Below, one piece after another: positions 1-64,000 of a DNA stretch of 64,000 nucleotides; positions within the stretch are counted from its first letter, which is position 1; each line of letters begins with the position of its first letter. This DNA comes from an uncultured Candidatus Saccharibacteria bacterium (GTDB lineage: Bacteria > Patescibacteriota > Minisyncoccia > Phycocordibacterales > CSBR16-119): the NCBI GenBank assembly GCA_964589975.1, contig CAZPVH010000001.1, positions 164,853-228,852 on the forward strand. The letters run 5' to 3'. Both the position numbers and the translations under genes were made by a program. The notes beneath the pieces were generated by a model. The model was not told the origin of the DNA and ran no database searches. It was given only the letters and a program-made list of their open reading frames with translations.

Positions 1-876
1 GACAACAAGCATGAAGCAGAGGACCAAGATAAAATCCTTGCCGTTTCGAATGAAGAGCATATTTTCAGTAACGTTCATACCGAAGATTCCGGTAATAAGC
101 GTGATTGGCAGCATGGTAAAGGTCATGGCTGTCAGAGTCTTCATGGTTTGGTTTGTTCGGGTGGTCAAAAGCGAGTCATTTGTCTCACGAAGGTCCGAGA
201 GAATCTCCTTGCCGACATCCAAAGTGTTCTTGACTCTGTTGTATTCTGATTGAACTAATTCCATTGTGTGCCTGAAACGGGCGTCAAAGAGTTCTACAGC
301 GACGGTTTCGAAAGATGAAATTATCTCGCCATGATGTCTGAGGGCTTGTTTAAAATTTAGGAACTTTCTATTCGTGTTCGATATGATCCCTACAGCTTCT
401 GCTTGACGACCCTTGAAAATATCTTCCTCGATCTTTTTAAGCGAGTCGTTTATGTTCTCGAGGTTCTCCAATGAATGCTTGTAGATCTCGCGCATGAGTC
501 CGGCGAAGATATAGCCGGCGTGTTCGCCGAGGCGACTGATCTCTAGAAACGATTCTTTGTCGAAAAGCCTGGAGAAATTGTGCATTGGATCGATCTTTTC
601 ATAACGCGTGGTGATGAGATAGTTTTTGCCCACGATAAAATCAATCTCCTGTTCAGAATTTTCCCGGCCGGGGGCAATGACGGGGAAGTGGAGCACCAGG
701 TAAATTAGCTTATTGCGCTCGTAGTACTCGACTTTTGAGCGAAGTGTGCAGGTCCCGAGGTCATCGGCCATGGATTCGGGCAAATCAAATTCCTCGAGTG
801 TTGTCATTATCTCAGCTCTGGTCGGAGACTCCAGATCTACCCAAACGGTATTTTTCCATTTATATTTAGACACCAT
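1..876 (-). CDS. corA: Magnesium/cobalt transporter CorA (partial; C-terminal TM region runs off window start)
   Basis: ATG at 876 on minus strand; translation reads through coordinate 1; GMN signature (GIFGMNV) precedes the final TM helices. Confidence 0.8.
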   Translation of the reverse strand, partial: MVSKYKWKNTVWVDLESPTRAEIMTTLEEFDLPESMADDLGTCTLRSKVEYYERNKLIYLVLHFPVIAPGRENSEQEIDFIVGKNYLITTRYEKIDPMHNFSRLFDKESFLEISRLGEHAGYIFAGLMREIYKHSLENLENINDSLKKIEEDIFKGRQAEAVGIISNTNRKFLNFKQALRHHGEIISSFETVAVELFDARFRHTMELVQSEYNRVKNTLDVGKEILSDLRETNDSLLTTRTNQTMKTLTAMTFTMLPITLITGIFGMNVTENMLFIRNGKDFILVLCFMLVV

Positions 877-979
877 GATACGGACAATTATAGCCTGAAA
901 ACACCCTTTATTTCATGATTTATTTGGGGATAAGGGCGGGGATTGCATTTTTTTAGGTTTCGGGTAGAATACTCCCATT

Positions 980-1297
980 ATGCAATTTGCAGTTATAAAA
1001 ACAGGCGGAAAGCAATACAAGGTCGCCGAGGGCGATACTTTGAAGATCGAGAAACTCTCGGGCGATTTCAAGAAGGGCGACAAGCTCTCTTTCGACGAGG
1101 TACTCTTCCTCGATGACGGTTCCAAGTCGACTCTCGGTATGCCCCTAATCTCAGGCAAGAAAGTAGAGGCTACTTTTGTTGAAGCTGGCCGAAACAAGAC
1201 TATCGACGTTATCAAATACAAGGCTAAGTCTAACTACTACAAAAAGCGTGGTCACCGACAGCCATTTTTCAAGGTTAAAATCGGAAAAATCGCCTAA
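980..1297 (+). CDS. rplU: 50S ribosomal protein L21
   Basis: MQFAVIKTGGKQYKVAEGDTLKIEKL... is the classic L21 N-terminus; 105 aa. Confidence 0.9.
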   Translation: MQFAVIKTGGKQYKVAEGDTLKIEKLSGDFKKGDKLSFDEVLFLDDGSKSTLGMPLISGKKVEATFVEAGRNKTIDVIKYKAKSNYYKKRGHRQPFFKVKIGKIA

Positions 1298-1302
1298 CGA
1301 AA

Positions 1303-1328
1303 ACCCTCCGGCAACGGAGGTTTTTTGT
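1303..1328 (+). terminator. Intrinsic terminator after rplU
   Basis: cctccggcaacggagg hairpin followed by a T-run. Confidence 0.7.
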
Positions 1329-1399
1329 TGATCCTAGTATCACCCTTGAGGTTGACAAAAGCCATTTTTTCGTGTAAACAGAGGACAAAACCCAGAACA

Positions 1400-2287
1400 A
1401 TGAAAAAATGTAGCCAGCTTCTCCTTGTCGTCCTTGTGGCGAGCATCGAGTCGTGTACTAACGGAAGGCCAATATTCGCACCGAACATCCCAGATGACGT
1501 CGAGATACCCTCGAATGCGGATCCGGTTACGGCCCGCCGAAACCAAAGGCTCGACTCCACTGTCGTCAGTATTGAGATATTAGGAAATAAGGATTCGGTT
1601 ATTTCTGAGGCAAAGCTTGTTCTTGTTGAGCGAGCATCTTTTCGGGACGGATACGGACGGCCCTATTCTACATACAGCGTAGGTGCAGGAAAGTACGTAA
1701 AAAAGTTCGGTCTGCCGGAAGAGCACTTCAAGATGGGTTCGGACAGCGTCCTCTATGACTGGTTTGGTCTACCGGTAGGTAGGTTACGACTTGAGTTCAA
1801 CTGTCCCTGTACCAAAAGTACTGGAACCAAACTCGAGTTTTGGCAGGATTCAATGGCAACTCGCCTGCCGGTAAAGCTGCTAATGGGTAAGCCTAAACTG
1901 GTCGACGATCATAACGGAAAGTATCCAATCCCAGGGATATCTGTCTATGCACTTGATACGATAGTGAGCCCTAAGGATTCGAGTGCATTCCTTCTGGCCC
2001 CTGTTGTAAAAGGGGATCGGGTATGCAAGTTCTTTGAGCTCATACGAAGCGACCGCTTCGTCGCAAACGGAGTGAAGGAAACATTCTACCAGCCACACTT
2101 TTCTGACTATCGTCATCTTGGTAAGAAGCAAAACAAGGATGGCAGTGAGGACTACACGGTAGACGGTGTTCGCATCAAATACTTCGTGATTGTGACAGAG
2201 GTGCCAACCGTGATCATGGGTGCTGTAAAGCAGAAGCACGAAGGACGTGACAGAAAAAAGCGCAAAGGGAAAAAGCCCGTTTCCTGA
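1400..2287 (+). CDS. Hypothetical secreted protein or lipoprotein
   Basis: MKKCSQLLLVVLVASIESC signal-like N-terminus; start chosen at the internal ATG of the 1325..2287 ORF; no recognisable domain. Confidence 0.5.
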   Translation: MKKCSQLLLVVLVASIESCTNGRPIFAPNIPDDVEIPSNADPVTARRNQRLDSTVVSIEILGNKDSVISEAKLVLVERASFRDGYGRPYSTYSVGAGKYVKKFGLPEEHFKMGSDSVLYDWFGLPVGRLRLEFNCPCTKSTGTKLEFWQDSMATRLPVKLLMGKPKLVDDHNGKYPIPGISVYALDTIVSPKDSSAFLLAPVVKGDRVCKFFELIRSDRFVANGVKETFYQPHFSDYRHLGKKQNKDGSEDYTVDGVRIKYFVIVTEVPTVIMGAVKQKHEGRDRKKRKGKKPVS

Positions 2288-2291
2288 AGAG

Positions 2292-2320
2292 AGGCCCGCC
2301 ACCACGGGCCTTTTTCTTTT
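2292..2320 (+). terminator. Intrinsic terminator
   Basis: ggcccgccaccacgggcc hairpin plus T-run. Confidence 0.7.
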
Positions 2321-2391
2321 CCACATAGGGATTTGACAACCTTGCGGAAAATTTGCGGATAGATATAATTGGTTTAAACCTCCTAACACCC

Positions 2392-2790
2392 ATGAAGATC
2401 GTTAAAACTGTCCTCCTCGGACTCGCGGCGCTCTTCATGAGTCCCGCATTTTCCCAAGAAGCGTCGGGAAGCTCTCTTCCGCCTGGTTGTGCCCTCGTTG
2501 AGTCGGCCAACTCGGATGGAAGCCTGAACCTCTCGCCGCAGTACAGCAGCACCTTCCCTCGTCGCGAGGGTAAGACATACTGTTGCACCGTCTCCGTCTC
2601 AAACGAAGACTTCCTTCTGCACTACACTCAGGGAACCTTCTACCTCTGCAAGCAGCAGTTCGATGGGACGATACGCAACATCACTTTTCGGATCCCAGGT
2701 CCTTTTGTTCTCGCGCCCTGTGAGAAGAAAAAAGGTCCAGAGGCTCCGGCAATCTCGGTCAATCAAGATCTTGGCACCCTACTGCCGTGA
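2392..2790 (+). CDS. Hypothetical small secreted protein
   Basis: MKIVKTVLLGLAALFMSPAFSQ signal peptide; internal start of the 2353..2790 ORF. Confidence 0.45.
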   Translation: MKIVKTVLLGLAALFMSPAFSQEASGSSLPPGCALVESANSDGSLNLSPQYSSTFPRREGKTYCCTVSVSNEDFLLHYTQGTFYLCKQQFDGTIRNITFRIPGPFVLAPCEKKKGPEAPAISVNQDLGTLLP

Positions 2791-2845
2791 TCGATTGCCG
2801 AACAAGGTCCCCGCATTGTCGGGGGCCTTTCAATTTGTATAAAAA

Positions 2846-3463
2846 TTATTTGCGATTGGTAAACGCGCTTTCAAAAGTTTCTTTATCAGAATACTCGAGC
2901 TCTGTTCCGGTTGAGAGTCCGCGGCCGAGGATGGAAATTTTGAGGCCCTTCTCCTCAAAAGCTTTTAATTTCTCTTTCAGATATTCCAGGGTGTACTCAC
3001 CCTGAGGATTAAGCGACAATCCAAGAATGAGTTCTTTAAGTTCTCCCGCTTCAATTTTTTTCCTAACTATTTCTTGAAGTTCACGAACACGAATTATGTC
3101 GTCAGGATTCTTCGCCAAGACGGGGATAGAGCCGCCGAGTACAAAATAGAGGCCTTTATAAAAATGCATACTTTCGAGGTTTTCGAGATCGGAATCTTTT
3201 TCTACAACCAGAAGCAGCGTTCGGTCGCGGTTTGGGTCCCGTACAATAGGGGAGAGAGTTTCTTTTGGATTTTCAGAATAAAAATATTGAAAAGATTCCT
3301 GACAGAGACGAATATTATCCTTGAGTCTTGCGATAGCGTTCGTAAGGTCTCTTGAAAAGGCTGAATTTTTCCTAAGTAAATAATAGACAAATCTTTTGGC
3401 CTGACGCTTGCCGACGCCCGGAAATTTCTCGAAATATTCGGCTAGTTTTTCAATGCTGTTCAT
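2846..3463 (-). CDS. recR: Recombination protein RecR (variant lacking the C4 zinc finger)
   Basis: N-terminal HhH (FPGVGKRQAKRFVYYLL), Toprim LLLVVEKDSDLENLE; only one Cys where the CxxC..CxxC finger is expected. Confidence 0.85.
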   Translation of the reverse strand: MNSIEKLAEYFEKFPGVGKRQAKRFVYYLLRKNSAFSRDLTNAIARLKDNIRLCQESFQYFYSENPKETLSPIVRDPNRDRTLLLVVEKDSDLENLESMHFYKGLYFVLGGSIPVLAKNPDDIIRVRELQEIVRKKIEAGELKELILGLSLNPQGEYTLEYLKEKLKAFEEKGLKISILGRGLSTGTELEYSDKETFESAFTNRK

Positions 3464-3465
3464 AT

Positions 3466-4872
3466 TTAGAATTCATCGAATGAATTTTTTGCCTGCGTTG
3501 GTGTCGTTACGCCAAAGTCACCATTCTTTTCTATTGATAGGAAAGTAGAATTTTTCTCGTCGAAGAACAGATCCACTTTACCAACAGGACCATTTCGGTG
3601 TTTCTCGATGAGGATCTCAGCGATACCCGTGGACTCGGCATCGGTTCGGGTGCCCGCACGGTCTTCGCGGTGTATGAACATGACCACATCGGCGTCCTGC
3701 TCGATGGAACCGGAGTCTCGAAGGTCAGACAGACGTGGTTTGCCGCCACGTGATTCCACCGCACGAGAGAGCTGTGACAGGGCGAGCACTGGTACATCGA
3801 GCTCTCGGGCAAGACCTTTCAACGAGCGGGAAATTTCTGTAACTTGGTTCACCATACTGTCATAGTTTTTTGATGTGGTCATGAGCTGGAGATAGTCAAT
3901 GACGATGAGCCCAAGGCCGAACTCACTCTTCAGGCGTCTTGCGACGGACTTCATTTTAATAATTGAGTTACCGGCCTGATCATCAATATATATTGGAGCT
4001 TGAGAAAGCTCGTTAAGAGAATCACGGATTTTGCCGAAGTCATTTTCGTTTGTAATTTTTCCAGTTCGAAGTTTCCAAGCGTCGACATGCGACTGAGCAG
4101 AGAGCATGCGCTGGGTTAACTGATTGGCGCTCATTTCAAGTGAGAAGATACCGACAGGGATCTTTGATTTGACGGCGGCGTTTCTCGCAATATCGAGCGC
4201 GAGAGTAGTTTTACCGACGGATGGACGTGCGGCCAAGATGATGAGGTCAGACTTATGAAGTCCGCCAAGGAGGTTATCAAGCGCCGGATATCCTGTCGGT
4301 ACGCCACCAGGGCCGCCGTCTCCGCTATGAAGCTTTTCAAGCTGATCCCAAACCTCCGTCAAACTTTGTTTGATCGATACGAATTTCTGACCTTTTGGGT
4401 CGCCGGTAATGGCAAAGATTTTTTTCTCTGCTTCGTCCATGATTGTCTCGACATCGGTATCGGATTCGGAAAAACCGACGGTCGAGAGGTGCTCGCCGGC
4501 CTCGATGAGCTTTCTCATCAGCGCTTTCTTATATACGATACCCGCGTAATGTTTTACGTTAGTTGAAGCTGGTACTGAGTTCGTGAGATCGGTCAGGTAT
4601 GCTCGGCCACCGATCTGTTCGAGTTGGCCGCGGCTCTTGAGACTTGTTGAAAGCGAGAGCAGGTCGATCGGCTCATTCTTTGAAAAAAGGTCGATCATGG
4701 CCTTGAATATTATTCGGTGCTTTTCTGAGTAGCACGACTCGGCATTGAAGATATCAATGATTTCGTTCAGCGCGGCTGGGTTTAACATTATAGATCCGAG
4801 GGTTGCTTGCTCGGCATCCAAGTCGTGTGGTGGCACGCGCACGTGTTTAGGTTTTATCGGGGCTTCAGACAT
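3466..4872 (-). CDS. dnaB: Replicative DNA helicase DnaB
   Basis: 468 aa; Walker A ARPSVGKTTLAL, DnaB N-domain, SEQDADVVMFIHRED motif; 2-nt gap to recR. Confidence 0.9.
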   Translation of the reverse strand: MSEAPIKPKHVRVPPHDLDAEQATLGSIMLNPAALNEIIDIFNAESCYSEKHRIIFKAMIDLFSKNEPIDLLSLSTSLKSRGQLEQIGGRAYLTDLTNSVPASTNVKHYAGIVYKKALMRKLIEAGEHLSTVGFSESDTDVETIMDEAEKKIFAITGDPKGQKFVSIKQSLTEVWDQLEKLHSGDGGPGGVPTGYPALDNLLGGLHKSDLIILAARPSVGKTTLALDIARNAAVKSKIPVGIFSLEMSANQLTQRMLSAQSHVDAWKLRTGKITNENDFGKIRDSLNELSQAPIYIDDQAGNSIIKMKSVARRLKSEFGLGLIVIDYLQLMTTSKNYDSMVNQVTEISRSLKGLARELDVPVLALSQLSRAVESRGGKPRLSDLRDSGSIEQDADVVMFIHREDRAGTRTDAESTGIAEILIEKHRNGPVGKVDLFFDEKNSTFLSIEKNGDFGVTTPTQAKNSFDEF

Positions 4873-5016
4873 AGGGTGATTCTAGCACATTGGCGAGGTT
4901 CAGAAATCGGAAGGGAATAATGGGGATTGAGTGGATTGTGGGGAAATGGGGAGTATTGATTTAATTCTAAATATATGGTAAAAACTAGCAAAACCAGAAC
5001 CTAAAAACCTGTAAAC

Positions 5017-5736
5017 ATGGAGAACCGATTCACTGAGAGGGACTCGATTCCTTACATTAAAAGATTCCTGCAGAGTCTTGCTCACGTGACCTTTTTGGTA
5101 GTGAGTATCCCGTTCCTCACGCTGCTTATCCGCTACATGACGGGTCAGCACGACAATCCTGTTCTTGTTGCCATGGTGGGCTTTTCGACCGTAGCGCTGT
5201 GGCTGCTCTTGGCTGTTTTTTATATCTTCTTCCTTGATCGTTTGGTAGAACATCTGGGTCAAAGCAAGAATTGGTATATGCGCTTTTTGCGCCACGAGCG
5301 AATGGTAAACTCGAGTCTTCTCGAGTACTACAACAATCAGGGGAAGATCAGATCCATGTATCGCAACAGCTGCAAGAGGCTTCTGGCTTCCAAAGGCGAC
5401 CGTGATCAGCAGCGGGAGTTTCTCTTGAGAACGCATCGACAATACTTGAGTCAGCTTCAGACCGCCGTTACCAGGCTTCCGAAATCCGAGCAGAAAGCGG
5501 CCGAACGGAAAAGGGAGCTAGAGACGGACAGGTTCCTAGACAAGTTGCTTGATCTCGAGGATAAGCCAATTGATCCGGAGAACGCGGAATACATTTTGGA
5601 GAAGAACGCGGCTTTGGCTGGTGCGGAGAAGGACATCGCCGAGCTTCGGGAGCTTTACACGGAAACAAAGAAGCGTATTGCTGAGCTCGATAGGCTCATC
5701 AATGAGAGCGAGCGGGTCCAGGAAGTACACGTATGA
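5017..5736 (+). CDS. Hypothetical membrane protein with C-terminal coiled coil
   Basis: two TM helices then a charged coiled-coil region; no family recognised. Confidence 0.5.
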   Translation: MENRFTERDSIPYIKRFLQSLAHVTFLVVSIPFLTLLIRYMTGQHDNPVLVAMVGFSTVALWLLLAVFYIFFLDRLVEHLGQSKNWYMRFLRHERMVNSSLLEYYNNQGKIRSMYRNSCKRLLASKGDRDQQREFLLRTHRQYLSQLQTAVTRLPKSEQKAAERKRELETDRFLDKLLDLEDKPIDPENAEYILEKNAALAGAEKDIAELRELYTETKKRIAELDRLINESERVQEVHV

Positions 5737-5740
5737 AGAA

Positions 5741-5768
5741 AGGCGCCTCTCGGGGCGCCTTTTCTTAT
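5741..5768. terminator. Bidirectional intrinsic terminator
   Basis: ggcgcctctcggggcgcc hairpin flanked by A-run and T-run. Confidence 0.6.
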
Positions 5769-6208
5769 TGCAGTTTTGTCTTCTTGATCCTGTGTGAATC
5801 CTTGCTAAAGAACCTAGCGTAAGGAGTTTTGAAGAAGTACTGATAGATATCTGAGTCGTCTAGATGGAGATCTATTCCCGTACGCTCACAGTATTCAGCT
5901 TTGGTCTTGTCCCAGAGGTATGGATCCAGGTGGGGTTCGTTTTTCTCATCCCAGCGTATATCTGTGCCGATTTCTGTATGATAATCAGTAATAGAGAAGA
6001 AGTGCGTAAAAGATATGCCAAGTTCTCGCACGACCTCTTCTTCTTGGCTTCTTCGCGTTCCTGTAATGAGATGAACCTCCCAGCCGGACGCCACCAATAT
6101 CCTTGTTAGCTCTTTAAAAAATTCTGGTTTCGAATCCGCGACGCCATGGATGTCGATGCCAATTTTGAACGCTTTTTCCATGCCGCTATTATATATCCTT
6201 TTTAACAC
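5765..6208 (-). CDS. HAD-superfamily NT5C-like putative 5'(3')-nucleotidase (DxD motif replaced by DIH)
   Basis: IGIDIHGVADSKPEFF resembles the NT5C motif I; small Rossmann-like protein. Confidence 0.45.
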   Translation of the reverse strand: MLKRIYNSGMEKAFKIGIDIHGVADSKPEFFKELTRILVASGWEVHLITGTRRSQEEEVVRELGISFTHFFSITDYHTEIGTDIRWDEKNEPHLDPYLWDKTKAEYCERTGIDLHLDDSDIYQYFFKTPYARFFSKDSHRIKKTKLQ

Positions 6209-6242
6209 TATTTCCAGGGGCTATGTTATAATTTCTCCCGTC

Positions 6243-7910
6243 ATGATACATCTATTGTTTCCGGGAAGGCATCTTTTGAATACTAAGTTTCAAGAAGATT
6301 ACTTATGGGAGGTTTTGCGCCTACCTATTTCGAAGCTAAATTTGATAAGAAATGGAGACGTCCCGACAGATGAAAAGATTGGTAGCATTATATTTGCGGT
6401 TACTTCTTCAAACCAAGCAAACTCGAGGTATAACCCAATTGCATTTCATCACCGAATTATCAATCTTGATCGTTTTGCAAAGCAGTACAAGGATAATCTG
6501 GGAGTAAATTATAAGATATTCGGTGTCCCCAGATTTCCGCACACTGATAGGTTTGCTGAGTACGTATTGAAAGAAATTGCCGAAGTCTCTGAAAGCGATC
6601 TCAAACTTACCCCAGAAAATACCATCGTTCTTTGTTCAACAAAGAATCTAATTGATCAGTACAGAGGGCTTGGTTTCAGTATTCTTCCTGCTGAATTTGA
6701 TCCAGAGGATGGAACCACAAAAGCCGATACACCGATAGATATTGTGAGGCAAATTGTAGGGCGGGGGGAATATTTTGACCACGACAAAACCCTGACAGAA
6801 AAAATTTCGCGAACGAGCCTTCAATTCTTAGGTGATTTTCCTGATGTGGTAAAAAAGATTTTGCGGCTATGGCACGATCCCTTACTTACTGAATCTGGTT
6901 CATTGACCGAAGAGCGTAACTACAGCACTTACGCCTACGGTATGAATCATATGAATCTTATCAATCTAAAATACCAGGACATCGTGGGGGCGGTGAGGGA
7001 AGGAAAGATCGCCGACGAAGGCTGCGCCGACGGCGCGCTCATGGTTAAACTCGCCCATGATTTTCCGGACTCAGACATTATAGGAATTGAAATCACGACA
7101 GAATTTACTGCCCGTTGCGAAGAGCGTCTCCGGGCCGGCGAGTTCGGCGGCTCATTCGTATATTTCCATCAGCGCAATCTCCTTGAAAAGATTTTTGAAG
7201 ATAACAGCATTGACACTACTATCTGTAACTCCACAACTCATGAACTCTGGTCATATGGCGAAAAGGGTGAAAGCCTCATGAATTATCTTGGCATGAAGTA
7301 TGACCAGGCTACCAAAAATGGTCGGATCGTTATTCGTGATGTTGTGGGTCCAGAGAATAAAGATTCAATGGTCTATATGGAGCTAAATGATAGTGATGGA
7401 TCTAATGAAAACATTTTTCATAATCCGGAGCATAAAGAAGACCTGGCGGCGCATTTGTCAGCCCTTTCTACCTACGCCAGGTTTCTTCGATTCGCCGAGG
7501 ATTATCTCTCCGGCATGAGAAGCTCTGGTAGGCGCGGAGAGGATTCAAGAATTAAATTCAAAGAGGTGGAAATTGCCAACAAGAAATACATTTATTTACG
7601 TCTTAAAGACGCGGTGGAATTTATAACGAAAAAGGATTATACCGATAACTGGAACAGCGAGCTGAATGAAGAGTTTGCGTTTTGGAGCTTTAGTGAATGG
7701 AAAGCAAATCTACGAAAGGCTGGTTTCCGAATCATCGAAAATCCAAATGAACCAAATACGTCATCCCGGGAATACAGCAATCATTGGATAGTTGAAAACC
7801 GATGGAAGGGAAAAGTGGGATTTTTTGAAATGAAAGACGGTAAGTTATCTGAACTTCCATATCCGCCGACGAATATGGTGCTAATTGGAGAAAAATATCC
7901 AACTAAATAG
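6243..7910 (+). CDS. Two-domain protein: N-terminal unknown alpha/beta domain plus C-terminal class I SAM-dependent methyltransferase
   Basis: motif I DEGCADGALMVKL, post-I IIGIEIT, TTICNSTTHELW; the N-terminal 250 aa are unassigned; leaderless arrangement with TATAAT at 6227-6232. Confidence 0.55.
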   Translation: MIHLLFPGRHLLNTKFQEDYLWEVLRLPISKLNLIRNGDVPTDEKIGSIIFAVTSSNQANSRYNPIAFHHRIINLDRFAKQYKDNLGVNYKIFGVPRFPHTDRFAEYVLKEIAEVSESDLKLTPENTIVLCSTKNLIDQYRGLGFSILPAEFDPEDGTTKADTPIDIVRQIVGRGEYFDHDKTLTEKISRTSLQFLGDFPDVVKKILRLWHDPLLTESGSLTEERNYSTYAYGMNHMNLINLKYQDIVGAVREGKIADEGCADGALMVKLAHDFPDSDIIGIEITTEFTARCEERLRAGEFGGSFVYFHQRNLLEKIFEDNSIDTTICNSTTHELWSYGEKGESLMNYLGMKYDQATKNGRIVIRDVVGPENKDSMVYMELNDSDGSNENIFHNPEHKEDLAAHLSALSTYARFLRFAEDYLSGMRSSGRRGEDSRIKFKEVEIANKKYIYLRLKDAVEFITKKDYTDNWNSELNEEFAFWSFSEWKANLRKAGFRIIENPNEPNTSSREYSNHWIVENRWKGKVGFFEMKDGKLSELPYPPTNMVLIGEKYPTK

Positions 7911-7925
7911 GGCCAATAACACATA

Positions 7926-7954
7926 TTGACAAATTAATTTATATATGCTATAGT
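7926..7954 (+). promoter_or_regulatory. Consensus sigma70-like promoter TTGACA-N17-TATAGT
   Basis: ttgaca at 7926-7931, 17-nt spacer, tatagt at 7949-7954. Confidence 0.6.
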
Positions 7955-7988
7955 GTAGTAGAAATTCACAAAACCAAAACATTTCATC

Positions 7989-8198
7989 ATGATCCAGATC
8001 ATCAGTCAGAGTCCTGTGAAAGCGGGTGGCCATGCCAAGCGCATGCAGATCGTCGAGAAGACCCGCGACGGCAAGAAGCTGTCCTCCAAGACGCGGCATC
8101 TGCGTCTGACCAACCCCAAGGAGGGTCGCTACGTGGACGGGTCTGACGGCAGGATCGCCTTCTGCGTCAAGGATCGGGAGTTGCATCGCGCCGCCTAG
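7989..8198 (+). CDS. Hypothetical 69-aa protein in a GC-rich segment (possibly acquired; could alternatively be a structured RNA)
   Basis: ORF between a consensus promoter and a strong terminator; GC visibly higher than neighbours; no SD; sequence looks protein-like but no family assigned. Confidence 0.4.
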   Translation: MIQIISQSPVKAGGHAKRMQIVEKTRDGKKLSSKTRHLRLTNPKEGRYVDGSDGRIAFCVKDRELHRAA

Positions 8199-8214
8199 AT
8201 GCATCATGATGGAA

Positions 8215-8247
8215 AAGGGCCCGCTTCGCGCGGGCCCTTTTTCTTTT
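8215..8247 (+). terminator. Intrinsic terminator
   Basis: gggcccgcttcgcgcgggccc hairpin plus tttttctttt. Confidence 0.75.
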
Positions 8248-8279
8248 GCTCATCTTTTGAAGTCTGTTAAAATATAAGC

Positions 8280-9254
8280 ATGGAAAAGAAGATTCTCGTT
8301 TCCGGCATCAAGCCGACTGGTGCCGTTCACATTGGCAATTATTTCGGCGCCATCAAGCAGTTCGTAGATATGCAAAAAGACTTTCAGTCGTTTGTCTTTT
8401 TGGCTGATTATCACGCTCTGACTTCTGTCGCGAGCCGCGAAACCATGATAAAGAATTCTTTCGATGCTATCTGTACATATCTTGCTTGCGGCCTAGATCC
8501 AAAGAGCGTCACACTCTACCGGCAATCGACCCTCCCTGAGCATGCCGAACTCACTTGGATGTTTAACTGTCTCGTCACTATGCCATGGCTTCAACGCGCG
8601 CATGCTTACAAAGATGCCGAAGCAAAGGGAAGTGAGATAAATGTAGGAACTTTTGATTACCCGGTCCTCATGGCCGCGGATATTCTCATGTATGACGCCG
8701 ACGTCGTGCCGGTTGGCCGCGACCAGGTTCAGCATGTTGAGATGGCTCGAGAAATTGCGGATAAATTCAATAATACCTACGGCGAAACTTTCAAGCGTCC
8801 GAAGGAGCTTTTGGTGAAAGATGTCGAAACTGTACCTGGAGTCGACGGTCGCAAGATGTCAAAGAGTTATGGCAACGTCATTCCACTTTTTGGGACAGAG
8901 GAGGAGATAAAAAAGGCCATCATGGGCATTGTAACCGACTCAAAGGCTCCAGAAGAGAAAAAAGTCGCCGAAGAAAATAATATTTATAAAGTATACAAAC
9001 TCCTGGCAACGCCGGATGAGCGAGAAGAAATGCGTCGCGGCTTCGAGGAGGGGGGCCTCGGTTATGGTGAGGCGAAGAAAAGACTTTTAGAGAAATTCAT
9101 GGCTTATTTCGGGCCTATGCGAAAGGTCTACGAAAAGCTTCAGAGCAATCCGAAGAAGGTGTATAATATCCTTCGCCGCGGTGAGAAAAGAGTCCGCAAG
9201 ATCGCCGAGCGCAAGATGGAAACCGTTCGAAATCTGGCCGGCTTGCGAAACTGA
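8280..9254 (+). CDS. trpS: Tryptophan--tRNA ligase
   Basis: 324 aa class I aaRS; GIKPTGAVHIGNY (HIGH-like) and KMSKSYGN motifs. Confidence 0.9.
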   Translation: MEKKILVSGIKPTGAVHIGNYFGAIKQFVDMQKDFQSFVFLADYHALTSVASRETMIKNSFDAICTYLACGLDPKSVTLYRQSTLPEHAELTWMFNCLVTMPWLQRAHAYKDAEAKGSEINVGTFDYPVLMAADILMYDADVVPVGRDQVQHVEMAREIADKFNNTYGETFKRPKELLVKDVETVPGVDGRKMSKSYGNVIPLFGTEEEIKKAIMGIVTDSKAPEEKKVAEENNIYKVYKLLATPDEREEMRRGFEEGGLGYGEAKKRLLEKFMAYFGPMRKVYEKLQSNPKKVYNILRRGEKRVRKIAERKMETVRNLAGLRN

Positions 9255-9291
9255 GTCGGATAGAGGCGTTTATAATCTAATTTTTTATATC

Positions 9292-9480
9292 ATGAAGAAT
9301 TTCGTAATGATCCTTATCATTTTGGTTGTGGCTATAGCCGTCATCGTTTTAGTGAAGCGCGGACAGGGAACAGATCTTCCAGATAATTCTGCCGCCGGAG
9401 GAACGATGCTCGAAGGAACACCAGAGCCGGATAATGGCATGATCGGTGGAGACGCTGATGCAGGAGTGATCGTGCAATAG
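9292..9480 (+). CDS. Small membrane protein (62 aa)
   Basis: MKNFVMILIILVVAIAVIVLV TM helix; internal start of the 9181..9480 ORF; TATAAT 16 nt upstream. Confidence 0.4.
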   Translation: MKNFVMILIILVVAIAVIVLVKRGQGTDLPDNSAAGGTMLEGTPEPDNGMIGGDADAGVIVQ

Positions 9481-9548
9481 TTTTGACAAACCCAAAGATC
9501 TGAGTAAACTTTTATACTGTAACGTACAAAAACCAAAAACCGAAAGCC

Positions 9549-9773
9549 ATGGCTAAAGAGACGAGAAAGAGACGCGGGCGTCTTCCGGTTGATCCGAATT
9601 TGGATGTAAGGGGCATGCTCGATATCGAGCGAGACGTAGAACGAGAAACCGACATTTTCAAGCCTGACTCAACCGAGTCCGAAGACGTACAGATCTTGCG
9701 TCTTAACGAAGAGAAGAGCAGTTCTTCCTCAGAGGAAAAGGAGGGAGAGAAAAAGGTCGCGGCTGAAGGTTAA
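9549..9773 (+). CDS. Small acidic hypothetical protein (74 aa)
   Basis: ORF with its own downstream terminator; Ser/Glu-rich tail. Confidence 0.4.
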   Translation: MAKETRKRRGRLPVDPNLDVRGMLDIERDVERETDIFKPDSTESEDVQILRLNEEKSSSSSEEKEGEKKVAAEG

Positions 9774-9782
9774 CCCATTTGA

Positions 9783-9815
9783 AGGGCTCCGCTTGCGGAG
9801 CCCTTCGCTTTTCTT
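9783..9815 (+). terminator. Intrinsic terminator
   Basis: gggctccgcttgcggagccc hairpin plus T-rich tail. Confidence 0.6.
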
Positions 9816-9858
9816 GCCCATAGCCCAATTTTCTGTTATAGTCCCGAAAACTTCGCTC

Positions 9859-10185
9859 ATGCCAAAAGAGTATTCCATAGAAGAGCTCCGGATCATTTTG
9901 AAATGCAGAGCGGCTAGAAAAAAACACGTTTTTCTCGCCATACTCGCTCTGTTCTGCGCGATGTTCGCGATCGGCTACTCATTTACACTTACGCTTGCTC
10001 TGATCGGCCGTCTGGCGCTCAGTACGAAAGTCGTCGTCGGCGCTCTGTTCTTTGGCGGCTCGGTGGCTTATGTTATTTGCTACCTTTTGGTTGTACGTCC
10101 CGGAAGTCGTTCAAATTTCCTGGCCCTAAGGACCAAGGCCGATGAGATAGAATGTCTGCACCGAGACTCTATACCCTCCAAGTGA
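9859..10185 (+). CDS. Hypothetical membrane protein
   Basis: two or three TM helices; internal ATG of the 9793..10185 ORF. Confidence 0.5.
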   Translation: MPKEYSIEELRIILKCRAARKKHVFLAILALFCAMFAIGYSFTLTLALIGRLALSTKVVVGALFFGGSVAYVICYLLVVRPGSRSNFLALRTKADEIECLHRDSIPSK

Positions 10186-10215
10186 AGCCCCTGACATTAG
10201 GGGTTTTACTTTTGG
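10186..10215 (+). terminator. Intrinsic terminator
   Basis: cccctgacattagggg hairpin plus tttt. Confidence 0.55.
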
Positions 10216-10261
10216 GGTGGGGCTTGCATCTTTTTTTAAGATATGCATAATGATATTTAGA

Positions 10262-10432
10262 TAGAAATGCCACTGGTTTTTGGTTTTAGTCCCCATGGTT
10301 GGGAGGGATCCCGACCCAAGGATTCTGAGGATTTCCCCTGGAAAACAGGTTTGCCTCGGTGCCAGTTGGTGTAAGACGGCGTACCCGTCGGACCCGGAAG
10401 CTGATGCTTCCGGGTCTTCTGTTTCAAGTTGA
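10262..10432 (+). ncRNA. Candidate small RNA or cis-regulatory leader (unclassified)
   Basis: promoter-like TTGCAT-N17-ATAATG at 10224-10252; GC-rich, non-coding-looking 170 nt; perfect 11-bp hairpin gacccggaagc/gcttccgggtc (10397-10428) followed by a U-rich tract; 44 nt upstream of the deaminase gene. Confidence 0.25.
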
Positions 10433-10474
10433 AAATATCGCGAAAAAGTGTAGGCTTAACAAAAAACCAATCCC

Positions 10475-10855
10475 ATGAAAACACTGGAGGAGGCCGCGGC
10501 CGAATCTACCTGTCAGAAGAGACTGGTAGTGTGCGAGATATATGACGAATACGGAAAGATTTTGGCCGTGGAGTCGAACAGATGTTCTCCAACCGGCGGA
10601 TTGTGTCATCGCATTGGTGTTGTTCAAACAAAGGCCGACTATGACGTCACAAGCGCTTGTAATTGGACACATGCGGAGATCATGGCTATCCGAGCATTAC
10701 CGCGTGGAAGTTATACTCCTCATCGGGCGGTAATTTACGGACATAGTTATCCGTGTGACGCTTGTGAATCGGCTCTGCGGCGGGTCGGTGTCGAGATCAT
10801 CGATATAAAACCTGCCAGTAGTTTTCTCATTCACAAAAGACCCATTCTTTCATGA
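10475..10855 (+). CDS. CMP/dCMP-deaminase-family zinc deaminase (126 aa)
   Basis: HAE (WTHAEIMAI) and PCDAC zinc-binding motifs of the CDA fold. Confidence 0.7.
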   Translation: MKTLEEAAAESTCQKRLVVCEIYDEYGKILAVESNRCSPTGGLCHRIGVVQTKADYDVTSACNWTHAEIMAIRALPRGSYTPHRAVIYGHSYPCDACESALRRVGVEIIDIKPASSFLIHKRPILS

Positions 10856-11070
10856 CCATTAGACTTAAACCGCCGAAATTTTGGCGCTGGTCTAAAGGAC
10901 CCTTTTCTCATCCAGAGCTTGTGGCTTCGGAAAAAGAATATGAGGTTTTGGATCAGAAGGGTGGTAGGGAACACTGTCCGTTTTGCGATCAGCAATATCG
11001 CTTCCATGAACGAGCAAAGCCTGAGATATGGCTTCGGACTCTCTGTGATGGAACCCACGTAAAGCTTTAG
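10852..11070 (+). CDS. Small Cys-containing (zinc-ribbon-like) protein, translationally coupled to the deaminase
   Basis: ATGA start/stop overlap with the upstream gene; CPFCDQ...C; followed by a terminator. Confidence 0.45.
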   Translation: MTIRLKPPKFWRWSKGPFSHPELVASEKEYEVLDQKGGREHCPFCDQQYRFHERAKPEIWLRTLCDGTHVKL

Positions 11071-11098
11071 GCCGGCGACATATGTCGCCGGCTTTTTG
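11070..11098 (+). terminator. Intrinsic terminator
   Basis: gccggcgacatatgtcgccggc hairpin plus ttttt. Confidence 0.7.
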
Positions 11099-11100
11099 TA

Positions 11101-11136
11101 TGGAAAAGAAAAAGGCCCCGCATCTGCGCGGGGCCC
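11101..11136 (-). terminator. Intrinsic terminator for the minus-strand TPM/YgcG gene
   Basis: ggccccgcatctgcgcggggcc hairpin with a T-run on the minus strand. Confidence 0.65.
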
Positions 11137-11152
11137 TTCACTATATGTACTG

Positions 11153-13120
11153 TTAGAAGCGTCCAGACGCTCCTCCTCCACCTGACCTACCTCCACCAAA
11201 GCCTCCAAAACCGCCTCCGCCTCCGCCGATCCGAATCGATCCGCCACCGATACTCGATGATGGACGATACTTCGGCCTAGCAGCTTCAACTCGTGCTGCG
11301 TGAGCGGCACTGATCTGACTGTTGGCCTTACTGATGGCGTTTTGGGAGTACTCGTTTGCTTTCTCGAGAGCTTCATATGCTCCGATCCAGTCGGGACGAG
11401 AGAGACTTGCCAGCCTCTCCACTTCATTGATCGAAGCCTTAGCGTTCTCAACCATCTGCTTTGCTGTCCTGCCGACATCGCTGTGATCAACCTTTTTCTT
11501 GGCCGACTCGTACAGAGACTTAGCTGACCTCAAAGCTTCGGCGTACCCGCGCTTCTTGGTGCCGATATCGCCCTTTCGAGATTCGACAGCTGAGATGCCT
11601 TCTTTGAGACGTGTGAGCTTCTTCTGCGCTTCATTCCGAAGCATGTCTGCGCCGTTGTATTTGAGGCGCGTGCTGCTACGGATCAAGTCGTAAGCTTTCG
11701 CGCGGTTGCTGGTGCCATCTTCGAAGAGCTTTGCGAGAACGACGTAGGTCAGGAGTCCTTCGAGGCACTTTCCGGAGTATGAGCTCTGGAGCGTCTCGAG
11801 GTCCGTCTTCGTCGTCTTGAGAGAGGCCTGTGCTTGTTCATAGTCGAATTCAAGCTTCGACATTTTCTTGTTGTTCTCGAGTCGTAGGCGCTCTTCGTTC
11901 CAGAGTTCTTCGATGATGCTTTCGCACTGCTTATCAATGGCTTGCGAAGTGAGATAAACACCACGGTGGTCTTCCTTCGTCAGGATGACCAACTTTTTGA
12001 GCTCCTCGGCTTTCGCCTTGAGAAGGTCAGTGTATTCACTCGTGGAATGTCGGTCAGCCATTTCAGAGACTAGTTTCTCTGTTCTCTGGAGCGTGTTCTC
12101 TGCATGCCTGTGCATATTCGCAGCGCTGTCAGCGTACTTCTTCATATCCTCGATGGTCTCGAGCATCAAGCTCTTTGCCTTCATCACTTCTCCGACCTGC
12201 ATTTCTGTCTTGTCGAACAGGGCGTCATCAATTTCGATGATCGTCTTTTTGTCTTTCGGCAGGTATGCAAGCATGGCATCGGCTTGTCTCCTTTCGATAT
12301 CATGGACATTCGAGTAATGCTCGAATTTCTTCTGCGTCCAATTAGGCCACTCTGGGTCCATTTCTGGAACATCGCAAGCCGTATCGAAGGTCTTTCTCAT
12401 GTCATCCATCCATTTGCGACGGTCGGCTAATTTCTTCTGCCGCTTGTACGCCACATAGACGAGATAACTGAGAAGTCCCAAGCCGAGCATGGAAGCGAGG
12501 ACGAGTAGTAATGACTGCATATTGTCAGAGCTATCTTGTTCTGATTTCACCTCGCGAACGCGGGCGATTTCTTCCTTTTGAGCTTTGCCGTACGCTTCCT
12601 TACTTCCGTTCACCGCTACTTCGGATTTTCCGAGCTCCTTGATAATACGGTTTACGCCTGCTTCGATGCCTTTGGCATAGTTTGCCCTATGCATGTGCGG
12701 CAGGATCGTTTCGTTGATGATCCGTTTGCAAACAGCGTCAGGTAATTCTCCTTCCATGCCGTAGCCGGTTTCAAGACGCACTCCACGGTCGGCCTTATCC
12801 ATCGAAATGAGGAACAGGAGACCGTTGTCGAGCTCTTTTTTACCGATGCGCCAGTGTTCATCATTGAACAGGGCATTCGCGACTCCCTCGAGGTCGTAAC
12901 CCGCGTTTGAGGTGAGGGTCACTACCGCGACTTCAACTGTTGCGCTTTGTTCGAGCGCGAGCAATTTTGCTTCGAGATCACTTTCCATTGCGGGAGGGAT
13001 CAAGTTCGCGAAGTCGTTTACGAGTCTTGGGGGACTCATTGGTTTCGGGATCTGTCCCGAAACGAACATGGTTGTCCAGCAAAGGACGACCGTCAGGAAA
13101 ACGGATTTTACTGCGTTCAT
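11153..13120 (-). CDS. TPM-domain (TLP18.3/Psb32/MOLO-1) protein of the YgcG type with TM helix, long coiled coil and Gly-rich C-terminal tail
   Basis: signal peptide, TPM phosphatase-like domain (YDLEGVANALFNDEHWRIGKK...GYGMEGELPD), TM helix, coiled coil, GGGGGGFGGFGGGRSGGGGASGRF tail as in E. coli YgcG. Confidence 0.75.
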   Translation of the reverse strand: MNAVKSVFLTVVLCWTTMFVSGQIPKPMSPPRLVNDFANLIPPAMESDLEAKLLALEQSATVEVAVVTLTSNAGYDLEGVANALFNDEHWRIGKKELDNGLLFLISMDKADRGVRLETGYGMEGELPDAVCKRIINETILPHMHRANYAKGIEAGVNRIIKELGKSEVAVNGSKEAYGKAQKEEIARVREVKSEQDSSDNMQSLLLVLASMLGLGLLSYLVYVAYKRQKKLADRRKWMDDMRKTFDTACDVPEMDPEWPNWTQKKFEHYSNVHDIERRQADAMLAYLPKDKKTIIEIDDALFDKTEMQVGEVMKAKSLMLETIEDMKKYADSAANMHRHAENTLQRTEKLVSEMADRHSTSEYTDLLKAKAEELKKLVILTKEDHRGVYLTSQAIDKQCESIIEELWNEERLRLENNKKMSKLEFDYEQAQASLKTTKTDLETLQSSYSGKCLEGLLTYVVLAKLFEDGTSNRAKAYDLIRSSTRLKYNGADMLRNEAQKKLTRLKEGISAVESRKGDIGTKKRGYAEALRSAKSLYESAKKKVDHSDVGRTAKQMVENAKASINEVERLASLSRPDWIGAYEALEKANEYSQNAISKANSQISAAHAARVEAARPKYRPSSSIGGGSIRIGGGGGGFGGFGGGRSGGGGASGRF

Positions 13121-13164
13121 TTATGGTTTTTTGGTGTTGGTGGTTGTCAAAGTGTCCATCTAGT

Positions 13165-13193
13165 ATATTAGCACAAAATACAGGAAAAGTCAA
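13165..13193 (-). promoter_or_regulatory. Promoter TTGACT-N17-TAATAT for the YgcG-like gene
   Basis: reverse complement of 13188-13193 is ttgact and of 13165-13170 is taatat; spacer exactly 17 nt. Confidence 0.45.
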
Positions 13194-13212
13194 GGTAAAA
13201 AGCCTTATACGG

Positions 13213-13246
13213 TAAAAGAAAAAGGCCGCCTAACGGCGGCCTTTCT
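13213..13246 (-). terminator. Intrinsic terminator
   Basis: ggccgcctaacggcggcc hairpin with a T-run on the minus strand. Confidence 0.6.
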
Positions 13247-13716
13247 TCACCTTTTCACCAGGATTCTTTGCTGCTCCTCGATGATTTCACGAAAGTTCCA
13301 ATTAGACCCTTCTACATGGGATAAGTAGTAGTCTCGGGGCGGATCAATCACCAGATGGTTAAAGCGAACATCGGTAAGTTCCATTTCGCCAAGACTCCCG
13401 ATCATCTCAAGTCCCCAAATGTTCCGACTCTCATCAAGCTCCGCTTTGAAGCCGCAGCCAATGATGCCGCAGACGATCTCACTCTTGCAGTAGATGGTAT
13501 CGCCCTCGCGCCGATTCTTCGGCGGATAGATGATGTGTGGGGTGAGGCCTCTGTGATCTTTCGAAAGTACCCCGACATGGACTTTATGATCAGCTGTCGG
13601 CGAGCGCCGGCATAGACTACATACGCTGTGGTTGTCTTTGGTCGACCCGCATCAAAGCATTTCTGGCAGAGCAGTGTTCGACTGAAAGGAGTTCCCAGCT
13701 CAAATATTGCTTCCAT
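13247..13716 (-). pseudogene. Frameshifted Cys-rich gene (single-base indel near 13570-13610); product unassigned
   Basis: N-terminal frame (MEAIFELGTPFSRTLLCQKCF...) degenerates into an R/S/A low-complexity tail, while a second frame with no start codon encodes a clean C-terminal 110 aa (...HIIYPPKNRREGDTIYCKSEIVCGIIGCGFKAELDESRNIWGLEM...VKR) ending at 13247. Confidence 0.5.
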
Positions 13717-13775
13717 GGTGGATTTTGGTTTTTTGATATTAAACCAAATGATTTTTATTTAGGCAAATTAAATAC

Positions 13776-13804
13776 CCCCGCCAGCTTTCATTGCTGGCGG
13801 GGGA
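13776..13804 (-). terminator. Intrinsic terminator for the small minus-strand gene
   Basis: cccccgccagc / gctggcggggg hairpin plus T-rich tail on the minus strand. Confidence 0.55.
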
Positions 13805-13807
13805 CGA

Positions 13808-13954
13808 TCACTTCTTCTGCTCCATGCTGGGCGCCGCAGCGGCGGACTTCAGGGGGTGCCCGTTGGTCATGGCAATAGCCAGGATCAAAATGAACAACAC
13901 AGCGCAGATACCGGCAGCGACAGGAGACGTCTGGGGAGGAGCGGTATTTCCCAT
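13808..13954 (-). CDS. Small membrane protein (48 aa)
   Basis: MGNTAPPQTSPVAAGICAVLFILILAIAMTNG... single TM helix; terminator immediately downstream; below the ORF-track size cutoff. Confidence 0.35.
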   Translation of the reverse strand: MGNTAPPQTSPVAAGICAVLFILILAIAMTNGHPLKSAAAAPSMEQKK

Positions 13955-14016
13955 GGCACGAAGGTTTTGGTTTGGTTTCGTATTAATATTAACTCAGTAT
14001 AAAAATGATGTCAAAA

Positions 14017-14045
14017 GGGGCGCGGCTTTGCCGCGCCCCTTTACT
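14017..14045. terminator. Bidirectional intrinsic terminator
   Basis: ggggcgcggctttgccgcgcccc hairpin. Confidence 0.6.
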
Positions 14046-14202
14046 TGGTTTCTGCTTGTTCATCCTGCGATTTTTCAGACCCTTCTTCCATTTGCCAGCT
14101 CTTGTTGAGAAGCGCATACCCGATCAAAAGGAGCGCGGCGCAGATGGCGAATCCAATGCGTTGCCGCTTCTTTAGCGCAATAGCTTCCATGTCTTTGTCC
14201 AT
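14041..14202 (-). CDS. Small membrane protein (53 aa)
   Basis: MDKDMEAIALKKRQRIGFAICAALLLIGYALL; promoter-like TTGACA-N17-TACTAT just upstream on the minus strand. Confidence 0.4.
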   Translation of the reverse strand: MDKDMEAIALKKRQRIGFAICAALLLIGYALLNKSWQMEEGSEKSQDEQAETK

Positions 14203-14286
14203 GGGTTGGTTTTTTCTAGATAGTACATCTGTTTCCTGGAATGTCAAATATTTGATTTAAAGCCGGGCATAGCAGATAATTGACCC

Positions 14287-14778
14287 ATGAAATTAGCAAA
14301 GATCATCTTTGGTGCTATTGTGGCCATTATTATTTCTCTCGTTTTGATTTATAAGCCAGCCCATGCTCCAACAGACAGGGAACCGGACACCACTGGCATT
14401 GTTGACGGAGAGTATTGTTTCTCACGTGACCAAGCCGCGACTCCAAGCGAGCCGTATGCTGTGCAAGAGCGTATCAGCCTTTCCATTTTGGGCAACTCTG
14501 TTGTCGGAGAAAAGTCGGGAACGCAATCAGGCCCTGACATGACGAATGGCTACAGCGGAACACTTGCGGGAACACGCATGGACCATGACCTAAAACTCAC
14601 TTTTTCTTACACTGTGGAAGGTTCCTCGAACAAAGAAGTCGAGCTCTATACACTTGTCGATACTGAGCTCCGCAAAATCCGTTATGCGCTGAAAGAAGAG
14701 GGAGGAATGCTTGTGCCAGATCTCTCCAGTGTCCCCAAAAATATTATTTATGAAAGAGAAACGTGCAATAATAATTAG
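14287..14778 (+). CDS. Hypothetical membrane-anchored or secreted protein
   Basis: N-terminal TM/signal anchor; no domain recognised. Confidence 0.5.
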   Translation: MKLAKIIFGAIVAIIISLVLIYKPAHAPTDREPDTTGIVDGEYCFSRDQAATPSEPYAVQERISLSILGNSVVGEKSGTQSGPDMTNGYSGTLAGTRMDHDLKLTFSYTVEGSSNKEVELYTLVDTELRKIRYALKEEGGMLVPDLSSVPKNIIYERETCNNN

Positions 14779-14795
14779 ACACAAGTTTCTAACAC

Positions 14796-15215
14796 ATGAA
14801 CAAGCACAATATTTATAAAACTCTGCGTTACGCCATGTCATTTATTTTCTTGTGGGCATTTGTCGACAAGACTTTCGGACTCGGGTACGCAACTGTCGCA
14901 GAAAAAGCTTGGCTAGTGGGCGGCTCACCAACAACTGGCTTTCTTCTGCACGGAACTAGTGGACCATTTGCTGAATTTTTCCAGAGCTTGGCGAATCATG
15001 CAGTTATCGACTGGGTGTTTATGTTGGGGCTCCTAGGTATCGGTATTGGCTTACTTATACCAAAGTACATAAAATGGGCCGGACTTGCGGGTATTGTCAT
15101 GATGCTACTCATGTATCTTGCCGGATTCCCACCAGAGAATAATCCGATAGTAGATGAACACATCATTTATATCTTGGTCTTTGCCGTACTTGCATTTGAA
15201 CATAAGCATTCATAA
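14796..15215 (+). CDS. Membrane protein (DoxX-like topology, tentative)
   Basis: four TM helices, 139 aa. Confidence 0.5.
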   Translation: MNKHNIYKTLRYAMSFIFLWAFVDKTFGLGYATVAEKAWLVGGSPTTGFLLHGTSGPFAEFFQSLANHAVIDWVFMLGLLGIGIGLLIPKYIKWAGLAGIVMMLLMYLAGFPPENNPIVDEHIIYILVFAVLAFEHKHS

Positions 15216-15217
15216 AG

Positions 15218-15646
15218 ATGGAAAAAGGAAAATTTGAGGAAATTATAAAAAGACTTTCTGTGTTTGCCGCAATCGCTGGCGCGCTTACAATCCTTGGCTT
15301 TATTTTTGTATTGGGGATGGGTACCATGGTCTTGGGCGGTGATTTGCCACTTGGCGTAGAGATTTTTTCGGTAATCATCATTGCCACCATCTCATTTATA
15401 TTCTTCGGCGCTTCGACTAGACTTCGTCGTAATATGGATAATCAGAAGAAGCTTCGACTGCCGGCCATCTTTCTCTTGGTCACGAGTATAATTGCTGTTA
15501 CCCCTATCATAACCAGTATTTTCGGTTTTCACCCCAGGGTGGTTTTAGCGATAGGTCCGATGAGTAATATTGGATACTTGGTGGCTATAGTTATTATTTC
15601 AGATTCCATAAGGGTTCTGAAAGAAGTAAAGAAATCTCCGAATTAA
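15218..15646 (+). CDS. Hypothetical membrane protein
   Basis: four TM helices; 3-nt gap from the upstream gene. Confidence 0.5.
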   Translation: MEKGKFEEIIKRLSVFAAIAGALTILGFIFVLGMGTMVLGGDLPLGVEIFSVIIIATISFIFFGASTRLRRNMDNQKKLRLPAIFLLVTSIIAVTPIITSIFGFHPRVVLAIGPMSNIGYLVAIVIISDSIRVLKEVKKSPN

Positions 15647-15721
15647 CAAACTAACAGTTTAAATATTTATTCAATGGAAGGGGTGATATAATTATCCCAT
15701 TATTATTTTCATATCTATTTT

Positions 15722-15865
15722 ATGGGAAAGACACTAATCATGCTCGCAGCGTTTATCGCATTCGTATTATCAATCTATCTCTGGTTCAAAGGAGATCGCG
15801 ACGCTGGAATCTTCGTCGGACTTTGGGTGCCATCGATCCTCGCGCTCGGTAATCTAAAGAAATGA
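15722..15865 (+). CDS. Small membrane protein (47 aa)
   Basis: MGKTLIMLAAFIAFVLSIYLWF...; below the ORF-track cutoff. Confidence 0.35.
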   Translation: MGKTLIMLAAFIAFVLSIYLWFKGDRDAGIFVGLWVPSILALGNLKK

Positions 15866-15948
15866 TACAAGGCTCGGAAACAATAATATTTGCCGTGGGC
15901 GCCGTCGTAACTGTTATCGCCCTTCTCGGACTGTTCATGGATAACTAG
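15862..15948 (+). CDS. Micro membrane protein (28 aa), ATGA-coupled to the upstream gene
   Basis: MIQGSETIIFAVGAVVTVIALLGLFMDN; overlap-coupled start. Confidence 0.2.
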   Translation: MIQGSETIIFAVGAVVTVIALLGLFMDN

Positions 15949-15953
15949 CATTC

Positions 15954-16391
15954 ATGATGACCCTTTCTATTTTTATCACACTCGCTGGGTTCATAATTGG
16001 ACTTGGGGCTGTGACCGTCATCGACCTTCACGGATTTCTTGGGCGCAAATCTCACTACTGGACCGAAGCTACTATTCGTACGCACAAAGTCACGAAGCCT
16101 CTCATCTGGCTCGGGACTATTCTCGTCCTCGTGGGGCACATCATGCTTGAGAGATTCGGATTCTGGGGAATACCTGAGTTAACACTTCGGCTCCTTATAA
16201 TTTCTGCGCTTGTTCTAAACGGATGCTTCCTGTCATTCGTTGTAAGCCCGGCACTCCTCAAAAGGGAAATGGATGGTCACGCAAAAGACTTATTACCTCA
16301 GGCGCTTCAGAATAAGATAACTATTTCATTCATAATTTCTTTTACCGGTTGGTGGGGATTGGTTTATCTTTTTGTTAGAAGTTTAGTTTAA
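15954..16391 (+). CDS. Hypothetical membrane protein
   Basis: four TM helices, 145 aa. Confidence 0.5.
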   Translation: MMTLSIFITLAGFIIGLGAVTVIDLHGFLGRKSHYWTEATIRTHKVTKPLIWLGTILVLVGHIMLERFGFWGIPELTLRLLIISALVLNGCFLSFVVSPALLKREMDGHAKDLLPQALQNKITISFIISFTGWWGLVYLFVRSLV

Positions 16392-16559
16392 GAACCAGAC
16401 AAAATTGAAAGCCGCGGAAACCTTTCGGTTCCCGCGGCAGCCGGCGCGTTTGGCGTGCATCGCATTCGCACGTTACAGATTTGCTTGGCCAGAACAATTC
16501 AGAGTCATTTTATCATGATTTATTTCTATGTAAAGCCGTCTAAATCTATGCTAATATGT

Positions 16560-16845
16560 GCCCAACTTCGGCTCTTTAACGAGGCATAGTACGACGCGAT
16601 AGGCTGCGATAAGCCGCGGGGAGGCGCATAATATCCTACGATCCGTGGATTTCTGAGGCGTGCCTTCTGGTGGATCTCTCTATACTTTGGTAGGTAGACG
16701 AGAGGTAATCTGCTGGAAAATTCGGTGGTGTTAAGGTCCACCGAAAGCCAAACCTGGGGAGAACTGTAGTTGAGCACCCAGAGGAAATAGCGAAGCCAGG
16801 ATGAAACACTCACTAGTAGTGACGAGCGAAAAAGAGGACGCCATC
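16560..16845 (+). ncRNA. Candidate structured non-coding RNA (unclassified; could also be a long 3'UTR)
   Basis: about 470 nt without a convincing ORF, many local stems (cggtgg/ccaccg, ctggg/cccag), ends in a plus-strand intrinsic terminator; RNase P, tmRNA and SRP signatures not confirmed. Confidence 0.2.
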
Positions 16846-16880
16846 CGGAACCCGGGACTTAGGTCTCGGGTTTTCCTTTT
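16846..16880 (+). terminator. Intrinsic terminator
   Basis: cccggga / tctcggg 7-bp stem with loop cttagg, followed by ttttcctttt. Confidence 0.6.
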
Positions 16881-16919
16881 GAACAGGAGGGTTTATTTTT
16901 TGTAGGATATAATCTCCGT

Positions 16920-17741
16920 ATGAATCGGAAAGCGAAAATCATTATTGGGATACTTGCGACGCTACTCGTGACAGCACTCGCACTCTACTTTTTTATTTTC
17001 AGACTTGAGCGTATTACATATTCGACTATGGATAACTTTGAGGACTTGGGTTACGATCCGAGCTGTAATGTTGCTGGTATAAACATACACGGGGACTTGT
17101 ACACATATCTAAGTGAGGATGAATACTCAGGTGACAACGCTTCAGGAGAGGATATTTATGCAGCACTCGATGACGCAGAAAAAAACAAACAGATCAGGGC
17201 GGCAATACTCGATATCGACTCTTATGGCGGATCACCCGTCGCAGCCGAGGAACTTTCAAATAAAATCCGGTCCATGGAGAAACCTGTCATAGCGGTGGTA
17301 CGCACCGTCGGAGCGTCGGCGGCGTACTGGGTGGCGTCTTCGGCTGACCGGGTCTTCGCTTCAGAGTTATCCGACATCGGGTCTATCGGCGTAAGTATGT
17401 CTTATGCAGATCAGTCAGGGTTAAACCAAAAAGAAGGATACACTTGGAATAGTCTCAGCACTGGCAAGTTCAAGGATGCTGGGAGTTCTGACAAACCTCT
17501 CACGGCCGAGGAACGCGCACTCTTTGAACGAGATATAAAACTCACTTTTGAAAAATTCATTGCCGATGTGGCAGAAAACAGGGGACTAAGCGTCGAAAAG
17601 GTTCGCGCACTAGCGGACGGGTCAACCATGATGGGCAAGCAGGCTCTAACAAACGGCCTCATAGACGAAATCGGCTTCATGCCCGAAGCGGAGAAATACC
17701 TAAAATCCACCCTCAGTATAGAACCCGTCGTTTGCTGGTAA
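16920..17741 (+). CDS. sppA: Signal peptide peptidase SppA (S49 family)
   Basis: DIDSYGGSPVAAEEL...AVVRTVGASAAYWVASSADRVFASELSDIGSIGV; N-terminal TM; TATAAT at 16906-16911 makes it effectively leaderless. Confidence 0.8.
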   Translation: MNRKAKIIIGILATLLVTALALYFFIFRLERITYSTMDNFEDLGYDPSCNVAGINIHGDLYTYLSEDEYSGDNASGEDIYAALDDAEKNKQIRAAILDIDSYGGSPVAAEELSNKIRSMEKPVIAVVRTVGASAAYWVASSADRVFASELSDIGSIGVSMSYADQSGLNQKEGYTWNSLSTGKFKDAGSSDKPLTAEERALFERDIKLTFEKFIADVAENRGLSVEKVRALADGSTMMGKQALTNGLIDEIGFMPEAEKYLKSTLSIEPVVCW

Positions 17742-17933
17742 AAAATCAATTTTAAGGCAGAATTGGATTTACATAGAAGGGTTACACTGGCTTCGCATTC
17801 ATCTACGCAATATTTAGCTGGTGTGGTTTTTATGTAGCAATAGGGAAGAATACCTGTCCTGTTGATGTTTAGTTTTAGAAAGAGTACCGTTTGCTGGTAA
17901 AAGTTTGTGTAAAGCCATGGGTCTCAAACTAAA

Positions 17934-17962
17934 AGCACCGCACTCCTCGCGGTGCTTTTAAA
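17934..17962. terminator. Bidirectional terminator
   Basis: gcaccgc actcctc gcggtgc hairpin with T-runs on both strands. Confidence 0.6.
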
Positions 17963-17980
17963 CCAAACAAAGTTGGTGTG

Positions 17981-18256
17981 CTAAATGTTATCCTTAATCC
18001 ACATAGAATGCTTGTCAGTTAGACCACCCCAAGCGGCAGCGTCACTTGTAATATTTATTACAAGCAACCGATCGTTGCTGTCAATGTATGAATTCGTGAT
18101 TGTGTCACGAACCTCTTTTGCTGACTTACCAGTCTTAATTAACCACAATGATTCTAGTGGTTTAACGAAGCCTGAGTATGTCTGAAGATGGTCCCAAAGA
18201 GCTTGATAGTTTTTTTCAGGACTACGAAGATCATAGTTAATGAGAATTGTGTTCAA
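17981..18256 (-). CDS. Hypothetical 91-aa protein at the edge of the AT-rich island
   Basis: MNTILINYDLRSPEKNYQALWDHLQTY...; N-terminal beta-strand ILINYDL is reminiscent of Cas2/VapD-like ferredoxin folds but is unverified. Confidence 0.45.
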   Translation of the reverse strand: MNTILINYDLRSPEKNYQALWDHLQTYSGFVKPLESLWLIKTGKSAKEVRDTITNSYIDSNDRLLVINITSDAAAWGGLTDKHSMWIKDNI

Positions 18257-18475
18257 GTGTCTGTTGATATCTTTACTGTTAAATGCAGACTGTCAGTGAT
18301 ATATTTGTAGTGTAGTTACATATCGGTTATTTTGAACGCGAGACGACCTGATAGAGGGTTACCAATTCGCGGAAAATGTTCAATCTGGAAAGGCTGCCTC
18401 AATATGGCAGCTTTTCGTTTATATTTTATGCTATAGGGGTTTTCTGTCAACCTTGTCAACTATGTGGAAAAGTAT

Positions 18476-18503
18476 TTGCTAACTTTTGACAAGGTAGTAT
18501 AAT
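18476..18503 (+). promoter_or_regulatory. Promoter for the LexA-like gene (leaderless; TATAAT 6 nt before the ATG) with flanking inverted repeats
   Basis: ttgcta-N16-tataat; inverted repeat CTTGTCAA (18451-18458) / TTGACAAG (18487-18494); tandem TGTCAAC x2. Confidence 0.4.
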
Positions 18504-18509
18504 GTTCAC

Positions 18510-19154
18510 ATGCATCCAATACAAGAAAAGTTACTAAAAATCATTAGTGAGAAGAATATTGGGGATCTCACACTACGTGATATCGGTGATCTAATTGCCG
18601 AAAAGTTACCTCAGAAGATTAAACACCACCTTTTTCAGCTTGAGAGGAAGGGGTTTATTGTTGTCGACAAGAAAAAAAAGTCTATCACTAGAGTGATCGG
18701 TGCAAAAAAGACTCCAAAAGAAATGTTTATTTCCTTACCTATAGTCGGATCAGCTAATTGTGGTCCTCAAACTATTTATGCCGAACAAAACATTGAAGGT
18801 TATTTGAAAGTCTCTAAAAGAATAGTTCCAAAGGCTAATAATGTATTTATACTTCGTGCTGAAGGAAATTCATTGAATAGAGCAGACATAAAAGGTAAGA
18901 GTGTAGAGGATGGTGATTTTGTCATTGTTGATAGTGAAAGTACATCTCCAAAAAATAATGATTATATTGTTTCGATAATTAGTGGCTTGGCAAATATTAA
19001 AAAATACGTGTTTGATAAAGAAAATTCACAAATTGTCCTACTCTCAGAATCTTCACAACATTTTGATCCCATATTTATACATCAAGATGATGATTTTAGG
19101 GTTAACGGTAAAGTGATTGGCGTAATTAAAAAACCTAAGTTTATTAGCCATTAG
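18510..19154 (+). CDS. LexA-like repressor (N-terminal winged-helix plus C-terminal S24 autopeptidase)
   Basis: wHTH N-domain; PIVGSANCGP cleavage-site region, S24 Ser (AEGNSL) and Lys (ANIKKY); very low GC. Confidence 0.75.
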   Translation: MHPIQEKLLKIISEKNIGDLTLRDIGDLIAEKLPQKIKHHLFQLERKGFIVVDKKKKSITRVIGAKKTPKEMFISLPIVGSANCGPQTIYAEQNIEGYLKVSKRIVPKANNVFILRAEGNSLNRADIKGKSVEDGDFVIVDSESTSPKNNDYIVSIISGLANIKKYVFDKENSQIVLLSESSQHFDPIFIHQDDDFRVNGKVIGVIKKPKFISH

Positions 19155-19162
19155 TTAGTTAA

Positions 19163-19927
19163 TTGATTATAATTACATTTATGAAAACTGTTGAGTGTAT
19201 AAAAATAAAAATTGAAAAAAAGCAGACACCTCTAGATTGGAACGATTGGAAAAATACTATCCAACAAATGGATTGTTTGACTGGCCTACAACACATCCCA
19301 GATGGTTCTATTGATTTAATTGTTACAGATCCGCCTTACGGAATAAGTAAACAACTAAATTGTAAAGGAAAGAGGCTTGGATCAACAGCTAAACTAGATT
19401 TTGATTTCGGTGAGTGGGATACTTTTAGCAAGGACTGGTTCCATATCGCCGTAAAAAAGACTCGTGGGTGGATGATGACTTTTTGTGCAAAAAAAGATGT
19501 TGGCTTTTTTATTGACACTCTAGAGAAAGAAGGCTTTATAGCTGTTGATGTATTGGTTTGGCAAAAACCTGATCCGGTCCCTCTTAATGCAAAATCACGC
19601 TTTTTAAACGCATGGGAAGCTGTTGTTATAGGTAAGCGTCCAGGTTCAACTTGGAATAGCACTTATGAGCACAATATAATCAAATGCCAAGCTCCAAAGG
19701 GTAAAAATAGATTTCATCCAACACAAAAACCAGTTGAATTGATTAAAAAACTTATATCATTGGCAACGAAAGAAGGAGATATTGTTCTTGACCCATTTAT
19801 GGGTAGCGGAACTACTGCGGTTGCATGTGTAGAATCAAAAAGAAACTATATTGGTTTTGAATTATCAAAGGAATACCACAAGATGGCGCTAAATAGAATT
19901 AAAGAGTTGCCCACTCAACTATTTTAA
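19163..19927 (+). CDS. DNA methyltransferase, beta-class (N6-adenine or N4-cytosine), M1
   Basis: motif IV LIVTDPPYG near the N-terminus, HPTQKP, motif I DIVLDPFMGSGTT near the C-terminus; 9 nt after the LexA-like stop. Confidence 0.85.
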   Translation: MIIITFMKTVECIKIKIEKKQTPLDWNDWKNTIQQMDCLTGLQHIPDGSIDLIVTDPPYGISKQLNCKGKRLGSTAKLDFDFGEWDTFSKDWFHIAVKKTRGWMMTFCAKKDVGFFIDTLEKEGFIAVDVLVWQKPDPVPLNAKSRFLNAWEAVVIGKRPGSTWNSTYEHNIIKCQAPKGKNRFHPTQKPVELIKKLISLATKEGDIVLDPFMGSGTTAVACVESKRNYIGFELSKEYHKMALNRIKELPTQLF

Positions 19928-20911
19928 TTTTTGGTCTGATGAATAAATAAGTTTTGCTTTGATATCTCGTGCGTCCTTAACAGATAAGGAGGCTTGCTTC
20001 CTTCTTATTTCTTTACCTTGATCTTTATACCTTACTTCTTTTACTTTTAATTTCTTTTTAAGTAATTTAACAATCTTTTTTGTATCTGCTTCGTATATTT
20101 TTTTTACAACAAAATCATTTTTATCAACGGTGGCAAGAATTATGCTTTTATCTGTCATGTATTTCTTCAAAACATCTTTTGAAATATCTTGAAAACTCCA
20201 ACTCGATCCTTTTGCCACTTTGTATTCATACATATTACCAAAAGCATCTGTAGCGTCATGTTTTGATTGTTCAGACTGAACCTTATGTCCTAAGCGCAAA
20301 GCTACTAAAACCTCCCAAAACTTGTTGCTAGTTAAAATGTCACTGGTGCCAACCTGCTGTTCAATTTTTAAAATAACGTCAACAATCTTTTTAATCCATT
20401 CAGAATAAATTCCAGAGCACAATCCCGTGGTTGTCTTTTTTTTGAAAGCCAGGGTTGTTTCGATCTGCCTAGGTCCCACATTGATCATTTTTCTATTATT
20501 AGTAATTCGTTTTGTAGCTTCAAATAGATACCCCGATATTATTATTCCGGGAACTTCGTAGTACCAGTCAAATACCGGAAACGGAACATTTTCATCTTGT
20601 ATGTGAGCAAAGATAACACTTTTGGCTTTGATCAATTTCTCGATTGTTGTGTCTGAAAAATCATTAAATGTCCAGGTGTGATTGGAGCTACTCTCCTTGT
20701 AATGCTTATACTCAAATTCGTTACCATCGTCGTCTTTTGCGTCTCTTGATCCTGAATGACCAGAAATAAGCTTATGATTCAACGTGTCAGCGATAAGTAC
20801 CTCAAATATCTTACTATTTGTTATAATGTCTGTAACACCGAAGGTGGCATAGAAATCAGCCTGAATTTTCTTGAGTTGCCCTATAAGGTTTTCTGTGTCA
20901 TTAGTGTCCAT
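19919..20911 (-). CDS. Putative restriction endonuclease with two tandem PD-(D/E)xK modules (single-chain pseudo-dimer)
   Basis: internal repeat: ...FEVLIADTLNHKLISG...DAKDDDGNEFEYK... and ...WEVLVALRLGHKVQSE...DATDAFGNMYEYK...; each has a D...EYK catalytic signature; flanked by two methyltransferases. Confidence 0.6.
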   Translation of the reverse strand: MDTNDTENLIGQLKKIQADFYATFGVTDIITNSKIFEVLIADTLNHKLISGHSGSRDAKDDDGNEFEYKHYKESSSNHTWTFNDFSDTTIEKLIKAKSVIFAHIQDENVPFPVFDWYYEVPGIIISGYLFEATKRITNNRKMINVGPRQIETTLAFKKKTTTGLCSGIYSEWIKKIVDVILKIEQQVGTSDILTSNKFWEVLVALRLGHKVQSEQSKHDATDAFGNMYEYKVAKGSSWSFQDISKDVLKKYMTDKSIILATVDKNDFVVKKIYEADTKKIVKLLKKKLKVKEVRYKDQGKEIRRKQASLSVKDARDIKAKLIYSSDQKLK

Positions 20912-20914
20912 ATA

Positions 20915-21736
20915 ATGAAAACTATATCAATAAAAACTAAAATAAGCACTACCGACGAAAACGCATTGATTTTTGGTGATGCAATAGCAATTTTAAAATC
21001 CCTACCTGATAATTCAGTTGATCATTGTTTTACTGATCCGCCATATAACATATCTGGATACGACAATAAGAAAAAGATAGGCTGGCTTCAGTCAAACAAG
21101 ACATGGGTTGAAGAAAAGAAATTTACAAAGATAGATGCAAAGTGGGATAAATTTTCCGACGACGATTATGTTGCTTTTACCAAAGCGTGGATATTGGAAG
21201 TTATGAGGGTTTTGAAACCAAACGGTAATATTATTATTTTCGGTTCGTATCATAATATCTATAAAATTGGTTCCATACTCCAAGATTTTGATCGAAAATT
21301 AATAAATTCTATTACATGGTATAAAAGAAATGCCTTTCCAAATGTAACGCAAAGAATGTTTTGTGAAAGCACAGAGCATATTATCTGGGCTGTAAATGAG
21401 ACACAGAAAAAAGCAAAGAATTGGAAATTTAATTATAAGGAAATGAAGGCCTTAAATGGAGGTGTCCAGATGAGAAACATGTGGGACATTGTCGCAACTC
21501 CAACATCAGAGCGAGCTCATGGTAAGCACCCATCGCAAAAGCCAATCGAGATATTAAATCGTCTAGTAATAGGATGTAGTAATAAGGGCGACGTTATTAT
21601 CGATCCATTTATGGGTAGCGGCACCTTGCCCGTTGCTGCACAGATTAATGGCCGGAAATACATTGGTATTGATAGTGAGAAGGAATTTTGTGACCTTGCT
21701 CTAAAGAGGGTTAGGGCTAAAGAAAACCGATTATAA
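20915..21736 (+). CDS. DNA methyltransferase, beta-class (N6-adenine or N4-cytosine), M2
   Basis: FTDPPYN, HPSQKP, DPFMGSGT; ATG only 3 bp from the divergent endonuclease start codon. Confidence 0.85.
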   Translation: MKTISIKTKISTTDENALIFGDAIAILKSLPDNSVDHCFTDPPYNISGYDNKKKIGWLQSNKTWVEEKKFTKIDAKWDKFSDDDYVAFTKAWILEVMRVLKPNGNIIIFGSYHNIYKIGSILQDFDRKLINSITWYKRNAFPNVTQRMFCESTEHIIWAVNETQKKAKNWKFNYKEMKALNGGVQMRNMWDIVATPTSERAHGKHPSQKPIEILNRLVIGCSNKGDVIIDPFMGSGTLPVAAQINGRKYIGIDSEKEFCDLALKRVRAKENRL

Positions 21737-21743
21737 TAAATTT

Positions 21744-22688
21744 ATGCCACTATTTAAAATATATAACAATAAAGTAACAAAAATTGAAAAACGTAATATT
21801 CTTGAAAAAGATATTCAAAAGATAATAGAAGAAAATCTTCTAGAGATATTAGATATATACTTCCTAGGTACAGAATTTGTTACTACTGATGGACGAATAG
21901 ATTCCGTAGGTTTGGACAAGCATGGGTCGCCAGTAATTATTGAATATAAGAGATCCCAAAATAATAGCGTTATAAATCAAGCTACTTGGTATCTAGAATG
22001 GCTACTTGATCATAAAGAAAAGTTTGAAAAGCTTGTTGAAGATAAGTTAAAAAAACATTTTGTTAATGAGCTAAAAGATACTATGGAGCCAGTAGATTTT
22101 CCTACAATTGATTGGATGAATCCGCGCCTTATTTGTATAGCGGAAAGTTATAATAAATTTGATCTTGGCCTCGTGAAGTTTTTACCATTTAAAATTGAAC
22201 TTTTGAAATATCGTCTCTATGATGATCTATTGTCTATCGAGTCAGAGAATATACAAAAAGGTATGAGGATTAGTGAAAGAACAAACTCATTAGCAATTGA
22301 TGAAGATAGTAAGCCTATTAGAGAATACGGTAAGGAATATTTAATAACTGATCTGTTTAAAGATAGTTGGGCAGAGAGTCGTGAGCTCTTTGAGCAAATT
22401 CGTGAGAAAATTTTGGAGTTGGATAGTAATATTGAAGAGAAAATAACAAAACTTTATATTAGTTATAAAACAGAGAATATTTTCTGTGAGATAATACCTC
22501 AAGCTAAGGGCTTATGGATCCATGTCACAATTCCTATTGATAATGTTATGAAAAACAAAATAGAACTTCATGACGTAAGCGAGAAAGGGCACTGGGGAAC
22601 AGGCGAGACAAAATTCAGAGTAGAAAAACCATCTGAGGTAGATCTCGCTGTAGATTATATTAAGCAATCTTATGAGTTTGGCTTATAG
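21744..22688 (+). CDS. NucS/RecB-like PD-(D/E)xK nuclease-domain protein with an unknown C-terminal domain
   Basis: TDGRIDSVGLDKHGSPVIIEYKR matches the NucS/DUF91 nuclease core; about 200 aa C-terminal region unassigned; 7 nt after M2. Confidence 0.55.
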   Translation: MPLFKIYNNKVTKIEKRNILEKDIQKIIEENLLEILDIYFLGTEFVTTDGRIDSVGLDKHGSPVIIEYKRSQNNSVINQATWYLEWLLDHKEKFEKLVEDKLKKHFVNELKDTMEPVDFPTIDWMNPRLICIAESYNKFDLGLVKFLPFKIELLKYRLYDDLLSIESENIQKGMRISERTNSLAIDEDSKPIREYGKEYLITDLFKDSWAESRELFEQIREKILELDSNIEEKITKLYISYKTENIFCEIIPQAKGLWIHVTIPIDNVMKNKIELHDVSEKGHWGTGETKFRVEKPSEVDLAVDYIKQSYEFGL

Positions 22689-22697
22689 TGAATCTGT

Positions 22698-23261
22698 ATG
22701 GACATATTTGCACATACGTTATGGGCGAATGCTGGGGCGAGGGGAGTGAATGCCTTCCGGAAGAAGAAAGGGAAGCCTCCTGTTATGCATGCTGGATGGA
22801 CGGGGTTCTGGGGAGTTTTCCCGGACCTGTTTGCTTTCGTGATTCCATTTGTCATCGTCATTTGGAAAGTCCTGACCGGACAGCTCGCACTGTCATCATT
22901 TGGCGGACATCACCTGCCTGTCGCCGGGTTCGACCTCGCCTCATACCTCTACCAATACAGTCACTCGCTTGTGGTGTGGCTCATTGTGTTTCTACTTGTA
23001 TGGATTATTTCCAAACGTCCGCGGTGGGAGCTACTTGGTTGGGCACTGCATATACTCATAGATATTCCGTCACATGATATCGACTTCTACCCCACGCCAT
23101 TTCTATTCCCACTTTCAGATTACCGCTTCCCGTACGGCGTTGCGTGGAGCAATATGTACTACATGATCATCAACTACTCCGCACTCCTCATCGTCTGGGG
23201 CGGGATCGCTATTTCCAAAATCCGCAAATCCCAAAAACCTAACCCTACTCAGACCATCTAA
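22698..23261 (+). CDS. YdjM-like membrane-bound metal-dependent hydrolase (DUF457 family)
   Basis: multi-TM protein with His-rich loops (HAGWTGFWG, HILIDIPSHD); moderate GC, so likely native. Confidence 0.55.
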   Translation: MDIFAHTLWANAGARGVNAFRKKKGKPPVMHAGWTGFWGVFPDLFAFVIPFVIVIWKVLTGQLALSSFGGHHLPVAGFDLASYLYQYSHSLVVWLIVFLLVWIISKRPRWELLGWALHILIDIPSHDIDFYPTPFLFPLSDYRFPYGVAWSNMYYMIINYSALLIVWGGIAISKIRKSQKPNPTQTI

Positions 23262-23317
23262 CCCTATAACTACGACCCATCCCATATACACCCACCAATA
23301 CATAACGTTATTAATCC

Positions 23318-23340
23318 CTAATTCGCGCGAATTAGCGAAT
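23318..23340. repeat. 23-bp repeat copy 1 containing the palindrome ATTCGCGCGAAT
   Basis: ctaattcgcgcgaattagcgaat; second copy at 23680-23702 with one mismatch. Confidence 0.7.
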
Positions 23341-23432
23341 GTAATAATTCGTAAACTAAGGTAGAAAAATATTGAAACAAAATTAAACAAATGTGGCTAA
23401 CGGAAATAAAAATTTGTTATAATTGATTTATT

Positions 23433-23696
23433 ATGAAGAATCTAGAGCGCATAATAAAAGCTCTTGCTAATGGCCGACGTATGGCTATCGTTAGATATTT
23501 AGGGAAGCATAAAGGTTCAACTGTCGGAGACATTGCTCGGAATATAAAGTTATCTTTTAAATCGACTTCGAAGCACCTTGCGATACTTTACGCCGCAGAG
23601 CTGGTGGACAAAGAGCAAACAAGTATTTTGGTTAAATACTTTTTACCAAAGAAGCCTCACCCACTGGTAAAGTTTATCTCTAATTCGCGCGAATAA
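23433..23696 (+). CDS. ArsR/SmtB-family winged-helix transcriptional regulator
   Basis: IVRYLGKHKGSTVGDIARNIKLSFKSTSKHLAILYAAELV HTH pattern; 87 aa. Confidence 0.65.
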   Translation: MKNLERIIKALANGRRMAIVRYLGKHKGSTVGDIARNIKLSFKSTSKHLAILYAAELVDKEQTSILVKYFLPKKPHPLVKFISNSRE

Positions 23697-23702
23697 GCGA
23701 AT
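23680..23702. repeat. 23-bp repeat copy 2 (overlaps the ArsR stop codon and abuts the GIY-YIG start)
   Basis: ctaattcgcgcgaataagcgaat. Confidence 0.7.
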
Positions 23703-23948
23703 ATGTATCATTTATATATATTGAAATGCGCTGACAATACTTTGTATACAGGTATTACGACGGATTTGAAAAGGAGAGTGGGGGAGCACAATGACGGAAA
23801 AGTTGGTGCGAAATATACGCGTGGGCGCGGACCGGTAACGGTTATGTATTCGCGGCGGTTCCGTAACCGTGCGAATGCCTCACGGGAGGAGGCGCGGATA
23901 AAAAAGCTCTCTCGGACAGACAAGTTACTTTTAGTAAAAAATATATAA
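23703..23948 (+). CDS. GIY-YIG nuclease superfamily protein (YhbQ/UPF0213-like)
   Basis: YHLYILKCADNTLYTGITTDLKRRVGEHN. Confidence 0.75.
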   Translation: MYHLYILKCADNTLYTGITTDLKRRVGEHNDGKVGAKYTRGRGPVTVMYSRRFRNRANASREEARIKKLSRTDKLLLVKNI

Positions 23949-23952
23949 AAAG

Positions 23953-23977
23953 AAGCGGCGCCCGCAGGGCGCCGCTT
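23953..23977. terminator. Terminator hairpin (mainly for the minus-strand gene)
   Basis: aagcggcgcccgcagggcgccgctt. Confidence 0.55.
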
Positions 23978-23995
23978 GATCTTCATGTGTGTCGG

Positions 23996-24337
23996 CTATA
24001 CGCCGAGATCATTCTTCTTGAAATTCTCGAGCCGGGTCTTGTTCGATCGAAGGATCATTTCGAGTGCCGTTTTCGCCGATTCCGCATTGTGCTTCTTCAT
24101 GATCTCCGGTGCATCGGAGACGCGCTCCATCCTTCTTTCATACATCTCGTATGCTTCGTTGTTCGATCTTTCGATATCAACCTTCAGCTCCTCGTAAAGC
24201 GCCAAGAGAATGCGTTTACGCTTTTCCTCCAGAGCACCCTGTACGATCGCAAACTTGCGATCCAAGACCACTTTCAGGTCTGCAACTTCCTTGTCTCCCT
24301 GGGCCTTCAGGTTCTGGAGGATTTCTTTATAGTCCAT
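23996..24337 (-). CDS. Hypothetical coiled-coil protein
   Basis: 113 aa, charged and helical; terminator downstream. Confidence 0.45.
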   Translation of the reverse strand: MDYKEILQNLKAQGDKEVADLKVVLDRKFAIVQGALEEKRKRILLALYEELKVDIERSNNEAYEMYERRMERVSDAPEIMKKHNAESAKTALEMILRSNKTRLENFKKNDLGV

Positions 24338-24396
24338 GTGGTAGGTTCGTTTTTATATACCATACACTAAAATTCTGACTTGTCAATAAAATGAAT

Positions 24397-24419
24397 ACGC
24401 CCCCGTCAGACGGGGGCGT
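24397..24419 (-). terminator. Intrinsic terminator
   Basis: acgcccccgtcagacgggggcgt. Confidence 0.6.
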
Positions 24420-24427
24420 ATATTACT

Positions 24428-24835
24428 TTAGGTTTTCTCCAGGGCCTTATCGATGGACGCCCTCGTCTCCATGTGCGTTTTCTCCAGAAGTTGGTATGTC
24501 GCCAGGATACCTGCTTCATCAAGCTTTTCGAGACCGTGACTCCTGATGATCTTTTCGAGAGCCACCGTGGCTTCGCTTTGGGATTTCCAGAAATGGAACT
24601 CGTAACCATCTGCATGGAATTCCTTTTTGGTTCCAAAGGTCCGCTCGGTGATGGTGAAGCGAGCTTCCATATCTGTTAGCTCTTTCTTCACACCGTTCAA
24701 GGTGTAGGAGAGCATCGGTCTGGCTGGACGTATTGCCAGCATGAGAAGAGTGCAGTAGTTTCGCTTGTAAGCGCGATTGAAATCGAATTTCGGATCGAGT
24801 CTGCGAAGGTCGTCCAGGGTGACTTGGTTTTCCAT
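24428..24835 (-). CDS. Hypothetical protein
   Basis: 135 aa ORF with a terminator. Confidence 0.45.
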   Translation of the reverse strand: MENQVTLDDLRRLDPKFDFNRAYKRNYCTLLMLAIRPARPMLSYTLNGVKKELTDMEARFTITERTFGTKKEFHADGYEFHFWKSQSEATVALEKIIRSHGLEKLDEAGILATYQLLEKTHMETRASIDKALEKT

Positions 24836-24894
24836 TTTCTTTTTTCATCATAATACCCATGAATTAGAGTCTGTCAAAGCGTGCTTGATTACAA

Positions 24895-25359
24895 GTGACT
24901 ACTCATATAATGTATGCCAAAACCACTCACATGAACATTTCCAAGCAGCCGCAGGCCGCAACAGAAGCATCAGTCCGGCTCAGTACCGATCTCCAAAGAC
25001 TTGTCGATGAGCACACTCTCGAAAATGTCTCTTGGGCCCTGGAGCAAATTAGGAGGGAGCGCTCTGATGCCGCGCTTTTTCCGAAGCTTCAGGAGCTTTT
25101 GGCGGCGCTGCCCTCGGCATTACGCATCCATGTATTTTATGACGGCGACAAAGTTAGCTACTTCCGGATCCACGTAGAGGAAAGGAAGGGAACAAAGGAT
25201 CGAAGGAAAAGGAGGAAGCTTTGCTCAGCGTTAGAAAATCTCTGGCGCAAAGAGTTTTTCAGGCCGACGGGTGACATGCTCGACTTTGTGTCAAAGCCGA
25301 ATTTTGAAATGCATCGCGCGCAGATTGGCGCGACGCCGGTCGTAATCGAAAAGAAATAG
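24895..25359 (+). CDS. Hypothetical protein
   Basis: 154 aa ORF, basic C-terminus; terminator follows. Confidence 0.4.
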   Translation: MTTHIMYAKTTHMNISKQPQAATEASVRLSTDLQRLVDEHTLENVSWALEQIRRERSDAALFPKLQELLAALPSALRIHVFYDGDKVSYFRIHVEERKGTKDRRKRRKLCSALENLWRKEFFRPTGDMLDFVSKPNFEMHRAQIGATPVVIEKK

Positions 25360-25364
25360 AACTG

Positions 25365-25400
25365 AAAAGGCCCCGCGTGAACGCGGGGCCTTCTTCTTAT
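25365..25400. terminator. Bidirectional terminator
   Basis: ggccccgcgtgaacgcggggcc. Confidence 0.65.
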
Positions 25401-25732
25401 TTCATGAACTCTACCATGTAGTTGTACAGGACGCGTTTTGGTGTCCGTAATGAGGCCTCTAATTGTTTTTTTGCTTCCTCAAGTGCGTCCGTGCGAGCTC
25501 TGTTTGGTACATCTCTTCTTTTCAGGACATCTTCGAAAAGTTGGAACGCCGTGATGTACTTTTGCTCTGTCTCAACTTTAATGGCATCAAAGTTTTTGAT
25601 CGCTGCTTGGCGAGACATTTCGCCCACTTGGCCGTTCAGGCGTTCCAGATGGTCAACGAATGTGCTTCGAAGATCGTCGAGTTCCGTCCTCTTTGAGTTC
25701 TTGAGGTTGTGGAAGTATGCATCGTAGTCCAT
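25397..25732 (-). CDS. Hypothetical coiled-coil protein
   Basis: start MDYDAYFHNLK...; 1-nt gap after the upstream zinc-ribbon gene. Confidence 0.4.
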   Translation of the reverse strand: MDYDAYFHNLKNSKRTELDDLRSTFVDHLERLNGQVGEMSRQAAIKNFDAIKVETEQKYITAFQLFEDVLKRRDVPNRARTDALEEAKKQLEASLRTPKRVLYNYMVEFMK

Positions 25733-25733
25733 C

Positions 25734-26066
25734 TCATGCTCCGTTTTTCGTTCTTTCTGGCACCTGGGCCGAATCATACATCGGGGTTTTCTTGGTAAGG
25801 CCGTCCCAGATAGAGATATCGAACGGACTCTTGCATTCCGAACAGTGGAAGGAGGTGAGCATTTTCCCGGGTTCTCCAATCGGCTTCGGCTCGGTGGCCA
25901 CAGTCGCCTCTTGAGGCAATTCCGGCTTTGTCGCTCCGGCGCATTCTATCTTTGCAGCATGGTCCTTGCGAACCAGCGTGTGCCCGTTGCAATGATGACA
26001 TTGGAAAAAGTACGTGGTGGTGCGCTCGACGAAGAAGGTAACTTCGTGTGTGAGAGTATCGTTCAT
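25734..26066 (-). CDS. Zinc-ribbon protein (two CxxC pairs)
   Basis: QCHHCNGH ... HCSECKSPF. Confidence 0.45.
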   Translation of the reverse strand: MNDTLTHEVTFFVERTTTYFFQCHHCNGHTLVRKDHAAKIECAGATKPELPQEATVATEPKPIGEPGKMLTSFHCSECKSPFDISIWDGLTKKTPMYDSAQVPERTKNGA

Positions 26067-26177
26067 GGTGCTGGTTTTTCGTGATATTTACATTATTAGG
26101 GTCATTTGTCAATGTGTTCATTCGGAGATCGGCGTATAATAGATATACCGAAAGATTATCAGAATAATTCAAAATAT

Positions 26178-26510
26178 ATGGCACTAATAATTGGAATCAT
26201 CTTGGGCGCGGGTGTTGTCATCTTCGCTCTGCAAAATGTTCAGACGGTCATGGTTACGTTCTTGGGGTGGGGATTTGAAGGATCGGTGGCCTTGATAGTA
26301 ATCTTGGCGCTACTCGCCGGTATTATCATCAGCTGGCTTATGGCTATCCCGTCATTTATTAGAGGAATGATGAATGAATCAAAACTTCGGGGACATAACG
26401 ACGCTCTCCACAGAGAGCTGGAAGTCCACAAACAGAAATTGGCCGAGACCGAGGGTAAACTTGCCGAGGCAGAGAATAAACCGGACCAAGTCATCATTAC
26501 GAAAATCTAA
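26178..26510 (+). CDS. LapA-like (DUF1049) inner-membrane protein with a C-terminal coiled coil
   Basis: MALIIGIILGAGVVIFALQNVQTV... two TM helices then a coiled coil. Confidence 0.5.
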   Translation: MALIIGIILGAGVVIFALQNVQTVMVTFLGWGFEGSVALIVILALLAGIIISWLMAIPSFIRGMMNESKLRGHNDALHRELEVHKQKLAETEGKLAEAENKPDQVIITKI

Positions 26511-26578
26511 AATAAGGAAAATAACAGGTCCTTTACATTCTTACCGTTTTTCGTTACGTTGAAGTAAAAGGACCATAC

Positions 26579-26980
26579 ATGGGAGATCTCGGAATGAATA
26601 CACGCGTGATCCAGGTGGAGCAGCTGCAAAGTCTGCCTATCTGGGAGTCACTCGACAAAGGTCGTGGGCGTGTCGCTCTCTGGCTAAAGCTGGGATCATC
26701 GAATGCTTCTTGGCAGCTGGTCAGGTTCGATATAACACCCGACACGAAATTCCACCAAGTCGCGGCGCTCTCATCTGAGATCACGCTCACGCTCGGAAAT
26801 GTCGGCCTGCAAGTCGAATCCGAAAGCCTGGTTGCTATCGGCAAGTTGCATGAGAACCAGCAACACTGGGGACTCGCCATACTCTTGGCTAATCCAACAA
26901 GTCCAACGGGGTTCCTCAGGGAGAACTTGCCTAAGCGCGGAAATCCCTATGACGTGCTTCGCCGACACCTGGGCTGCTAA
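26579..26980 (+). CDS. Hypothetical protein
   Basis: 133 aa ORF with a terminator. Confidence 0.4.
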   Translation: MGDLGMNTRVIQVEQLQSLPIWESLDKGRGRVALWLKLGSSNASWQLVRFDITPDTKFHQVAALSSEITLTLGNVGLQVESESLVAIGKLHENQQHWGLAILLANPTSPTGFLRENLPKRGNPYDVLRRHLGC

Positions 26981-26989
26981 TAAAAAGTA

Positions 26990-27017
26990 ATCGCCTCCAT
27001 GCGGGGCGATTTCTTTT
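26990..27017 (+). terminator. Intrinsic terminator
   Basis: atcgcctccatgcggggcgat plus ttctttttgg. Confidence 0.6.
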
Positions 27018-27030
27018 TGGATAAAAGAAG

Positions 27031-27056
27031 AGCGCCACCCCTGGTGGGGTGGCGCT
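27031..27056 (-). terminator. Intrinsic terminator
   Basis: agcgccacccctggtggggtggcgct. Confidence 0.6.
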
Positions 27057-27075
27057 TGCCGATTGACTTCTTCGC

Positions 27076-27363
27076 TTAGTGGCGGTTACGAACGCGACGG
27101 TTGCGGCGGTCACCGCACTTCGAACCCTTGGCACGGTTCTTGGCGCGTTTGCGGTCCGCTTTGCTCGTGCCGACACCGTGTTTGCGCTTCTTCTTGCATT
27201 GCTTGAAGTGCTTCCGCTTTTTGGGTCCGAGTTCCAGTGTCAGGGAACCGCTCATGTCCGAGCGAAGCTCGGTATTCGCTGAGTGAAGGATCAGGTCGTT
27301 GGCTTCGGCTTTTGCAGGCTTTCCGAGGCAGAGCAGGAGTATCGAAAGGACGATGGCTTTCAT
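27076..27363 (-). CDS. Small secreted basic protein
   Basis: signal peptide MKAIVLSILLLCLGKPAKA; Lys/Arg-rich C-terminus. Confidence 0.4.
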   Translation of the reverse strand: MKAIVLSILLLCLGKPAKAEANDLILHSANTELRSDMSGSLTLELGPKKRKHFKQCKKKRKHGVGTSKADRKRAKNRAKGSKCGDRRNRRVRNRH

Positions 27364-27483
27364 GCGTATTGGGTTTTTAAGGTTATTTATATATTACCAT
27401 AATAAGTATATTTTGTCAAGTAAAGAGTTTTTGGCACTTTTCCATATTGCTTAGGCCATAAAATTGGCTATAATCCTTCTTAT

Positions 27484-27630
27484 ATGACTAAAAGATCAAG
27501 CGTAGATATCCGGCCGCAGAACGCCAATCCACGAAAGACGAAGAAGCGTCTTGCCGTGAAGAAGGCTATGCTGGCTGACCGCGCAGCAAAAAAAGCTGCC
27601 GCTAAGCGAAAAGCTTGGAAGAAAAAATAA
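27484..27630 (+). CDS. Small highly basic protein (48 aa), leaderless
   Basis: MTKRSSVDIRPQNANPRKTKKRLAVKK...; promoter TTGCTT-N16-TATAAT with the ATG 12 nt after the -10; terminator follows. Confidence 0.35.
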   Translation: MTKRSSVDIRPQNANPRKTKKRLAVKKAMLADRAAKKAAAKRKAWKKK

Positions 27631-27642
27631 TAGAAAAAGTTT

Positions 27643-27668
27643 AAGCCCCGCACACGTGTGCGGGGCTT
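27643..27668. terminator. Bidirectional terminator
   Basis: aagccccgcacacgtgtgcggggctt. Confidence 0.65.
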
Positions 27669-27676
27669 CAGCTTCT

Positions 27677-28003
27677 TTATGGGTGATCGGGGATATGGTG
27701 CTTGATGCGGAAGTTCTCCAGGTCGCGTTGCAGACGCTTCAGGGTTGCCTGATAAGCGGCTTCGATCATGTCATCCATGTCTTTGCCGGCATAATCCTTG
27801 AGCTGGCGATCCCGCATGTTCTTGGCGTCTTTCATTCCTTTGGCGGTGTCGGCCCGGAGTTCCTTGTAGTCACGTTCCACGAGCGAATTCGTGTGACGCT
27901 GGAGGTAACCGGCGAACTGTTCAAGAGTCCGTTCGAGCAAATTGACGTATTCGGCGGTAGATCTTGTCGTTTCTTCTTGTAGGGCAGTGTTGGATGGGTG
28001 CAT
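27677..28003 (-). CDS. Hypothetical protein
   Basis: 108 aa charged helical ORF. Confidence 0.4.
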   Translation of the reverse strand: MHPSNTALQEETTRSTAEYVNLLERTLEQFAGYLQRHTNSLVERDYKELRADTAKGMKDAKNMRDRQLKDYAGKDMDDMIEAAYQATLKRLQRDLENFRIKHHIPDHP

Positions 28004-28099
28004 GGATTTCGTTTTTTCTTATAATACCCTCTAATGTTTTTTTGTCAAATATGTCGTTCTAGAATACAATTAATTTATTAGAGCTAACAAACTTCTTTC

Positions 28100-29017
28100 A
28101 TGAAAAATATAATCTGGGGAATAGCGGGAATTGCACTTATCGTCATCATCATAATCCTCTCAGGTAAAAATAATTCCGCCGCGCCAACACCGAGCAATTT
28201 GAATCCGGACGGCATGGAGACAAGCGGACTGATGCCGCGGCTTACTTCTAATGTTTGGGTTTGGCAGAAGACGGCTTATGAGGACGGCAGCTCCATGACA
28301 CCGAATCATCCCGGGGCTTTTACAGTGCAGTTCATGACCGATGGCACGGTTACAGGCACGACTGACTGCAACGACTGGGGCAGCAAGTTTACTTTGGGTG
28401 AGGATGGGACAATTCGTCTCGAATCAATTGTTAGCACTTTGAAGTTCTGTGAGTATTCCGAGGAGTCGCCGTATTTCTCTAGCATTGGCGGCGCCGATAA
28501 AATTAATTTTGCCGAGAATGGCGATTTATTGCTCACGATTGAGATTGATAATGTTGGCCCCATCGCCACTATGACTTTTTCTTCGGCGGACGCGCCGTCC
28601 GAGTCGGGTGATTGGAACAGCACAACGAGCGGCGGTAAAACTTTTAAGTATCCGGCAAGTCTCGGGACGAAGTACATAAGTCTGACAGATTGGCCGCCTG
28701 TTCTGAATATTACTAATGAGGCCTTCTCTTGTTTTCAGGCGGGAGCGGAGATAGAGCGCGCCGGGGAGACAAAAACAGAAGTCATCAATGGCCATACCTA
28801 TTGTGTAACGCGTGTGAGCGAAGGCGCTGCTGGAAGCATGTATACGCAGTACGCGTACGCGAGAGCGGCCGGATCAAAAACGGAAATCCTGATTTTTACT
28901 CTCCGCTTTGTTCAGTGTGGAAATTATAATGAGCCTGAAATGTCTAAATGCCAATCCGAAAGGAACGCATTCGATATTGGTCCGGCAGTAGATAAGATTT
29001 TCCAAACAGTTAAATAA
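28100..29017 (+). CDS. Secreted protein with a META (HslJ-like, DUF306) domain
   Basis: N-terminal TM anchor; W.WQK...DG...G...DCNDWGSKFTLGEDGTI...LKFCE pattern. Confidence 0.55.
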   Translation: MKNIIWGIAGIALIVIIIILSGKNNSAAPTPSNLNPDGMETSGLMPRLTSNVWVWQKTAYEDGSSMTPNHPGAFTVQFMTDGTVTGTTDCNDWGSKFTLGEDGTIRLESIVSTLKFCEYSEESPYFSSIGGADKINFAENGDLLLTIEIDNVGPIATMTFSSADAPSESGDWNSTTSGGKTFKYPASLGTKYISLTDWPPVLNITNEAFSCFQAGAEIERAGETKTEVINGHTYCVTRVSEGAAGSMYTQYAYARAAGSKTEILIFTLRFVQCGNYNEPEMSKCQSERNAFDIGPAVDKIFQTVK

Positions 29018-29055
29018 CTATAGATAGATCAAAAATTGTGGTAGTCTCTAGACCT

Positions 29056-30540
29056 ATGTCAAAAGACGAGACAATCCTCCGTTTCGAAGAAGTCAGTTTC
29101 GAATACGGCCCCTTGAAGCCTATCCTCGACGAGGTGTCATTTTCTGTGCGCCGCGGCATGAAGCTGACTATCATGGGTCAGAACGGCGCAGGGAAGTCGA
29201 CACTCTTTAGTCTCATCACCGGCGAATCCGAACCGAACTCCGGGGTTATAAATATTACAAATGGCACGACCATTGCCATCGCTCGCCAGGTCATCCCGCG
29301 GGATCAGATGGACATGACGGTGCGAGAATTTTTCCAGAACTGTTTTAAGGAAAAGATCTATGATATTGATCCGCGAATAGACGAAGTCTTGGAGATCGTG
29401 CATTTGAAAGGCCATGAGAAAGTTCACGATCGCGTTATCAAAACTTTTTCAGGTGGTCAGCAGGCGCGTATATTACTCGCTTCCGCGCTCATTCAGGAAC
29501 CGGATATATTGCTTCTCGACGAGCCGACGAATAATTTAGATAAAGCGGGAATCGAGCACCTGACTAAATTCCTAGTTGACTATAGAAAAACGTGTCTGGT
29601 AATTTCTCATGATGCCGAATTTTTGAATTATTTTACAGATGGCGTCCTTTATCTTGACGTACATACAAAAAAGATTGAGCGTTATGTCGGAAATTATTAT
29701 GACGTCGTGAAAGACATAAGCGCGCGAGTCGAAAAAGAAAATATAAAGAATGCCCGGCTTGGGAAAATTATTCAAGCCAAGAAAGATCAAGCAAATGTCT
29801 TCGCGCACAAGGGTGGGAATCTTCGTGCGGTGGCCAAAAGGATGCGTGACCTAGCTGCCGATTTAGAAGAAGAGCTTGTTGATGTTCGTAAGGAAGACAA
29901 GACAATTAAGTCGTTTACGATTCCGTTCCAAGGAGAAGGACTTATTGGTGACCTGATAATTTTTGATAGTGTCTCAGTGATTCACAACCATAAGCCCAAA
30001 ATCAAGAAAGTTAATATTAAGCTGAAGAAAAACCAGCACCTATTACTCAGGGGTCCAAATGGTATAGGTAAGTCAACACTACTTGAAAGCATTGCGAGAG
30101 GCACTGCGGGCGGAATGCGGCTGGGAGATGGTGTCCGTATTGGATATTATCGTCAGGACTTCTCGACGCTAAATTTCAGTCAAACAGTGTACGAATCTCT
30201 AAAAGACGGCATGGCTGTAGCAAACATGCCGCTAAATGATGAGCGTTTGCGGGCAACGGCCGCGGGGTTTCTGATCACCAGCGACGTGATAAATACAAAA
30301 ATTGGCAGTTTGTCAGAGGGGCAAAAGGGTTTGGTTGCCTTCGCGAGGCTTGTTTTAGAGCGACCGGGACTCCTTATACTGGATGAGCCCACAAATCACA
30401 TAAATTTTCGTCACCTGCCGATAATTGCTGAGGCGCTTGATAAATTTGAGGGCGCAATGATATTGGTCTCCCACGTGCCAGATTTCGTTAATCTGATTCG
30501 AATTGATGAAATTCTAGATCTAGACAAAAAATCTTCTTAG
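29056..30540 (+). CDS. ABC-F family ATPase (tandem ABC domains, no TMD)
   Basis: two Walker A sites (GQNGAGKST; GPNGIGKST), two signature motifs (FSGGQQ; LSEGQKG) and a linker. Confidence 0.85.
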   Translation: MSKDETILRFEEVSFEYGPLKPILDEVSFSVRRGMKLTIMGQNGAGKSTLFSLITGESEPNSGVINITNGTTIAIARQVIPRDQMDMTVREFFQNCFKEKIYDIDPRIDEVLEIVHLKGHEKVHDRVIKTFSGGQQARILLASALIQEPDILLLDEPTNNLDKAGIEHLTKFLVDYRKTCLVISHDAEFLNYFTDGVLYLDVHTKKIERYVGNYYDVVKDISARVEKENIKNARLGKIIQAKKDQANVFAHKGGNLRAVAKRMRDLAADLEEELVDVRKEDKTIKSFTIPFQGEGLIGDLIIFDSVSVIHNHKPKIKKVNIKLKKNQHLLLRGPNGIGKSTLLESIARGTAGGMRLGDGVRIGYYRQDFSTLNFSQTVYESLKDGMAVANMPLNDERLRATAAGFLITSDVINTKIGSLSEGQKGLVAFARLVLERPGLLILDEPTNHINFRHLPIIAEALDKFEGAMILVSHVPDFVNLIRIDEILDLDKKSS

Positions 30541-30576
30541 TTTCTTCAGATTTTCCAAATGTGGTAAAATACAGAC

Positions 30577-31113
30577 ATGGAAAATTCAAACACAAAAACT
30601 TGGCAGATAATCCTGGGATTAATTATAGTAGCAGTCATAGCTTATTTATTGGTTAAGGCACCAGACCCTGTTGCGCAACAGCCAAACTCTGAAGAGCCTG
30701 TCGTAGAAACTGACCCTTTTGATGATCCAAATGTTAAGGCCGAACAGCTTTGCTACATCTGGAATACCGAAGCAGGAGACAGGGCCCAGCTCTCAATGGA
30801 TATCAGGGGTGGTGAAGTTATAGGGGAATTTAATTGGCTGCCGGCAGAAAAAGATAAAAAGACCGGCGTATTTGTTGGTAATGTAACAGGTAGTGCTGGG
30901 GAGAGGATGGTAAATGCCTGGTGGGAAGCAAGCGGGGAAGGCATGACCAACCAAGAACAAATAATTATTAAGTTTGGAAACGGTATCGCGGCAGTCGGAT
31001 TTGGTGAGATGAAGCAATTGGCGGATGGACGATGGGCGTACGCAGATCAGAATAATCTTTCGTTCGCGCCCAATCTTTCTGAAACAGATTGTGGGGACAG
31101 TGCAATGGATTAG
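30577..31113 (+). CDS. Hypothetical membrane-anchored protein
   Basis: N-terminal TM helix; 178 aa. Confidence 0.45.
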   Translation: MENSNTKTWQIILGLIIVAVIAYLLVKAPDPVAQQPNSEEPVVETDPFDDPNVKAEQLCYIWNTEAGDRAQLSMDIRGGEVIGEFNWLPAEKDKKTGVFVGNVTGSAGERMVNAWWEASGEGMTNQEQIIIKFGNGIAAVGFGEMKQLADGRWAYADQNNLSFAPNLSETDCGDSAMD

Positions 31114-31236
31114 TATTTACAAATTAACTTCCGCCTTCGCTTAATAAGCTACGGCGAGACAAAAATGGGAAAAGGAGATTTTAGCCAGCGCAAAGAAAAA
31201 AAGAAACCAAAGAAGCCGAAAGCATAAATTAAAAAA

Positions 31237-31263
31237 AGTCTGCCGAGTGGCAGACTTTTTTTA
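31237..31263. terminator. Bidirectional terminator
   Basis: agtctgccgagtggcagact between A- and T-runs. Confidence 0.65.
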
Positions 31264-31315
31264 AGTTATCCTCTTTGATATCAGAAATTAAGTTTGTAAA
31301 ATATAAGAGCTAGTA

Positions 31316-34300
31316 ATGTTTAAATCAATCTGGAAAAATAAAAACGGAAAAATATTCGTAGCGCTTTTTCTTACGTTCGCTTTTTTGCTACTCAGTTCCG
31401 GGTTTGCTGAGGCCGTTGCACCAACAGTTATAACTGGCGCGGCAACAAGTATCACCAAAACAAGTGCGGTATTGGCGGGGTCCATTGCAAATAATGGCGG
31501 TGAAATCATAACCGATACCGGTTTTCAATTTGGCCTTACCGCAAGTTATGGTCAAACAATTGCTTCAACAGATAACACGACAGAATTTTCTTCCAAATTC
31601 GGTTCATTTGGTAGTGGTAATGGGCAGTTTGCAAATCCTTTTGACATAGAGTTTGATTCCGCCGGCAATATATATGTTCTAGAATTAGACAACTCTCGCG
31701 TGCAAAAATTTAACTCCGCAGGTGTCTACCAATCACAGTTCGGTACGTCCGGTGTAGGGGACGGGCAGTTTCAATTTCCAAGGGGCCTCGGCATAGATTC
31801 AGATGACAATATATATGTAGCTGATCTTGCTCGCGTCCAAAAATTTAATTCTTCTGGGGTATACCAATCACAACTTACTGGCAGCTTTACAAACCCCTAT
31901 GATGTTGGAATCGACTCCTCAGACAATGTATATGTTGTAGACACCGGAGAGCAAGAAATTGACATTTATAATTCAGCCGGGGTCTTTCAGAGCACCATTG
32001 GTGCGTCCGGTTCCGGAAATGGTGAGTTTAATGACCCAATGTTTATAGCCTTTGACTCCTTGGGAAATTTTTTTGTAACAGACTTTGGGAATCATCGTGT
32101 TCAAAAATTTAACTCCGCAGGTGTTTACCAATCACAGTTTGGTACCACCGGTAGCGGCAATGGGCAGTTCAGCTATATCCGGGGTATTGATATAAATTCA
32201 GAGGATTATATTTATGTGAGTGACATAGATACAATGCGTGTTCAAAAATTTAACTCCGCAGGAGTTTACCAATCACAGTTCGGATCACTTGGCTCTAGTG
32301 ACGGGCAGTTTAATGGACCATATGGCGTCAAGATTGATAGCCTGGATGCAATATATGTTGCTGACTCATTGAACAATCGTATTCAAAAGTTAACTGAGCA
32401 GTTTTCAGCAAGCTTGAATGCTGTAGTGCCGGCTTTGACTTGTGGTACGACCTATCACTATCGGGCATATGGAACAAACGCAAGTGGAACTAGTTATGGA
32501 AACGACGCAACTTTTACAACTTTGGCTTGCGAGGATTACTTGGTTAGAACTGGGATCGCTTCATCTATTACCGACACGACTGTATCACTTACAGGTTCTC
32601 ATGAGGGCGAGGGAAGTCTTAATATTACAAGTCGTGGGTTTGAATATGGTGCCACGACATCCTATGGACAAAGTTCAAGCGAAGCAGGAGATCTTTTTAT
32701 TGATGATTTTGGGAGTTCGGGTGGCGGTGGCGGAAATGGTAGTTTTGTTTTCTTGAATACAGCCGGTACGGATACGGATGGAAATATATATACAACTGAT
32801 CAATTTGAGGATGTTGTCCAGAAATTTGATTCAAGTGGAAATTTTGTTGATCAATATAATGTTAGTGCTCCGGCGCCTGGAGGGGTAACCATTCCCTCAT
32901 CCGTAAGGGGGGCTCCCGATGGAAAAATATATATCGTTGATTTTACAAATAGTCAGATCGTTAGATTTGATGATAACGATTTTACTAATCCGACCCTTTT
33001 TGCTGCTGGCGCAGGACTTTCATCTCCAACCGACATAGCTTTTGATAGCGGTGGTGGTATTTATGTTGCCGACTATGGAAACAATAGGATTGTTAAGCTG
33101 AATTCTTCCGGGGCAGTGGTATTAGAAATTGGAGAGGGCACTGGTTCTGGTGATGGTGAGTTTACAGGCGTTGCCTCTCTAGGAATTGATTCATCAGGAA
33201 ACATATATGCAGTTGATTCAGGAAACAACAGAATCCAGAAGTTTAATGCCTCGGGTGCATATGTCGGCCAGGTAGGAATCGCCGGGAGTGGCAATGGGGA
33301 GTTCGGTTTTTCAATGTTTTCATTTTTGTCCGTTGATGAGAACGACTATGTTTACGTAGCTGATACTTCTAATAACAGAATTCAAAAATTTAATTCGAGC
33401 TTAGTCTATCAGTCTCAGTTTGGTGTATCTGGAACAGGGAACGGGGAATTTTCTAGCCCTGCAAGTGTCGCTATAGGGGCAGATGGTTCTCTTATTGTTT
33501 CTGATTCAGGAAACAATAGAATTCAGATATTTAATGAAAATTTTAGTCGTGATATATCTGGGCTTACTTGCGGAACTACATATCACTATAGAGCAACTGC
33601 CTCCGGCCCGGATGGTACAGAGACGGGAGATGATGATACATTTACCACGTCAGCTTGTCCTGGTGGTTCAAGTGGCGGCGGCGGTTCTAGCGGAACTCAC
33701 TTTATTTGTATCGATCCTTTGGCCCTTAATTACACTAATGATCTGGCCTTCGGCAAAATAAATAACAAAATCTGTAGATATCCTAAAAAAGATACGCCAC
33801 CAAATGAACTTTCTTGCAATACGCCCATATATTTAACTCGTCCAGTAAAGTACACCTCCATCAACGATCCAGCCGATGTTAAGCTTCTTGAGAAATACTT
33901 AAACACTTACGAAGGGTACTCGCTTCCTGTGGACGGTATTTATGCCAAACCTGATTTCGATGCCGTTGTAAAATGGCAGGAAAAATACTACTCTGAAATC
34001 CTGAAGCCGTGGGGACTAGCGAAGGGCACAGGGTATGTATTCTTAACCAGTTTAAAGAAGATCAAATCTATCCACGAGGCAGAGTGTGCCAAGCAAGGAA
34101 CCGCTTCCTTAATGGATGGATGCTATCTATATGATCAAAAGCTAAAGCGCGGCGATAACAACAATTTCGTCAAATTCGCGCAAAAGGCGCTTAGGGCTTC
34201 CGGAAGTTTGGCTGGTACCGCTGACGGAAAATTTGGACCGGCGACAGAGCTTGCCGTGAAAGATTTTCAAAAGAAAAATAATCTGTATGCGGACGGTATT

Positions 34301-34351
34301 ATCGGCGCAACTACTGGTAAGAAGCTTGAAGGTGTAAAATGCAGCATATGA
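31316..34351 (+). CDS. Large surface protein: signal peptide, about 14 NHL-type beta-propeller repeats, two Fn3/Big-like modules, C-terminal peptidoglycan-binding domain
   Basis: repeats R(V/I)QKFNSAGVYQSQFG...GNG(Q/E)F; TCGTTYHYRA twice; C-terminal PG_binding_1-like ...GTADGKFGPATELAVKDFQKKNNLYADGIIGATTGKKL. Confidence 0.7.
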   Translation: MFKSIWKNKNGKIFVALFLTFAFLLLSSGFAEAVAPTVITGAATSITKTSAVLAGSIANNGGEIITDTGFQFGLTASYGQTIASTDNTTEFSSKFGSFGSGNGQFANPFDIEFDSAGNIYVLELDNSRVQKFNSAGVYQSQFGTSGVGDGQFQFPRGLGIDSDDNIYVADLARVQKFNSSGVYQSQLTGSFTNPYDVGIDSSDNVYVVDTGEQEIDIYNSAGVFQSTIGASGSGNGEFNDPMFIAFDSLGNFFVTDFGNHRVQKFNSAGVYQSQFGTTGSGNGQFSYIRGIDINSEDYIYVSDIDTMRVQKFNSAGVYQSQFGSLGSSDGQFNGPYGVKIDSLDAIYVADSLNNRIQKLTEQFSASLNAVVPALTCGTTYHYRAYGTNASGTSYGNDATFTTLACEDYLVRTGIASSITDTTVSLTGSHEGEGSLNITSRGFEYGATTSYGQSSSEAGDLFIDDFGSSGGGGGNGSFVFLNTAGTDTDGNIYTTDQFEDVVQKFDSSGNFVDQYNVSAPAPGGVTIPSSVRGAPDGKIYIVDFTNSQIVRFDDNDFTNPTLFAAGAGLSSPTDIAFDSGGGIYVADYGNNRIVKLNSSGAVVLEIGEGTGSGDGEFTGVASLGIDSSGNIYAVDSGNNRIQKFNASGAYVGQVGIAGSGNGEFGFSMFSFLSVDENDYVYVADTSNNRIQKFNSSLVYQSQFGVSGTGNGEFSSPASVAIGADGSLIVSDSGNNRIQIFNENFSRDISGLTCGTTYHYRATASGPDGTETGDDDTFTTSACPGGSSGGGGSSGTHFICIDPLALNYTNDLAFGKINNKICRYPKKDTPPNELSCNTPIYLTRPVKYTSINDPADVKLLEKYLNTYEGYSLPVDGIYAKPDFDAVVKWQEKYYSEILKPWGLAKGTGYVFLTSLKKIKSIHEAECAKQGTASLMDGCYLYDQKLKRGDNNNFVKFAQKALRASGSLAGTADGKFGPATELAVKDFQKKNNLYADGIIGATTGKKLEGVKCSI

Positions 34352-35610
34352 GGCTCAGCAATAGAACCTGGGACACCGTAGCAAAAATTCTAATAATTCT
34401 TTTGGTCCTGGCAGTACTCGGGAAGATTTATATTGATAAAAAGATCGGCAGCATAAATGTGCCGTCAAAGGAAAATCCGACAGAAACTGAATCTGTAGGA
34501 GAAGAAGTTTCATTTTTGAAGTTACCGCCAGGCTTCAAGGCGATATATTTTGCCAAAGGAGTTGATGGCGCCCGGGTTATGGAATGGGATCCGAACGGCA
34601 GGATGATCGTCTCGCAGACCAGTGAAGGCAAGATTTCTGTTCTTGAAGATGTGGATGGGGATGGGGTTGCTGAAAAGGCAAAGATCCTAATTGACGGACT
34701 CGACAAGCCTCATGGTCTAGTCATGAAGTGTAGTCCTGTTGGTAATCCGCCATGCCACTTGTATGTCGCGCAGCACGGCGAGCTTTCGCGGTATGTGTAC
34801 GACGCGGAAATAATGACAGTATCTGATTACACCAAACTTTTGGATTTGCCCAAATCAAAAGCAGATCGGCATTTTACACGTACTATACTCGATATGAGTA
34901 CAGTCAAAGAAAACAAACTCCTCATTTCCGTCGGATCATCTTGCAATGTTTGCGAGGAAGAGAACGATATGCGGGGGAAGATCATTTCTTACAATCTTGA
35001 TACTAAAGAAGTCACAAAATACGCCAAAGGTCTGCGAAATGCCGTATTCATGACCAGGAATCCGATAAACGGAATAGTTTTTTTGACTGAAATGGCGCGC
35101 GACGGACTCGGGGACGATATTCCGTCCGATGAAATAAACATCATTGATCCCTCAACGGTCCAGCAGGAAGGTGCACCGTACTTTGGCTGGCCGCTTTGCT
35201 ATGGAAAAAATATTCACGACGGAGATTTTGATAAAAAAAATTACATACGCGATCCTTGTTCGGATATGGATCCTTCATTTGCTGACTTGCAAGCGCATTC
35301 CGCTCCGCTCGGTCTCTCTTTTATTCCCGAAGAAGGCTGGCCGGAGGAATACTGGTTCGACCTGCTCATTGCGTACCATGGCTCATGGAACCGCTCTGTG
35401 CCGACGGGTTACAAGATTGTGAAAATGGGAGTTGACGGCAAGGGTAATCCACAGCCAGTGGAGGATTTCATTACCGGCTGGCTGACGTCGGAGGGTGAGA
35501 AGCTTGGACGACCGGCAGATATAAAGGCCATGCCTGGAGGAGTAATTTACATTACCGATGATATGAATGGCGTCGTCTATAAAATTTCTAGAACCGAAGA
35601 AGCGCGTTAA
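34348..35610 (+). CDS. PQQ-dependent sugar (glucose/sorbosone) dehydrogenase-like beta-propeller protein
   Basis: ATGA overlap with the upstream gene; N-terminal TM; C-terminal GRPADIKAMPGGVIYITDDMNGVVYKI typical of the GSDH family. Confidence 0.65.
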   Translation: MRLSNRTWDTVAKILIILLVLAVLGKIYIDKKIGSINVPSKENPTETESVGEEVSFLKLPPGFKAIYFAKGVDGARVMEWDPNGRMIVSQTSEGKISVLEDVDGDGVAEKAKILIDGLDKPHGLVMKCSPVGNPPCHLYVAQHGELSRYVYDAEIMTVSDYTKLLDLPKSKADRHFTRTILDMSTVKENKLLISVGSSCNVCEEENDMRGKIISYNLDTKEVTKYAKGLRNAVFMTRNPINGIVFLTEMARDGLGDDIPSDEINIIDPSTVQQEGAPYFGWPLCYGKNIHDGDFDKKNYIRDPCSDMDPSFADLQAHSAPLGLSFIPEEGWPEEYWFDLLIAYHGSWNRSVPTGYKIVKMGVDGKGNPQPVEDFITGWLTSEGEKLGRPADIKAMPGGVIYITDDMNGVVYKISRTEEAR

Positions 35611-36128
35611 TATTTGACGCAATAATTCTCGTCGCTGACGCAGATGTTTCCGTCATCGATGATGATGCGAGTTTCTGTGTCGCGATAGTCAAAGTGAATG
35701 TCCTTGCCGAGATTGACCGCAATGATGATGACGGCGGCTATGGCGAGCGCGAGGAGTATGGCTCCCGTAATGATCTCGTGATTTTTGTAGCGGTTCTTCA
35801 TTTTGGCGAGTGACCAGAAGCCTTTGGTAATGAGGGCTACCGGCCAATAGACTATATAGAGCACTGACGTGATCAGAATAGAGAGGACGTAGGGCGGAAT
35901 GCCGAAGAAAACGGTGTAACCTAGAAGCTTGCCAGAAACCAGAACTGTTACGACGCTTGCGAGCCAACTTATGCCAATGGCAACCAATACGATGGAAAAG
36001 ATTACAGCAACCAAGCTAAAAAAGACCTTGAATAAGGTCAGATGCGGTTTTTTGGCCGGGTGTGTTTGGATTCGGTAGGCCGGTTTTGGGGTCTCACCGA
36101 TGACTTTCCATTCATGGTTTAAATCCAT
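35607..36128 (-). CDS. Hypothetical membrane protein
   Basis: four TM helices; convergent 4-nt overlap. Confidence 0.5.
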   Translation of the reverse strand: MDLNHEWKVIGETPKPAYRIQTHPAKKPHLTLFKVFFSLVAVIFSIVLVAIGISWLASVVTVLVSGKLLGYTVFFGIPPYVLSILITSVLYIVYWPVALITKGFWSLAKMKNRYKNHEIITGAILLALAIAAVIIIAVNLGKDIHFDYRDTETRIIIDDGNICVSDENYCVKY

Positions 36129-36235
36129 GGCCGTATTCTATTCTCATTCTCGTAAATATCAACTATTTTGACTCTTGAAAATATTTATGCTTTAATGCGG
36201 GAGAAACAAGAACATACACAAAAAAGAGGGAAGAG

Positions 36236-36976
36236 ATGGAAAAAGAGGTAGAAGGCGTGAAGGAGATGAGCGAGCTCGATTACTTCACAGAGATCGACAA
36301 GAATGCGATCAAAAGGGGTTATGGACGCTCGCGCCACCATGAGATGCGCAGTCAAATGTGGCAGCGGATGGTAGAGCTTAACCCCGAGCTGAAGAGTGAG
36401 GGTGGTCAAGGACCAACGGCGGTGTATACCTACACTTCGTCGGTTAGCAATATGACCTCCAAGATCTGCACTGGCTTCATCATTGAAGCCGGAACATTCA
36501 AGAAACGCGGTTACATCTTCTGTCTGATCGAAGACCCTGAAGAGAGGGATGCGAATGGAAACCCGAAAGTCGTGTACTGGGCAACGCTCACGAAGCGGAC
36601 CATGACATCGAGCATGGTTTATAAAGTCGACATGCGTTCATGGCTTTGTATGGAGCGGACTCGTAATGCACCGATCTGCAAAGATCCAGCGTGTCGGAAG
36701 CGCTTCCGTTTCCGTTCAAAGTATCACGAAACGACCGGCAGGACTTCGCACTGGTGGCAGTGTCCGAATGTTTTGCACCACGGACCGGGCAAGTGTCCTC
36801 GTAAGGGACCTGACTACAATCTGCCGTCAGAGCTCAAGGATTTTGTGAAAATCGAGCGCGCCAATCGTGATCGTGACACACTTGATCCCCGCCGAAAGAG
36901 TCCCAGAAAAGGGAAGTTCGGTAAACGAAAGGCCACATGGAAACGAGGAAAGCGTGCAGTTGCCGCTACTTCCTAG
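36236..36976 (+). CDS. Hypothetical basic protein with a Cys/His-rich C-terminal region
   Basis: CMERTRNAPICKDPACRKRF...WWQCPNVLHHGPGKCPRKG; Lys/Arg tail; GC elevated. Confidence 0.45.
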   Translation: MEKEVEGVKEMSELDYFTEIDKNAIKRGYGRSRHHEMRSQMWQRMVELNPELKSEGGQGPTAVYTYTSSVSNMTSKICTGFIIEAGTFKKRGYIFCLIEDPEERDANGNPKVVYWATLTKRTMTSSMVYKVDMRSWLCMERTRNAPICKDPACRKRFRFRSKYHETTGRTSHWWQCPNVLHHGPGKCPRKGPDYNLPSELKDFVKIERANRDRDTLDPRRKSPRKGKFGKRKATWKRGKRAVAATS

Positions 36977-36983
36977 GAGAACG

Positions 36984-37008
36984 GGCCCCGACTTGTCGGG
37001 GCCTTTTC
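36984..37008 (+). terminator. Intrinsic terminator
   Basis: ggccccgacttgtcggggcc plus tttt. Confidence 0.7.
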
Positions 37009-37064
37009 ATTGGAAAAAATAGGATTTTGGGTTAGAATAGCCGGGTAAATTAACAAATATCAAT

Positions 37065-37934
37065 ATGAAAAAATTTCTCATTGCATTCGTAATAATGGCG
37101 GTTCTGGTTCCGGCCGCGGCATTTGCCGAAACATCCAAGGTCGTTTCAGAGCAAGCTGAAATCGACGCCCTTTTGCAAAAAATCAATCTTCTTTACGGAG
37201 AAATCTACAAACTCGGCGGAAAAGTCGAGACCAGTGTTTCGACTGACGGGAAAATAATTGCTGAACCAGCCAAGGCTGATTCCGGCAAGGGCGAAGTTCC
37301 AATGCGCAGATCAAAAGATAAAACTCCGCGTGTCATGTACTGGTGGGGCAAGGTTAATCAGCATTTCAATCTGCAAACTGGCTATTGGGAAACTGATCCT
37401 GATGGAGTTTCCGGCGCGGATCTCGACATGCTGAAGTACTGTCAGAAGTGGTACCCGAAAACAAAGTCGGTCAAAGAGCACAAACTTGAGACGATCAAGA
37501 GCTGGAAGAATCGCGGCAATCTTCTAAATTTTGAATCTCGCAAGATGTCTTATGAGTGCAGCGAGAAAGTCGGATCAAAGCCGGTTACAACTACTACAAC
37601 AAATACAGCCAATACGAATCCTGTGAACACAACTCCGTGGGTCTCTCCAGTAGAAGTCGAAGACCAGGACAATGGTGGTGATGTCGATAAAGACATGCAG
37701 ATCATGTACTGGTGGGGCAAGGTCAATCGACATTTGGATGATAAAGAATGGGTCTCAGATCCTGATGGAACATCTGGCGCAAGTATTGATAAGTTGGCTT
37801 ACTGCAAGAAGTGGTATCCACACAGTATCGGAGTTAGACAAAATACTTTGGTCACAGCAAGTGGCTGGCACGATGCCGGAAACGTTAACGAATACACGTC
37901 GATCAAGATGTCTTATTACTGCCTCCAGGACTAA
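37065..37934 (+). CDS. Secreted protein with an internal duplication (two MYWWGKVN...DPDG(V/T)SGA...KL(A/K)YC(K/Q)KWYP modules)
   Basis: signal peptide; two about 90-aa homologous modules. Confidence 0.5.
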   Translation: MKKFLIAFVIMAVLVPAAAFAETSKVVSEQAEIDALLQKINLLYGEIYKLGGKVETSVSTDGKIIAEPAKADSGKGEVPMRRSKDKTPRVMYWWGKVNQHFNLQTGYWETDPDGVSGADLDMLKYCQKWYPKTKSVKEHKLETIKSWKNRGNLLNFESRKMSYECSEKVGSKPVTTTTTNTANTNPVNTTPWVSPVEVEDQDNGGDVDKDMQIMYWWGKVNRHLDDKEWVSDPDGTSGASIDKLAYCKKWYPHSIGVRQNTLVTASGWHDAGNVNEYTSIKMSYYCLQD

Positions 37935-37939
37935 TTTCT

Positions 37940-39265
37940 ATGCGAACTCTCATAAAGGATCTCAAGAATCATAAAGGCGAAGAAGTTACCATAAAAGGCT
38001 GGATTAGTGTGCGGCGCGATCAGGGTAAAATGGTCTTTTTCGACATTCGCGATTTCTCCGGAACAATTCAGACCGTTGTACTGCCAAATAGTGAGGCGAT
38101 AACTAGCGCGAAAGAGGCGAGTCCGGAATCTGTTGTTTCTATCCTCGGAAAAGTTAACGAGCGTCCTGAAAAAAACAAAAATGCAAAGGTTCAGAACGGT
38201 GATATCGAACTTGAAGTACTTGGACTTGAAATTTTGGCCAAGGCAGAACCTCTTCCGTTCGATATGTCGGTTGACGGATTTAACCTCGACCTTACAACCG
38301 AGCTTGATCACCGAGCGCTTACGCTTCGTCATCCGCGACTACAATCAATATTTAAAGTTCAGGCAGTAATCATCGACTCATTCCGCGAATTTTTAAAAAA
38401 ACAAGATTTCTTCGAGTTCCAGGCCCCAGCGATGGTTCCAGCCACAGCAGAAGGCGGGGCAGAGGTTTTTAAGATTGATTACTTCGACAAGAAAGCCTTC
38501 CTTTCTCAGTCGCCGCAACTCTACAAGCAAATTGTTATGACTGCTTTTGAGCGTGTCTTTTCGGTTAATAAGGTTTTCCGCGCCGAACCATCGGCGACGA
38601 CTCGTCATCTTACCGAAATTGTTTCCCTCGACGTTGAGATGGGATTTATCGAATCATGGCGAGATATCCGCGACCTGTCCGAACAAACAGTTAAATTTAT
38701 TCTGGAAGAAGTTCGAACCAAATGCGCCAAAGAACTCGAATTTCTAAAAGCTGAACTCCCAGTCATGATTGAGTCTACACCGACACTCTCACTTACCGAG
38801 GCGCTACAGAAGCTTGGAGCCGGAGCTGATAAAGATTTGAACCCGGAGCAGGAGAGAAAGCTCTGTGAGATGATCAAAGAAGAAACCGGATCAGACTTCG
38901 TTTATGTTTACGGCTACCCGACACGACAAAAGCCATTTTATGTTTATCCAAATCCAGAGAATCCTGAATTCAATGAGGGTATGGATCTATTGTGCAGAGG
39001 GGTTGAGTGGCTCTCAGGCGGACGCCGGGTAAATGACTATAAGCAGCTCCTCGATCACGTCGAAAAATGGAAAATGGATCCGGAAAAAATTGAAATGTTC
39101 CTGGAAGCGTTCCGCTACGGCGTCCCACCAGAAGGCGGATTCGCTTTCGGCGCTGAGCGTATGACCATGCAGATCCTTGGGCTCAAGAATATCCGCGAGG
39201 CAACGATGTTCCCGCGAGACATGAACAGAATCGACGGACGACTGAACGACAACAAGGAAGAATAA
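37940..39265 (+). CDS. aspS: Aspartate/asparagine--tRNA ligase (class IIb, archaeal/eukaryal-type, 441 aa)
   Basis: N-terminal OB anticodon-binding domain, class II motifs, C-terminal GAERMTMQILGLKNIREATMFPRD. Confidence 0.85.
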   Translation: MRTLIKDLKNHKGEEVTIKGWISVRRDQGKMVFFDIRDFSGTIQTVVLPNSEAITSAKEASPESVVSILGKVNERPEKNKNAKVQNGDIELEVLGLEILAKAEPLPFDMSVDGFNLDLTTELDHRALTLRHPRLQSIFKVQAVIIDSFREFLKKQDFFEFQAPAMVPATAEGGAEVFKIDYFDKKAFLSQSPQLYKQIVMTAFERVFSVNKVFRAEPSATTRHLTEIVSLDVEMGFIESWRDIRDLSEQTVKFILEEVRTKCAKELEFLKAELPVMIESTPTLSLTEALQKLGAGADKDLNPEQERKLCEMIKEETGSDFVYVYGYPTRQKPFYVYPNPENPEFNEGMDLLCRGVEWLSGGRRVNDYKQLLDHVEKWKMDPEKIEMFLEAFRYGVPPEGGFAFGAERMTMQILGLKNIREATMFPRDMNRIDGRLNDNKEE

Positions 39266-39274
39266 GAACGAAAA

Positions 39275-39300
39275 AGGCCCCCGCAATGCGGGAGCCTTTC
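39275..39300. terminator. Bidirectional terminator
   Basis: aggcccccgcaatgcgggagcct. Confidence 0.65.
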
Positions 39301-39314
39301 GTTTCGAACACCAA

Positions 39315-41093
39315 TCAGTTTAGGGCCATATCGAGTTTCTGCTTCTTCACCAGCTCTCTGTAGATCTCGCAAGATTTCATCAGAGTTGCGTGATTATCAA
39401 AGGCGATGAGCCTACCTTTGTCCATTACCATGATCCTGGAGCAGGACTTCAGGGTTGCAAACCGGTGGGCGATGATGATCGTTGTTACTCCTTGGAGCTG
39501 CTGACTGATCACATTCTCAAAGATCTCACCTTCGATCTTGGCATCCATTTGACTGGTTGCTTCGTCAAGAATGAGAATCTTTGCTTTCCGGATAGTTGCC
39601 TGGGCGATCAGAAGCCTTTGACGTTCACCGCCCGAGAGCTTGATGCCGCGTTCGCCAACGAATTCATCGAGCCCCTTTCTCGTTTCGCGGACTCGCTCGT
39701 CAAGACGCGCGTCTTTCAGCGCTTTCCAGAGCGTAGTATCGTCAACCTCGGTATCGGCTCCGAATGTCAGGTTGAAGCGGATCGTATTATCGAACAGCTG
39801 TCCTTCCTGTTGTACGAAGGCGATCTGTCGACGGTAGCTTCTGTCGAAATCCGGCAATGGCGTGTTGTCGATGTAAATGCCGCCCGAGGACGGATCATAC
39901 GCTCGTGTGATCAGCCTGATGAGGGTTGTCTTGCCAGCGCCGGATTCACCGACGATGCCGACTGTCTCTCCAGCTTCAATATCGAACGTCACATCTTTCA
40001 CCCCACGGTCATTTTCATCTTCAGCAGATCCATACGTGTATGAGACTCGGCTCATAGAGATCTTTCCATAACTGATGTCTCTCTGTGTGCCGTTCTCATT
40101 GAGATCAGGCTCGGTCTCCACGAGATGAAGATATTTCTGGATCGTCGGCACTTGCCGTGCGATCTGTCTCATCTCGCTTCGAATGCTGCCGAGACGCGCC
40201 GTGGTGCTACCGGTCCAAGAGAAGAGCATCACTAGCACTCCTGTCGACTCTGACCCGCTTTGAACGAGATGGATGCCGAATACGAGCATGGCGATCGTGA
40301 TACTGATCTTCAAGAAACCGATCATGTGTGACCCAGAGCTGTAGCGAAGCCAAAGAGTTCTGGCAAGAGTGTTTACGCGGGAAATTTCCTGCATGTATAG
40401 CTCGTTGAACCATTCTTCCTGGCCGCCGAGCTTTACGGGGATAACGTTCCGGAGCATCTCTGACTTGAACTTGCCGCGATTTCTATGCTCTTCTTCAAGC
40501 TTTAAGAGGGGGTCCTCATACGACTTGTTGAATTTTAGAGCTGCTGTCAGATAGACACCCGACAAGATTGCGATCATGAGACCCATCTGCCATGACACCA
40601 TAGTTGTGGCGAGGACGCAGAGACTGACATAAAAGATGTGTGGCAGCAGGCTGAAGAGCATGCTGATAACAAAATCCTTTAGCGAGCTTACACCCATGCC
40701 GATCGTTTCGTTGATGACACTCGAGTTCATGTTCATGTGCTGTCCGAGCGAGAGCGACATCAGTCGGCGCGTTGCAAAGCCTTCAATCTTTTCGTTGAAT
40801 GTGAAGAAGTACTTCTTCAGGTCAACGTATTCTCGAAGCCACTGCGCAAAATGCGCCGAAACGAGGAACGCGACGGCGCCAATAGCGTAAATGTAGGCTC
40901 CGTCGGCCTTCCCACTCAGCTTATTGATGATCTGTCCGAAGAGGTAGGGGATGTATATCCCGAAGATCTCTCCGACAATGAGAAGCGCAAGGGAGATCAT
41001 GATAAAACCATGAAATCCTCGGAGCTGTGTCCAGGCGTGCTTTATGATTTGCTTCATGTCTGTTTGGTGTTCGTTTTTTGAGGTTCTTTTCAC
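39315..41093 (-). CDS. ABC transporter, fused permease/ATP-binding exporter (MsbA-like)
   Basis: six TM helices then an NBD with GESGAGKTT, LSGGERQR, ILILDEATS. Confidence 0.85.
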   Translation of the reverse strand: MKRTSKNEHQTDMKQIIKHAWTQLRGFHGFIMISLALLIVGEIFGIYIPYLFGQIINKLSGKADGAYIYAIGAVAFLVSAHFAQWLREYVDLKKYFFTFNEKIEGFATRRLMSLSLGQHMNMNSSVINETIGMGVSSLKDFVISMLFSLLPHIFYVSLCVLATTMVSWQMGLMIAILSGVYLTAALKFNKSYEDPLLKLEEEHRNRGKFKSEMLRNVIPVKLGGQEEWFNELYMQEISRVNTLARTLWLRYSSGSHMIGFLKISITIAMLVFGIHLVQSGSESTGVLVMLFSWTGSTTARLGSIRSEMRQIARQVPTIQKYLHLVETEPDLNENGTQRDISYGKISMSRVSYTYGSAEDENDRGVKDVTFDIEAGETVGIVGESGAGKTTLIRLITRAYDPSSGGIYIDNTPLPDFDRSYRRQIAFVQQEGQLFDNTIRFNLTFGADTEVDDTTLWKALKDARLDERVRETRKGLDEFVGERGIKLSGGERQRLLIAQATIRKAKILILDEATSQMDAKIEGEIFENVISQQLQGVTTIIIAHRFATLKSCSRIMVMDKGRLIAFDNHATLMKSCEIYRELVKKQKLDMALN

Positions 41094-41188
41094 TCTTTAT
41101 ATAGCATAAAAAAAGCCTAATGTCAAATTAGAAAATACCCACTTTTTCCCTTAAAACACAGCATTTTCATGTTAAAATATCAAACATC

Positions 41189-41959
41189 ATGACTGAAACG
41201 TCGTACCAAGTTAAAACTGGGCAATTTCAAGGCCCGCTTGATGTACTTCTTGGTCTTATTGAAAAACGTAAGCTTTTTATTAATGAGATCTCTCTTGCGT
41301 CTATTACGGACGACTTTATTGTTTACGTTCAGGCACTGGACAAGAAAGACATCGAATCCTACACATCATTCATCTCAGTCGCAGCGACGCTCATCCTAAT
41401 CAAGTCTCGCTCGCTCATTCCGAACCTCGAGCTCACAGAAGATGAACAAAATGATATCGGGGCCCTTGAACGAAGATTGGAACTATATCGTTTAATAAAA
41501 GAGATTGGAGTTGAGATAGAAGCGAAATTCGGCAAGCAAATTATTTTCCCGAGACTTGAGAAAAAGATTGAGACAAAGGTGTTCGCGCCCGATGCGCAGA
41601 TCACTAAAGACTCGATGCTCTCAAACATCTACGACGCGATAAAATTAATTCCGATTCCGGAGCCACCGAAGCCTGAAGTTCTGGTTCTAAAAGTAAAAAG
41701 CATCGAGGAAACGATCAATGATTTGGTAGAAAGGGTCACAAAGAGTTTCAAAATGAGTTTTCGAGAATTTTCTGCATCGCACGGGTATAAAGACGAGAAA
41801 GAAAAGAAGGTCGGAACAATTGTCTCATTCCTTGCCATGCTAGAATTGGTCAGGAACGGATTTATGGAAGCATTCCAGACAGATGCGTTTGAGGATATCA
41901 GTATTGAAAAGATAGAAATTAAGCCGGAAGTAACAAATCAAAATGACATTAGCGAATAA
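41189..41959 (+). CDS. scpA: Segregation and condensation protein A
   Basis: FQGPLDVLLGLIEKRKLFINEISLASITDDF. Confidence 0.8.
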   Translation: MTETSYQVKTGQFQGPLDVLLGLIEKRKLFINEISLASITDDFIVYVQALDKKDIESYTSFISVAATLILIKSRSLIPNLELTEDEQNDIGALERRLELYRLIKEIGVEIEAKFGKQIIFPRLEKKIETKVFAPDAQITKDSMLSNIYDAIKLIPIPEPPKPEVLVLKVKSIEETINDLVERVTKSFKMSFREFSASHGYKDEKEKKVGTIVSFLAMLELVRNGFMEAFQTDAFEDISIEKIEIKPEVTNQNDISE

Positions 41960-42503
41960 AATCGAAGCGTATCTTTTTTGGAAAGGCGAACCTCAGACCC
42001 ACTGGGAGATTGCGGTCGCACTTCGCGTAGAGCCAACCGATATTCAACCGGCAATTGAGGAGCTCCGCGCAGCGCTAGCGGAAAGGGGAATCTCACTTGT
42101 TGCCCATGAAGACAAAGTCATGCTTGGAACGTCTCCCGAAATGTCAGACTTTTTCGAAACTCTTCGCAAAGAAGAGCTGTCGAAAGACTTGTCAAAGGCA
42201 GCGCTCGAAACTATCTCTATAATCCTATATCGTTCCGGCGCCACGCGCTCAGAGATAAATTTTATTCGGGGCGTGAATTCCGGGTATATTCTCCGAAACC
42301 TCGAAATCCGAGGTCTTGTGGAGCGTGATATGCATAAAACTGACGGGCGACTCAATATTTACAAGCCGACTCTCGAATTGCTATCATTCCTTGGTGTCGG
42401 AAGCGCTGGAGAATTACCAGAATTTCAGAAAGTACGTGACACTTTGGCCGAAAAGCTATCCGGCGGAGCTAAAAGAGAATTAGAGAATGAATCTAACCCA
42501 TAA
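41943..42503 (+). CDS. scpB: Segregation and condensation protein B
   Basis: IEAYLFWKGEP...ETISIILYRSGATRSEINFIRGVNSGYILRNLEIRGLVER. Confidence 0.8.
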   Translation: MTLANKIEAYLFWKGEPQTHWEIAVALRVEPTDIQPAIEELRAALAERGISLVAHEDKVMLGTSPEMSDFFETLRKEELSKDLSKAALETISIILYRSGATRSEINFIRGVNSGYILRNLEIRGLVERDMHKTDGRLNIYKPTLELLSFLGVGSAGELPEFQKVRDTLAEKLSGGAKRELENESNP

Positions 42504-43425
42504 AGAAAGAGAACTAATATTTATAATGTTCATGCTCGCCATCGTGGCGGTTTTTTATGCTATCTCGATCAAGGACGAGATAGCTCGTGGAATTATAATT
42601 GAACAACAAGTTGCGGAGTATCAGAAAAGCATCGAACCGTTTTTGGATTTGGCTTTAAACGCCAAAAGTTTTGCGATCTACGATATGGATAACAAGAATT
42701 TCGTTTACAAACGCGATGCCGAACGGCAGATGCCACTTGCTTCGCTTACAAAGGTTATGTCGGCGATAGTTGTTATGGAACATGTTCCGGCCGACCATGT
42801 CTTCCAGATTTCCAAAGATGCTTTGTCCGAAATCGGAGACAATAAGCTTCTTCTCGATGAGAAATGGGGAAGGGACGAGCTCCTAAAATTCGCCTTGGTG
42901 GAGTCTTCAAACGACGCGCTCTGGCAGATGGCCTATGAGACGGGAAAAATCATCGATCCGGCTTCCGGAGATCCCATCTCTGTATTTGTTGCGCGCATGA
43001 ATGAGGAGGCTAAAGAAATGAGACTAGCTGGATTTGAATTCAAGAATCCTTCCGGACTCGATATCGGCGACGGTACGAACGGGGGATATGGCAATGCGCG
43101 AAATATGGCTAAGCTTTTTGCGGAAGCCGTCACGAAATATCCGGAAATATTTTCTCCGACCAAGGATCAGGCGCCAATTTTCCGCTCGAATGACGCAGAG
43201 CATGTGGCCAAGAACACGAATCCATTCACTCATGAAATCCCTGGACTCGTTGCTTCAAAAACAGGATTTACAAATATTTCAGGCGGCAATTTAGTCGTGG
43301 CGGTAAAGGACGAACAGGGACGTAATCTCGCTATCGTGGTCATGGGTTCGACTTTTGATGACCGCTTCACGGATGTAAAGACAATTTCCGGGTCGCTAAG
43401 AAGTCCCCAGGAATCCGGATTCTAA
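42487..43425 (+). CDS. D-alanyl-D-alanine carboxypeptidase (S11 family PBP)
   Basis: SLTK (SxxK), SSN (VESSNDA), SKTGFT (KTG). Confidence 0.8.
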   Translation: MNLTHKERELIFIMFMLAIVAVFYAISIKDEIARGIIIEQQVAEYQKSIEPFLDLALNAKSFAIYDMDNKNFVYKRDAERQMPLASLTKVMSAIVVMEHVPADHVFQISKDALSEIGDNKLLLDEKWGRDELLKFALVESSNDALWQMAYETGKIIDPASGDPISVFVARMNEEAKEMRLAGFEFKNPSGLDIGDGTNGGYGNARNMAKLFAEAVTKYPEIFSPTKDQAPIFRSNDAEHVAKNTNPFTHEIPGLVASKTGFTNISGGNLVVAVKDEQGRNLAIVVMGSTFDDRFTDVKTISGSLRSPQESGF

Positions 43426-43443
43426 TTCTGCTAGAATATCCTT

Positions 43444-44520
43444 ATGATAAATCTAAGCCTCATTAAACTATTTTTGCCGGCGGTTCTCACCTTCGTGCTC
43501 GGTATTGCCATAACGCCATTTTTCACAGACTTTTTTTACAAGCACAAGATGTGGAAGAAGGTGGCACGTAAAGTAGATGGTGAAGATAAGCGCGACGAAA
43601 TGTCGGCCGAGTTTAAGCGGATCTCGAATGGCGATCATGAACTTCACACGCCGCGCGTTGGAGGCATGATTATTTGGGCCAGTATTTGTCTCTCTGCACT
43701 CATTCTTTTCCTTATCCCTACATTTCTTCCGAATGATATCTCGCAAAAACTTAATTTCGTTTCCAAAGAACAAACACTCCTGCCGTTTATCGCGCTACTT
43801 ATTGGCGCATTTCTTGGTCTCGTGAACGACTTAATGACTATTTATGTGACGCGCGGAGTTTTTGTAAACGGTTTTCCGCGAAAGTACATGCTTTCCATGA
43901 TCGCGCTCACCGGACTTGCCTTTGCGCTTTGGTTCTTCTTAAAGCTCGGTGACGCGCAACTAGTCATCCCTTTCGCGCATCAAGCGTGGTACCTCGGCTA
44001 TTGGTTCATTCCTGTTTTCATCCTTGTCTTTATGGCGACGTTCTCTTCCGGAGTAATCGACGGGATAGACGGTTTGGCTGGAGGCATTATGGCTATCATC
44101 TTCGCCTCGCTCTCTGTCATCGCTTATTTTCAAACCCAGATCGACATTGCGGCGTTTTGCCTCGTGGTCTCTGGCGCCATTCTCTCATTCCTTTGGTTCA
44201 ATATTCCGCCGGCCAGATTTTGGATGGGGGAGACGGGCATGCTCGGGCTCCTCTTCGCGCTTGTTGTTGTGGCATTTCTAACCGATACGGTTCTCATCCT
44301 TCCAATCATCGGTTTTCCGCTTGTCATGACTGCGCTCTCGTCTGCTATCCAGATAATCTCGAAGAAGTTGCGTGGTCCCGTGAAAGGCAAGATCTTCCGC
44401 GTCGCGCCGCTCCATCATCATTTTGAGGCTATTGGCTGGTCCCGCGAAAAGATCACCATGCGCTACTGGATTATATCCATTATGTTCGCTGTTGTTGGAG
44501 TCATCGTGGCCCTATTGTAG
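43444..44520 (+). CDS. mraY: Phospho-N-acetylmuramoyl-pentapeptide transferase MraY
   Basis: GVIDGIDGLAGG and APLHHHFE motifs; 10 TM helices. Confidence 0.85.
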   Translation: MINLSLIKLFLPAVLTFVLGIAITPFFTDFFYKHKMWKKVARKVDGEDKRDEMSAEFKRISNGDHELHTPRVGGMIIWASICLSALILFLIPTFLPNDISQKLNFVSKEQTLLPFIALLIGAFLGLVNDLMTIYVTRGVFVNGFPRKYMLSMIALTGLAFALWFFLKLGDAQLVIPFAHQAWYLGYWFIPVFILVFMATFSSGVIDGIDGLAGGIMAIIFASLSVIAYFQTQIDIAAFCLVVSGAILSFLWFNIPPARFWMGETGMLGLLFALVVVAFLTDTVLILPIIGFPLVMTALSSAIQIISKKLRGPVKGKIFRVAPLHHHFEAIGWSREKITMRYWIISIMFAVVGVIVALL

Positions 44521-44597
44521 ATATTGACTCACATAACTATTTGTGCTAGTTTGCCATCCATAAACGGCTCTTTTTAAATATGAATATGTAAGTCAAA

Positions 44598-44655
44598 AAC
44601 GGTCAAGAAAAGCCATGAGGTGGCGAACATTCGTCATTTCTTAGCTTTTCTTGAC
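44598..44655. repeat. Perfect 13-bp inverted repeat (GGTCAAGAAAAGC / GCTTTTCTTGACC) with a 32-nt loop, upstream of the flotillin gene
   Basis: read directly from the sequence. Confidence 0.6.
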
Positions 44656-44776
44656 CATCGGTACAAGATAGCCCGCACCTAGAGGTACCTGGAAACCATC
44701 AAAAAACCACTACATGGTATTGCTCTCGTTCTAGTTTGAAATCCCTTCGTGGGCGCCAACGGTTGGCTTATGGCTA

Positions 44777-46636
44777 TTGGCTGTAGCACTACTGTTGGTA
44801 TTCTCGAAACTCATCTTTGGATGGGTCTTCATCGGTGAAACCCAGAATGGTATCATCGTGAAAAAATGGGGTGTTGGAGGAGGTGCTCGCTTGCCAGAAA
44901 ATCGCATCATCGCGACCAAAGGCGAGGCGGGTATTCAAGCCCAGATGATCGGCCCCGGTCTCCACCTCTGGTACTGGCCATGGATGTACTCTGTCACCAA
45001 ACAAGGTGTGACCGAGGTACCCAACGGACAGATCGGTATCGTGGAAGCCATCGATGGAGACAAACTGGAAGATGGCGCGATTCTCGCCCGTAAAGTCGTG
45101 GACTGCAACAACTTCCAAGATGCAGCCGCCTTCATACGAAATGGAGGACAAAAGGGCTGGCAGTTGAACTACCTGACCGCAGGTCAGTACCGTATCAACA
45201 AACAACTGTTTCGAATCGAAATGGTTGCCGCTACGAATATTCCTTCGGACGACATCGGTCTGGTGACGACGCTTGACGGTACACCACTCCCAACTGGCAA
45301 GATTGCCGGAGAAGAAGTGGCCGGTCATGCCCATTATCAAAACGCTGAGGCCTTCCTGAAAGGGGGAGGGTTCCGTGGTCTGCAGGAGCAGATACTTTTG
45401 CCGGGTAACTGGTATATCAACCCGAAGTTTGCCCGTGTGGATATGATAAAAATGACCGAGGTGCCAGTTGGCTTCGTGGGCGTCGTGAACTCATTCATCG
45501 GACAAGACGGGGAAGACACCAGCGGAGAAGGTTTTACTCACGGAAACATCGTGAAGAAGGGCCAAAAGGGTATCTGGAACGAGACGTTCGATCCAGGTCT
45601 TTATCCAATTAATACACGCTTGATGAAAGTTGTGTTGGTACCCACGACGAATATCGTGCTCAACTGGGCTGAAAAGGGAGAGGATCACAACTTGGACAAG
45701 GATTTGGATACGATCCAGCTTCGGTCAAAAGATGGCTTCACTTTCAAGCTCGACGTGACGCAGGTGGTTAACATCTCAAGCGTTGCTGCTCCGAAGGTTA
45801 TCGCACGCTTCGGCTCCATGGAGAACATGGTGTCGCAGGTGCTCGAGCCGACCATCGATTCTTACTTCCGCAATTCGGCGCAAACCAGCGACGCGCTCGA
45901 CTTCGTCGATCATCGCGCGGAGCGTCAAGCGGAAGCGAAGGCTCACATCAACAATATCCTGGACAAGCACAACATCGTTGGTGTAGATACGCTCATCGGT
46001 GATATCGAGCCGCCTAAGCAGCTGATGGAGATTCTTTCGGACAGAAAGATCGCTCAGCAACAGCAGGCGATGTTCGAAATGCAGATGGCGTCGGAAGGCA
46101 AGCGTCAGGAGTATGTGAAGGCCAAGACAGCCGCTGACAAAGAAGCGCACCTGACAGCAGCTCGCTACGACAAAGACATCGCAACTCAGCAAGCAGCTGC
46201 AAAAGTTGAAGCTGCAAAAGGTGACAAGGAGGCGGCGGTTATCGCAGCGCAGGGTGAGGTCATTGTTCTTACCACTGTCGGCGATGCCAAGGCCCAGAAC
46301 ATCAAAGCGGTTGGCGGCGCGGAGGCGGACGTGATCAAACAGAAGACCTCAGCTATGGGCACCAAGGAATTCGCCATGGTACAGGTCGCCCAAACACTAG
46401 CAGAGCACAAGATCCAACTCGTGCCTCAGATCCTGGTGCAGGGCGGTGCTCAGAGTGGCGGTACCGGCAGTATCCTCGAAGCCCTCATCGGTAACGAGAT
46501 GTTGAAGGACCTCCGGAACAAGAGTCCCGAGTCCGTGAAGAAGGAACCAGATGCTCCTGCGGCATCATCAACACCGGAAGCACCAGCCCCTCCATCAGCG
46601 CCGAATGCTGAAGGCGGAGGTGTGAAGGGCTCATAG
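44777..46636 (+). CDS. Flotillin-like SPFH/band-7 domain protein
   Basis: N-terminal TM, SPFH domain, long Ala/Glu/Gln-rich coiled coil (flotillin EA repeats); GC clearly elevated. Confidence 0.75.
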   Translation: MAVALLLVFSKLIFGWVFIGETQNGIIVKKWGVGGGARLPENRIIATKGEAGIQAQMIGPGLHLWYWPWMYSVTKQGVTEVPNGQIGIVEAIDGDKLEDGAILARKVVDCNNFQDAAAFIRNGGQKGWQLNYLTAGQYRINKQLFRIEMVAATNIPSDDIGLVTTLDGTPLPTGKIAGEEVAGHAHYQNAEAFLKGGGFRGLQEQILLPGNWYINPKFARVDMIKMTEVPVGFVGVVNSFIGQDGEDTSGEGFTHGNIVKKGQKGIWNETFDPGLYPINTRLMKVVLVPTTNIVLNWAEKGEDHNLDKDLDTIQLRSKDGFTFKLDVTQVVNISSVAAPKVIARFGSMENMVSQVLEPTIDSYFRNSAQTSDALDFVDHRAERQAEAKAHINNILDKHNIVGVDTLIGDIEPPKQLMEILSDRKIAQQQQAMFEMQMASEGKRQEYVKAKTAADKEAHLTAARYDKDIATQQAAAKVEAAKGDKEAAVIAAQGEVIVLTTVGDAKAQNIKAVGGAEADVIKQKTSAMGTKEFAMVQVAQTLAEHKIQLVPQILVQGGAQSGGTGSILEALIGNEMLKDLRNKSPESVKKEPDAPAASSTPEAPAPPSAPNAEGGGVKGS

Positions 46637-46659
46637 CCTGACTTACAAATTCATATGGA

Positions 46660-46690
46660 GGCCCCCGACATTGTCGGGGGCCTTTACATT
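46660..46690 (+). terminator. Intrinsic terminator
   Basis: ggcccccgacattgtcgggggcc plus a T-rich tail. Confidence 0.7.
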
Positions 46691-46721
46691 TTTATATGAT
46701 TTCTTTGGTATACTTTTATCC

Positions 46722-47825
46722 ATGTCATCCATCGGCAAATCCGACAAAGTTTTTTTGTATACGGTAATTATTCTCCTGGTCTTTGGATTCTTCTGCTTCG
46801 TGTCCGCGTCATTTGGAATCTTGGCGGCGAATTCGTCAAAGTTTTGGAGCGTAGTTGTCAGTCAGTTCCTTGGGCTAGTCTTTGGCGGTATTCTCATGTA
46901 CGTTCTTTCTCGAGTTGATTATAAAGTCTGGCGAAAGAATGCATTTTATTTATTCCTCATCTCAATCGGCCTGACCCTCCTGGTATTTATCCCATCAATC
47001 AGTCTTGAGCACGGAGGCGCCAGACGCTGGATTTCTTTTGGCCCAGTTTCGTTCCAGCCGGTCGAACTTTTAAAAATCGCTTTTGTTATATATTTCGCTG
47101 GGTGGTTGTCGTGGGTAAAGGGGAAAGCCAAGCAGGTTCGTTACGGTGTCTTGCCGCTTGTCGCCATGCTCGGTATTGTTGCGGCTATTCTTCTACAACA
47201 GCCTGATACAAAAAGCATCATTCTCATTTTCGTTGCTTCAGCCTGTATGCTCATGCTCTCCGGCGTACCGTGGAAATATATCGGAATCGCTTTTGGCATC
47301 GGTGTTTTTATGTTTGGAGTCTTGGCGTTCACTAAGCCATACCTCGTGAAGCGAATCACGACATTTATGGATCCAACTTCCGATCTTCAGGGTGCATCCT
47401 ATCAGCTCCAGCAGTCATTGATCGCGATTGGTTCCGGCGGCGTCTTTGGACGCGGTTGGGGAGAGAGCGTGCAGAAATTTACTTATCTTCCGGAACCGCA
47501 CGGCGACTCGATCTTTGCTGTTATTGGCGAGGAATTCGGCTTTATTGGCACCTCGTTTGTTGTTGTGATGTATCTCATTTTTGGTCTCCGCGGCCTTCGG
47601 ATTGCGTATCGGGCGCCGGATTCTTTTGGTAGACTAATGGTTGCCGGAATTGTTATACTACTTCTCGCGCAGTCGTTCTTGAATATTGCCTCCATCATCG
47701 GCCTTTTCCCATTGACCGGTGTTCCGCTGGTCTTCATAAGTCATGGCGGAACAAGTCTCATGATAGCCATGGCGGCGGTCGGCATAATCCTGAATGTCTC
47801 CAAATATCAACTGAGCAACAAATAG
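46722..47825 (+). CDS. ftsW: SEDS-family peptidoglycan glycosyltransferase FtsW/RodA
   Basis: 10 TM helices; RWISFGPVSFQPVELLK, GIAFGIGVFMFG and related conserved blocks. Confidence 0.85.
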   Translation: MSSIGKSDKVFLYTVIILLVFGFFCFVSASFGILAANSSKFWSVVVSQFLGLVFGGILMYVLSRVDYKVWRKNAFYLFLISIGLTLLVFIPSISLEHGGARRWISFGPVSFQPVELLKIAFVIYFAGWLSWVKGKAKQVRYGVLPLVAMLGIVAAILLQQPDTKSIILIFVASACMLMLSGVPWKYIGIAFGIGVFMFGVLAFTKPYLVKRITTFMDPTSDLQGASYQLQQSLIAIGSGGVFGRGWGESVQKFTYLPEPHGDSIFAVIGEEFGFIGTSFVVVMYLIFGLRGLRIAYRAPDSFGRLMVAGIVILLLAQSFLNIASIIGLFPLTGVPLVFISHGGTSLMIAMAAVGIILNVSKYQLSNK

Positions 47826-47950
47826 TGGGCATGAATCCCGTTAGAAGCCGCGGCCGCTGTGAATTAAATATCATATGAAGAGAATCAAATTAAATTTTAT
47901 AAAAAATAACAGGGTGGGTGGCGGAACGACCGCGACCTGCTTCTAACCGG

Positions 47951-49081
47951 ATGAAAGTTCTACTTACAGGCGGAGGTTCTGGAGGACATGTATATCCGCT
48001 TATTGCTGTGGCGGAAAAACTTCGCGAGCTTACACTTACTGAAAAAATCCTCGATATGGAGCTTTTCTATATTTCTGATACACCGTATGATCAGTCTGCT
48101 CTCGATGATAACGAAATTAAATTTCAAAAGCTTGAAACCGGAAAACAGCGGACATATTTTGCACTCGAAAATATTTTCGATATCTTCAAAACTTTTTTCG
48201 CAACTATGAAGGCGCTCTTTATGGTCTACCAGATAATGCCCGACGTTGTTTTTTCAAAAGGTGGCTATCCGTCAGTTCCAGTAACTCTTGCCGCTAGGTT
48301 TCTCGGGATTCCTGTCATTATTCACGAGTCGGACACCGTTCCGGGTCGCGCGAATAAAATGGCTTCAAAATGGGCAAAGAAAATCGCTATCTCTTTCCGC
48401 GAAGCGGCAGACTATTTCCCAAAAGAAAAAACCGCTTTTGTGGGACACATTGTCCGTCCAGAAGTCAGGAGCCCACTTAAAGAAGGAGCATTTGAATATC
48501 TAAAACTAAAATCAGTATTGCCCGTGGTTTATATTGTTGGAGGATCTCAAGGGGCAAAACTTATAAATGATTGTGTTTTGGACGCGTTGCCCGAGATGGT
48601 TACTCGCTACCAGGTGATTCATCAGACAGGTACAAAAAATTTCGAAGAGGTAAAAAATATGGCTGACATTATTCTAAAGGAATCCGGAGGTACAGAAAAT
48701 TATTATCCATTTCCATATCTTAATAAGCTCGCAGTCAGAATGTCAGCCGGTGTAGCCGCAGTAATTGTTTCAAGGGCCGGCGCAGCTTCAATCGGTGAGA
48801 TTGCTTGCTGGGGCAAACCTTCCATCCTTATCCCAATCACAAAGTCTAATGGAAATCATCAGCGTAAAAATGCCTTCAGCTACGCTGAGACCGGAGCCTG
48901 TGTTGTTATTGAAGAAGCAAATTTAAAACCGCATGTGCTACTAGAGGAAATTGATCGCATCACTAATGATGCCGAATTAGCAAAGAAAATGTCCGAGTCG
49001 GCAAAGGAGTTTGTTTATCCTGATGCAGAGGAAAAGATCGCTAGAGCAATTATAAGTATTGGTCTCGCTCATGAAAGATAG
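47951..49081 (+). CDS. murG: MurG, UDP-GlcNAc:lipid I N-acetylglucosaminyltransferase
   Basis: MKVLLTGGGSGGHVYPLIAVAEKL; C-terminal GT-B domain. Confidence 0.9.
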   Translation: MKVLLTGGGSGGHVYPLIAVAEKLRELTLTEKILDMELFYISDTPYDQSALDDNEIKFQKLETGKQRTYFALENIFDIFKTFFATMKALFMVYQIMPDVVFSKGGYPSVPVTLAARFLGIPVIIHESDTVPGRANKMASKWAKKIAISFREAADYFPKEKTAFVGHIVRPEVRSPLKEGAFEYLKLKSVLPVVYIVGGSQGAKLINDCVLDALPEMVTRYQVIHQTGTKNFEEVKNMADIILKESGGTENYYPFPYLNKLAVRMSAGVAAVIVSRAGAASIGEIACWGKPSILIPITKSNGNHQRKNAFSYAETGACVVIEEANLKPHVLLEEIDRITNDAELAKKMSESAKEFVYPDAEEKIARAIISIGLAHER

Positions 49082-50369
49082 TATCGTAACCAGAATGGCC
49101 CCGTCGCCGACGGGCAAGTTTCATGTCGGTTCTGCTCGAACGGCGCTTTTTTCTTATCTTTTTTCTCGTCATCATAATGGTAGGTTTATCTTGCGAATCG
49201 AAGATACTGACAAAGAGCGCTCGAAATCAGAGTTCGAACAAAACATTATAGACTCATTCGAGTGGCTGGGGTTAAAGTACGACGAATTCTTTCGCCAATC
49301 TGAGCGCACAGCAATATACAAAGATCACATTCAGAAATTAATTGATAATGGTTCGGCGTATGTGTCCCAGGAAGAAGCCGGGGAGGGGAAGAGGGGAGAA
49401 GTAATCCGCTTCAGGAATCCTAATACCAAAATCAAATTCACTGATGTGATTTTGGGTGATATTGAAATTGATTCGACGGATCTCAAAGACTTCGTGATTG
49501 CCAAAGATTTGGACACACCGCTGTACCACTTGACAGTTGTTGTGGATGATGGTCTTATGGAAGTTAGCCACGTGATTCGGGCCCAGGAGCATATTGCCAA
49601 TACCCCTCGGCAAATCCTTATTTTAGAGGCTTTAGGCTTCCAGAGGCCCGTATATGCTCATATACCGCTTGTTTTGGCGCCGGACAAGACCAAGCTTTCC
49701 AAACGACACGGCGCTACTGCCCTCCTGGACTTCCGAGATATGGGGTACCTCCCAGAAGCAGTCATAAACTTCTTGGCATTCCTTGGCTGGAATCCTGGGA
49801 CCGAACAGGAGCTTTTTACAATGGACGAGCTTATTCGCGATTTCTCTCTTGAAAAAGTTGGTACTGGCGGCGGAGTTTTCAATATTGAAAAGCTTGATTG
49901 GTTCAATAAAGAATATTTAAAAAAGCTTCCTGAAGCGGAAATTATTATGGAGGTCAGGAAACGCCTAGATCTCTCGGACGAAATGCTAAAGCGCGCTTTG
50001 CCATCAATCATGGAGCGAATTTCAAAATGGAAAGATTTGGAAAACGAATCAGAATTTGGATTTTATAAAGACGCGGGGGATTATGCCGCGGAAAATCTGA
50101 TCTGGAAGAAGTCCGACAATGAAAAGACTTTGGCGCACCTTGGAAAAGTTAAGGAACTACTCCAAAATGCAGATTACTCATCTGTTGAGTCTGTGAAATC
50201 GGCTGTCTGGGATTACGCCGAAGCCGCCGGACGCGGAGATGTCCTTTGGCCGCTTCGCTATTCACTCTCCGGCAAGGATAAATCACCTGATCCATTCACT
50301 TTGGCTTACATTTTAGGGAAAGATGAGGCAGTTTCTCGTATCGAGAATGCCATTGAAAAATTAGGTTAA
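49071..50369 (+). CDS. gltX: Glutamate--tRNA ligase (short form)
   Basis: RMAPSPTGKFHVGSARTALF (HIGH) and KLSKRHG; 11-nt overlap with murG. Confidence 0.9.
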   Translation: MKDSIVTRMAPSPTGKFHVGSARTALFSYLFSRHHNGRFILRIEDTDKERSKSEFEQNIIDSFEWLGLKYDEFFRQSERTAIYKDHIQKLIDNGSAYVSQEEAGEGKRGEVIRFRNPNTKIKFTDVILGDIEIDSTDLKDFVIAKDLDTPLYHLTVVVDDGLMEVSHVIRAQEHIANTPRQILILEALGFQRPVYAHIPLVLAPDKTKLSKRHGATALLDFRDMGYLPEAVINFLAFLGWNPGTEQELFTMDELIRDFSLEKVGTGGGVFNIEKLDWFNKEYLKKLPEAEIIMEVRKRLDLSDEMLKRALPSIMERISKWKDLENESEFGFYKDAGDYAAENLIWKKSDNEKTLAHLGKVKELLQNADYSSVESVKSAVWDYAEAAGRGDVLWPLRYSLSGKDKSPDPFTLAYILGKDEAVSRIENAIEKLG

Positions 50370-50381
50370 GTGGATACAAAA

Positions 50382-50410
50382 AACGGGCCGGCCATGATGG
50401 CCGACCCGTT
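50382..50410 (-). terminator. Terminator hairpin (T-run on the minus strand only)
   Basis: aacgggccggccatgatggccgacccgtt preceded on plus by an A-run. Confidence 0.5.
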
Positions 50411-50427
50411 GCACTTCCAGCTCCTTT

Positions 50428-50610
50428 TTAGCACTTGTTAGGGTCTCCTTCTTCGAGTCGTTGCTGGGTCCATTCACCGCCGAGCGGTGTTGTGGGTTTT
50501 GTTCCCAGGCACACATTGCAGTGACAGGTGTCAGTGTTGGGCTCATTGAACACATCGCCAGGCGGGGGTGTGGGAACGTGACCTGGGGGAAAGGACTTAG
50601 GTTCAGGCAT
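50428..50610 (-). CDS. Possible small Cys/Pro-rich protein (60 aa)
   Basis: CHCNVC...C; supported only by a minus-strand terminator immediately downstream. Confidence 0.25.
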   Translation of the reverse strand: MPEPKSFPPGHVPTPPPGDVFNEPNTDTCHCNVCLGTKPTTPLGGEWTQQRLEEGDPNKC

Positions 50611-50704
50611 GATCTTGATTTGTTGGTTTACCCTTAAACTACTTCAACATTATTCATTGGTCAAGCTTTTTGCTTTATTTACTCCTAGGAAATATACTTA
50701 GGAG

Positions 50705-52009
50705 GTGAATAGAAGTTTCAAAATCATATTTTTTATTATCGTAATTGCTGCTTTCGGCAGAGCCTTCGCGCAATCCGACCTGGAAGCCGAGCTTGAGGCG
50801 AAGAGAAAAGCCAAGGCTGAGCTAGAAGAACAGCTTCGACAAGATCAATTGAAACTCGATGCAGTGAGTAAAGAAAAGAATACTCTGAATAAGGCTGTCA
50901 CAGAGCTCGACCTCACCGGCAAGAAGCTTTCAACGGAGGTTCGACTGACAGAGTCAAAAATAAATGAGACAGAATCCACAATTAAGAATTTGAACCTGAC
51001 CATTGCGGAGAAAGAAGAGAAGATTGGAATTTTCAAAAAAACTATAGGGGTCGGTATCCAAGACTTGCACGACTTTGACCAAGAGCCCTTTATCGTTTCT
51101 GTTATCGCCAAAGGTTCGATCACGGAAGCCATGACTATTGCCGACAGTCGCCGAACGCTAAACCGAGAACTGGGGCGCGCGATTCACAATCTGTTTTCTG
51201 AGAAAGAGCTTCTAGCGCTGGATAAAAGAAACCGTGAAGAGAAAAAAGAAGAACTTTTAGATTACAAAGGGGAAGTGGTGGAGGAGAAAAAAGAAATCGA
51301 CAAGAATAAGAGCGAGAAGACCGTACTTCTAAACAGGACCAAGCAGCAGGAGGCCGAGTATCAGAAAATGATCGAGGAAAAGCTTCGGCTTCAGGCTCAG
51401 TTTGAAGACGAACTGGCTGCCATCGAAGCGCAGATTGAATTTGATCTTGATCCAAACTCTTATCCGAAAGCTAAAAATGGAACTCTGACCTGGCCGCTTG
51501 AGCACGTTTTGATCACTCAGGGATTCGGCCAGACCGCGAGCTCTTTGAAACTGTATAGTTACCGGACTGGAGCATGGGCCGGCAAGCATGCTGGCGTAGA
51601 TTTCCGAGCAAATAACGACAGAGTCTTGGCTATGGGCGACGGCGTGGTTGTCGGTGCCGGCAACACGGATCAGGTTTGCCCGAAGGCTTCGACAGGAGTC
51701 TGGCTTCTCATAAAATATGACAACGGCCTCGCCAACACCTTCTTCCACCTCTCGTCGACGCTCGTGAAGGCGGGCGACAGGGTGAAGGCCGGCGACTTGG
51801 TCGCGTACAGCGGCAACACTGGATACTCGACAGCGCCGCATCTACATGTCGGTGTTATGCCTGCTTCAGCGGTCTCTGTTAAAACGTGGGCTTCCAAAGG
51901 CTGCCCAGGCAAAAACTACACGACGCCGGTCGTGGCGAACTCGCTTTATCTAAATCCACTCGATTACATGCCAAAGGCAGCCGCCAATATGTTCAAGGAA
52001 AATCTATAA
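50705..52009 (+). CDS. M23-family metallopeptidase with an N-terminal coiled coil (EnvC/NlpD-like)
   Basis: signal peptide, coiled coil, C-terminal HAGVDFRA...YSGNTGYSTAPHLHVGV; probable GTG start beside AGGAGG. Confidence 0.8.
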   Translation: MNRSFKIIFFIIVIAAFGRAFAQSDLEAELEAKRKAKAELEEQLRQDQLKLDAVSKEKNTLNKAVTELDLTGKKLSTEVRLTESKINETESTIKNLNLTIAEKEEKIGIFKKTIGVGIQDLHDFDQEPFIVSVIAKGSITEAMTIADSRRTLNRELGRAIHNLFSEKELLALDKRNREEKKEELLDYKGEVVEEKKEIDKNKSEKTVLLNRTKQQEAEYQKMIEEKLRLQAQFEDELAAIEAQIEFDLDPNSYPKAKNGTLTWPLEHVLITQGFGQTASSLKLYSYRTGAWAGKHAGVDFRANNDRVLAMGDGVVVGAGNTDQVCPKASTGVWLLIKYDNGLANTFFHLSSTLVKAGDRVKAGDLVAYSGNTGYSTAPHLHVGVMPASAVSVKTWASKGCPGKNYTTPVVANSLYLNPLDYMPKAAANMFKENL

Positions 52010-52041
52010 ATATAAGGACCCTCGCTTCGCCGTCAGGAAAT

Positions 52042-52299
52042 ATGAAAACGTTTAAGGAAAAAGTTTTAGACGTCGTTAGAAAAATTCCAAAAGGGAAAAC
52101 TTTAACGTACAAGGATGTGGCCGTGAAAGCAGGGGCGCCAGGCGCGGCTCGGGCTGTCGGCACCATAATGTCCGGAAACTATCTTCCCGATGTTCCGTGT
52201 CACAGAGTCGTGAGGTCGGACGGGAAGATCGGACACTACAATCGCGGCGGCCAAGCGGCCAAGTGGAAACTGTTAAAAACCGAAGGCGCGCTTAAATAA
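52042..52299 (+). CDS. Methylated-DNA-protein-cysteine methyltransferase DNA-binding-domain-only protein (86 aa, active-site PCHRV retained)
   Basis: TYKDVAVKAGAPGAARAVGTIMSGNYLPDVPCHRVVRSDGKIGHY. Confidence 0.65.
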   Translation: MKTFKEKVLDVVRKIPKGKTLTYKDVAVKAGAPGAARAVGTIMSGNYLPDVPCHRVVRSDGKIGHYNRGGQAAKWKLLKTEGALK

Positions 52300-52321
52300 G
52301 TTTTGATACAATATATTCATC

Positions 52322-52660
52322 ATGATTAGGCTCTTGGTAGTCGCAATTCTCCTTTTAGTAATTCTTGGGCTTCTTGGCGTGTCTGTTCAGCATGATATTG
52401 TCGAGAATCCGGGAGTTCAAGAAAATACTTCTTATGTTGGTACCGGTATTGCCAGCTTCTTTACCACATACCTCGCGGCGCCGTTTGATTATCTCTGGAA
52501 TGATATTTTCGTCGGCATTCTTTGGGGCACATTCGTCGAGAATATGGAGAGACTCCAGAACGGCGAACCGCCGACATACTTCCAAGGCCAGACTCAAGGC
52601 GTCATTCCGTCAATTCCGCAGATGATCGACGACTACAACGAAGCCCATCCGGCTAATTAA
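52322..52660 (+). CDS. Hypothetical membrane-anchored protein
   Basis: N-terminal TM helix; 112 aa. Confidence 0.4.
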   Translation: MIRLLVVAILLLVILGLLGVSVQHDIVENPGVQENTSYVGTGIASFFTTYLAAPFDYLWNDIFVGILWGTFVENMERLQNGEPPTYFQGQTQGVIPSIPQMIDDYNEAHPAN

Positions 52661-52666
52661 AAAGAA

Positions 52667-52692
52667 GAAGCCCTGACTTTCGTCAGGGCCTC
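52667..52692. terminator. Bidirectional terminator
   Basis: gaagccctgactttcgtcagggcctc. Confidence 0.65.
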
Positions 52693-52708
52693 TTTTCGAG
52701 TGAGCATG

Positions 52709-52924
52709 CTATTGTCCATTTCCAAGCCAAGCAAAGGCTGTAACGAAACTTCCACCGATGGCGATAGGTATGACCGTACAGGCGGTGCCTCCAAGTTCGC
52801 TGACGGGGCAGAGTGTGTAGAAGCAGAAGTCGCAACCGAACACCAGGAAGGTGATCAAATTGATTACCGCGACAAACACAGAAATGATGGAAACAACGCC
52901 GATGACGTTGAGCAGGGTTTTCAT
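52709..52924 (-). CDS. Small membrane protein (71 aa)
   Basis: two hydrophobic helices, Cys cluster. Confidence 0.35.
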   Translation of the reverse strand: MKTLLNVIGVVSIISVFVAVINLITFLVFGCDFCFYTLCPVSELGGTACTVIPIAIGGSFVTAFAWLGNGQ

Positions 52925-53029
52925 GGGTGCAGTTTTATGGTTCTAAATTTATTATATCATGAATATATACTTATGTCAATGATAAAAGCCCCGGAGTAAT
53001 CCAGGGCCTTTTTATCTTTTGTACTGAGC

Positions 53030-54286
53030 TTATACCTTAGTCGCTAGATGGTAATTCTCATACCACTCACTCGCGCCATCAGTCGGCTGCCAAAGCATGC
53101 GAATCTGCTCAACGACCATCTCGAGCTGTTGCAGGTCGCCCGTAATTGCGTCCAGAACGCGAATCATAAGGAGCGCTATCGTCAGCTCGATCTGTTGCGG
53201 AGGCATAGCGTGTCGCAGGCCGTCAAAAGTGATCGGGAAGCCTCCATTTACTAGGGTTCTCCCCTCGAGTCGGTAATTCTGATGGAGTGTGCCACTAGCG
53301 TTGCGGAATGGTACGGCGGGGAATTCGCGATCAGACGACGACATACTAATGAGCGAAACTTTAGGATGTAGTTCACTCAAGTCGTTTTCTCGCAAAACCT
53401 CTTTGCCCGACGTACCAATAATCACATCAAAGTAGGGTAACCGAGTTCGTAGCTCGTCCTCAGAACGGATGAAGTGTTCTGGCCGCAGAAGATCGAAGAC
53501 ACCCTTTAAGCCAAAAGGCTCTTTGTGGATATTATCGAGTCCAGGGTCAAACACCGCCCCCGCCAACTTATGCGAGCAGAGAAATTGTCCAGCCATCTGT
53601 CGTCCGATATGTCCGAGACCCATGATGAGAATCTTCGGATCAGTTAGTCCGGTCTCTTTCAGGTATCGGAGAGTCTTCTCTGTCCCGCATTTCCCAATGT
53701 AGGGAGATTCGTACATGAGCTTTTGATATGACCGAGCGACCGAGATCGAACGAAACTTTACGCCGGCATCTTGGATCTTGTGGTGGCCAGACGAAGTTTG
53801 TTCAATGCCAACGATGTTTGTTAGACCACTGCAGAGCTTGTTTGCCACGAGGTGCATGAATCCACCATCATCGAGGATGATCACTTTGTCGTACTTTGCC
53901 ATTGGTCGGCGAGAGATCTCACTGGCAATATAGACAGAAAGTTTCTCTTCGAACCAAGAATCAAATGAAACGAGGGGATCAAACTCATGACTGAAAGGAG
54001 CAACAATGGATCCCGTTACTTCGAGTTCACGTAGAACTTCAGCGCTAGTCGAGTAGTTCTTACCGACGACAACGCAATTTTCTGGCTTGAGACCCATTTG
54101 GAACAGGTGCTCAAACATTCGCTTTTGTGGTTCCAGCAAGTGCTGGCAAGCTAGGAGGAGCACGTTTCCGAGCCCTACCTCTTCGTAGAGTTCTGAAACT
54201 CTCTGGAGTAGGGGATAGCTGTGCATGTTATTTGTAAGGTTCAGGTTACGACTCGCTTTATAACACATAAATTCATATTTTGTCAA
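53030..54286 (-). CDS. S-adenosyl-L-homocysteine hydrolase-family (AdoHcyase-like) NAD-binding protein, divergent
   Basis: colinear blocks matching AdoHcyase: ILDDGGFMHLVAN (cf. ILDDGGDLT), GIEQTSSGHHK (cf. GISEETTTGVH), ILIMGLGHIGRQMAGQF (cf. VAGYGDVGKGCAQAL). Confidence 0.5.
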   Translation of the reverse strand: MTKYEFMCYKASRNLNLTNNMHSYPLLQRVSELYEEVGLGNVLLLACQHLLEPQKRMFEHLFQMGLKPENCVVVGKNYSTSAEVLRELEVTGSIVAPFSHEFDPLVSFDSWFEEKLSVYIASEISRRPMAKYDKVIILDDGGFMHLVANKLCSGLTNIVGIEQTSSGHHKIQDAGVKFRSISVARSYQKLMYESPYIGKCGTEKTLRYLKETGLTDPKILIMGLGHIGRQMAGQFLCSHKLAGAVFDPGLDNIHKEPFGLKGVFDLLRPEHFIRSEDELRTRLPYFDVIIGTSGKEVLRENDLSELHPKVSLISMSSSDREFPAVPFRNASGTLHQNYRLEGRTLVNGGFPITFDGLRHAMPPQQIELTIALLMIRVLDAITGDLQQLEMVVEQIRMLWQPTDGASEWYENYHLATKV

Positions 54287-54298
54287 TACAAATATTAA

Positions 54299-55231
54299 AT
54301 GTTACAATGTCTACGCATGGGCTACAGTCTGTCTACAGACGACTTAAGAGAGAAATTCGGAAACCTGGTTTTAGAACTCATTTATCATAAGGAAAATAAA
54401 AGGACTTCTTGTGTTCGGAGATTGTCTGACAATGCCGCGCTGGCTTATAGCTACGTGGCATTTTTTAATGAAGGAATTCTGGCGCTCGGCAAAGAACTAC
54501 ACGACCAAATCGTGTCGGGAAAAAGTATCGGGGAAGTTATCAGAGACTCTGGAGTGCTTCATGAGCGCACGGAAAGCAAAAATTTTTCCTCTAAAGTAAA
54601 CCTCGGCTTATCTTTTTTATTTGATACGAGAAAGGATTATTGTCTGAGCAGGAAAGTTGATTACAAAATAAAAGGAACGTCGTATGCTTCGATTGTTGAA
54701 TTTTATAATCCGGAATACTTATCTATAGAGGATTCAAATCCACGACAAGATAATATTGGAATCGAGGACTACCTGATCATTGATCGACTGAAGCCCGGGT
54801 TTGAGGAAAAATATTTAGCGCTCGCGCATGGATTCCTGAAAAAACAAATGCATCTTGGTATCGAAGACCAGGATACTTTTATCGAAAAGACCCGAGAGAC
54901 ACTAAATTTACTCACGAGTGATACTAACACCAGATTATTCGTTGCGGCAAACCAAAGAGAATTTATTGGCTACATCGCCATCAACATTCACCCGGCGCTC
55001 CATATTAATGGCCTGGAATGCGTGGCGCGCGAGCTGTATGTCAAAGATGAATATCAGCGTAAAGGAATCGGCACAGCTCTAATGGCCTATATTGAACGAT
55101 ACGCAGCAAAGTTAGGATGCAAAAGGATATCATTAGCGACTAATTTGGAAAACGAGGTTCAGAAGGCATTTTATGAAAATATCGGTTTTTCTAAGCGCTG
55201 TGATTTTTTAACAAAAAGACTCACTGACTAA
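54299..55231 (+). CDS. Protein with a C-terminal GNAT N-acetyltransferase domain
   Basis: LYVKDEYQRKGIGTALMAYIERYAAKLGCKRISLATNLENEVQKAFYENIGF. Confidence 0.7.
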   Translation: MLQCLRMGYSLSTDDLREKFGNLVLELIYHKENKRTSCVRRLSDNAALAYSYVAFFNEGILALGKELHDQIVSGKSIGEVIRDSGVLHERTESKNFSSKVNLGLSFLFDTRKDYCLSRKVDYKIKGTSYASIVEFYNPEYLSIEDSNPRQDNIGIEDYLIIDRLKPGFEEKYLALAHGFLKKQMHLGIEDQDTFIEKTRETLNLLTSDTNTRLFVAANQREFIGYIAINIHPALHINGLECVARELYVKDEYQRKGIGTALMAYIERYAAKLGCKRISLATNLENEVQKAFYENIGFSKRCDFLTKRLTD

Positions 55232-55477
55232 ATGGGGAGGAGTAAATAAAATTCTGATTCAAAAATTATTTTAAATGATCCAAACCCTAACGGGGAACGG
55301 TCTAAGAACCCATTCTTAGGTAAAAATTTTAATCGCTGTAGGGAAGAAGTCCCTAGGAGGAAGCGTCGTAAAAGATATATTGTGCGACGCTTATCTATTC
55401 TGGAAAAGCCCTTCCCCCTATGAAAATGGCTCGGACTTTTAAATCCGGCCACTCATCAAATCCTCTGCTCTTTTCAC

Positions 55478-55792
55478 CTAGCACGACGCCGCCGGCGTAA
55501 GTCCGCTTCCCTCAGCTTCTTCCTTCGATTCAAAGAAAACTCTATTTTCAGGTTTTATGCGATTTATACTTTTGCAGCCTTTTGGATAGTATTTTGTCCC
55601 GCTCTTTGATGCCACAAAGGCATACTTTGACTCATCTATTGATAGGTTTTGAAGCTCTGGGATGATCACACGAGCTTCGCTCTTATCGCGGTACTCTTCG
55701 GCGACTGAAAGTCTGCCCAATCCGAAAGAAGCCGTGGCAGATAAAATAATAATAGCAATCAGCGCAATAGATTTTTTATCGATACTTTTCAT
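55478..55792 (-). CDS. Small secreted protein
   Basis: MKSIDKKSIALIAIIILSATASFG signal peptide. Confidence 0.4.
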   Translation of the reverse strand: MKSIDKKSIALIAIIILSATASFGLGRLSVAEEYRDKSEARVIIPELQNLSIDESKYAFVASKSGTKYYPKGCKSINRIKPENRVFFESKEEAEGSGLTPAASC

Positions 55793-56528
55793 CGACAATA
55801 TCTCCTAACTCATCAAAGTCAATTACAACTTCTTGAAGTCCGGCAGCCCATGGCGCAACCTGATACGGCTGGAAAATGATTACAAGCTTATTATCAAGTG
55901 TCAGATAAAACGCTTCGAAGTTAGTGCTGACAGGTTCTGTGCCGTCATTTATCCAATTCCCTTCAGTTCCAAGTTTCTCAGTAAGCTTCGTTCGAGAAAT
56001 CTCAGAAAGTTTTTTTAGGAACGCTGACTCGGGTACGAAAATACTTCCGAGGTACACTCGCTTTCCAGTTCGGTCATAAGTAAAGGTCTTTACTGCCAAG
56101 TTTCCATGCGCGCCGCCTGTGTAAGTTTCTATATTAAATATTATTGTTGTCGTATCCTTCCCTGCTGCAATCTTGAATTCGGAAATGAATGCATATGGCG
56201 CTGTTTGTCCAGGATACGGTTCGCCGCTCTGCTCCTTGAATTCGGCAATGGCTTTATTTATAAAATTTAGAATTTCGCTATCGACAGAGTCTATTCCTGT
56301 TACCGGGTATTCTGCTTTTATTGTGAAATGTCCGCCGTCTTCGGAGATCTTTTTTTTGACAGGATCCTTTGTTTCTGGGGTCTCACTTCCCTCTTCCCCA
56401 TCCGGGATCTCTGTATTTCCGAGATCTTCCGGCGCCTGATAATCAGGGCTATCTTTCCGAATCAAGAAGTATCCAAGTGCCAAAACTGCCAAAACCAGCA
56501 ACAAAATAAGGGTGTTTTTCATGGCCAT
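55776..56528 (-). CDS. Secreted or membrane-anchored protein (possibly DUF3298/DUF4163-like)
   Basis: N-terminal TM anchor, acidic linker, ...TYTGGAHGN... motif. Confidence 0.35.
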   Translation of the reverse strand: MAMKNTLILLLVLAVLALGYFLIRKDSPDYQAPEDLGNTEIPDGEEGSETPETKDPVKKKISEDGGHFTIKAEYPVTGIDSVDSEILNFINKAIAEFKEQSGEPYPGQTAPYAFISEFKIAAGKDTTTIIFNIETYTGGAHGNLAVKTFTYDRTGKRVYLGSIFVPESAFLKKLSEISRTKLTEKLGTEGNWINDGTEPVSTNFEAFYLTLDNKLVIIFQPYQVAPWAAGLQEVVIDFDELGDIVDEKYR

Positions 56529-56671
56529 ATTTTACCCTCACACCAATTAAATTGGAAGTGCACAAAAAGCCCAGATTTCACCACAGAATTGGTGTGAGGG
56601 TTTACCATATTGCATTTTTAGGGCATATGTTATATAGTTTCTGGACTTAAAAGCGTTTATTTAACACATAT

Positions 56672-56950
56672 ATGGCCCATAGAAAAGCCGGCGGTACAGC
56701 TAGAAACCTAAGAGATTCAAACCCTAAATACCTGGGGGTTAAGGTTGCAGACGGACAGTCTGTTAACGCGGGTGGAATCATTGTCCGCCAGCGTGGAACA
56801 GCTTTCCTTCCAGGAAATAACACCGATATGGGCAAGGATCATACAATTCATGCCCTGAAGGATGGAAAGGTCAAAATTGGCCTCACCAGGAAAGTTGGAT
56901 TCGATAATCGAACAGTTTCAAAGAAAATAATCCACGTTGTAACAAAGTAA
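56672..56950 (+). CDS. rpmA: 50S ribosomal protein L27
   Basis: [24 protein letters not shown]...IIVRQRGT. Confidence 0.9.
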
Positions 56951-56969
56951 TCCTTGAAACGAAAAGCGA

Positions 56970-56994
56970 AACCCCGGACATGCCGGGGTTTTTG
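56970..56994. terminator. Bidirectional terminator
   Basis: aaccccggacatgccggggtt plus tttt. Confidence 0.7.
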
Positions 56995-57012
56995 CTTGTT
57001 CATACTGCGAGC

Positions 57013-57216
57013 TTAATCAGCTTCCATACCGGCGTTCAATGGAGCTCCGCCAGTTGCCCGATGACACTTTGCAAACCGCTCTGAGAGGTCGCGCGCTCTA
57101 ATTTCATGCTTGAGTCGAACACATTCTTTCCGAAGCATTTTGATCTCCGAGCTCTTACTTGTCCTTTTTGACTTTCTTCCGCTCATTGCTCTGGGTATTT
57201 TCAAATACAATATCAC
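57013..57216 (-). CDS. Doubtful small basic ORF downstream of rplI
   Basis: ORF only; lies between the rplI stop and a shared terminator. Confidence 0.2.
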   Translation of the reverse strand: MILYLKIPRAMSGRKSKRTSKSSEIKMLRKECVRLKHEIRARDLSERFAKCHRATGGAPLNAGMEAD

Positions 57217-57237
57217 GGGTTTTAATCAGTCGCAATC

Positions 57238-57675
57238 TTAATCTGCTTCGATTGAGATTTTGAGATTATGTCCTTCTGCACCGACAATCGGAAGTTCTAA
57301 CTCCCCTGTCTTCTTTATTGGACTTCGTAGATCTAAATTCTTTTCATCAAGATGAATTTCCTTTTCTTTTAGAAGCGTCAGGATTTCCCGAGCTGAGACG
57401 CCTGAGAATAGATGTCCTTCATCATTTGCCTTCTTCTTTATCACAAGTGTGAAGTCGGTAAGCTTATCAAGTGCATCTTGAAACTCCTTGGAGTGCTTAG
57501 CCACCTGTCCTGCTCTCGCGTCAGTTCTCTTCTTTAGCTCAGCGAGCATTCCCGGCGTGGCTTCGACAGCCAATTTCTTCGGGATCAAGAAATTTCGTGC
57601 GTATCCTTCGTTTATCTCCTTTACTTCGTCTTTCTGCCCCTTCTTCTTTACGTTCTGGAGGAATATGACTTTCAT
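57238..57675 (-). CDS. rplI: 50S ribosomal protein L9
   Basis: MKVIFLQNVKKKGQKDEVKEINEGYARNFLIP. Confidence 0.85.
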   Translation of the reverse strand: MKVIFLQNVKKKGQKDEVKEINEGYARNFLIPKKLAVEATPGMLAELKKRTDARAGQVAKHSKEFQDALDKLTDFTLVIKKKANDEGHLFSGVSAREILTLLKEKEIHLDEKNLDLRSPIKKTGELELPIVGAEGHNLKISIEAD

Positions 57676-57794
57676 CCCGTTAAAAACAGGTCGCGGTCTT
57701 CGCGCTACCCGTTTTTTGAATACTTATAATGATTTAAGATATTACCATAAAGAAACATTGCACGCGACTGCGGTTTCTAACGGGATTCATATCT

Positions 57795-59000
57795 TTATTT
57801 TAGTATTTCTATGGCTTTTTCAAGCTGTGTATCAATCTTGTTCTTTTCAAGCTTCTCTAAGTCAAGTTCGACCTCATAGTCAGGCTTTAGACCTTCTTTT
57901 GAGATGGACTTTCCGTTTGGCGTAAGCCACTGCGCGATGGTGAGCTTCAGGGCCGTACCGTCGTCCATTGGGATTAGTTCCTGAACTGAACCCTTGCCGA
58001 ATGTCTGGGTCCCGACAAGCTTGGCCGCGCCATGTTCTTGGAGCGCCCCGGCCATGATTTCAGACGCCGAAGCGGATCCGCCGTTTACGAGTATTGCCAT
58101 TTTGTAATCGCCTGAAAGGAAATGGCCTTTAGCTTTGAATTCACGATCTTCGGTATCGTCTTTACCATCCTCAGAGACGATAAGCGTCCCTTCGGGTAGG
58201 AACCAGCTGGAGATATCGACGGCTGCTGAAAGGTAGCCTCCGGGATTGTTTCGAAGATCAACAATGAGCCTTTTTGAACTGGTATTTGCAAACAGTTTGA
58301 GCGCCTCCTGAAATTCCTTGCTGGAATTATCGCCAAAACTTGAGAACTTTATAAGGAACACGCCATCGTCACGGAGATATTCCGTTTCAATGACCGGAAC
58401 AACAATGAGTTCTCGCACTATAGAAAATTCCAAAACTTCATCAGACCCCTTTCTGGCCACAGAAACAACAACGGTTGTTCCCTTCTCTCCCCTAATAAGA
58501 TCCACCGCTTCGTCAAGCGTGAGTTCGGCCGTGTATGTTTCGTCAACCTTTAAGAGCACATCGCCCGCAAGTATTCCTGCGCGTTCGGCCGGAGAATTCT
58601 TGAGCGGCGCAATGACTGTAATTTGTTCTCCACGCATACCAACTTCCATGCCAACACCAGAGAACTCGCCTTTGAGATCAGTGTGCAGATCTTCATTTTC
58701 TTCCGGAGTCAGATAGTTGGTGTACGGATCGCCGACAGAATCAACGAGACCCTTTATCGCTCCCCAGACCTTCTCCTCGTCACTTGTCTCAGTTCCAGCC
58801 GGGTGGCGTTCCTCGATCAGGCGCCAAACCTCCCAGAAATCCTTAAAATCTGCTCTCCTAGATATATCAAACGGTGCAAGGCTGTTGTTAACCTTTGCAA
58901 CTTGGCTTTCGGCAATGCTGTTGTGCGAACCGATATAGAGTCCGGCGGCAAACGTTATAATGGCAAGTAGTGTGCCTGTAAAAAATTTATGTGGTTTCAT
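57795..59000 (-). CDS. ctpA: Carboxyl-terminal processing protease (S41; PDZ-containing)
   Basis: PDZ region plus ILVNGGSASASEIMAGALQ and FGKGSVQ. Confidence 0.85.
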   Translation of the reverse strand: MKPHKFFTGTLLAIITFAAGLYIGSHNSIAESQVAKVNNSLAPFDISRRADFKDFWEVWRLIEERHPAGTETSDEEKVWGAIKGLVDSVGDPYTNYLTPEENEDLHTDLKGEFSGVGMEVGMRGEQITVIAPLKNSPAERAGILAGDVLLKVDETYTAELTLDEAVDLIRGEKGTTVVVSVARKGSDEVLEFSIVRELIVVPVIETEYLRDDGVFLIKFSSFGDNSSKEFQEALKLFANTSSKRLIVDLRNNPGGYLSAAVDISSWFLPEGTLIVSEDGKDDTEDREFKAKGHFLSGDYKMAILVNGGSASASEIMAGALQEHGAAKLVGTQTFGKGSVQELIPMDDGTALKLTIAQWLTPNGKSISKEGLKPDYEVELDLEKLEKNKIDTQLEKAIEILK

Positions 59001-59054
59001 GTTGAATGGTTCCAGATATAAGTCTGGCTATTTTAGCATTAAAAGGTCTAAATA

Positions 59055-60212
59055 CTAATCTGGCGTATATGCCGCTTTTGTGTAGTTATTTCGTGGGTCC
59101 CACATGAGCCACGACGTCAGCCCGGCGTCATAAGTTGCCGTCATCTGGGCTTTAACCATCTCTGCGGTATATGTTGCGCCGAGGTTAAAATCTTGGAGCC
59201 AAGGTCTAATTTTTGTTCGAGGCTCGCCCATTGCCTCCATCCGATCCCCTGCCTTATCCATGGTTATCTTTATGACGTCATATGGGTGTTCAGCGGGATT
59301 TTTGAAGCCATTCCAGCCGTTCGGGAAGTGGGATGGATAGACCATTGGCGCGATGTAGTCAAAGTATGGCGCGGCGCGCTCCAGCACCTGCCCGATCCCC
59401 AAGTCGTCCGTGTTGGTGGCGACCATGCCGAAAAGATCCGCCGAGATTACCATCGGCTTTTTGCCGACGCGGAGTTTCTCGTCGGCATATTTGAAAAATG
59501 ATTCCAAGACTTCCGGCTTGGCCTTGCCGTCAGATAGTGGGAAATAAATATTTTGCATGTCGCCGTCCGATGGGAATCGGATGTAGTCAAAATTAATCTC
59601 GTCAAATCCAACGGCATACGATTCTTCAGCGAGAGCAATCACGTAATCCCAAACTTTTTGGCTGCCGGCATCAAACCAACCGATCCCTTTGTGATCTGCC
59701 CAAAGTTTAGATTTGTCTGCCTTTTGCTTCACTGCTTCTTCGGGCCACTTTTTTATGAGGTAGGGATCCTGAAAAACGGCAATTCTACCAATGACGTAAA
59801 TATTTTTATCATGAAGCCTATCGATAAGTTCACGGATTTCAGGAATCCTGTTATCAGAAGATTCCAAACTTTTGAAGGGTTCATTTTGGATATCGAAAGA
59901 AACTTTTCCGGTCGCGTCTTTTATATCTATTACCACAGCATTTACCTCTGTTGTATCTATTAGTGTAATAAGGCGTTCACGTATGCTTGGCGTACCACCC
60001 ACCCAGCTTGTCATGTAAACAGCCTTTACCGCTTCTGGGGTTGGTAAGTGCCGTACCACTGGACCAGTATCGGGAATTTCTATAACACTGCCATTAAAAA
60101 AATTCTCACTCGCAATTGCGTTGGCAGAATATTCACGAGATGGCGCATAAAAATATATCCCGAGCGGGATAATAGTTGCGAATCCTAAAATAGCCATGTT
60201 CTTCTTATTCAT
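59055..60212 (-). CDS. Putative secreted TIM-barrel glycoside-hydrolase-like protein
   Basis: signal anchor; FDEINFDYIRFPSDGD block typical of GH-like families; family not pinned down. Confidence 0.4.
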   Translation of the reverse strand: MNKKNMAILGFATIIPLGIYFYAPSREYSANAIASENFFNGSVIEIPDTGPVVRHLPTPEAVKAVYMTSWVGGTPSIRERLITLIDTTEVNAVVIDIKDATGKVSFDIQNEPFKSLESSDNRIPEIRELIDRLHDKNIYVIGRIAVFQDPYLIKKWPEEAVKQKADKSKLWADHKGIGWFDAGSQKVWDYVIALAEESYAVGFDEINFDYIRFPSDGDMQNIYFPLSDGKAKPEVLESFFKYADEKLRVGKKPMVISADLFGMVATNTDDLGIGQVLERAAPYFDYIAPMVYPSHFPNGWNGFKNPAEHPYDVIKITMDKAGDRMEAMGEPRTKIRPWLQDFNLGATYTAEMVKAQMTATYDAGLTSWLMWDPRNNYTKAAYTPD

Positions 60213-60314
60213 CCCGATAGTGACAGGTCGCGGTCTTCACGCAACAATCAAGTTCAATTTTAATAATTTTTCGATTTTTTATCATATATGTCTGAAATTT
60301 CTGAGCGACCACGG

Positions 60315-60680
60315 TCACTGACGGGATTCATGAACGGCAGTATCTTTTTTCTTTATAAAAACGAACCCGTTTGATTCGAGTGGCGGCGTTTCTTTGACAA
60401 GTGGCGGCAGATAAGGACTTGGGATTTTCTTTTCAGCACGCTTTCGAACGGCAACCGGTTTCTGAACTACAATTTTCGGCTCAGCTGCTTTTTTCTTTTC
60501 AATGTATAAGCTGTATGCAGAAATTAGAATGATAAAACCGAATCCGAAATACACGGCATTCTCTACCATGCCGGAAAATCCAAGGTGCGGCAAAGCCATA
60601 GTGAGAAGTCCAATCAAAAAAAGTCTTTTAGCGCGTCCCATAACACGCTCATTGTACACCCGCCGCTTTAAAACCCCCAA
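60315..60680 (-). CDS. Hypothetical membrane protein
   Basis: two TM helices, Pro/Lys-rich tail. Confidence 0.4.
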   Translation of the reverse strand: MGVLKRRVYNERVMGRAKRLFLIGLLTMALPHLGFSGMVENAVYFGFGFIILISAYSLYIEKKKAAEPKIVVQKPVAVRKRAEKKIPSPYLPPLVKETPPLESNGFVFIKKKDTAVHESRQ

Positions 60681-60692
60681 ATTTCCTGTTGA

Positions 60693-61379
60693 TTACGAGG
60701 CTGAAACGATGACTACGAACTCTCCGCGGATCTTGTCCGGGTTTTGTTTGAAGTACTGGAGAACGTCCGAAGCCGACCCAGAGACTGTTTCTTCAAAGAT
60801 TTTTGTCAGTTCTCGGGCGATGACGACTTTTTTGTCGTCCTCAAGGTATTTAGCGAGTGATTCGAGAGTTTTTTCTATTCTGTGCGGAGATTCGTAGAAG
60901 ACCGACGTCCTTTCTGAGGCTGCAATCTCTTTGAATAAAGTCTCCCTGCCCTTCTTGTGCGGAAGGAATCCATAAAAAGTAAACTGTGGGCTCGGAATAC
61001 CGCTTATCGATAGAGCGGCGGTTAGGGCCGAAGCTCCAGGGATGGCGACAATTTTTACATCAGGCAATTCACGCTTAACCATCTCGATCAACATCACACC
61101 TGGGTCTGATATTGTCGGCGTACCAGCGTCGGAAACTAGAGCGAGTGACTTCCCCTCGCGAAGCATTTCAATTATCTTCTCGTGCTTTGAGAGCTTTGAC
61201 TGGGCATGATAGCTCATAGTTCCAGTGCCGATAGCATAGTGATCTAGGAGGTGTCTGGTCACTCTGGTATCCTCACACAGCACTAAATCAACGCTTTTAA
61301 GCGTCTCTATGGCCCTGTGGGTCATATCCCCCATGTTCCCTATTGGGGTGGCTATGACGTATAAATTGCCAGGATTCAT
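60693..61379 (-). CDS. rsmI: 16S rRNA (cytidine1402-2'-O)-methyltransferase RsmI
   Basis: tetrapyrrole-methylase fold; MNPGNLYVIATPIGNMGDMTHRAIETLKSVDLVLCEDTR. Confidence 0.85.
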   Translation of the reverse strand: MNPGNLYVIATPIGNMGDMTHRAIETLKSVDLVLCEDTRVTRHLLDHYAIGTGTMSYHAQSKLSKHEKIIEMLREGKSLALVSDAGTPTISDPGVMLIEMVKRELPDVKIVAIPGASALTAALSISGIPSPQFTFYGFLPHKKGRETLFKEIAASERTSVFYESPHRIEKTLESLAKYLEDDKKVVIARELTKIFEETVSGSASDVLQYFKQNPDKIRGEFVVIVSAS

Positions 61380-61439
61380 GAGGTGTATAATACTTGACTT
61401 TTAAGTAAATGTCTAGTATAAAGTAAAAAACTTCACCAA

Positions 61440-61703
61440 ATGCCCTGTGTACTTTTGGCCGTGACGGCCGCCATCATCGGTACCCTCATTGGTTACCATA
61501 TCCTCCAAAGAAAAAGGAGCGTAACCTGTCCAGACTGCCATCGGTCCCTACATTTCGAAAGAGGGATGGTCAGGATAGCTCCCGCCGGATTCACCATCAG
61601 AGAAGAAACCGTCCATTGCCCTGATTGTTTCAAGGCCTATGGAAGAACGGTTACCATGGATTCGACATGTGAAGAATGTGTGAGCGAATGGGTCCCGATT
61701 TAG
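61440..61703 (+). CDS. Small membrane protein with two CPDC zinc-ribbon motifs
   Basis: TM helix; CPDCH...HCPDCF. Confidence 0.45.
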   Translation: MPCVLLAVTAAIIGTLIGYHILQRKRSVTCPDCHRSLHFERGMVRIAPAGFTIREETVHCPDCFKAYGRTVTMDSTCEECVSEWVPI

Positions 61704-61704
61704 A

Positions 61705-61747
61705 CACCCGCAGAAGGACACCCCTTCGCGGGTGTTTCTTTTTTATG
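61705..61747 (+). terminator. Intrinsic terminator (type CACCCGC...GCGGGTGTTTCTTTTT)
   Basis: near-identical to the terminator at 62035-62075. Confidence 0.7.
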
Positions 61748-61776
61748 TTGACTTAATAAGGCTTCTCCGGTATAAA
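61748..61776 (+). promoter_or_regulatory. Promoter TTGACT-N17-TATAAA
   Basis: same architecture as 62089-62117. Confidence 0.5.
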
Positions 61777-61793
61777 CGGAAAAAACATACAAA

Positions 61794-62024
61794 GTGATGA
61801 CAACATCAGCAGAGCTCAAAAGTCGTGTGGGAATACTCGAAACCAGAGAACAGCTGGAAAAGTCGATACAGGAGATCCGGGACAAGGCCAATGCTGAAAT
61901 GAAGCCCCTTCAGGATGAACTCGCGAAGCTTCAAAAGAAATGTTACCACCCAGGCATGCCGTATAATCCATACAATGGTACATCAATTGGATGGACATGT
62001 CCGGATTGCAAAGCGAACTTCTAA
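61794..62024 (+). CDS. Small coiled-coil protein with a C-terminal CPDC zinc-ribbon motif
   Basis: ...KKCYHPGMPYNPYNGTSIGWTCPDCKANF; paralogous C-terminus to 61440..61703. Confidence 0.45.
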   Translation: MMTTSAELKSRVGILETREQLEKSIQEIRDKANAEMKPLQDELAKLQKKCYHPGMPYNPYNGTSIGWTCPDCKANF

Positions 62025-62034
62025 GACATCACAC

Positions 62035-62075
62035 TCACCCGCACTGAAACACCTTAGCGGGTGTTTCTTTTTACC
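62035..62075 (+). terminator. Intrinsic terminator (same family as 61705-61747)
   Basis: cacccgc...gcgggtg tttcttttt. Confidence 0.7.
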
Positions 62076-62088
62076 CTATCTAATAAAC

Positions 62089-62117
62089 TTGACTCAAGCT
62101 TCGGCGCAGGGTATAAA
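62089..62117 (+). promoter_or_regulatory. Promoter TTGACT-N17-TATAAA
   Basis: 17-nt spacer; ATG 20 nt downstream. Confidence 0.5.
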
Positions 62118-62136
62118 GTGACAAACAACACAGCCC

Positions 62137-62415
62137 ATGACAGATACAGTAGCCCCTCCAAAACCCAAATTCAGCACGAAGTTCGCCTTTGAGATCCAAG
62201 AGATCTCGGGAATTCCAACAGAGAAGTCCTCGCAGGCGATCATGATCTTCAATGAAGAAAGGTGTCGGCAGGGTTTCAGGATATACGCCGCGCGTTACGA
62301 AGATGGCCATTTCGTTAAGGCCGAGAATGACGGCAGCCACCACAGTTTCTACGTCCGCGTTCCCATCGGCCGTTTCGGCGAGATCATAAAAGAACTCAAG
62401 GCGCTCACCCTCTAA
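62137..62415 (+). CDS. Hypothetical 92-aa protein
   Basis: ORF with its own promoter and terminator. Confidence 0.45.
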   Translation: MTDTVAPPKPKFSTKFAFEIQEISGIPTEKSSQAIMIFNEERCRQGFRIYAARYEDGHFVKAENDGSHHSFYVRVPIGRFGEIIKELKALTL

Positions 62416-62434
62416 GGATCCCGATACGAACGCA

Positions 62435-62460
62435 AAGCCCGGCCATGTGCCGGGCTTTTT
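62435..62460 (+). terminator. Intrinsic terminator
   Basis: gcccggccatgtgccgggc plus ttttt. Confidence 0.7.
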
Positions 62461-62502
62461 CGCTGCCATTTTTAATTTAATTACATAATTTCTTGCAAAA
62501 GT

Positions 62503-63321
62503 TTATTCAATTTTTTCCTTTTCCAGCAATAAATCAGTTATTTTTACCATTGACTCATAGTTTTCTGTCTTTAAGGCAAATGTTTTAGCAATTTCCAGCT
62601 CCTCTTTGCTCAAATCTTCGTGGCTGTGGGCCAAATCAACCATTTTTAAATAGGCCATACTTAATATAATTTCAGCCACATCACTTGGATCTGACCACTT
62701 AATCTCCGGAAGATTATTTAGAAGCGAAGCAAGAACAAGAAATTGGGCTGAACGAAGCTGGTTTAAAATATTTTTTTCCTCATAGTCATCATCTCCTGGG
62801 ATACCTGGATCAACTACCGGCCCTATCTTTTTTAATTCATTTCTTATTTTCGATATCGCGATTGTTCTTTCTTCAGCTGACAATTCTTTTCCCAGGGTCA
62901 TTTTAGTCGACGTCTCTGATATCTTGCTTCTTTGATCCTTAATCTCTTTTATTCTAACGGCAAGATTTTCACGATTAGACTTATTTGCCATTGTTATAAG
63001 ATCGTCAATGTCATGAGTCATTTTAAAACTAAGGAATTTCTCCTGTTCATCCTTTGATGATAATTCAAAAATTTTTAAATCCATATTCAAGAAAACATCT
63101 GATATGTCCTCTGCGTTCTCGAAGAACATAGAAAATTCCGCTTCGTTTCTTATCTTTTTAAAAATAATTTCTCTCCTGTCTGAATCACTAAAATTTGAAT
63201 ACTCCTTGCTAATAGAAGAATATCTCTCCATTATTCGGAACCATTTCCTTTTTATTTCATCAATAGCATTCTTTTCATTATTTGATTGTATTGGCCCGCC
63301 CTCCATAATTATTTCCGCCAC
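62503..63321 (-). CDS. Hypothetical coiled-coil protein
   Basis: 272 aa, Lys/Glu-rich; 13-nt overlap with atpC. Confidence 0.45.
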   Translation of the reverse strand: MAEIIMEGGPIQSNNEKNAIDEIKRKWFRIMERYSSISKEYSNFSDSDRREIIFKKIRNEAEFSMFFENAEDISDVFLNMDLKIFELSSKDEQEKFLSFKMTHDIDDLITMANKSNRENLAVRIKEIKDQRSKISETSTKMTLGKELSAEERTIAISKIRNELKKIGPVVDPGIPGDDDYEEKNILNQLRSAQFLVLASLLNNLPEIKWSDPSDVAEIILSMAYLKMVDLAHSHEDLSKEELEIAKTFALKTENYESMVKITDLLLEKEKIE

Positions 63322-63734
63322 TTCTTGCCAATATTAATTCGATTTAATTCTTTTTCCATCATGCTTTGCATGCGAGCATAATCCACATCGGCAATATTCT
63401 GATCCATAACCATTGCTTCCTGCGCGCGCTTGTAGGCGTCTTCGGCCCGAGCGACATCAATGTCATGCGCGAGTTCACCGCGTTCAGCGAGAATAACTAT
63501 AGTGTGGCCATCGCGAACTTCAAGTATGCCGCCGGAAACAGCCAGGCCGAGAGTTACGCCATCTTTTATCAAATGCGCCTCGCCGGTCTTGATCGGCGCG
63601 ATGAGCGGAATGTGTCCTGGGAGAACTGTTATCTCGCCCTCCTTGGTTGGGATTGTGACAGACGAAATACCGACAGAATCATAAACGACTCGGTCCGGCG
63701 TCACAATCTTCAGTTCGAGGAGTTTCTGTTCCAT
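63309..63734 (-). CDS. atpC: F-type ATP synthase epsilon subunit
   Basis: LKIVTPDRVVYDSVGISSVTIPTKEGEITVLPGHIPLIAPI. Confidence 0.85.
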   Translation of the reverse strand: MEQKLLELKIVTPDRVVYDSVGISSVTIPTKEGEITVLPGHIPLIAPIKTGEAHLIKDGVTLGLAVSGGILEVRDGHTIVILAERGELAHDIDVARAEDAYKRAQEAMVMDQNIADVDYARMQSMMEKELNRINIGKKWRK

Positions 63735-63736
63735 TT

Positions 63737-64000
<264 letters not shown>

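Follow-up and report, generated by a model that had tools for sequence, protein, structure and literature searches.

A probable damage-responsive, LexA-like autorepressor of the methyltransferase operon in a mobile PvuII-like restriction-modification cassette

Introduction

What is a LexA-type repressor doing in a restriction-modification (R-M) cassette? The regulators of such systems described in reviews are C proteins, HTH-MTase fusions, promoter methylation and antisense RNA (PMC4081073, PMC12707154), and a LexA/S24 regulator is not among the controllers in the R-M reviews of 2013, 2014 and 2025. A cassette-borne LexA-type repressor, predicted to be self-cleaving and encoded ahead of a methyltransferase (MTase) gene, is the unusual part of the locus described here. 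An earlier note on this DNA read the arrangement as restriction, or an abortive response, wired to DNA damage. We hold a different answer to be probable, namely that the LexA-like protein is a damage-responsive autorepressor of its methyltransferase operon and not a restriction trigger.

Extent of the island and of the mobile cassette

A tightly packed, low-GC block of five genes lies between sppA and a ydjM-like gene in the window, by which we mean the whole 64-kb stretch of DNA analyzed. All five open reading frames lie where the earlier note had placed them; a sixth, small gene on the minus strand had been overlooked (Table 1). The 3' ends of M1 and R do share 9 bp, the start codons of R and M2 are 3 bp apart, and the last gene follows M2 after 7 nt. 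The 9-nt gap described between the lexA-like gene and M1 holds for a TTG start at 19163; the most likely start, judged by the 248-aa product that it yields (the length of protein P0161), is the ATG at 19181, which makes the gap 26 nt. A -10-like element at 19167-19172 may be M1's own. The drop in GC is real and milder than the ~30% first claimed, with island genes at 0.316–0.361 as against 0.455 for the window and 0.48–0.50 for sppA and ydjM.

Within this island, a 3.35-kb core consisting of four genes and a promoter module (GC 0.347) is 83% identical in DNA over 3375 bp to locus L008, from a Paceibacterota MAG. The window matches L008 nowhere outside this core, and none of its flanking proteins is encoded in the L008 flanks. 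Because the block recurs in another genome between unrelated flanks, the arrangement of promoter, lexA-like gene, M1, R and M2 is beyond chance, and the cassette is mobile. Taken jointly with the damage-responsive repressor proposed below, a horizontally transferred Type II (IIT/IIA-like) R-M cassette is the likely identity of 18384-21738.

The earlier note had counted the NucS-like gene downstream of M2 as part of the module. L008 lacks this gene, as do 62 of the 64 species-level loci in the nuclease family, and the gene product is already catalogued, matching PADLOC PDC-S18 from end to end, so that its membership was not upheld; no documented function for PDC-S18 was found in the searched literature. 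The product comprises an N-terminal NucS/Shedu-like PD-(D/E)xK domain and, beyond a disordered linker, a C-terminal domain, previously unassigned, that proves to be DUF5655 with a YjbR/DUF1801-like fold. Profiles match DUF5655 (E 1e-12) and NucS_C (E 1e-4), and the predicted structure (pLDDT 87.6) resembles EndoMS/NucS (E 4e-5), SduA, YjbR and DUF1801. PDC-S18 is a loosely linked, independent island neighbor of the cassette. The small 91-aa gene (PADLOC Cas2b, E 0.005; GC 0.388) is likewise an independent neighbor, within the low-GC interval, outside the cassette and with no counterpart in L008.

Table 1. Features of the island, in window coordinates
Feature	Position	Strand	Evidence
91-aa gene, phrog_1090, weakly Cas2-like	17981..18256	-	phrog_1090 E 3.2e-24
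Mobile cassette: promoter module, lexA-like, M1, R, M2	18384..21738	.	L008 match
Terminator-like hairpin and T-run, left cassette edge	18388..18416	+	11-pair stem, T-rich tail
Upstream candidate operator, tandem TGTCAA-CCT-TGTCAA	18445..18459	+	Inverted repeat; clade conservation
DnaA-box-like element TTTTCCACA	18463..18471	-	Just 5' of -35 hexamer
lexA-like/M1 operon promoter: -35 TTGCTA, 16-nt spacer, -10 TATAAT	18476..18503	+	Promoter scan 10/12
Promoter-proximal candidate operator TTGACAAGGT, right inverted-repeat arm	18486..18495	+	Inside -35/-10 spacer
LexA-like repressor, 214 aa	18510..19154	+	Pfam Peptidase_S24 E 1.6e-18
M1, beta-class DPPY N6A/N4C DNA methyltransferase, 248 aa	19181..19927	+	N6_N4_Mtase E 4.8e-41
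R, single-chain tandem PvuII-like restriction endonuclease, 330 aa	19919..20911	-	Paralogous halves; Pfam PvuII; model
Terminator-like hairpin, putative function	19982..20010	+	11-pair stem, T-rich tail
M2, beta-class DPPY CcrM/HinfI-like methyltransferase, 273 aa	20915..21736	+	N6_N4_Mtase E 3.1e-47; divergent from R
PDC-S18 candidate defense gene	21744..22688	+	PADLOC PDC-S18 E 2.9e-81, end to end

Nuclease and methyltransferases

R consists of two paralogous halves (43% identity over 84 aa, E 4e-15), and each retains an intact D...E-x-K active site (D57/E67/K69 and D219/E229/K231), motifs that vary little or not at all among 24 homologs. Residues 186-303 match Pfam PvuII, and residues 10-102 match PADLOC REase_II. 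The AlphaFold2 model (pLDDT 90.5) finds its best PDB match in the engineered single-chain PvuII 3KSK (E 2.7e-15, TM 0.62–0.66), each half superposing on the PvuII monomer. The model points to a natural single-chain PvuII-like pseudo-dimer, and the earlier description of a two-module, single-chain PD-(D/E)xK enzyme between two beta-class MTases was upheld. Since its two diverged modules each have an active site, R should cleave both strands and its recognition site should be asymmetric.

The class of the two MTases is confirmed by profiles and by the order of their motifs, since DPPY (residue 50 in M1) precedes FMGSGT (residue 206 in M1). The two proteins are 26% identical; both match PADLOC MTase_II (M1, E 1.4e-54; M2, E 8.3e-76), and M2 matches the CcrM model at E 6.8e-68 with a score far under the cut-off of that model. 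If the explanation offered here holds as a whole, which we consider rather likely, M1 and M2 each protect one strand of the R site. The second terminator-like hairpin lies ~55 nt 3' of the M1 stop, within the 3' end of R.

The R family numbers 481 matches. M1 is present in 26 of the 64 species-level loci, and 24 of the 64, spread over CPR, DPANN, Nitrosopumilus and Zixibacteria, show the gene order M2<>R><M1. The logic of a one-chain nuclease with two MTases, which the earlier note had set apart from BbvCI-like systems by its fusion in one polypeptide, is not new; it is that of the published single-chain Type IIT systems, in which one nuclease with two different catalytic sites is accompanied by two MTases, one for each strand of an asymmetric site, as in Mva1269I, BtsCI, AciI, BsrI, BssSI and BsrBI (PMC4081073). 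The likeness to these, and to the heterodimeric BbvCI/BmgBI-type systems, lies in two intact D/E/K sites, here in one R chain, and in two beta-class MTases. R differs from the single-chain enzymes in that its pseudo-dimer is built of two paralogous PvuII-like modules, whereas the two domains of Mva1269I are unrelated. With PvuII (PF09225) and 3KSK, R shares the fold and the D-x10-E-x-K site, but it is a natural fusion with only 18–22% identity to PvuII. PvuII works with one N4C MTase and a C protein; R is partnered with two DPPY MTases and would be expected to recognize an asymmetric rather than a palindromic site.

The LexA-like protein and its promoter

A Pfam profile search bears out the S24 identity of the LexA-like protein, which joins a winged-helix N-terminal domain to an S24 autopeptidase. 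Residues 23-208 align to crystal structures of E. coli LexA (E 1e-10), with C-G falling on A84-G85, a Ser on S119 and a Lys on K156; the alignment predicts a cleavage site at Cys84-Gly85 and a catalytic dyad of Ser121/Lys164. All 22 family members compared have the C-G site, the Ser and the Lys, and an A-G site with the same Ser and Lys is kept in 36 of 36 LexA-MTase fusions. Domain order, cleavage position and dyad match those of LexA and of phage CI-type S24 repressors, and the protein, like LexA, would be autoregulated from its own promoter. It differs from the SOS repressor in scoring 95.7 bits against TIGR00498, below the cut-off of 110.95, in residing on a mobile R-M cassette and in belonging to an MTase-dedicated clade. 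The gene is as low in GC (0.329) as the rest of the cassette and is shared, along with its promoter, by the window and L008 while the flanks differ. It is, as the earlier note supposed, conserved as part of the cassette and linked to it in function, and is not an ordinary genomic lexA in its ordinary context.

The ATG of this gene lies 6 nt past the -10 hexamer, which implies a leaderless mRNA for the lexA-like/M1 operon. At 18450-18459, the upstream candidate operator supplies the left arm of a perfect 10-bp inverted repeat (arms ACCTTGTCAA and TTGACAAGGT, 100% complementary) that overlaps the promoter and is unique in the 64 kb; the operator 9-mer has no other occurrence there, and the DnaA-box-like element is one of just two in the entire window. 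The terminator-like hairpin at the left edge probably shields the cassette from transcription that enters from upstream, and a GC-rich hairpin with a T-run occupies the corresponding position in L008 and most R-M-linked clade loci. Among 30 distinct clade promoters, one finds a GTCAA...GTCA tandem in 27, a match to TT[ATG]TCCACA in 25 (and also 5' of most canonical LexA genes fused or adjacent to MTases), TTGACA within the spacer in 23 and a -10-like hexamer ending 6–8 nt before the ATG in 26. The layout of terminator, repeats, -35, TTGACA, -10 and leaderless ATG is thus seen in 23–27 of 30, ahead of unrelated MTases. We infer that the LexA-like protein binds the TGTCAA/TTGACA repeats; the operator motif was not found near the starts of R, M2 or PDC-S18.

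The candidate half-sites are ~40 bp apart, or form 9-bp direct repeats, an atypical LexA box. Some of the repeats could be promoter elements, TTGACA being the -35 consensus as well, and a divergent promoter-like match is seen at 18450-18423.

LexA-methyltransferase linkage across relatives

A search for conserved neighborhoods shows that LexA-MTase cassettes recur. The LexA-like family of the window protein has 1799 matches, and in the neighbor-joining clade that includes it 23 of 29 assessable downstream genes encode DNA MTases, of at least six classes (C5, D12, Eco57I/TaqI-like, MmeI-type, N6_Mtase and N6_N4). The clade MTase is always directly downstream, on the same strand and 5–35 nt away; more distant LexA-like clades sit 5' of mscL. 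Another LexA type, the canonical one, often occurs as a fusion with such MTases: ~100 of the best 120 matches to one fusion have the composition LexA_DNA_bind, S24 and MTase, and LexA-MTase fusions are seen in further R-M systems, the MamI type among them. Among the 26 M1-type cassettes, LexA adjoins M1 in 9, in 4 of which it is fused to M1 (a 444-aa LexA-S24-MTase); no R-family locus without M1 has a LexA. The other 17 M1-type cassettes are without any LexA, so that the LexA module is accessory. This recurring arrangement in Patescibacteria (CPR) may couple DNA methylation to DNA damage.

What the repressor controls

In the mechanism that we favor, a LexA-like dimer would bind the repeats around and within its own leaderless promoter and keep lexA-like/M1 transcription at a low maintenance level. 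In a naive host, devoid of repressor, M1 would first be made at full rate, an establishment timer analogous to those of C proteins and MTase-repressor fusions. Upon DNA damage, which would include cuts by R itself where methylation is incomplete, RecA filaments would form, and these would stimulate cleavage at Cys84-Gly85 by Ser121/Lys164, derepress the promoter and raise methyltransferase output; convergent transcription into R may dampen R as well. The net effect would be a damage-sensing feedback that alleviates self-restriction. The proposed logic recalls the alleviation of Type I restriction after damage, in which ClpXP degrades HsdR (PMC12707154), with less risk of self-restriction when damage and repair leave unmodified sites; here it would differ in working through a transcriptional rise in MTase, brought about by repressor self-cleavage, in a Type II system.

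Might the LexA-like protein instead silence restriction, or both PDC-S18 and the R-M system as a whole, such that its cleavage upon damage or phage infection switches the nucleases on in an inducible or abortive defense? The conserved autocleavage residues would suit such a role, as would the start of PDC-S18 just 7 nt after M2 and the recurrence of DUF5655 genes beside R-M systems in L030, L041 and L076/77. Two LexA-led operons encode nuclease activity as well (LexA-like > M > HinfI REase in L080; LexA-like > MmeI-type R-M fusion in L102), which makes damage-induced defense possible for the family as a whole and means that the output of derepression is not always methylation alone. At this locus and in most relatives, however, the LexA module heads the MTase gene, and R is convergent or under its own C protein; the divergent R/M2 starts and PDC-S18 lack the operator motif, PDC-S18 itself is missing from the closest cassette, and a rise of M relative to R shields DNA rather than attacking it. 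Since the lexA-like gene and its candidate operators always sit on the MTase gene, the earlier proposal of damage-wired restriction is unlikely here, and the likelier output of LexA cleavage at this locus is more methylation.

A second alternative keeps the timing and drops the damage. The protein would be a plain dimeric autorepressor, its S24 domain serving for dimerization alone, that times the MTase at establishment and takes the place of a C protein or of the N-terminal domain of the SsoII type. Many S24 repressors use the S24 domain for dimerization, and the module does head the M operon, with a leaderless promoter overlapped by operators. C proteins and MTase-repressor fusions (SsoII, Ecl18kI, EcoRII, MspI) are also cassette-borne factors whose operators overlap their own promoters in autogenous R-M control (PMC12707154), a layout that the present one resembles, down to the N-terminal repressor-MTase fusions among LexA-like relatives. 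The LexA-like protein differs from C proteins in its winged helix and S24 autopeptidase, in place of an Xre-type HTH, and in heading the M gene rather than a C-R operon, often in systems whose R side has a classical C protein; its conserved self-cleavage apparatus is a possible DNA-damage input. Invariance of the cleavage dipeptide and of Ser/Lys in both LexA types, separate and fused, is not what one would expect of selection on dimerization alone, and we consider this reading quite improbable.

That the lexA-like gene is simply the host SOS regulator, downstream of which R-M cassettes integrate without functional consequence, gains something from the distant relatives in conserved chromosomal context upstream of mscL with the same promoter motifs, but is very unlikely and already largely refuted by a low-GC gene that moves with the cassette between unrelated flanks, by the separate clade of R-M-linked proteins, by their repeated in-frame fusions to MTases and by the invariably close, same-strand MTase downstream. 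Candidate boxes at other genes were not found in the 64 kb of the genome searched. The motifs shared with the mscL-linked, presumably chromosomal relatives imply that cassette repressor and host LexA could cross-regulate, and the cassette copy might act on host genes as well.

A transferable cassette that includes a LexA-like gene

The closest counterpart of the cassette, locus L008 in a Paceibacterota MAG, matches the window solely over 18384-21738, at 83% identity, a span that takes in the promoter, the lexA-like gene, the methyltransferase (MTase) gene M1, the nuclease gene R and the second MTase gene M2; L008 encodes none of the window's flanking proteins. Among the 64 species-level loci that carry R, M1 is present in 26, and in 24 of these both MTases flank R in the window order. 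LexA stands next to M1 in nine of the 26 M1-type cassettes and is fused to it in frame in four of the nine (for example, as a 444-aa LexA_DNA_bind, S24 and MTase protein), and it occurs in none of the R loci without M1. To judge from these comparisons, the lexA-like gene is part of the cassette. No alternative regulator gene recurs upstream in the 17 M1 cassettes that lack LexA; what lies 5' of M1 there is a serine recombinase gene, one of various nuclease-like ORFs, or no gene at all. Large serine recombinases beside R-M cassettes in L013, L014, L072, L075, L082 and L083, and an IS110 transposase in L082, are consistent with mobility of these cassettes. A prophage or plasmid origin is not indicated, as R has no match in the plasmid collection and the LexA-like protein has only distant matches (<36% identity) in the phage collection.

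ORF calling in the window bears out the five ORFs of the earlier note, with their coordinates, overlaps and gaps, and calls for two amendments. The M1 ORF stands, with a start moved probably to the ATG at 19181, since the resulting 248-aa product equals protein P0161 in length; the gap to the lexA-like gene is then 26 nt. The five genes listed for the interval are likewise present, joined by a sixth, the phrog_1090 gene. The five cassette and island genes have GC contents of 0.316-0.361 (0.329 for the lexA-like gene, low like the rest of the cassette), against a window mean of 0.455 and 0.48-0.50 for the flanking genes, sppA (whose product is a Peptidase_S49) and the ydjM-like gene. A TATAAT 8 nt 5' of the M1 start codon might serve as another promoter for M1, with a leaderless transcript, and a terminator-like hairpin falls within the 3' end of R, ~55 nt beyond the M1 stop. 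No RNA genes were found in the window with an Rfam gathering scan and a tRNA scan.

Coordinates of features in the window and in comparison loci
Feature	Locus	Coordinates	Strand	Remarks
phrog_1090 gene	window	17981-18256	-	91 aa, between sppA and cassette, GC 0.388
Terminator-like hairpin	window	18388-18416		upstream of lexA-like gene
Tandem TGTCAA repeats	window	18445-18459		candidate operator
DnaA-box-like TTTTCCACA	window	18463-18471		just 5' of -35
-35 TTGCTA / -10 TATAAT	window	18476-18503		TTGACAAGGT in spacer
lexA-like gene	window	18510-19154	+	
TATAAT	window	19167-19172	+	possible second M1 promoter
M1	window	19181-19927	+	probable start
R	window	19919-20911	-	tandem nuclease
Terminator-like hairpin	window	19982-20010	+	
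M2	window	20915-21736	+	
PDC-S18 gene	window	21744-22688	+	
Right flank	window	22698-23948		ydjM-like
LexA-MTase fusion	L003/L011	6975-8309		
PDC-S18/DUF5655-type gene	L030	2988-3914		
PDC-S18/DUF5655-type gene	L041	4718-5632		
PDC-S18/DUF5655-type gene	L076	7799-8725		
PDC-S18/DUF5655-type gene	L077	7635-8561		
Large serine recombinase	L013	7699-9060		
Large serine recombinase	L014	2860-4212		
Large serine recombinase	L072	8763-10289		
Large serine recombinase	L075	4320-5819		
Large serine recombinase, IS110 transposase	L082	2956-4053, 8053-9327		
Large serine recombinase	L083	6500-7906		
Split tandem nuclease	L061	5947-6991		two ORFs
Split tandem nuclease	L068	5938-7219		two ORFs

A tandem nuclease and its two methyltransferases

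R is composed of two paralogous halves (43% identity over 84 aa, E 4e-15), each with a D-x(9)-E-Y-K triad, D57/E67/K69 and D219/E229/K231, that is invariant or nearly so in 24 homologues. The Pfam PvuII family (PF09225) covers the C-terminal half only, with a score of 25.3 bits that barely passes the cut-off of 25, and a PADLOC Type II REase model matches the N-terminal half. Sequence comparison of R with the PDB gives nothing significant, PvuII being recognised there by fold search alone. The AlphaFold2 model (pLDDT 90.5, pTM 0.86) is a pseudo-dimer whose top PDB match is the engineered single-chain PvuII 3KSK (E 2.7e-15, TM 0.62-0.66, 336 columns); in Foldseek, PvuII chains match the model at E 5e-7, and PvuII monomers fit each half. 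Given the paralogous halves, the two conserved triads and 3KSK as best fold match, R is, on the predicted structure, a natural single-chain PvuII-like pseudo-dimer, and so a counterpart in nature of the engineered enzyme. R has the fold and the D..E-x-K site of PvuII and matches it in sequence, whereas PvuII is a homodimer of ~157-aa subunits acting on a palindrome and the 330 aa of R comprise two non-identical modules in tandem. The R family comprises 481 matches, nearly all of 320-335 aa and every one annotated hypothetical, in 64 species-level genomes that range from CPR and DPANN to Nitrosopumilus, Prochlorococcus, Pelagibacter, Clostridia and Cytophagales; the nearest named relatives come from Paceibacterota and Parcubacteria MAGs, and the window itself belongs to a Patescibacteria (CPR) bacterium.

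Both MTases belong to PF01555 (141.6 bits for M1 and 161.8 for M2, cut-off 26.7) and have the beta-class order, motif IV before motif I, with DPPY at 50 and FMGSGT at 206 in M1 and at 41 and 232 in M2, respectively; the two are only 26% identical. In the other loci the partner of R is an M2-like MTase, single or fused into a larger protein. The nuclease and MTase layout matches what has been published on single-chain Type IIT systems, in which one chain with two catalytic sites is accompanied by two MTases (PMC4081073). A Type IIT system has a nuclease with two differing catalytic sites, which the diverged halves of R combine in one chain, and two MTases, one per strand, the counterparts here being the beta-class pair that flanks R, with predicted strand roles. 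The third Type IIT trait, an asymmetric recognition sequence cut inside or beside the site, would be expected of R. By sequence, then, the R-M core is an added member of the known Type IIT kind, with no new logic. If R does behave as a Type IIT enzyme, one-site mutants should give strand-specific nicking enzymes of new specificity.

A putative LexA-like repressor that looks cleavable

The LexA-like protein scores 95.7 bits against the LexA equivalog TIGR00498, under the cut-off of 110.95, and 16.9 against PF01726 (cut-off 23.7); Pfam sees its S24 domain alone. In an alignment with structures of E. coli LexA (E 1e-10), C84-G85 of the protein falls on the A84-G85 cleavage site, S121 on S119 and K164 on K156, and the Cys-Gly site, Ser and Lys are invariant in all 22 family members compared. 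UmuD likewise has a Cys-Gly cleavage site. The repressor looks cleavable, and we infer both self-cleavage and dependence on RecA. Neither a second lexA nor further clusters of operator boxes occur within the 64-kb window.

Two known kinds of R-M regulator invite comparison. C proteins are small Xre-type HTH proteins that bind C-boxes, and their gene precedes that of the REase and shares its transcript, whereas the window regulator has LexA/S24 architecture and sits upstream of an MTase gene; classical HTH_3 C genes occur together with LexA-MTase genes in relatives. In MTase-repressor fusions of the SsoII/Ecl18kI type, the repressor domain forms the MTase N-terminus and autoregulates its own gene, whereas the lexA-like gene and M1 are separate in the window; the two are fused in the orthologous cassettes of L003, L023, L040 and L065, and such fusions occur in many other systems.

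Within the promoter module, ACCTTGTCAA is the exact inverted repeat of TTGACAAGGT, and the 9-mer of this repeat is unique in the 64 kb. With the lexA-like ATG only 6 nt past the -10, the mRNA would be leaderless. The same layout precedes unrelated MTase genes: over 30 distinct promoters compared, the -10 is located 6-8 nt before the ATG in 26, TTGACA lies within the spacer in 23, and an upstream GTCAA...GTCA tandem and a DnaA-box-like element are found in 27 and 25, respectively. Genes in which canonical LexA is fused to an MTase have this architecture too, with TTTCGGT direct repeats replacing TGTCAA and CTGTGGATAAC near -50. The DnaA-box-like element (TT[A/T/G]TCCACA, mostly CTGTGGATAAC) stands just 5' of the -35 in lexA and lexA-MTase promoters of the window and of L003, L006, L023, L040, L074-L077 and L082-L100, and is common to two LexA types with differing operator repeats; the whole 64-kb window holds only two such boxes. 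Through this element, promoter activity may be linked to DnaA or replication.

LexA-MTase linkage beyond this R-M family

LexA-S24-MTase fusions account for ~100 of the best 120 matches to one fusion query; they are 430-537 aa long, span several MTase subfamilies and carry the NCBI name "transcriptional repressor LexA". An A-G site and the Ser/Lys dyad are kept in all 36 fusions inspected. This is an unusual architecture, in which damage could sever the DNA-binding domain from the enzyme. Around the fusions lie other R-M systems: one pairs a MamI-type REase and an HTH_3 C protein; one has an REase of no known type and a C protein; and one is a two-MTase system with a nuclease of no known type and a DUF5655 gene. 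Fusions of LexA_DNA_bind, Peptidase_S24 and N6_N4 MTase domains are abundant in Patescibacteria (L003/L011, L023, L040, L065, L072-L077).

The window protein represents a second LexA type, distinct from the fusion type, with a family of 1799 matches. The three close relatives inspected all precede an MTase gene, at a distance of 18-27 nt: two stand before a C5 MTase that is accompanied by a C protein and its REase, the third before a 524-aa N6_N4 MTase with a HinfI-type REase behind it. We then typed by Pfam the genes downstream of LexA-like proteins in 80 further metagenomic loci and placed the proteins in a neighbour-joining tree. In the clade that contains the window protein, a DNA MTase lies downstream in 23 of 29 assessable loci, and a Vsr gene in one more. 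The MTases comprise C5, D12, Eco57I/TaqI-like, MmeI-type, N6_Mtase and N6_N4 classes, and their interleaving in this R-M clade indicates that the regulator has repeatedly recombined with different enzymes. More distant LexA-like clades (50-58% identity) are found upstream of mscL (19 loci: L113, L115, L116, L120-L124, L126, L130, L133-L136, L138, L140, L142-L144) or of other genes, the mscL position being probably the ordinary chromosomal lexA context in these CPR bacteria. The mscL-linked relatives have TGTCAA / TGTGGAAAAC / TTGACA promoter motifs but a ~50-nt leader.

Interpretation

The best-supported reading of the sequence evidence is that the LexA-like protein acts as a cassette-borne autorepressor, through predicted binding, of an operon headed by the MTase gene. 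On entry into a new host, where the repressor is absent, the MTase would be made first; at steady state the repressor would keep it low. Damage, self-restriction included, would give rise to RecA filaments and hence to repressor self-cleavage, and methylation would go up. Expression of R may suffer as well when M1 is transcribed more strongly, since the two genes converge with a 9-bp overlap. Such a circuit would be alike in logic to Type I restriction alleviation and in wiring to MTase-repressor fusions (PMC12707154).

It is quite possible, though we stop short of calling it probable, that LexA-family autoproteolytic repressors, either separate or fused to the MTase N-terminus, are widespread unrecognised R-M controllers in Patescibacteria, and that a portable module of terminator, LexA operators, DnaA-box-like element and leaderless lexA, set before at least six MTase classes, wires methylation to RecA-sensed damage and possibly to DnaA or replication status.

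The idea of the earlier note, that damage switches the nucleases on, fits this locus poorly: a motif scan of the window finds no operator motif near the starts of R and M2 or near the PDC-S18 gene, and on this ground direct LexA control of the nucleases is rejected here. The idea may still hold for relatives L080 and L102, in which the LexA-led operon includes a nuclease. A pure establishment timer, operating without cleavage, is disfavoured by the invariance of the catalytic residues. That an insertion hotspot explains the adjacency of lexA and MTase genes is also disfavoured, given that the lexA-like gene is co-transferred with the cassette, that LexA-MTase fusions exist, and that R-M-linked LexA-like proteins form a separate clade.

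The recognised means of R-M regulation are C proteins, HTH-MTase fusions, promoter methylation and antisense RNA. No LexA/S24 regulator is listed in R-M reviews of 2013, 2014 and 2025, and our literature search found nothing on LexA-controlled R-M, LexA-MTase fusions or PDC-S18. If the proposed damage-responsive autorepression is true, LexA-type control with a built-in DNA-damage sensor would be a fifth kind of R-M regulation and a transcriptional counterpart, for Type II systems, of restriction alleviation. It would offer a concrete circuit for autoimmunity control in such systems, and show how selfish or defensive nuclease systems spare hosts with tiny genomes and limited repair (CPR). Work by Sanchez-Osuna, Barbe and Erill (2017, Environ Microbiol 19:3465) is said to deal with the SOS network of Patescibacteria and might overlap with the present findings.

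Neighbouring genes and variant loci

The product of the PDC-S18 gene matches the PADLOC PDC-S18 HMM over its full length (E 2.9e-81, residues 2-311). In its model (pLDDT 87.6) the predicted N-terminal domain resembles both NucS/EndoMS and SduA, the Shedu nuclease, and is joined through a disordered linker (173-195) to a C-terminal DUF5655 domain that is similar to YjbR and DUF1801 proteins. The earlier note had counted this NucS-like gene in the module, but it is missing from L008 and from 62 of the 64 loci and is therefore rejected as a conserved third component. We regard it as a neighbour in the defence island that may share a transcript with M2, and as no more than a candidate for an anti-phage role. 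Genes of the PDC-S18/DUF5655 type adjoin other R-M systems as well (L030, L041, L076 and L077): in L030 the gene stands 5' of M1, where LexA is found elsewhere, and in L076 and L077 it is operonic with a putative REase. Other PD-(D/E)xK-like ORFs lie 5' of M1 in L022 and L024.

On the left, the phrog_1090 gene encodes a member of that phage family (E 3e-24, function unassigned) with a weak PADLOC Cas2b match (E 0.005), and has no counterpart in L008. The right flank has host-like GC and encodes a protein that matches YdjM weakly (E 2e-4, under the cut-off), together with an ArsR-type HTH and a small GIY-YIG protein. In E. coli, ydjM is a LexA-regulated gene; 5' of the ydjM-like gene of the window there is no operator motif.

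Two Cytophagales MAGs (L061, L068) have the tandem-nuclease gene in two ORFs, through frameshift or insertion, adjoining an intact fused MTase of ~880 aa, which looks like a decaying REase with its MTase kept. Lachnospiraceae loci L050-L053, L055 and L056 feature the tandem nuclease without an adjoining M1 or M2, a ~960-aa protein with a weak MTase match being encoded ~2.9 kb away. The Lachnospiraceae carriers of the tandem nuclease include the cultured Bovifimicola ammoniilytica and Petralouisia muris.

What the first reader, a model, noticed from the sequence alone, without database searches (positions are those of the whole stretch)
18440..19170. LexA/CI-type S24 repressor transcribed leaderlessly from an operator-rich promoter and read straight into a DNA methyltransferase gene
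TATAAT ends 6 nt before the ATG, so the mRNA would be leaderless. The promoter is framed by an inverted repeat CTTGTCAA(18451)...TTGACAAG(18487) plus tandem TGTCAAC copies, which are plausible self-operators. A plus-strand hairpin terminator at 18387-18415 insulates the unit from upstream. A self-cleaving repressor physically coupled to an MTase (9-nt gap) would tie modification and restriction balance to RecA activation. That is an unusual alternative to HTH C-protein control.
Basis: partly seen in the sequence, partly recalled or inferred. Interest (0 to 1): 0.7.

Follow-up and report, generated by a model that had tools for sequence, protein, structure and literature searches.

The report
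LexA repressor module heading restriction-modification cassettes
A self-cleaving LexA-type DNA-damage repressor gene, with its own repeat-rich leaderless promoter, sits directly in front of a restriction-modification system here and in front of many different restriction-modification systems in related ultra-small (CPR/Patescibacteria) bacteria, which suggests that these cells wire DNA defence to the DNA-damage response.

Summary
Window 18510-19154 encodes a 214-aa canonical LexA-type protein: a winged HTH plus an S24 domain with Ser121/Lys164 and a Cys84-Gly85 cleavage site. TATAAT ends 6 nt before its ATG. The promoter carries a tandem TGTCAA-N3-TGTCAA box, a TGTGGAAAA element and an inverted TTGACA between the -35 and -10 hexamers. 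A strong plus-strand terminator hairpin lies just upstream.

Two corrections:
- The methyltransferase most likely starts at ATG 19181, giving a 26-nt gap, and has its own -10 element.
- Leaderless promoters are common throughout this genome.

The protein belongs to the Patescibacteria LexA family. It falls in one monophyletic clade in which 23 of 26 assessable species-level loci have a DNA methyltransferase 37 nt or less downstream on the same strand. These enzymes come from five architectures, and an MmeI-type fusion turned up in a further lookup. A sister clade instead sits in fixed housekeeping synteny. DNA homology between loci breaks at the hairpin and at the 3' end of lexA, so hairpin, operators and lexA form a portable module.

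Best reading (inferred, untested): an autorepressed, RecA-sensitive promoter reads into the first restriction-modification gene. I found no published description. I rate it a new variant of a known kind, interest about 0.7.

The parts
18388..18416 (+). Intrinsic-terminator hairpin. It marks the left edge of the conserved LexA module.
   Evidence: It has 11 pairs, a 7-nt loop and a T-rich tail. Folding gives dG -18.9 kcal/mol and z -5.5, against -13.9 on the minus strand, where no U-tract follows. DNA homology to L006 and L007 starts at 18384. A structurally equivalent hairpin is present in L007.
18423..18450 (-). Leftward promoter-like site, TTGACA-16-TAAAAT, pointing at the divergent 91-aa ORF. 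Its -35 is the first TGTCAA unit of the tandem box.
   Evidence: It is the best consensus match in the region, 11 of 12 positions. The TATTTTA block and the first TGTCAA are nearly invariant in the 24-locus alignment.
18445..18459 (+). Tandem direct repeat TGTCAA-N3-TGTCAA, the candidate LexA (SOS) box.
   Evidence: It is unique in the window, with 0.05 expected. With one mismatch or fewer, 56 of 69 occurrences in 805 kb of related loci lie under 140 nt upstream of the lexA homologue. A second copy lies at the recA start in the recA-linked subclade.
18463..18471 (+). TGTGGAAAA element. It is in register as a third 9-bp unit and differs at one position from the DnaA-box consensus TTATCCACA. Its role is unknown.
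   Evidence: It sits at -47/-48 in almost all clade A loci. Of 81 TGTGGAWAA occurrences in 790 kb of loci, 59 lie under 130 nt upstream of lexA homologues.
18476..18503 (+). Rightward promoter TTGCTA-16-TATAAT. The predicted transcription start falls on the A of the ATG, so the mRNA would be leaderless.
   Evidence: It matches 10 of 12 consensus positions. The -10 ends exactly 6 nt before the ATG in 25 of 27 clade A loci.
18486..18495 (+). Inverted copy of the box unit, TTGACAAGGT, inside the -35/-10 spacer. It is the candidate operator that would occlude RNA polymerase.
   Evidence: It forms a perfect 10-nt inverted repeat with 18450-18459. TTGACA lies 6-7 nt upstream of the -10 in 24 of 27 clade A loci. 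In clade B the same hexamer serves as the -35 instead.
18510..19154 (+). lexA-like gene: 214 aa, a winged HTH plus an S24 autopeptidase domain.
   Evidence: Pfam Peptidase_S24 scores E 1.6e-18. TIGR00498 lexA scores 95.7 bits, below its 110.95 cut-off. A family profile aligns almost full-length to E. coli LexA structures. The AF2 N-domain has pLDDT 81-93, and the top Foldseek hits are full-length LexA. C84-G85, S121 and K164 align to LexA A84-G85, S119 and K156. G85, S121 and K164 are invariant in 81 of 81 homologues.
19168..19173 (+). TATAAT in the lexA-M1 junction, 7 nt before ATG 19181. It is a likely separate, basal promoter for M1.
   Evidence: A -10-like hexamer is present in 20 of 24 lexA-MTase junctions. 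An extended -10 (TGnTAnnnT) is present in 12 of 24, against 1.3 expected from shuffles. The window's own junction lacks the TG.
19181..19927 (+). M1, a beta-class N6/N4 DNA methyltransferase on the same strand as lexA with no terminator between them.
   Evidence: Pfam N6_N4_Mtase scores E 4.5e-41. PADLOC MTase_II scores E 1.3e-54. The start codon is supported by L007.
19919..20911 (-). Restriction endonuclease, an internally duplicated PvuII-like protein. It converges on M1 with a 9-nt overlap.
   Evidence: Pfam Endonuc-PvuII scores E 1.7e-5 on the C-terminal half. PADLOC REase_II matches the N-terminal half. The two halves are 43% identical, E 4e-15.
20915..21736 (+). M2, a second beta-class (CcrM-like) methyltransferase, divergent from R. 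It marks the right edge of the cassette shared with L007.
   Evidence: Pfam N6_N4_Mtase scores E 3.1e-47. It is 26% identical to M1. Homology to L007 ends at 21738.
17981..18256 (-). Divergent 91-aa ORF of unknown family. It is a variable left-hand neighbour and not a conserved partner.
   Evidence: It has no Pfam, NCBIfam or PADLOC hit. It is shared only with L001. Other clade A loci carry DUF3892, HNH-like or other small genes at this position.

Best explanation
Window 18384-19154 is a portable regulatory module consisting of a terminator hairpin, a repeat-rich bidirectional promoter and a canonical LexA-family gene. It has been joined to the 5' side of a Type II restriction-modification cassette (M1, a tandem PvuII-like R, and M2).

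Proposed mechanism:
- The LexA-like protein dimerises and binds the TGTCAA-type units. These are the tandem box at -65/-56 and the inverted unit in the -35/-10 spacer.
- Binding represses LexA's own leaderless promoter and the leftward promoter.
- No terminator separates lexA from M1, so transcription from this promoter continues into the methyltransferase gene. M1 also has a weak promoter of its own for basal protection.
- When RecA filaments form on single-stranded DNA, after DNA damage, self-restriction or phage attack, the repressor cleaves itself at Cys84-Gly85 using Ser121/Lys164. The promoter opens and methyltransferase output rises. In sister cassettes the whole R-M enzyme would rise.
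- On arrival in a cell without repressor, the same circuit would give an early burst of methyltransferase and then shut down.

Shown here: the protein's family and intact catalytic and cleavage residues; the conserved promoter and operator layout; the module boundaries; the clade-wide linkage to methyltransferase genes of unrelated families.

Inferred only: DNA binding to these repeats, co-transcription, RecA-dependent cleavage, and the physiological purpose.
For: Identity:
- The S24 domain and LexA-type winged HTH are supported.
- Alignment to E. coli LexA places C84-G85, S121 and K164 on the cleavage site and catalytic dyad.
- G85, S121 and K164 are invariant in 81 of 81 homologues, and position 84 is Cys in 75 and Ala in 6.

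Linkage:
- In the NJ tree the window falls in a monophyletic clade A.
- In that clade, 23 of 26 assessable species-representative loci have a DNA methyltransferase on the same strand 37 nt or less after the stop codon. A 24th has one at +289.
- The enzymes belong to N6_N4, D12, C5, Eco57I/TaqI_C and fused C5+Eco57I families. An MmeI-type R-M fusion was found in a further lookup.
- The partner nucleases include PvuII-like, BstXI, HinfI and Alw26I types.
- All 8 sampled close protein homologues show the same linkage.
- The sister clade B has fixed synteny instead: phosphoketolase, lexA, mscL, P-type ATPase.

Modularity:
- Homology to L006 covers only 18384-19139. Homology to L001 covers 17931-19138 and is followed by a different R-M system. 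Homology to L007 covers 18384-21738.
- Flanking genes of clade A loci are not syntenic.
- The region 18000-22500 has 31-39% GC against 45-52% in the flanks.
- One LexA-M-R-C unit of 3.86 kb is 99.9% identical in different genomic contexts and is bounded by 64-bp inverted repeats.

Promoter:
- The order and spacing of box, TGTGGAWAA, -35, TTGACA, -10 and ATG are conserved in 24-25 of 27 clade A loci.
- The tandem box is almost exclusive to lexA upstream regions, and occurs at recA in the nested subclade.
- No terminator-like site lies between 18652 and 19981.

Literature: the Patescibacteria LexA motif is cited as a direct repeat in PMC7739468.
Against: - Nothing here demonstrates binding, cleavage or co-transcription.
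- The main tandem box lies upstream of the -35 of the rightward promoter. Only the single inverted unit overlaps the core promoter, so repression of lexA-M1 may be weak or may need cooperativity or looping.
- Many lexA-M junctions carry their own (extended) -10 element, so the methyltransferase may not depend on the LexA promoter.
- The LexA tree does not follow R-M type. This also fits repeated insertion of R-M cassettes next to a resident lexA.
- No box was found near R, near M2, or near nucleases in other cassettes.
- I could not check whether the host genome has a second, housekeeping lexA.
- The recognition helix is the same across all clades, so a resident LexA would cross-repress an incoming cassette. 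This weakens the establishment-timer idea.
Confidence: 0.6

Rival explanations
1. This is the cell's ordinary chromosomal LexA, and the neighbourhood is an insertion hotspot. R-M and other defence cassettes land just downstream of lexA. The adjacency would then have no regulatory meaning, and each methyltransferase would run from its own promoter.
For: - The family is the Patescibacteria LexA. Its recognition helix is conserved in all clades, and the same box occurs next to recA in a nested subclade.
- Among the 80 best species-level loci, no assembly contributed two copies.
- R-M type does not follow the LexA tree.
- Junctions often hold an extended -10 element.
- Other cassettes in the window (PDC-S18, 21744-22688) have their own TATAAT-6-ATG start.
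Against: - The lexA gene itself lies inside the low-GC island.
- Flanks on both sides of clade A loci are non-syntenic, whereas clade B keeps strict synteny.
- Clade A (65-70% identity) spans MAGs labelled as very different CPR lineages. One lineage label (Yanofskybacteria) appears both in clade A and in a distant clade.
- A LexA-M-R-C unit moves or inverts as one piece between 64-bp inverted repeats.
- Orientation is always the same, and the gap is always 37 nt or less with no terminator.
Confidence: 0.2
2. The module acts as an establishment and homeostasis controller only, a functional analogue of C proteins or of self-repressing methyltransferases. It would give a burst of methyltransferase on entry and then hold it down. 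The S24 self-cleavage would play no signalling role beyond protein turnover.
For: - Negative autoregulation follows from operators sitting in the gene's own promoter.
- Sister cassettes combine LexA-M with a classical C-R operon. This is the layout expected for 'M early, R late'.
- The module precedes the first gene of the cassette whatever its type, including an MmeI-type R-M fusion.
Against: - The cleavage-site Gly and the Ser/Lys dyad are invariant in 81 of 81 homologues. This argues that self-cleavage is under selection.
- A host LexA with the same specificity would pre-repress an incoming cassette.
Confidence: 0.12
3. It is the maintenance repressor of a small mobile element, analogous to CI, SetR or ImmR. 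Its real targets would be mobility genes such as a serine recombinase, with R-M carried as cargo.
For: - Serine recombinases, an IS110 transposase and Bro-N/RhuM genes lie near some units.
- One unit has 64-bp terminal inverted repeats and is inverted between contigs.
- The conserved leftward promoter shares the box.
Against: - No recombinase or phage gene lies within the window island.
- The leftward neighbours are variable small genes.
- The N-domain is a LexA winged HTH, not a CI/Xre HTH.
- Only 1 full-length and 7 partial, distant matches were found in 2.9 million viral contigs.
- No box was found elsewhere in the loci.
Confidence: 0.06

Closest known systems
Canonical LexA and the Patescibacteria SOS regulon (Sanchez-Osuna, Barbe and Erill 2017, Environ Microbiol 19:3465). 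The paper is cited in PMC7739468 and PMC8565304 but was not readable here.
   Same: It has the same protein architecture: a winged HTH plus an S24 domain with a Ser/Lys dyad and a cleavage-site Gly. The gene sits behind its own operators. The operator is a direct repeat, which is how PMC7739468 describes the Patescibacteria LexA motif. The same box lies beside recA in a nested subclade.
   Different: This clade is not in conserved housekeeping synteny. It forms a discrete, horizontally shuffled module that is almost always followed by a methyltransferase or R-M gene. Its promoter is rebuilt as a leaderless one with an extra inverted box unit in the spacer. I found no mention of R-M genes as LexA targets in the searchable literature.
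Controller (C) proteins of Type II R-M systems (C.PvuII, C.AhdI, C.Esp1396I, C.Csp231I)
   Same: Both are small regulatory genes at the head of an R-M transcription unit, autoregulated through repeats in their own promoter. From memory, the pvuIIC transcript is also leaderless. Both would time and limit R-M expression.
   Different: C proteins are Xre-type HTH proteins of about 70-100 aa that activate and repress a C-R operon through C-boxes. The protein here is a 214-aa LexA with a self-cleaving domain, placed before M rather than R. In sister cassettes a classical C gene is present as well.
Methyltransferases that repress their own gene through an N-terminal HTH (M.SsoII, M.EcoRII, M.MspI). 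This comparison rests on my own knowledge.
   Same: Both apply negative feedback to methyltransferase transcription from an operator in the M promoter.
   Different: Here the repressor is a separate polypeptide of the LexA family and should be inactivated by RecA-stimulated cleavage. That adds a DNA-damage input.
DNA-damage-responsive regulators of other defence systems: CapH/CapP with CBASS (from memory), and WYL-domain BrxR/CapW with BREX and other systems (PMC9122589, title and abstract seen)
   Same: Both are portable repressor genes placed at the head of varied defence cassettes and thought to sense DNA damage or infection.
   Different: They use different protein families and sensing chemistry: a metallopeptidase cleaving an HTH repressor, or WYL ligand binding, against LexA self-cleavage on RecA filaments. 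This LexA is not in PADLOC.
Restriction alleviation of Type I R-M after DNA damage via ClpXP (PMC4231737, PMC11109961; abstracts seen)
   Same: The possible purpose is the same: protecting unmodified chromosomal sites that arise during repair and recombination.
   Different: That mechanism is post-translational proteolysis of HsdR. The mechanism proposed here is transcriptional, acts on Type II systems and goes through LexA.

Membership tests
LexA (canonical SOS repressor) | C-terminal S24 peptidase domain with a Ser/Lys catalytic dyad | tested here: met
   Pfam PF00717 scores E 1.6e-18. S121 and K164 align to E. coli S119 and K156 and are invariant in 81 of 81 homologues.
LexA (canonical SOS repressor) | Ala/Cys-Gly self-cleavage site in the linker before the S24 core | tested here: met
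   LPIVGSANCG aligns to LPLVGRVAAG, so C84-G85 corresponds to A84-G85. Gly is invariant, and position 84 is Cys in 75 homologues and Ala in 6. From my own knowledge, Cys-Gly is the UmuD-type site.
LexA (canonical SOS repressor) | N-terminal LexA-type winged helix-turn-helix | tested here: met
   The AF2 model shows three helices plus a two-strand wing with pLDDT 81-93. The top Foldseek PDB hits are full-length LexA structures 3JSP, 3JSO, 1JHH, 8TRG and 3K2Z, E 7e-9 to 3e-7. The family profile aligns residues 23-207 to LexA 29-198. Caveat: the curated sequence models score below threshold, PF01726 at 16.9 against 23.7 and TIGR00498 at 95.7 against 110.95.
LexA (canonical SOS repressor) | Own gene preceded by its operator (autoregulation) | tested here: inconclusive
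   Conserved repeat units lie upstream and inside the core promoter. Binding itself was not and cannot be tested here.
LexA (canonical SOS repressor) | Represses recA and DNA-repair genes of the same genome | not testable with these tools
   recA is not in the 64-kb window, and no further box occurs in the window. In the nested recA-linked subclade the box occurs at both recA and lexA.
LexA (canonical SOS repressor) | RecA-filament-stimulated self-cleavage | not testable with these tools
   This needs biochemistry.
R-M controller (C) proteins | Small Xre-type HTH protein without other domains | tested here: not met
   The protein is 214 aa with a winged HTH plus an S24 domain and has no HTH_3/HTH_31 hit.
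R-M controller (C) proteins | Gene placed upstream of, and co-oriented with, the endonuclease gene | tested here: not met
   It precedes M1, and R is on the opposite strand. In sister cassettes a separate HTH_3 gene occupies the C position.
Type II restriction-modification system | Separate methyltransferase(s) and endonuclease in one cluster | tested here: met
   M1 and M2 hit N6_N4_Mtase, and R hits PvuII-like and PADLOC REase_II models. The whole M-R-M block is shared with L007.
CI/SetR/ImmR-type mobile-element S24 repressors | N-terminal Xre/CI-type HTH and control of phage or ICE lysogeny genes | tested here: not met
   The N-domain has the LexA fold. No phage or ICE genes lie in the island. 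Matches in viral contigs are few and distant.

The most novel reading that the evidence does not exclude
A horizontally mobile clade of canonical LexA has been recruited in CPR/Patescibacteria as a plug-in control module: terminator, box-rich leaderless promoter and lexA. It heads Type II R-M cassettes of any enzyme class and occasionally other defence genes such as Shedu, TIR and OLD-like ATPases. RecA-triggered self-cleavage would then gate immunity. It would either raise methylation to relieve self-restriction during DNA repair (a Type II 'restriction alleviation') or induce defence on infection. This would be the first R-M control circuit built on a self-cleaving SOS repressor.
Probability: 0.45. 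Interest if true: 0.85.

Novelty: new variant of a known kind. Interest (0 to 1): 0.72.

Why it matters
Regulation of Type II restriction-modification is known to use C proteins, self-repressing methyltransferases and antisense RNAs. None of these senses the state of the chromosome. DNA-damage-linked restriction alleviation is established only for Type I enzymes, where it works by proteolysis.

A LexA gene fused to the front of R-M operons would give Type II systems a direct RecA input. That makes two ideas testable: that cells raise protection when self-restriction or repair creates unmodified sites, or that they induce immunity on attack.

It also bears on CPR bacteria, which mostly lack CRISPR and rely on R-M. 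They appear to assemble defence islands from cassettes with standard leaderless promoters. The LexA family would then be an example of a core stress regulator turned into mobile regulatory hardware.

In practical terms, the module is compact (about 770 bp), has clear boundaries, and could be tested in a heterologous host.

Tried and rejected
- Rfam and tRNA scans of the whole window found nothing, so no RNA element explains the region.
- I searched the window for further copies of the box to define a regulon. None is convincing: exact matches occur only at this promoter. Two-mismatch matches numbered 12 against 6.1 expected. One of them lies at the R/M2 start (20896-20910), but it sits inside coding sequence and cannot be told apart from codon constraint.
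- I asked whether the divergent small ORF is a conserved partner. It is not: at least six unrelated small genes occupy that position.
- I asked whether the island has terminal inverted repeats like the L086 unit. None was found.
- I considered convergent-transcription control of R by read-through from M1. A terminator-like hairpin at 19982-20010 would limit it, but that hairpin is weak (z -1.6), so the idea is left open and not adopted.
- I considered reading the far inverted repeat as a single dimer operator and rejected it. The spacing between the arms varies between loci by a 10-nt insertion, and the flanking bases of the arms are not conserved.
- I tried to read the 2017 Patescibacteria SOS paper, but it is not held.
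- Five literature searches for LexA-linked R-M found nothing relevant.
- I could not test for a second lexA in the same genome.
- The viral-contig scan gave one distant full-length relative and seven partial ones.
Full report
**What is in the sequence**

The finding lies at the left end of a low-GC island. Roughly 18000-22500 has 31-39% GC, against 45-52% in the flanks. The genes in order are:
- a divergent 91-aa ORF at 17981-18256(-);
- a 214-aa S24-peptidase gene at 18510-19154(+);
- methyltransferase M1 at 19181-19927(+);
- a 330-aa PvuII-like endonuclease at 19919-20911(-);
- methyltransferase M2 at 20915-21736(+);
- a DUF5655/NucS-like gene at 21744-22688(+), which matches the PADLOC candidate defence family PDC-S18.

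- TATAAT at 18498-18503 is followed by 6 nt and the ATG.
- A perfect 10-nt inverted repeat joins 18450-18459 and 18486-18495. A repeat this long arose in 10 of 2000 shuffles.
- Tandem TGTCAAC copies lie at 18445 and 18454.
- A strong plus-strand hairpin with a T-rich tail lies at 18388-18416, with dG -18.9 kcal/mol and z -5.5.

Corrections:
- The -35 partner of the TATAAT is TTGCTA at 18476-18481, so the right-hand TTGACA arm lies inside the spacer.
- The methyltransferase most likely starts at ATG 19181, a 26-nt gap. The orthologous locus L007 has no start codon upstream of that ATG.

**The protein is a canonical LexA**
- Besides the S24 domain (E 1.6e-18), it gives sub-threshold hits to the LexA DNA-binding domain and to TIGR00498 lexA.
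- A profile of 22 homologues aligns almost end to end with E. coli LexA structures.
- An AlphaFold model has a confident three-helix, two-strand winged HTH at residues 1-61 (pLDDT 81-93). Its best Foldseek hits are full-length LexA crystal and cryo-EM structures.
- In 81 homologues G85, S121 and K164 are invariant. Residue 84 is Cys in 75 and Ala in 6. Cys-Gly is the UmuD-type cleavage site (my own knowledge).

**The family and its clades**

The protein has more than 1800 database relatives, and the best 120 are all at least 64% identical. Nearly all named ones come from Parcubacteria/Paceibacterota MAGs. Relatives occur in 319 species-representative genomes, of which the 80 best loci were fetched. 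A neighbour-joining tree with gene contexts separates three groups of interest.
- **Clade B** (22 loci) has fixed housekeeping synteny: phosphoketolase, lexA, mscL, P-type ATPase.
- **Clade A** (27 loci including the window) has flanks with no synteny.
- **A subclade nested in clade A** comes from MAGs labelled Chitinophagaceae. There lexA is divergent from recA and followed by endonuclease III.

**The linkage to restriction-modification**

In clade A, 23 of 26 assessable loci have a DNA methyltransferase on the same strand 37 nt or less after the lexA stop. One more has it at +289.

The enzymes are unrelated to one another: beta-class N6/N4, Dam-like D12, C5 (once preceded by Vsr), Eco57I/TaqI_C gamma-class, and a C5+Eco57I fusion. 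The recognisable nucleases are PvuII-like, BstXI, HinfI and Alw26I types.

Eight close protein homologues were looked up independently in metagenome assemblies, and all show the same linkage. One of them precedes an MmeI-type single-chain R-M enzyme.

Two sister cassettes also carry a classical HTH_3 C gene in front of R. LexA therefore does not replace the C protein. It occupies the methyltransferase side.

Some relatives are followed by other defence genes: Shedu SduA (L039), a ThsB-like TIR protein (L073), and OLD-like ATPases on a viral contig (L098).

**Modularity**
- DNA homology between the window and L006 covers only 18384-19139, that is hairpin, promoter and lexA. A BstXI-type system follows in L006.
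- Homology to L001 covers 17931-19138, and an Eco57I-type system follows.
- Homology to L007 covers 18384-21738, which is the whole M-R-M cassette but neither flank.

The unit 'hairpin, operators, lexA' thus has sharp edges at the hairpin and at the last codons of lexA, and it is recombined with different cassettes.

Elsewhere, a 3.86-kb LexA-M-R-C unit is 99.9% identical in contigs with different flanks. It is bounded by 64-bp inverted repeats and lies in opposite orientation relative to a neighbouring serine recombinase. The window island has no such terminal repeats.

**The promoter**

Across clade A the layout is nearly invariant:
- a leftward -10 (TAAAAT);
- TGTCAA-N3-TGTCAA at -75/-66 or -66/-57;
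- TGTGGAWAA at -48;
- a -35-like TTGnnn;
- TTGACA 6-7 nt before the -10;
- a -10 ending exactly 6 nt before the ATG, in 25 of 27 loci.

In clade B the same elements occur, but TTGACA serves as the -35 and a 20-35-nt leader follows.

The tandem box is close to diagnostic. With one mismatch or fewer, 56 of 69 occurrences in 805 kb lie just upstream of lexA. In the recA-linked subclade a second copy sits at the recA start. It persists there although the promoter has changed; by my reading of the sequences it resembles a Bacteroidota-type -7 element. This argues that the box is a protein-binding site and not merely a -35.

A direct-repeat LexA motif in Patescibacteria is reported in the literature (Sanchez-Osuna et al. 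2017, as cited in PMC7739468). I could not read that paper.

The recognition helix PQK(I/V)KHHL.QLE.KG is conserved in all clades. R-M-linked and chromosomal LexA proteins should therefore bind the same sites.

The TGTGGAWAA element equals or nearly equals the DnaA-box consensus (my own knowledge) and is strongly tied to lexA promoters: 59 of 81 occurrences. Its role is open.

**Leaderlessness**

The -10-to-ATG distance fits a transcript starting at the A of the ATG and is conserved. It is not special to this gene, however. Of 63 long first-ATG ORFs in the window, 9 have a -10-like hexamer exactly 6 nt upstream and 3 at 7 nt. Every other distance scores 0-2.

**Does transcription read into M1?**

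No terminator-like site lies between lexA and M1, and the orientation and short gap are universal. However, the junction has its own TATAAT 7 nt before ATG 19181. An extended -10 (TGnTAnnnT) is present in 12 of 24 junctions, against 1.3 expected.

The most economical model has two inputs. A basal promoter belongs to the cassette, and a LexA-controlled promoter belongs to the module. No box was found near R or M2.

**Mechanism (inference)**

LexA binds the box units and represses both the leftward promoter and its own leaderless promoter. RecA filaments formed after damage, self-restriction or infection trigger cleavage at Cys84-Gly85. The promoter opens and output of the first R-M gene rises. 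On entry into a repressor-free cell the same loop gives an early methyltransferase burst. I put about 0.6 on this regulatory coupling being real.

Rivals:
- An ordinary chromosomal lexA next to an insertion hotspot (0.2). This is weakened because lexA lies inside the low-GC island, because synteny is absent in clade A but strict in clade B, and because lexA moves with the cassette.
- A pure establishment and homeostasis controller (0.12).
- A mobile-element maintenance repressor (0.06).

**Comparison with known systems and novelty**

The protein meets the testable defining features of LexA and fails those of C proteins and of CI-type repressors (see the membership table). In function it resembles three things: C-protein or self-repressing-methyltransferase control; DNA-damage-responsive regulators of other defence systems (CapH/CapP, BrxR); and, in its possible purpose, Type I restriction alleviation.

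Five full-text searches and two reviews of R-M regulation gave no report of LexA-linked R-M systems. PADLOC has no model for this protein.

I rate it a new variant of a known kind, with interest about 0.7.

Noticed in passing
window 19919-20911 (-), with 19181-19927 and 20915-21736 (+): The endonuclease is an internal duplication of a PvuII-like unit; its halves are 43% identical over 84 aa, E 4e-15. It is flanked by two beta-class methyltransferases that are only 26% identical to each other. This layout suggests a single-chain pseudo-dimer cutting an asymmetric site, with one methyltransferase per strand.
   Followed up: partly
window 21744-22688 (+): A DUF5655/NucS_C-like gene matches the PADLOC candidate defence family PDC-S18 (E 2.9e-81). 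It has its own TATAAT-6-ATG start. It is not shared with L007, so it is a separate cassette in the same small defence island.
   Followed up: partly
whole window, e.g. starts at 4872(-), 6181(-), 8280(+), 16920(+), 21744(+), 30577(+), 36128(-), 43444(+): A -10-like hexamer lies exactly 6 nt (sometimes 7) before the first ATG at 12 of 63 long ORFs, with almost nothing at other distances. Leaderless mRNAs appear to be a general feature of this genome.
   Followed up: partly
window 18463-18471; position -48 in loci L006-L055: TGTGGAWAA, which equals or nearly equals the DnaA-box consensus TTATCCACA, is conserved in lexA promoters across the family. Of 81 occurrences in 790 kb, 59 are at lexA, and the element appears in either orientation in distant clades. 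It could be a third LexA box unit or a DnaA site.
   Followed up: partly
L086 3118-6978; also L087-L091: A 3.86-kb unit (two small ORFs, LexA, C5 methyltransferase, putative nuclease, HTH_3 C protein) is 99.9% identical in contigs with different flanks. It is bounded by 64-bp inverted repeats and lies in opposite orientation relative to an adjacent serine recombinase gene. It may be an invertible or transposable R-M cassette.
   Followed up: partly
L019-L021, L023, L024, L027, L031, L033: MAG contigs labelled Chitinophagaceae/Bacteroidota carry a canonical LexA of this family, about 63% identical to the window protein. It is divergent from recA, with TGTCAA-N3-TGTCAA boxes at both genes. PMC8565304 states that canonical LexA homologues are absent from Bacteroidetes. 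This is either horizontal transfer from CPR or mis-binning.
   Followed up: partly
L049 5664-5700 (about 130-150 nt upstream of a 421-aa ORF without Pfam hits): A tandem (TTTTCCACAATTGACAAG)x2 combines both promoter motifs in a different relative orientation, outside any lexA promoter and next to a serine recombinase.
   Followed up: no
L098 5001-9486 (IMG/VR contig); L039 6795-7574; L073 3293-3877: More distant LexA homologues are followed by other defence-type genes: two OLD-like AAA_15/TOPRIM ATPases, a Shedu SduA_C protein and a ThsB-like TIR protein. The linkage may extend beyond R-M.
   Followed up: partly
window 17981-18256 (-): A 91-aa ORF with a TTG start has no hit in Pfam, NCBIfam or PADLOC. 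It is shared with L001 (88% DNA identity) and lies downstream of the conserved leftward promoter.
   Followed up: no
window 1-64000: No tRNA gene and no Rfam family at gathering threshold were found in 64 kb.
   Followed up: no

What the first reader, a model, noticed from the sequence alone, without database searches (positions are those of the whole stretch)
19919..20911. Single-chain endonuclease built from two homologous PD-(D/E)xK modules, each with its own D...EYK catalytic signature
Residues about 25-150 and 185-300 align to each other (FEVLIADTLNHKLISG / WEVLVALRLGHKVQSE, then DAKDDDGNEFEYK / DATDAFGNMYEYK). Both modules keep the acidic-acidic-Lys triad, so one monomer could carry two active sites. 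That is the fused equivalent of heterodimeric asymmetric-site enzymes, and it is attractive as a source of strand-specific nickases. The two flanking MTases could each protect one strand.
Basis: partly seen in the sequence, partly recalled or inferred. Interest (0 to 1): 0.7.

Follow-up and report, generated by a model that had tools for sequence, protein, structure and literature searches.

The report
Natural single-chain PvuII-like restriction enzyme
This gene encodes a restriction enzyme made of two fused, diverged copies of the PvuII nuclease fold, each with its own intact active site; it sits between two DNA methyltransferases and belongs to a large, unannotated family, but it is a new example of a kind of enzyme that is already known.

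Summary
ORF 19919-20911 (- strand, 330 aa) contains two homologous modules: 43% identity over 84 aa, and profile-profile probability 99.1%, E 7e-19. Each module has a D-x9-E-x-K triad with the same spacing as PvuII D58/E68/K70.

Both triads are kept in 139-142 of 142 homologues. The putative DNA-contact loops are invariant within the family but differ between the two modules.

The gene lies between two class-beta DPPY (probable m6A) methyltransferases. This gene arrangement recurs in Patescibacteria, archaea, marine picoplankton and Clostridia.

Best reading: a natural pseudo-dimeric Type IIT/IIA restriction endonuclease that cuts an asymmetric site, with one methyltransferase per strand. The concept (single chain, two catalytic sites, two methyltransferases, convertible to nickases) is textbook. 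What is new is the PvuII-tandem architecture and an uncharacterised family of about 480 proteins. The recognition site is unknown.

The parts
19919..20911 (-). Restriction endonuclease gene, 330 aa: a single chain with two PvuII-like modules
20432..20911 (-). N-terminal PvuII-like module (residues about 1-160), with family-invariant S75-x-N77-H78-x-W80-T81-F82-N83-D84 and N138/R140/M142/N144
   Evidence: hhalign against PvuII E 5.5e-6. The family profile against PDB aligns positions 6-71 to PvuII 5-71. Conservation.
20705..20743 (-). Active-site motif of the N-module, DAKDDDGNEFEYK (D57, E67, K69)
   Evidence: Translation. D in 139/142, E in 141/142 and K in 142/142 homologues. Same D-x9-E-x-K spacing as PvuII GNDAVDNAGQEYELK, visible in the alignment.
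19922..20416 (-). C-terminal PvuII-like module (residues about 166-330), with family-invariant L193-T-S-N-K197 and conserved W238, F240, D242, R303, R304 and Q306
   Evidence: Pfam PF09225 Endonuc-PvuII, residues 186-303, E 1.7e-5, 25.3 bits against a cutoff of 25. hhalign against PvuII E 2.6e-4. Conservation.
20219..20257 (-). Active-site motif of the C-module, DATDAFGNMYEYK (D219, E229, K231)
   Evidence: Translation. Each residue is present in 141/142 homologues.
19181..19927 (+). Methyltransferase M1 (248 aa from the ATG at 19181; the ORF opens at a TTG at 19163). Class beta, motif IV DPPY. Convergent with the endonuclease gene, with 3' ends overlapping by 9 nt.
   Evidence: PF01555 E 4.8e-41. 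Closest solved structure is M1.HpyAVI (5HEK), E 4e-36. Orthologue adjacent to the endonuclease gene in 23 of 62 genome loci. Start chosen by agreement with the 248-aa neighbour in L002.
20915..21736 (+). Methyltransferase M2 (273 aa). Class beta, motif IV DPPY, CcrM-like. Divergent from the endonuclease gene, with start codons 3 bp apart.
   Evidence: PF01555 E 5e-47. CcrM NCBIfam model 228 bits, well below its equivalog cutoff of 830. CcrM structure 6PBD E 1.3e-49. 273-aa gene call in L001. Sequence at 20909-20917.
18510..19154 (+). LexA-like HTH + S24 peptidase gene immediately upstream of M1. Possible regulator of the system (inferred).
   Evidence: Peptidase_S24 E 1.6e-18; TIGR00498 lexA 95.7 bits, below its cutoff of 110.95. 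Same adjacency in L004, L006, L018, L019 and L053. Translationally fused to M1 in L009; ORFs of the same length in L021 and L036.

Best explanation
The gene encodes the nuclease of a Type II restriction-modification system. The nuclease is a natural single-chain pseudo-dimer. An ancestral PvuII-type subunit, which normally works as a homodimer on a palindrome, was duplicated in tandem, and the two copies diverged. The two modules pack against each other as the two subunits of PvuII do. This forms one DNA-binding cleft with two D/E/K metal-dependent active sites, one per strand. Each module carries a different, family-invariant set of putative DNA-contact residues. Each module therefore probably reads a different half-site, making the target asymmetric and probably about 6 bp. 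By analogy with PvuII, both strands would be cut within the site in one binding event, likely giving blunt ends. The host is protected by two separate class-beta, DPPY-type (probably N6-adenine) methyltransferases, M1 and M2, each presumed to modify one strand. Shown here: the duplication, the PvuII fold, the pseudo-dimer arrangement in a confident model, conservation of both triads, and conserved linkage to two methyltransferase domains. Inferred: catalysis by both sites, asymmetry of the site, cut position, m6A chemistry and strand assignment of M1 and M2.
Against: There is no biochemical evidence and the recognition sequence is unknown. Oligomer-avoidance analysis of the window and of 617 kb of related loci gave no clear asymmetric candidate. 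The Pfam hit is marginal (25.3 bits against a cutoff of 25) and covers only the C-module. Some distant homologues (Clostridia) sit next to methyltransferases only weakly related to M1 and M2, so specificity may not be uniform. M1 and M2 are assigned to m6A only from the DPPY motif and their nearest solved relatives.
Confidence: 0.75

Rival explanations
1. It is a pseudo-dimer in which only one module cuts. The other module would be a degenerate DNA-binding or allosteric domain, as in Sau3AI, so the enzyme nicks or must bind twice to make a double-strand break.
For: Tandem nuclease-fold proteins with one inactive copy exist (Sau3AI; my own knowledge). D57 is N in 3 of 142 homologues.
Against: D/E/K is conserved in both modules in at least 139 of 142 sequences across bacteria and archaea. 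Such conservation is not expected for a decayed site.
Confidence: 0.07
2. It has two active modules but recognises a palindromic or degenerate pseudo-palindromic site. The two methyltransferases would then be redundant or have different specificities, and the enzyme would be functionally an ordinary Type IIP enzyme in one chain, like engineered single-chain PvuII.
For: [quoted passage not shown] The site was not determined here.
Against: Putative DNA-contact segments differ between modules while being invariant within each. The N-module has SxNHxWTFND and N138/R140/M142/N144. The C-module has W238/F240/D242 and R303/R304/Q306. Two distinct methyltransferases, only 26% identical to each other, are co-conserved or fused. 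That pairing is the hallmark of asymmetric sites (PMC4081073).
Confidence: 0.1
3. It is a modification-dependent (Type IIM/IV-like) nuclease of the PvuII-like fold, related to NhoI and Eco15I, which target methylated DNA.
For: NhoI and the Eco15I N-domain are the next structural neighbours after PvuII.
Confidence: 0.03
4. It is an artefact: two adjacent PvuII-like genes joined by a sequencing or assembly error.
For: None found.
Against: There are hundreds of independent full-length homologues of 320-335 aa from different assemblies and phyla. The exact sequence recurs on a contig from another sample. The model is confident across the linker.
Confidence: 0.01

Closest known systems
R.PvuII (Type IIP, CAG^CTG; Pfam PF09225; PDB 1PVI, 1PVU and others)
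   Different: PvuII is a 157-aa homodimer on a palindrome, partnered by one N4-cytosine methyltransferase and a C protein. Here two diverged modules, only 17-21% identical to PvuII, sit in one 330-aa chain. There are two DPPY-type methyltransferases closest to CcrM and M1.HpyAVI, no C protein, and a LexA-like gene instead.
Engineered single-chain PvuII (scPvuII; Simoncsits et al. 2001; PDB 3KSK)
   Different: scPvuII is an artificial fusion of two identical subunits and keeps the palindromic specificity. This protein is natural, its halves are only about 29-43% identical, and its recognition loops differ between halves.
Type IIT / IIA restriction enzymes with two different catalytic sites (heterodimers BbvCI and Bpu10I; single chains Mva1269I, BsrI, BsmI, BtsCI, AciI, BssSI, BsrBI, BmgBI)
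   Same: Two catalytic sites per enzyme, two methyltransferases, an expected asymmetric target, and convertibility to nickases (PMC4081073 section 35). BmgBI is described there, together with BbvCI, as having two subunits/domains of similar size that both recognise and cut.
   Different: Structurally described single-chain members such as Mva1269I and BsmI combine unlike domains. Here the two domains are paralogous PvuII-type modules. I could not test whether BmgBI, BsrBI or similar enzymes are sequence relatives, because REBASE was not available. No named relative appeared in any search.
Monomeric LAGLIDADG homing endonucleases (I-SceI, I-AniI) compared with homodimeric I-CreI
   Same: Same evolutionary logic: tandem duplication of a homodimeric nuclease subunit yields a pseudo-symmetric monomer free to recognise asymmetric DNA (my own knowledge).
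   Different: Unrelated fold and biology. They are mobile intron or intein endonucleases and not parts of a restriction-modification system.

Membership tests
PvuII endonuclease family (Pfam PF09225) | Significant match to the family HMM | tested here: met
   C-module residues 186-303: E 1.7e-5, 25.3 bits against a gathering cutoff of 25, so marginal. The N-module does not hit in Pfam. It does match PvuII by hhalign (E 5.5e-6) and in the family-profile search of PDB.
PvuII endonuclease family (Pfam PF09225) | Catalytic Asp...Glu-x-Lys with PvuII spacing (D58/E68/K70) | tested here: met
   D57/E67/K69 and D219/E229/K231 both have D-x9-E-x-K and are conserved in at least 139 of 142 homologues. 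They align to GNDAVDNAGQEYELK of PvuII.
PvuII endonuclease family (Pfam PF09225) | PvuII three-dimensional fold | tested here: met
PvuII endonuclease family (Pfam PF09225) | Homodimer of about 157-aa subunits acting on palindromic CAGCTG, with an N4-cytosine methyltransferase partner | tested here: not met
   The protein is a single 330-aa chain with two diverged modules. The partners are two DPPY-type methyltransferases closest to the m6A enzymes CcrM and M1.HpyAVI, with M.PvuII only a weak match. The specificity itself cannot be tested in silico.
Type IIT restriction endonucleases (two different catalytic sites), as defined in PMC4081073 | Two non-identical catalytic sites in one enzyme | tested here: met
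   Two conserved D/E/K triads sit in two diverged modules of one chain. This is sequence-level evidence only.
Type IIT restriction endonucleases (two different catalytic sites), as defined in PMC4081073 | Accompanied by two methyltransferases, separate or fused, one per strand | tested here: met
   M1 and M2 flank the gene in the window and in 23 of 62 genome loci. Most other loci carry a second or a long multi-domain methyltransferase ORF. Strand assignment was not tested.
Type IIT restriction endonucleases (two different catalytic sites), as defined in PMC4081073 | Asymmetric recognition sequence cleaved within or next to the site | not testable with these tools
   Inferred only from the different invariant contact loops in the two modules. 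K-mer depletion was uninformative.
Sau3AI-type pseudo-dimers (one active and one inactive nuclease-fold domain) | Loss of catalytic residues in one of the two domains | tested here: not met
   Both triads are retained family-wide.
C-protein-controlled PvuII-type restriction-modification operons | Controller (C) protein gene upstream of the endonuclease gene | tested here: not met
   There is no HTH C gene between M2 and the endonuclease gene; their start codons are 3 bp apart. A LexA-like gene lies upstream of M1 instead.

The most novel reading that the evidence does not exclude
This would be the first recognised natural counterpart of engineered single-chain PvuII. It would found an uncharacterised, cross-domain family (Patescibacteria, DPANN and other archaea, Prochlorococcus, Pelagibacter, Clostridia) with a new asymmetric specificity. 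It would also be one of at least three independent tandem duplications of the PvuII fold, so that restriction enzymes repeatedly followed the homodimer-to-pseudo-dimer route known from LAGLIDADG homing endonucleases. In part of the family the system would be wired to a LexA-like, self-cleaving repressor that is sometimes fused to the methyltransferase, in place of a C protein.
Probability: 0.35. Interest if true: 0.6.

Novelty: new member of a known kind. Interest (0 to 1): 0.45.

Why it matters
If the reading is confirmed, the family offers a compact 330-aa enzyme with two separable active sites. Single D-to-A or E-to-A substitutions at D57/E67 or D219/E229 should give top-strand and bottom-strand nickases for what may be a new asymmetric site. 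It also gives a natural experiment on how a symmetric restriction enzyme becomes asymmetric, with an engineered structural reference (3KSK) for comparison. About 480 database proteins currently labelled 'hypothetical' could be annotated as restriction endonucleases. The concept itself (Type IIT, two methyltransferases, nickase engineering) is established, so the advance is incremental.

Tried and rejected
1. I tried to infer the recognition site from oligomer avoidance in the window and in 617 kb of related loci. No asymmetric 5- or 6-mer stood out convincingly. The candidates CACGTC (BmgBI), CCGCTC (BsrBI) and CAGCTG were not clearly depleted. This approach is rejected as uninformative.

2. 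I looked for annotated relatives. The plasmid collection gave no hit. The phage collection gave one unannotated contig. Cluster names were all 'hypothetical' or blank. Sequence-only phmmer against PDB gave nothing; a profile was needed.

3. The AFDB fold library was unavailable.

4. Literature searches for natural tandem PvuII-like enzymes found none. They returned only the engineered single-chain PvuII and the general Type IIT description.

5. A 10-nt inverted repeat lies upstream of the LexA-like gene. Its core is TTGACA, which coincides with predicted -35 boxes of divergent promoters, and the exact repeat is absent from the closest homologue's locus L006, occurring only once elsewhere, in L015. 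I did not pursue it as an operator.

6. I considered whether M1 and M2 arose by a recent duplication parallel to that of the nuclease. They are only 26% identical and have different nearest relatives, so this is rejected.

7. Rfam and tRNA scans of the window found nothing.

Full report
**Observation**

The ORF at 19919-20911 on the - strand encodes 330 aa.

I aligned 85 homologues (A1) and split the alignment at residue 160. Profile-profile comparison of the halves with hhalign gave probability 99.1%, E 7.3e-19 over 138 columns. The two halves are therefore homologous over their full length, not only around the motif.

The two motifs, DAKDDDGNEFEYK and DATDAFGNMYEYK, translate from 20705-20743 and 20219-20257.

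**What the modules are**

- Pfam places residues 186-303 in PF09225, restriction endonuclease PvuII (E 1.7e-5, 25.3 bits, just above the cutoff of 25).
- A profile of the family searched against all PDB sequences finds only PvuII entries at the top. The best is 3KSK, the engineered single-chain PvuII, with two matched stretches. That alignment puts the family's GsrDAkDekGgEYEYK on PvuII's GNDAVDNAGQEYELK.
- D57/E67/K69 and D219/E229/K231 thus occupy the positions of the PvuII catalytic residues I recall as D58/E68/K70, with the same D-x9-E-x-K spacing.
- hhalign of each module profile against the PvuII sequence gives E 5.5e-6 for the N-module and 2.6e-4 for the C-module.

**Structure**

AlphaFold2 with the 85-sequence alignment gives a confident model (mean pLDDT 92.9, pTM 0.89).

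- Foldseek against the PDB ranks single-chain PvuII 3KSK first (E 2.4e-15, TM 0.64/0.67, 339 aligned columns). PvuII subunits follow, and the methyl-directed PvuII-fold enzymes NhoI and Eco15I come more weakly.

I had no access to model coordinates, so I could not measure the distance between the active sites.

**Family and conservation**

- The word-indexed search found 481 relatives at E <= 1e-3. Nearly all of the best 120 are 320-335 aa, and those that carry a name are called 'hypothetical protein'. Many come from Patescibacteria.
- An exhaustive profile search of 1.84 billion cluster representatives found 141 hits. About a dozen are full-length cluster representatives of this family. The rest are fragments, single-module PvuII-like proteins of about 160 aa, and other tandem proteins.
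- A scan of one genome per species returned 62 loci. They come from Patescibacteria, Aenigmatarchaeota, Nanoarchaeota, Woesearchaeota, Nitrosopumilus, Methanosarcinales, Prochlorococcus, Pelagibacteraceae, Cytophagales, Clostridia (including the cultured Petralouisia muris and Bovifimicola ammoniilytica) and others. The closest, at 92% identity, is a Candidatus Paceibacterota genome.
- In 142 non-identical sequences the N-module triad is D 139, E 141, K 142, and the C-module triad is 141 each.
- Segments that align with the PvuII regions I recall as DNA-contacting (the STHHH loop and the DINNPK strand) are invariant within the family but differ between modules. The N-module has S75-x-N77-H78-x-W80-T81-F82-N83-D84 and N138/R140/M142/N144. 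The C-module has W238/F240/D242 and R303/R304/Q306.

This pattern argues against a decayed second site. It argues for two different half-site readers with a specificity that is constant across the family.

**Genomic context**

| Gene | Coordinates | Notes |
|---|---|---|
| M1 | 19181-19927 (+) | 3' end overlaps the endonuclease gene by 9 nt |
| M2 | 20915-21736 (+) | starts 3 bp from the endonuclease start codon, divergently |

- Both are class-beta PF01555 enzymes with a DPPY motif IV.
- M2 is closest to CcrM (6PBD, E 1.3e-49) and M1 to M1.HpyAVI (5HEK, E 4e-36). M.PvuII is only a weak match.
- M1 and M2 are 26% identical to each other.
- Orthologues of both methyltransferases lie beside the endonuclease gene in 23 of the 62 genome loci, as M2-R-M1 or R-M1-M2.
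- Elsewhere the gene sits next to a 780-890-aa ORF with an M2-like domain plus further methyltransferase signatures. Other loci have M2 plus a methyltransferase of about 530-550 aa, or large D12 + N6_N4 proteins.
- The cassette lies in a low-GC island (34-36% against about 46%).

**Mechanism**

The best-supported reading is a Type II restriction-modification system whose nuclease is a natural single-chain PvuII-type pseudo-dimer.

- Two active sites face one cleft and each cuts one strand.
- The two modules read different half-sites, so the target is asymmetric.
- M1 and M2 each methylate, probably at N6 of adenine, one strand.
- Blunt central cleavage is expected only by analogy with PvuII.

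These last steps are inferences. Nothing here measures cleavage or methylation, and k-mer avoidance analyses did not reveal the site.

**Comparison with what is known**

The review by Pingoud, Wilson and Wende defines Type IIT enzymes as those with two different catalytic sites. It lists heterodimers (BbvCI, Bpu10I) and single chains (Mva1269I, BtsCI, AciI, BsrI, BssSI, BsrBI). It notes that in BbvCI and BmgBI both subunits/domains recognise and cut, that two methyltransferases are usual, and that mutating one site yields nickases (PMC4081073, section 35). The concept is therefore established.

What I could not find described is a natural tandem of PvuII-type modules.

- The 2008 classification lists the PvuII family with 5 members, all subtype P (PMC2441816).
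- A study of PvuII orthologues found C-protein fusions but no tandem forms, and cites only the engineered single-chain enzyme (PMC3850674).
- Other searches were empty.

**Origin**

In all-against-all BLAST of modules, N-halves of the family group with N-halves and C-halves with C-halves. Outside its own set, each module's next relatives are the other module and a single-module protein (P0184).

Two other tandem groups behave as separate lineages, each with its own nearest single-module relative. These are P0188/P0216/P0232/P0208 with P0205, and P0209 with P0194. This suggests repeated, independent tandem duplication of PvuII-type subunits, but it rests on best hits and not on a phylogeny.

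Neither of the two other tandem proteins whose loci I looked up has a methyltransferase neighbour. P0209 lies in a Tet/JBP-ADDT-kinase DNA-hypermodification cluster, and P0216 carries a SAP domain.

**Verdict**

It is a new, unannotated member of a known kind of enzyme. It has practical appeal for nickase engineering and some evolutionary interest. I score interest at 0.45.

Noticed in passing
window 21744-22688 (+): The gene immediately downstream of M2 encodes a 314-aa protein with a NucS_C-like PD-(D/E)XK N-terminal region and DUF5655. It matches the PADLOC candidate defence family PDC-S18 (E 2.9e-81). Homologues also lie beside the restriction-modification cassette in L028 and L037. The low-GC island therefore looks like a small defence island.
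   Followed up: partly
window 18510-19154 (+); L009 5978-7354 (-), L021 5978-7321 (-), L036 5978-7318 (-): A LexA-like HTH + S24 peptidase gene sits directly upstream of M1 here and in L004, L006, L018, L019 and L053. In L009 it is translationally fused to M1: Pfam finds LexA_DNA_bind + Peptidase_S24 + N6_N4_Mtase in one 459-aa ORF. L021 and L036 have stop-to-stop ORFs of the same length. A self-cleaving repressor may control this system in place of a C protein, possibly linking it to DNA damage.
   Followed up: partly
P0209 in L068/L069 (4001-5032); P0188, P0208, P0216, P0232, P0237: Other, separate families of tandem PvuII-like proteins (300-355 aa), most with a D...EYK motif in both halves, exist in marine and other metagenomes. 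P0209 lies in a cluster with Tet_JBP, ADDT and a P-loop nucleotide kinase (a DNA-hypermodification context) with no methyltransferase. P0216 carries a C-terminal SAP domain.
   Followed up: partly
window 20909-20917 and 19919-19927: The endonuclease and M2 start codons are divergent and only 3 bp apart (CAT ATA ATG), so each promoter must lie inside the other gene. The M1 and endonuclease coding regions overlap by 9 nt at their 3' ends.
   Followed up: no
window 1-64000: The palindrome CTTAAG (AflII-type site) is strongly under-represented: 2 observed against about 30 expected under a second-order Markov model (12 under the maximal-order model). This hints at another restriction system in this genome or its history.
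   Followed up: no
window 17981-18256 (-): A 91-aa ORF at the edge of the low-GC island has faint Cas2-like similarity (PADLOC Cas2b E 0.005; Pfam CRISPR_Cas2 E 0.17). I did not check for a CRISPR array or other cas genes. Its significance is unclear.
   Followed up: no
phage record MT836948.1, 7380-8201 (-): The only hit in the phage collection is an unannotated 8.2-kb 'Bacteriophage sp.' contig from human faeces. It encodes a 46%-identical homologue that runs to the contig end, so some family members may be phage-borne.
   Followed up: no
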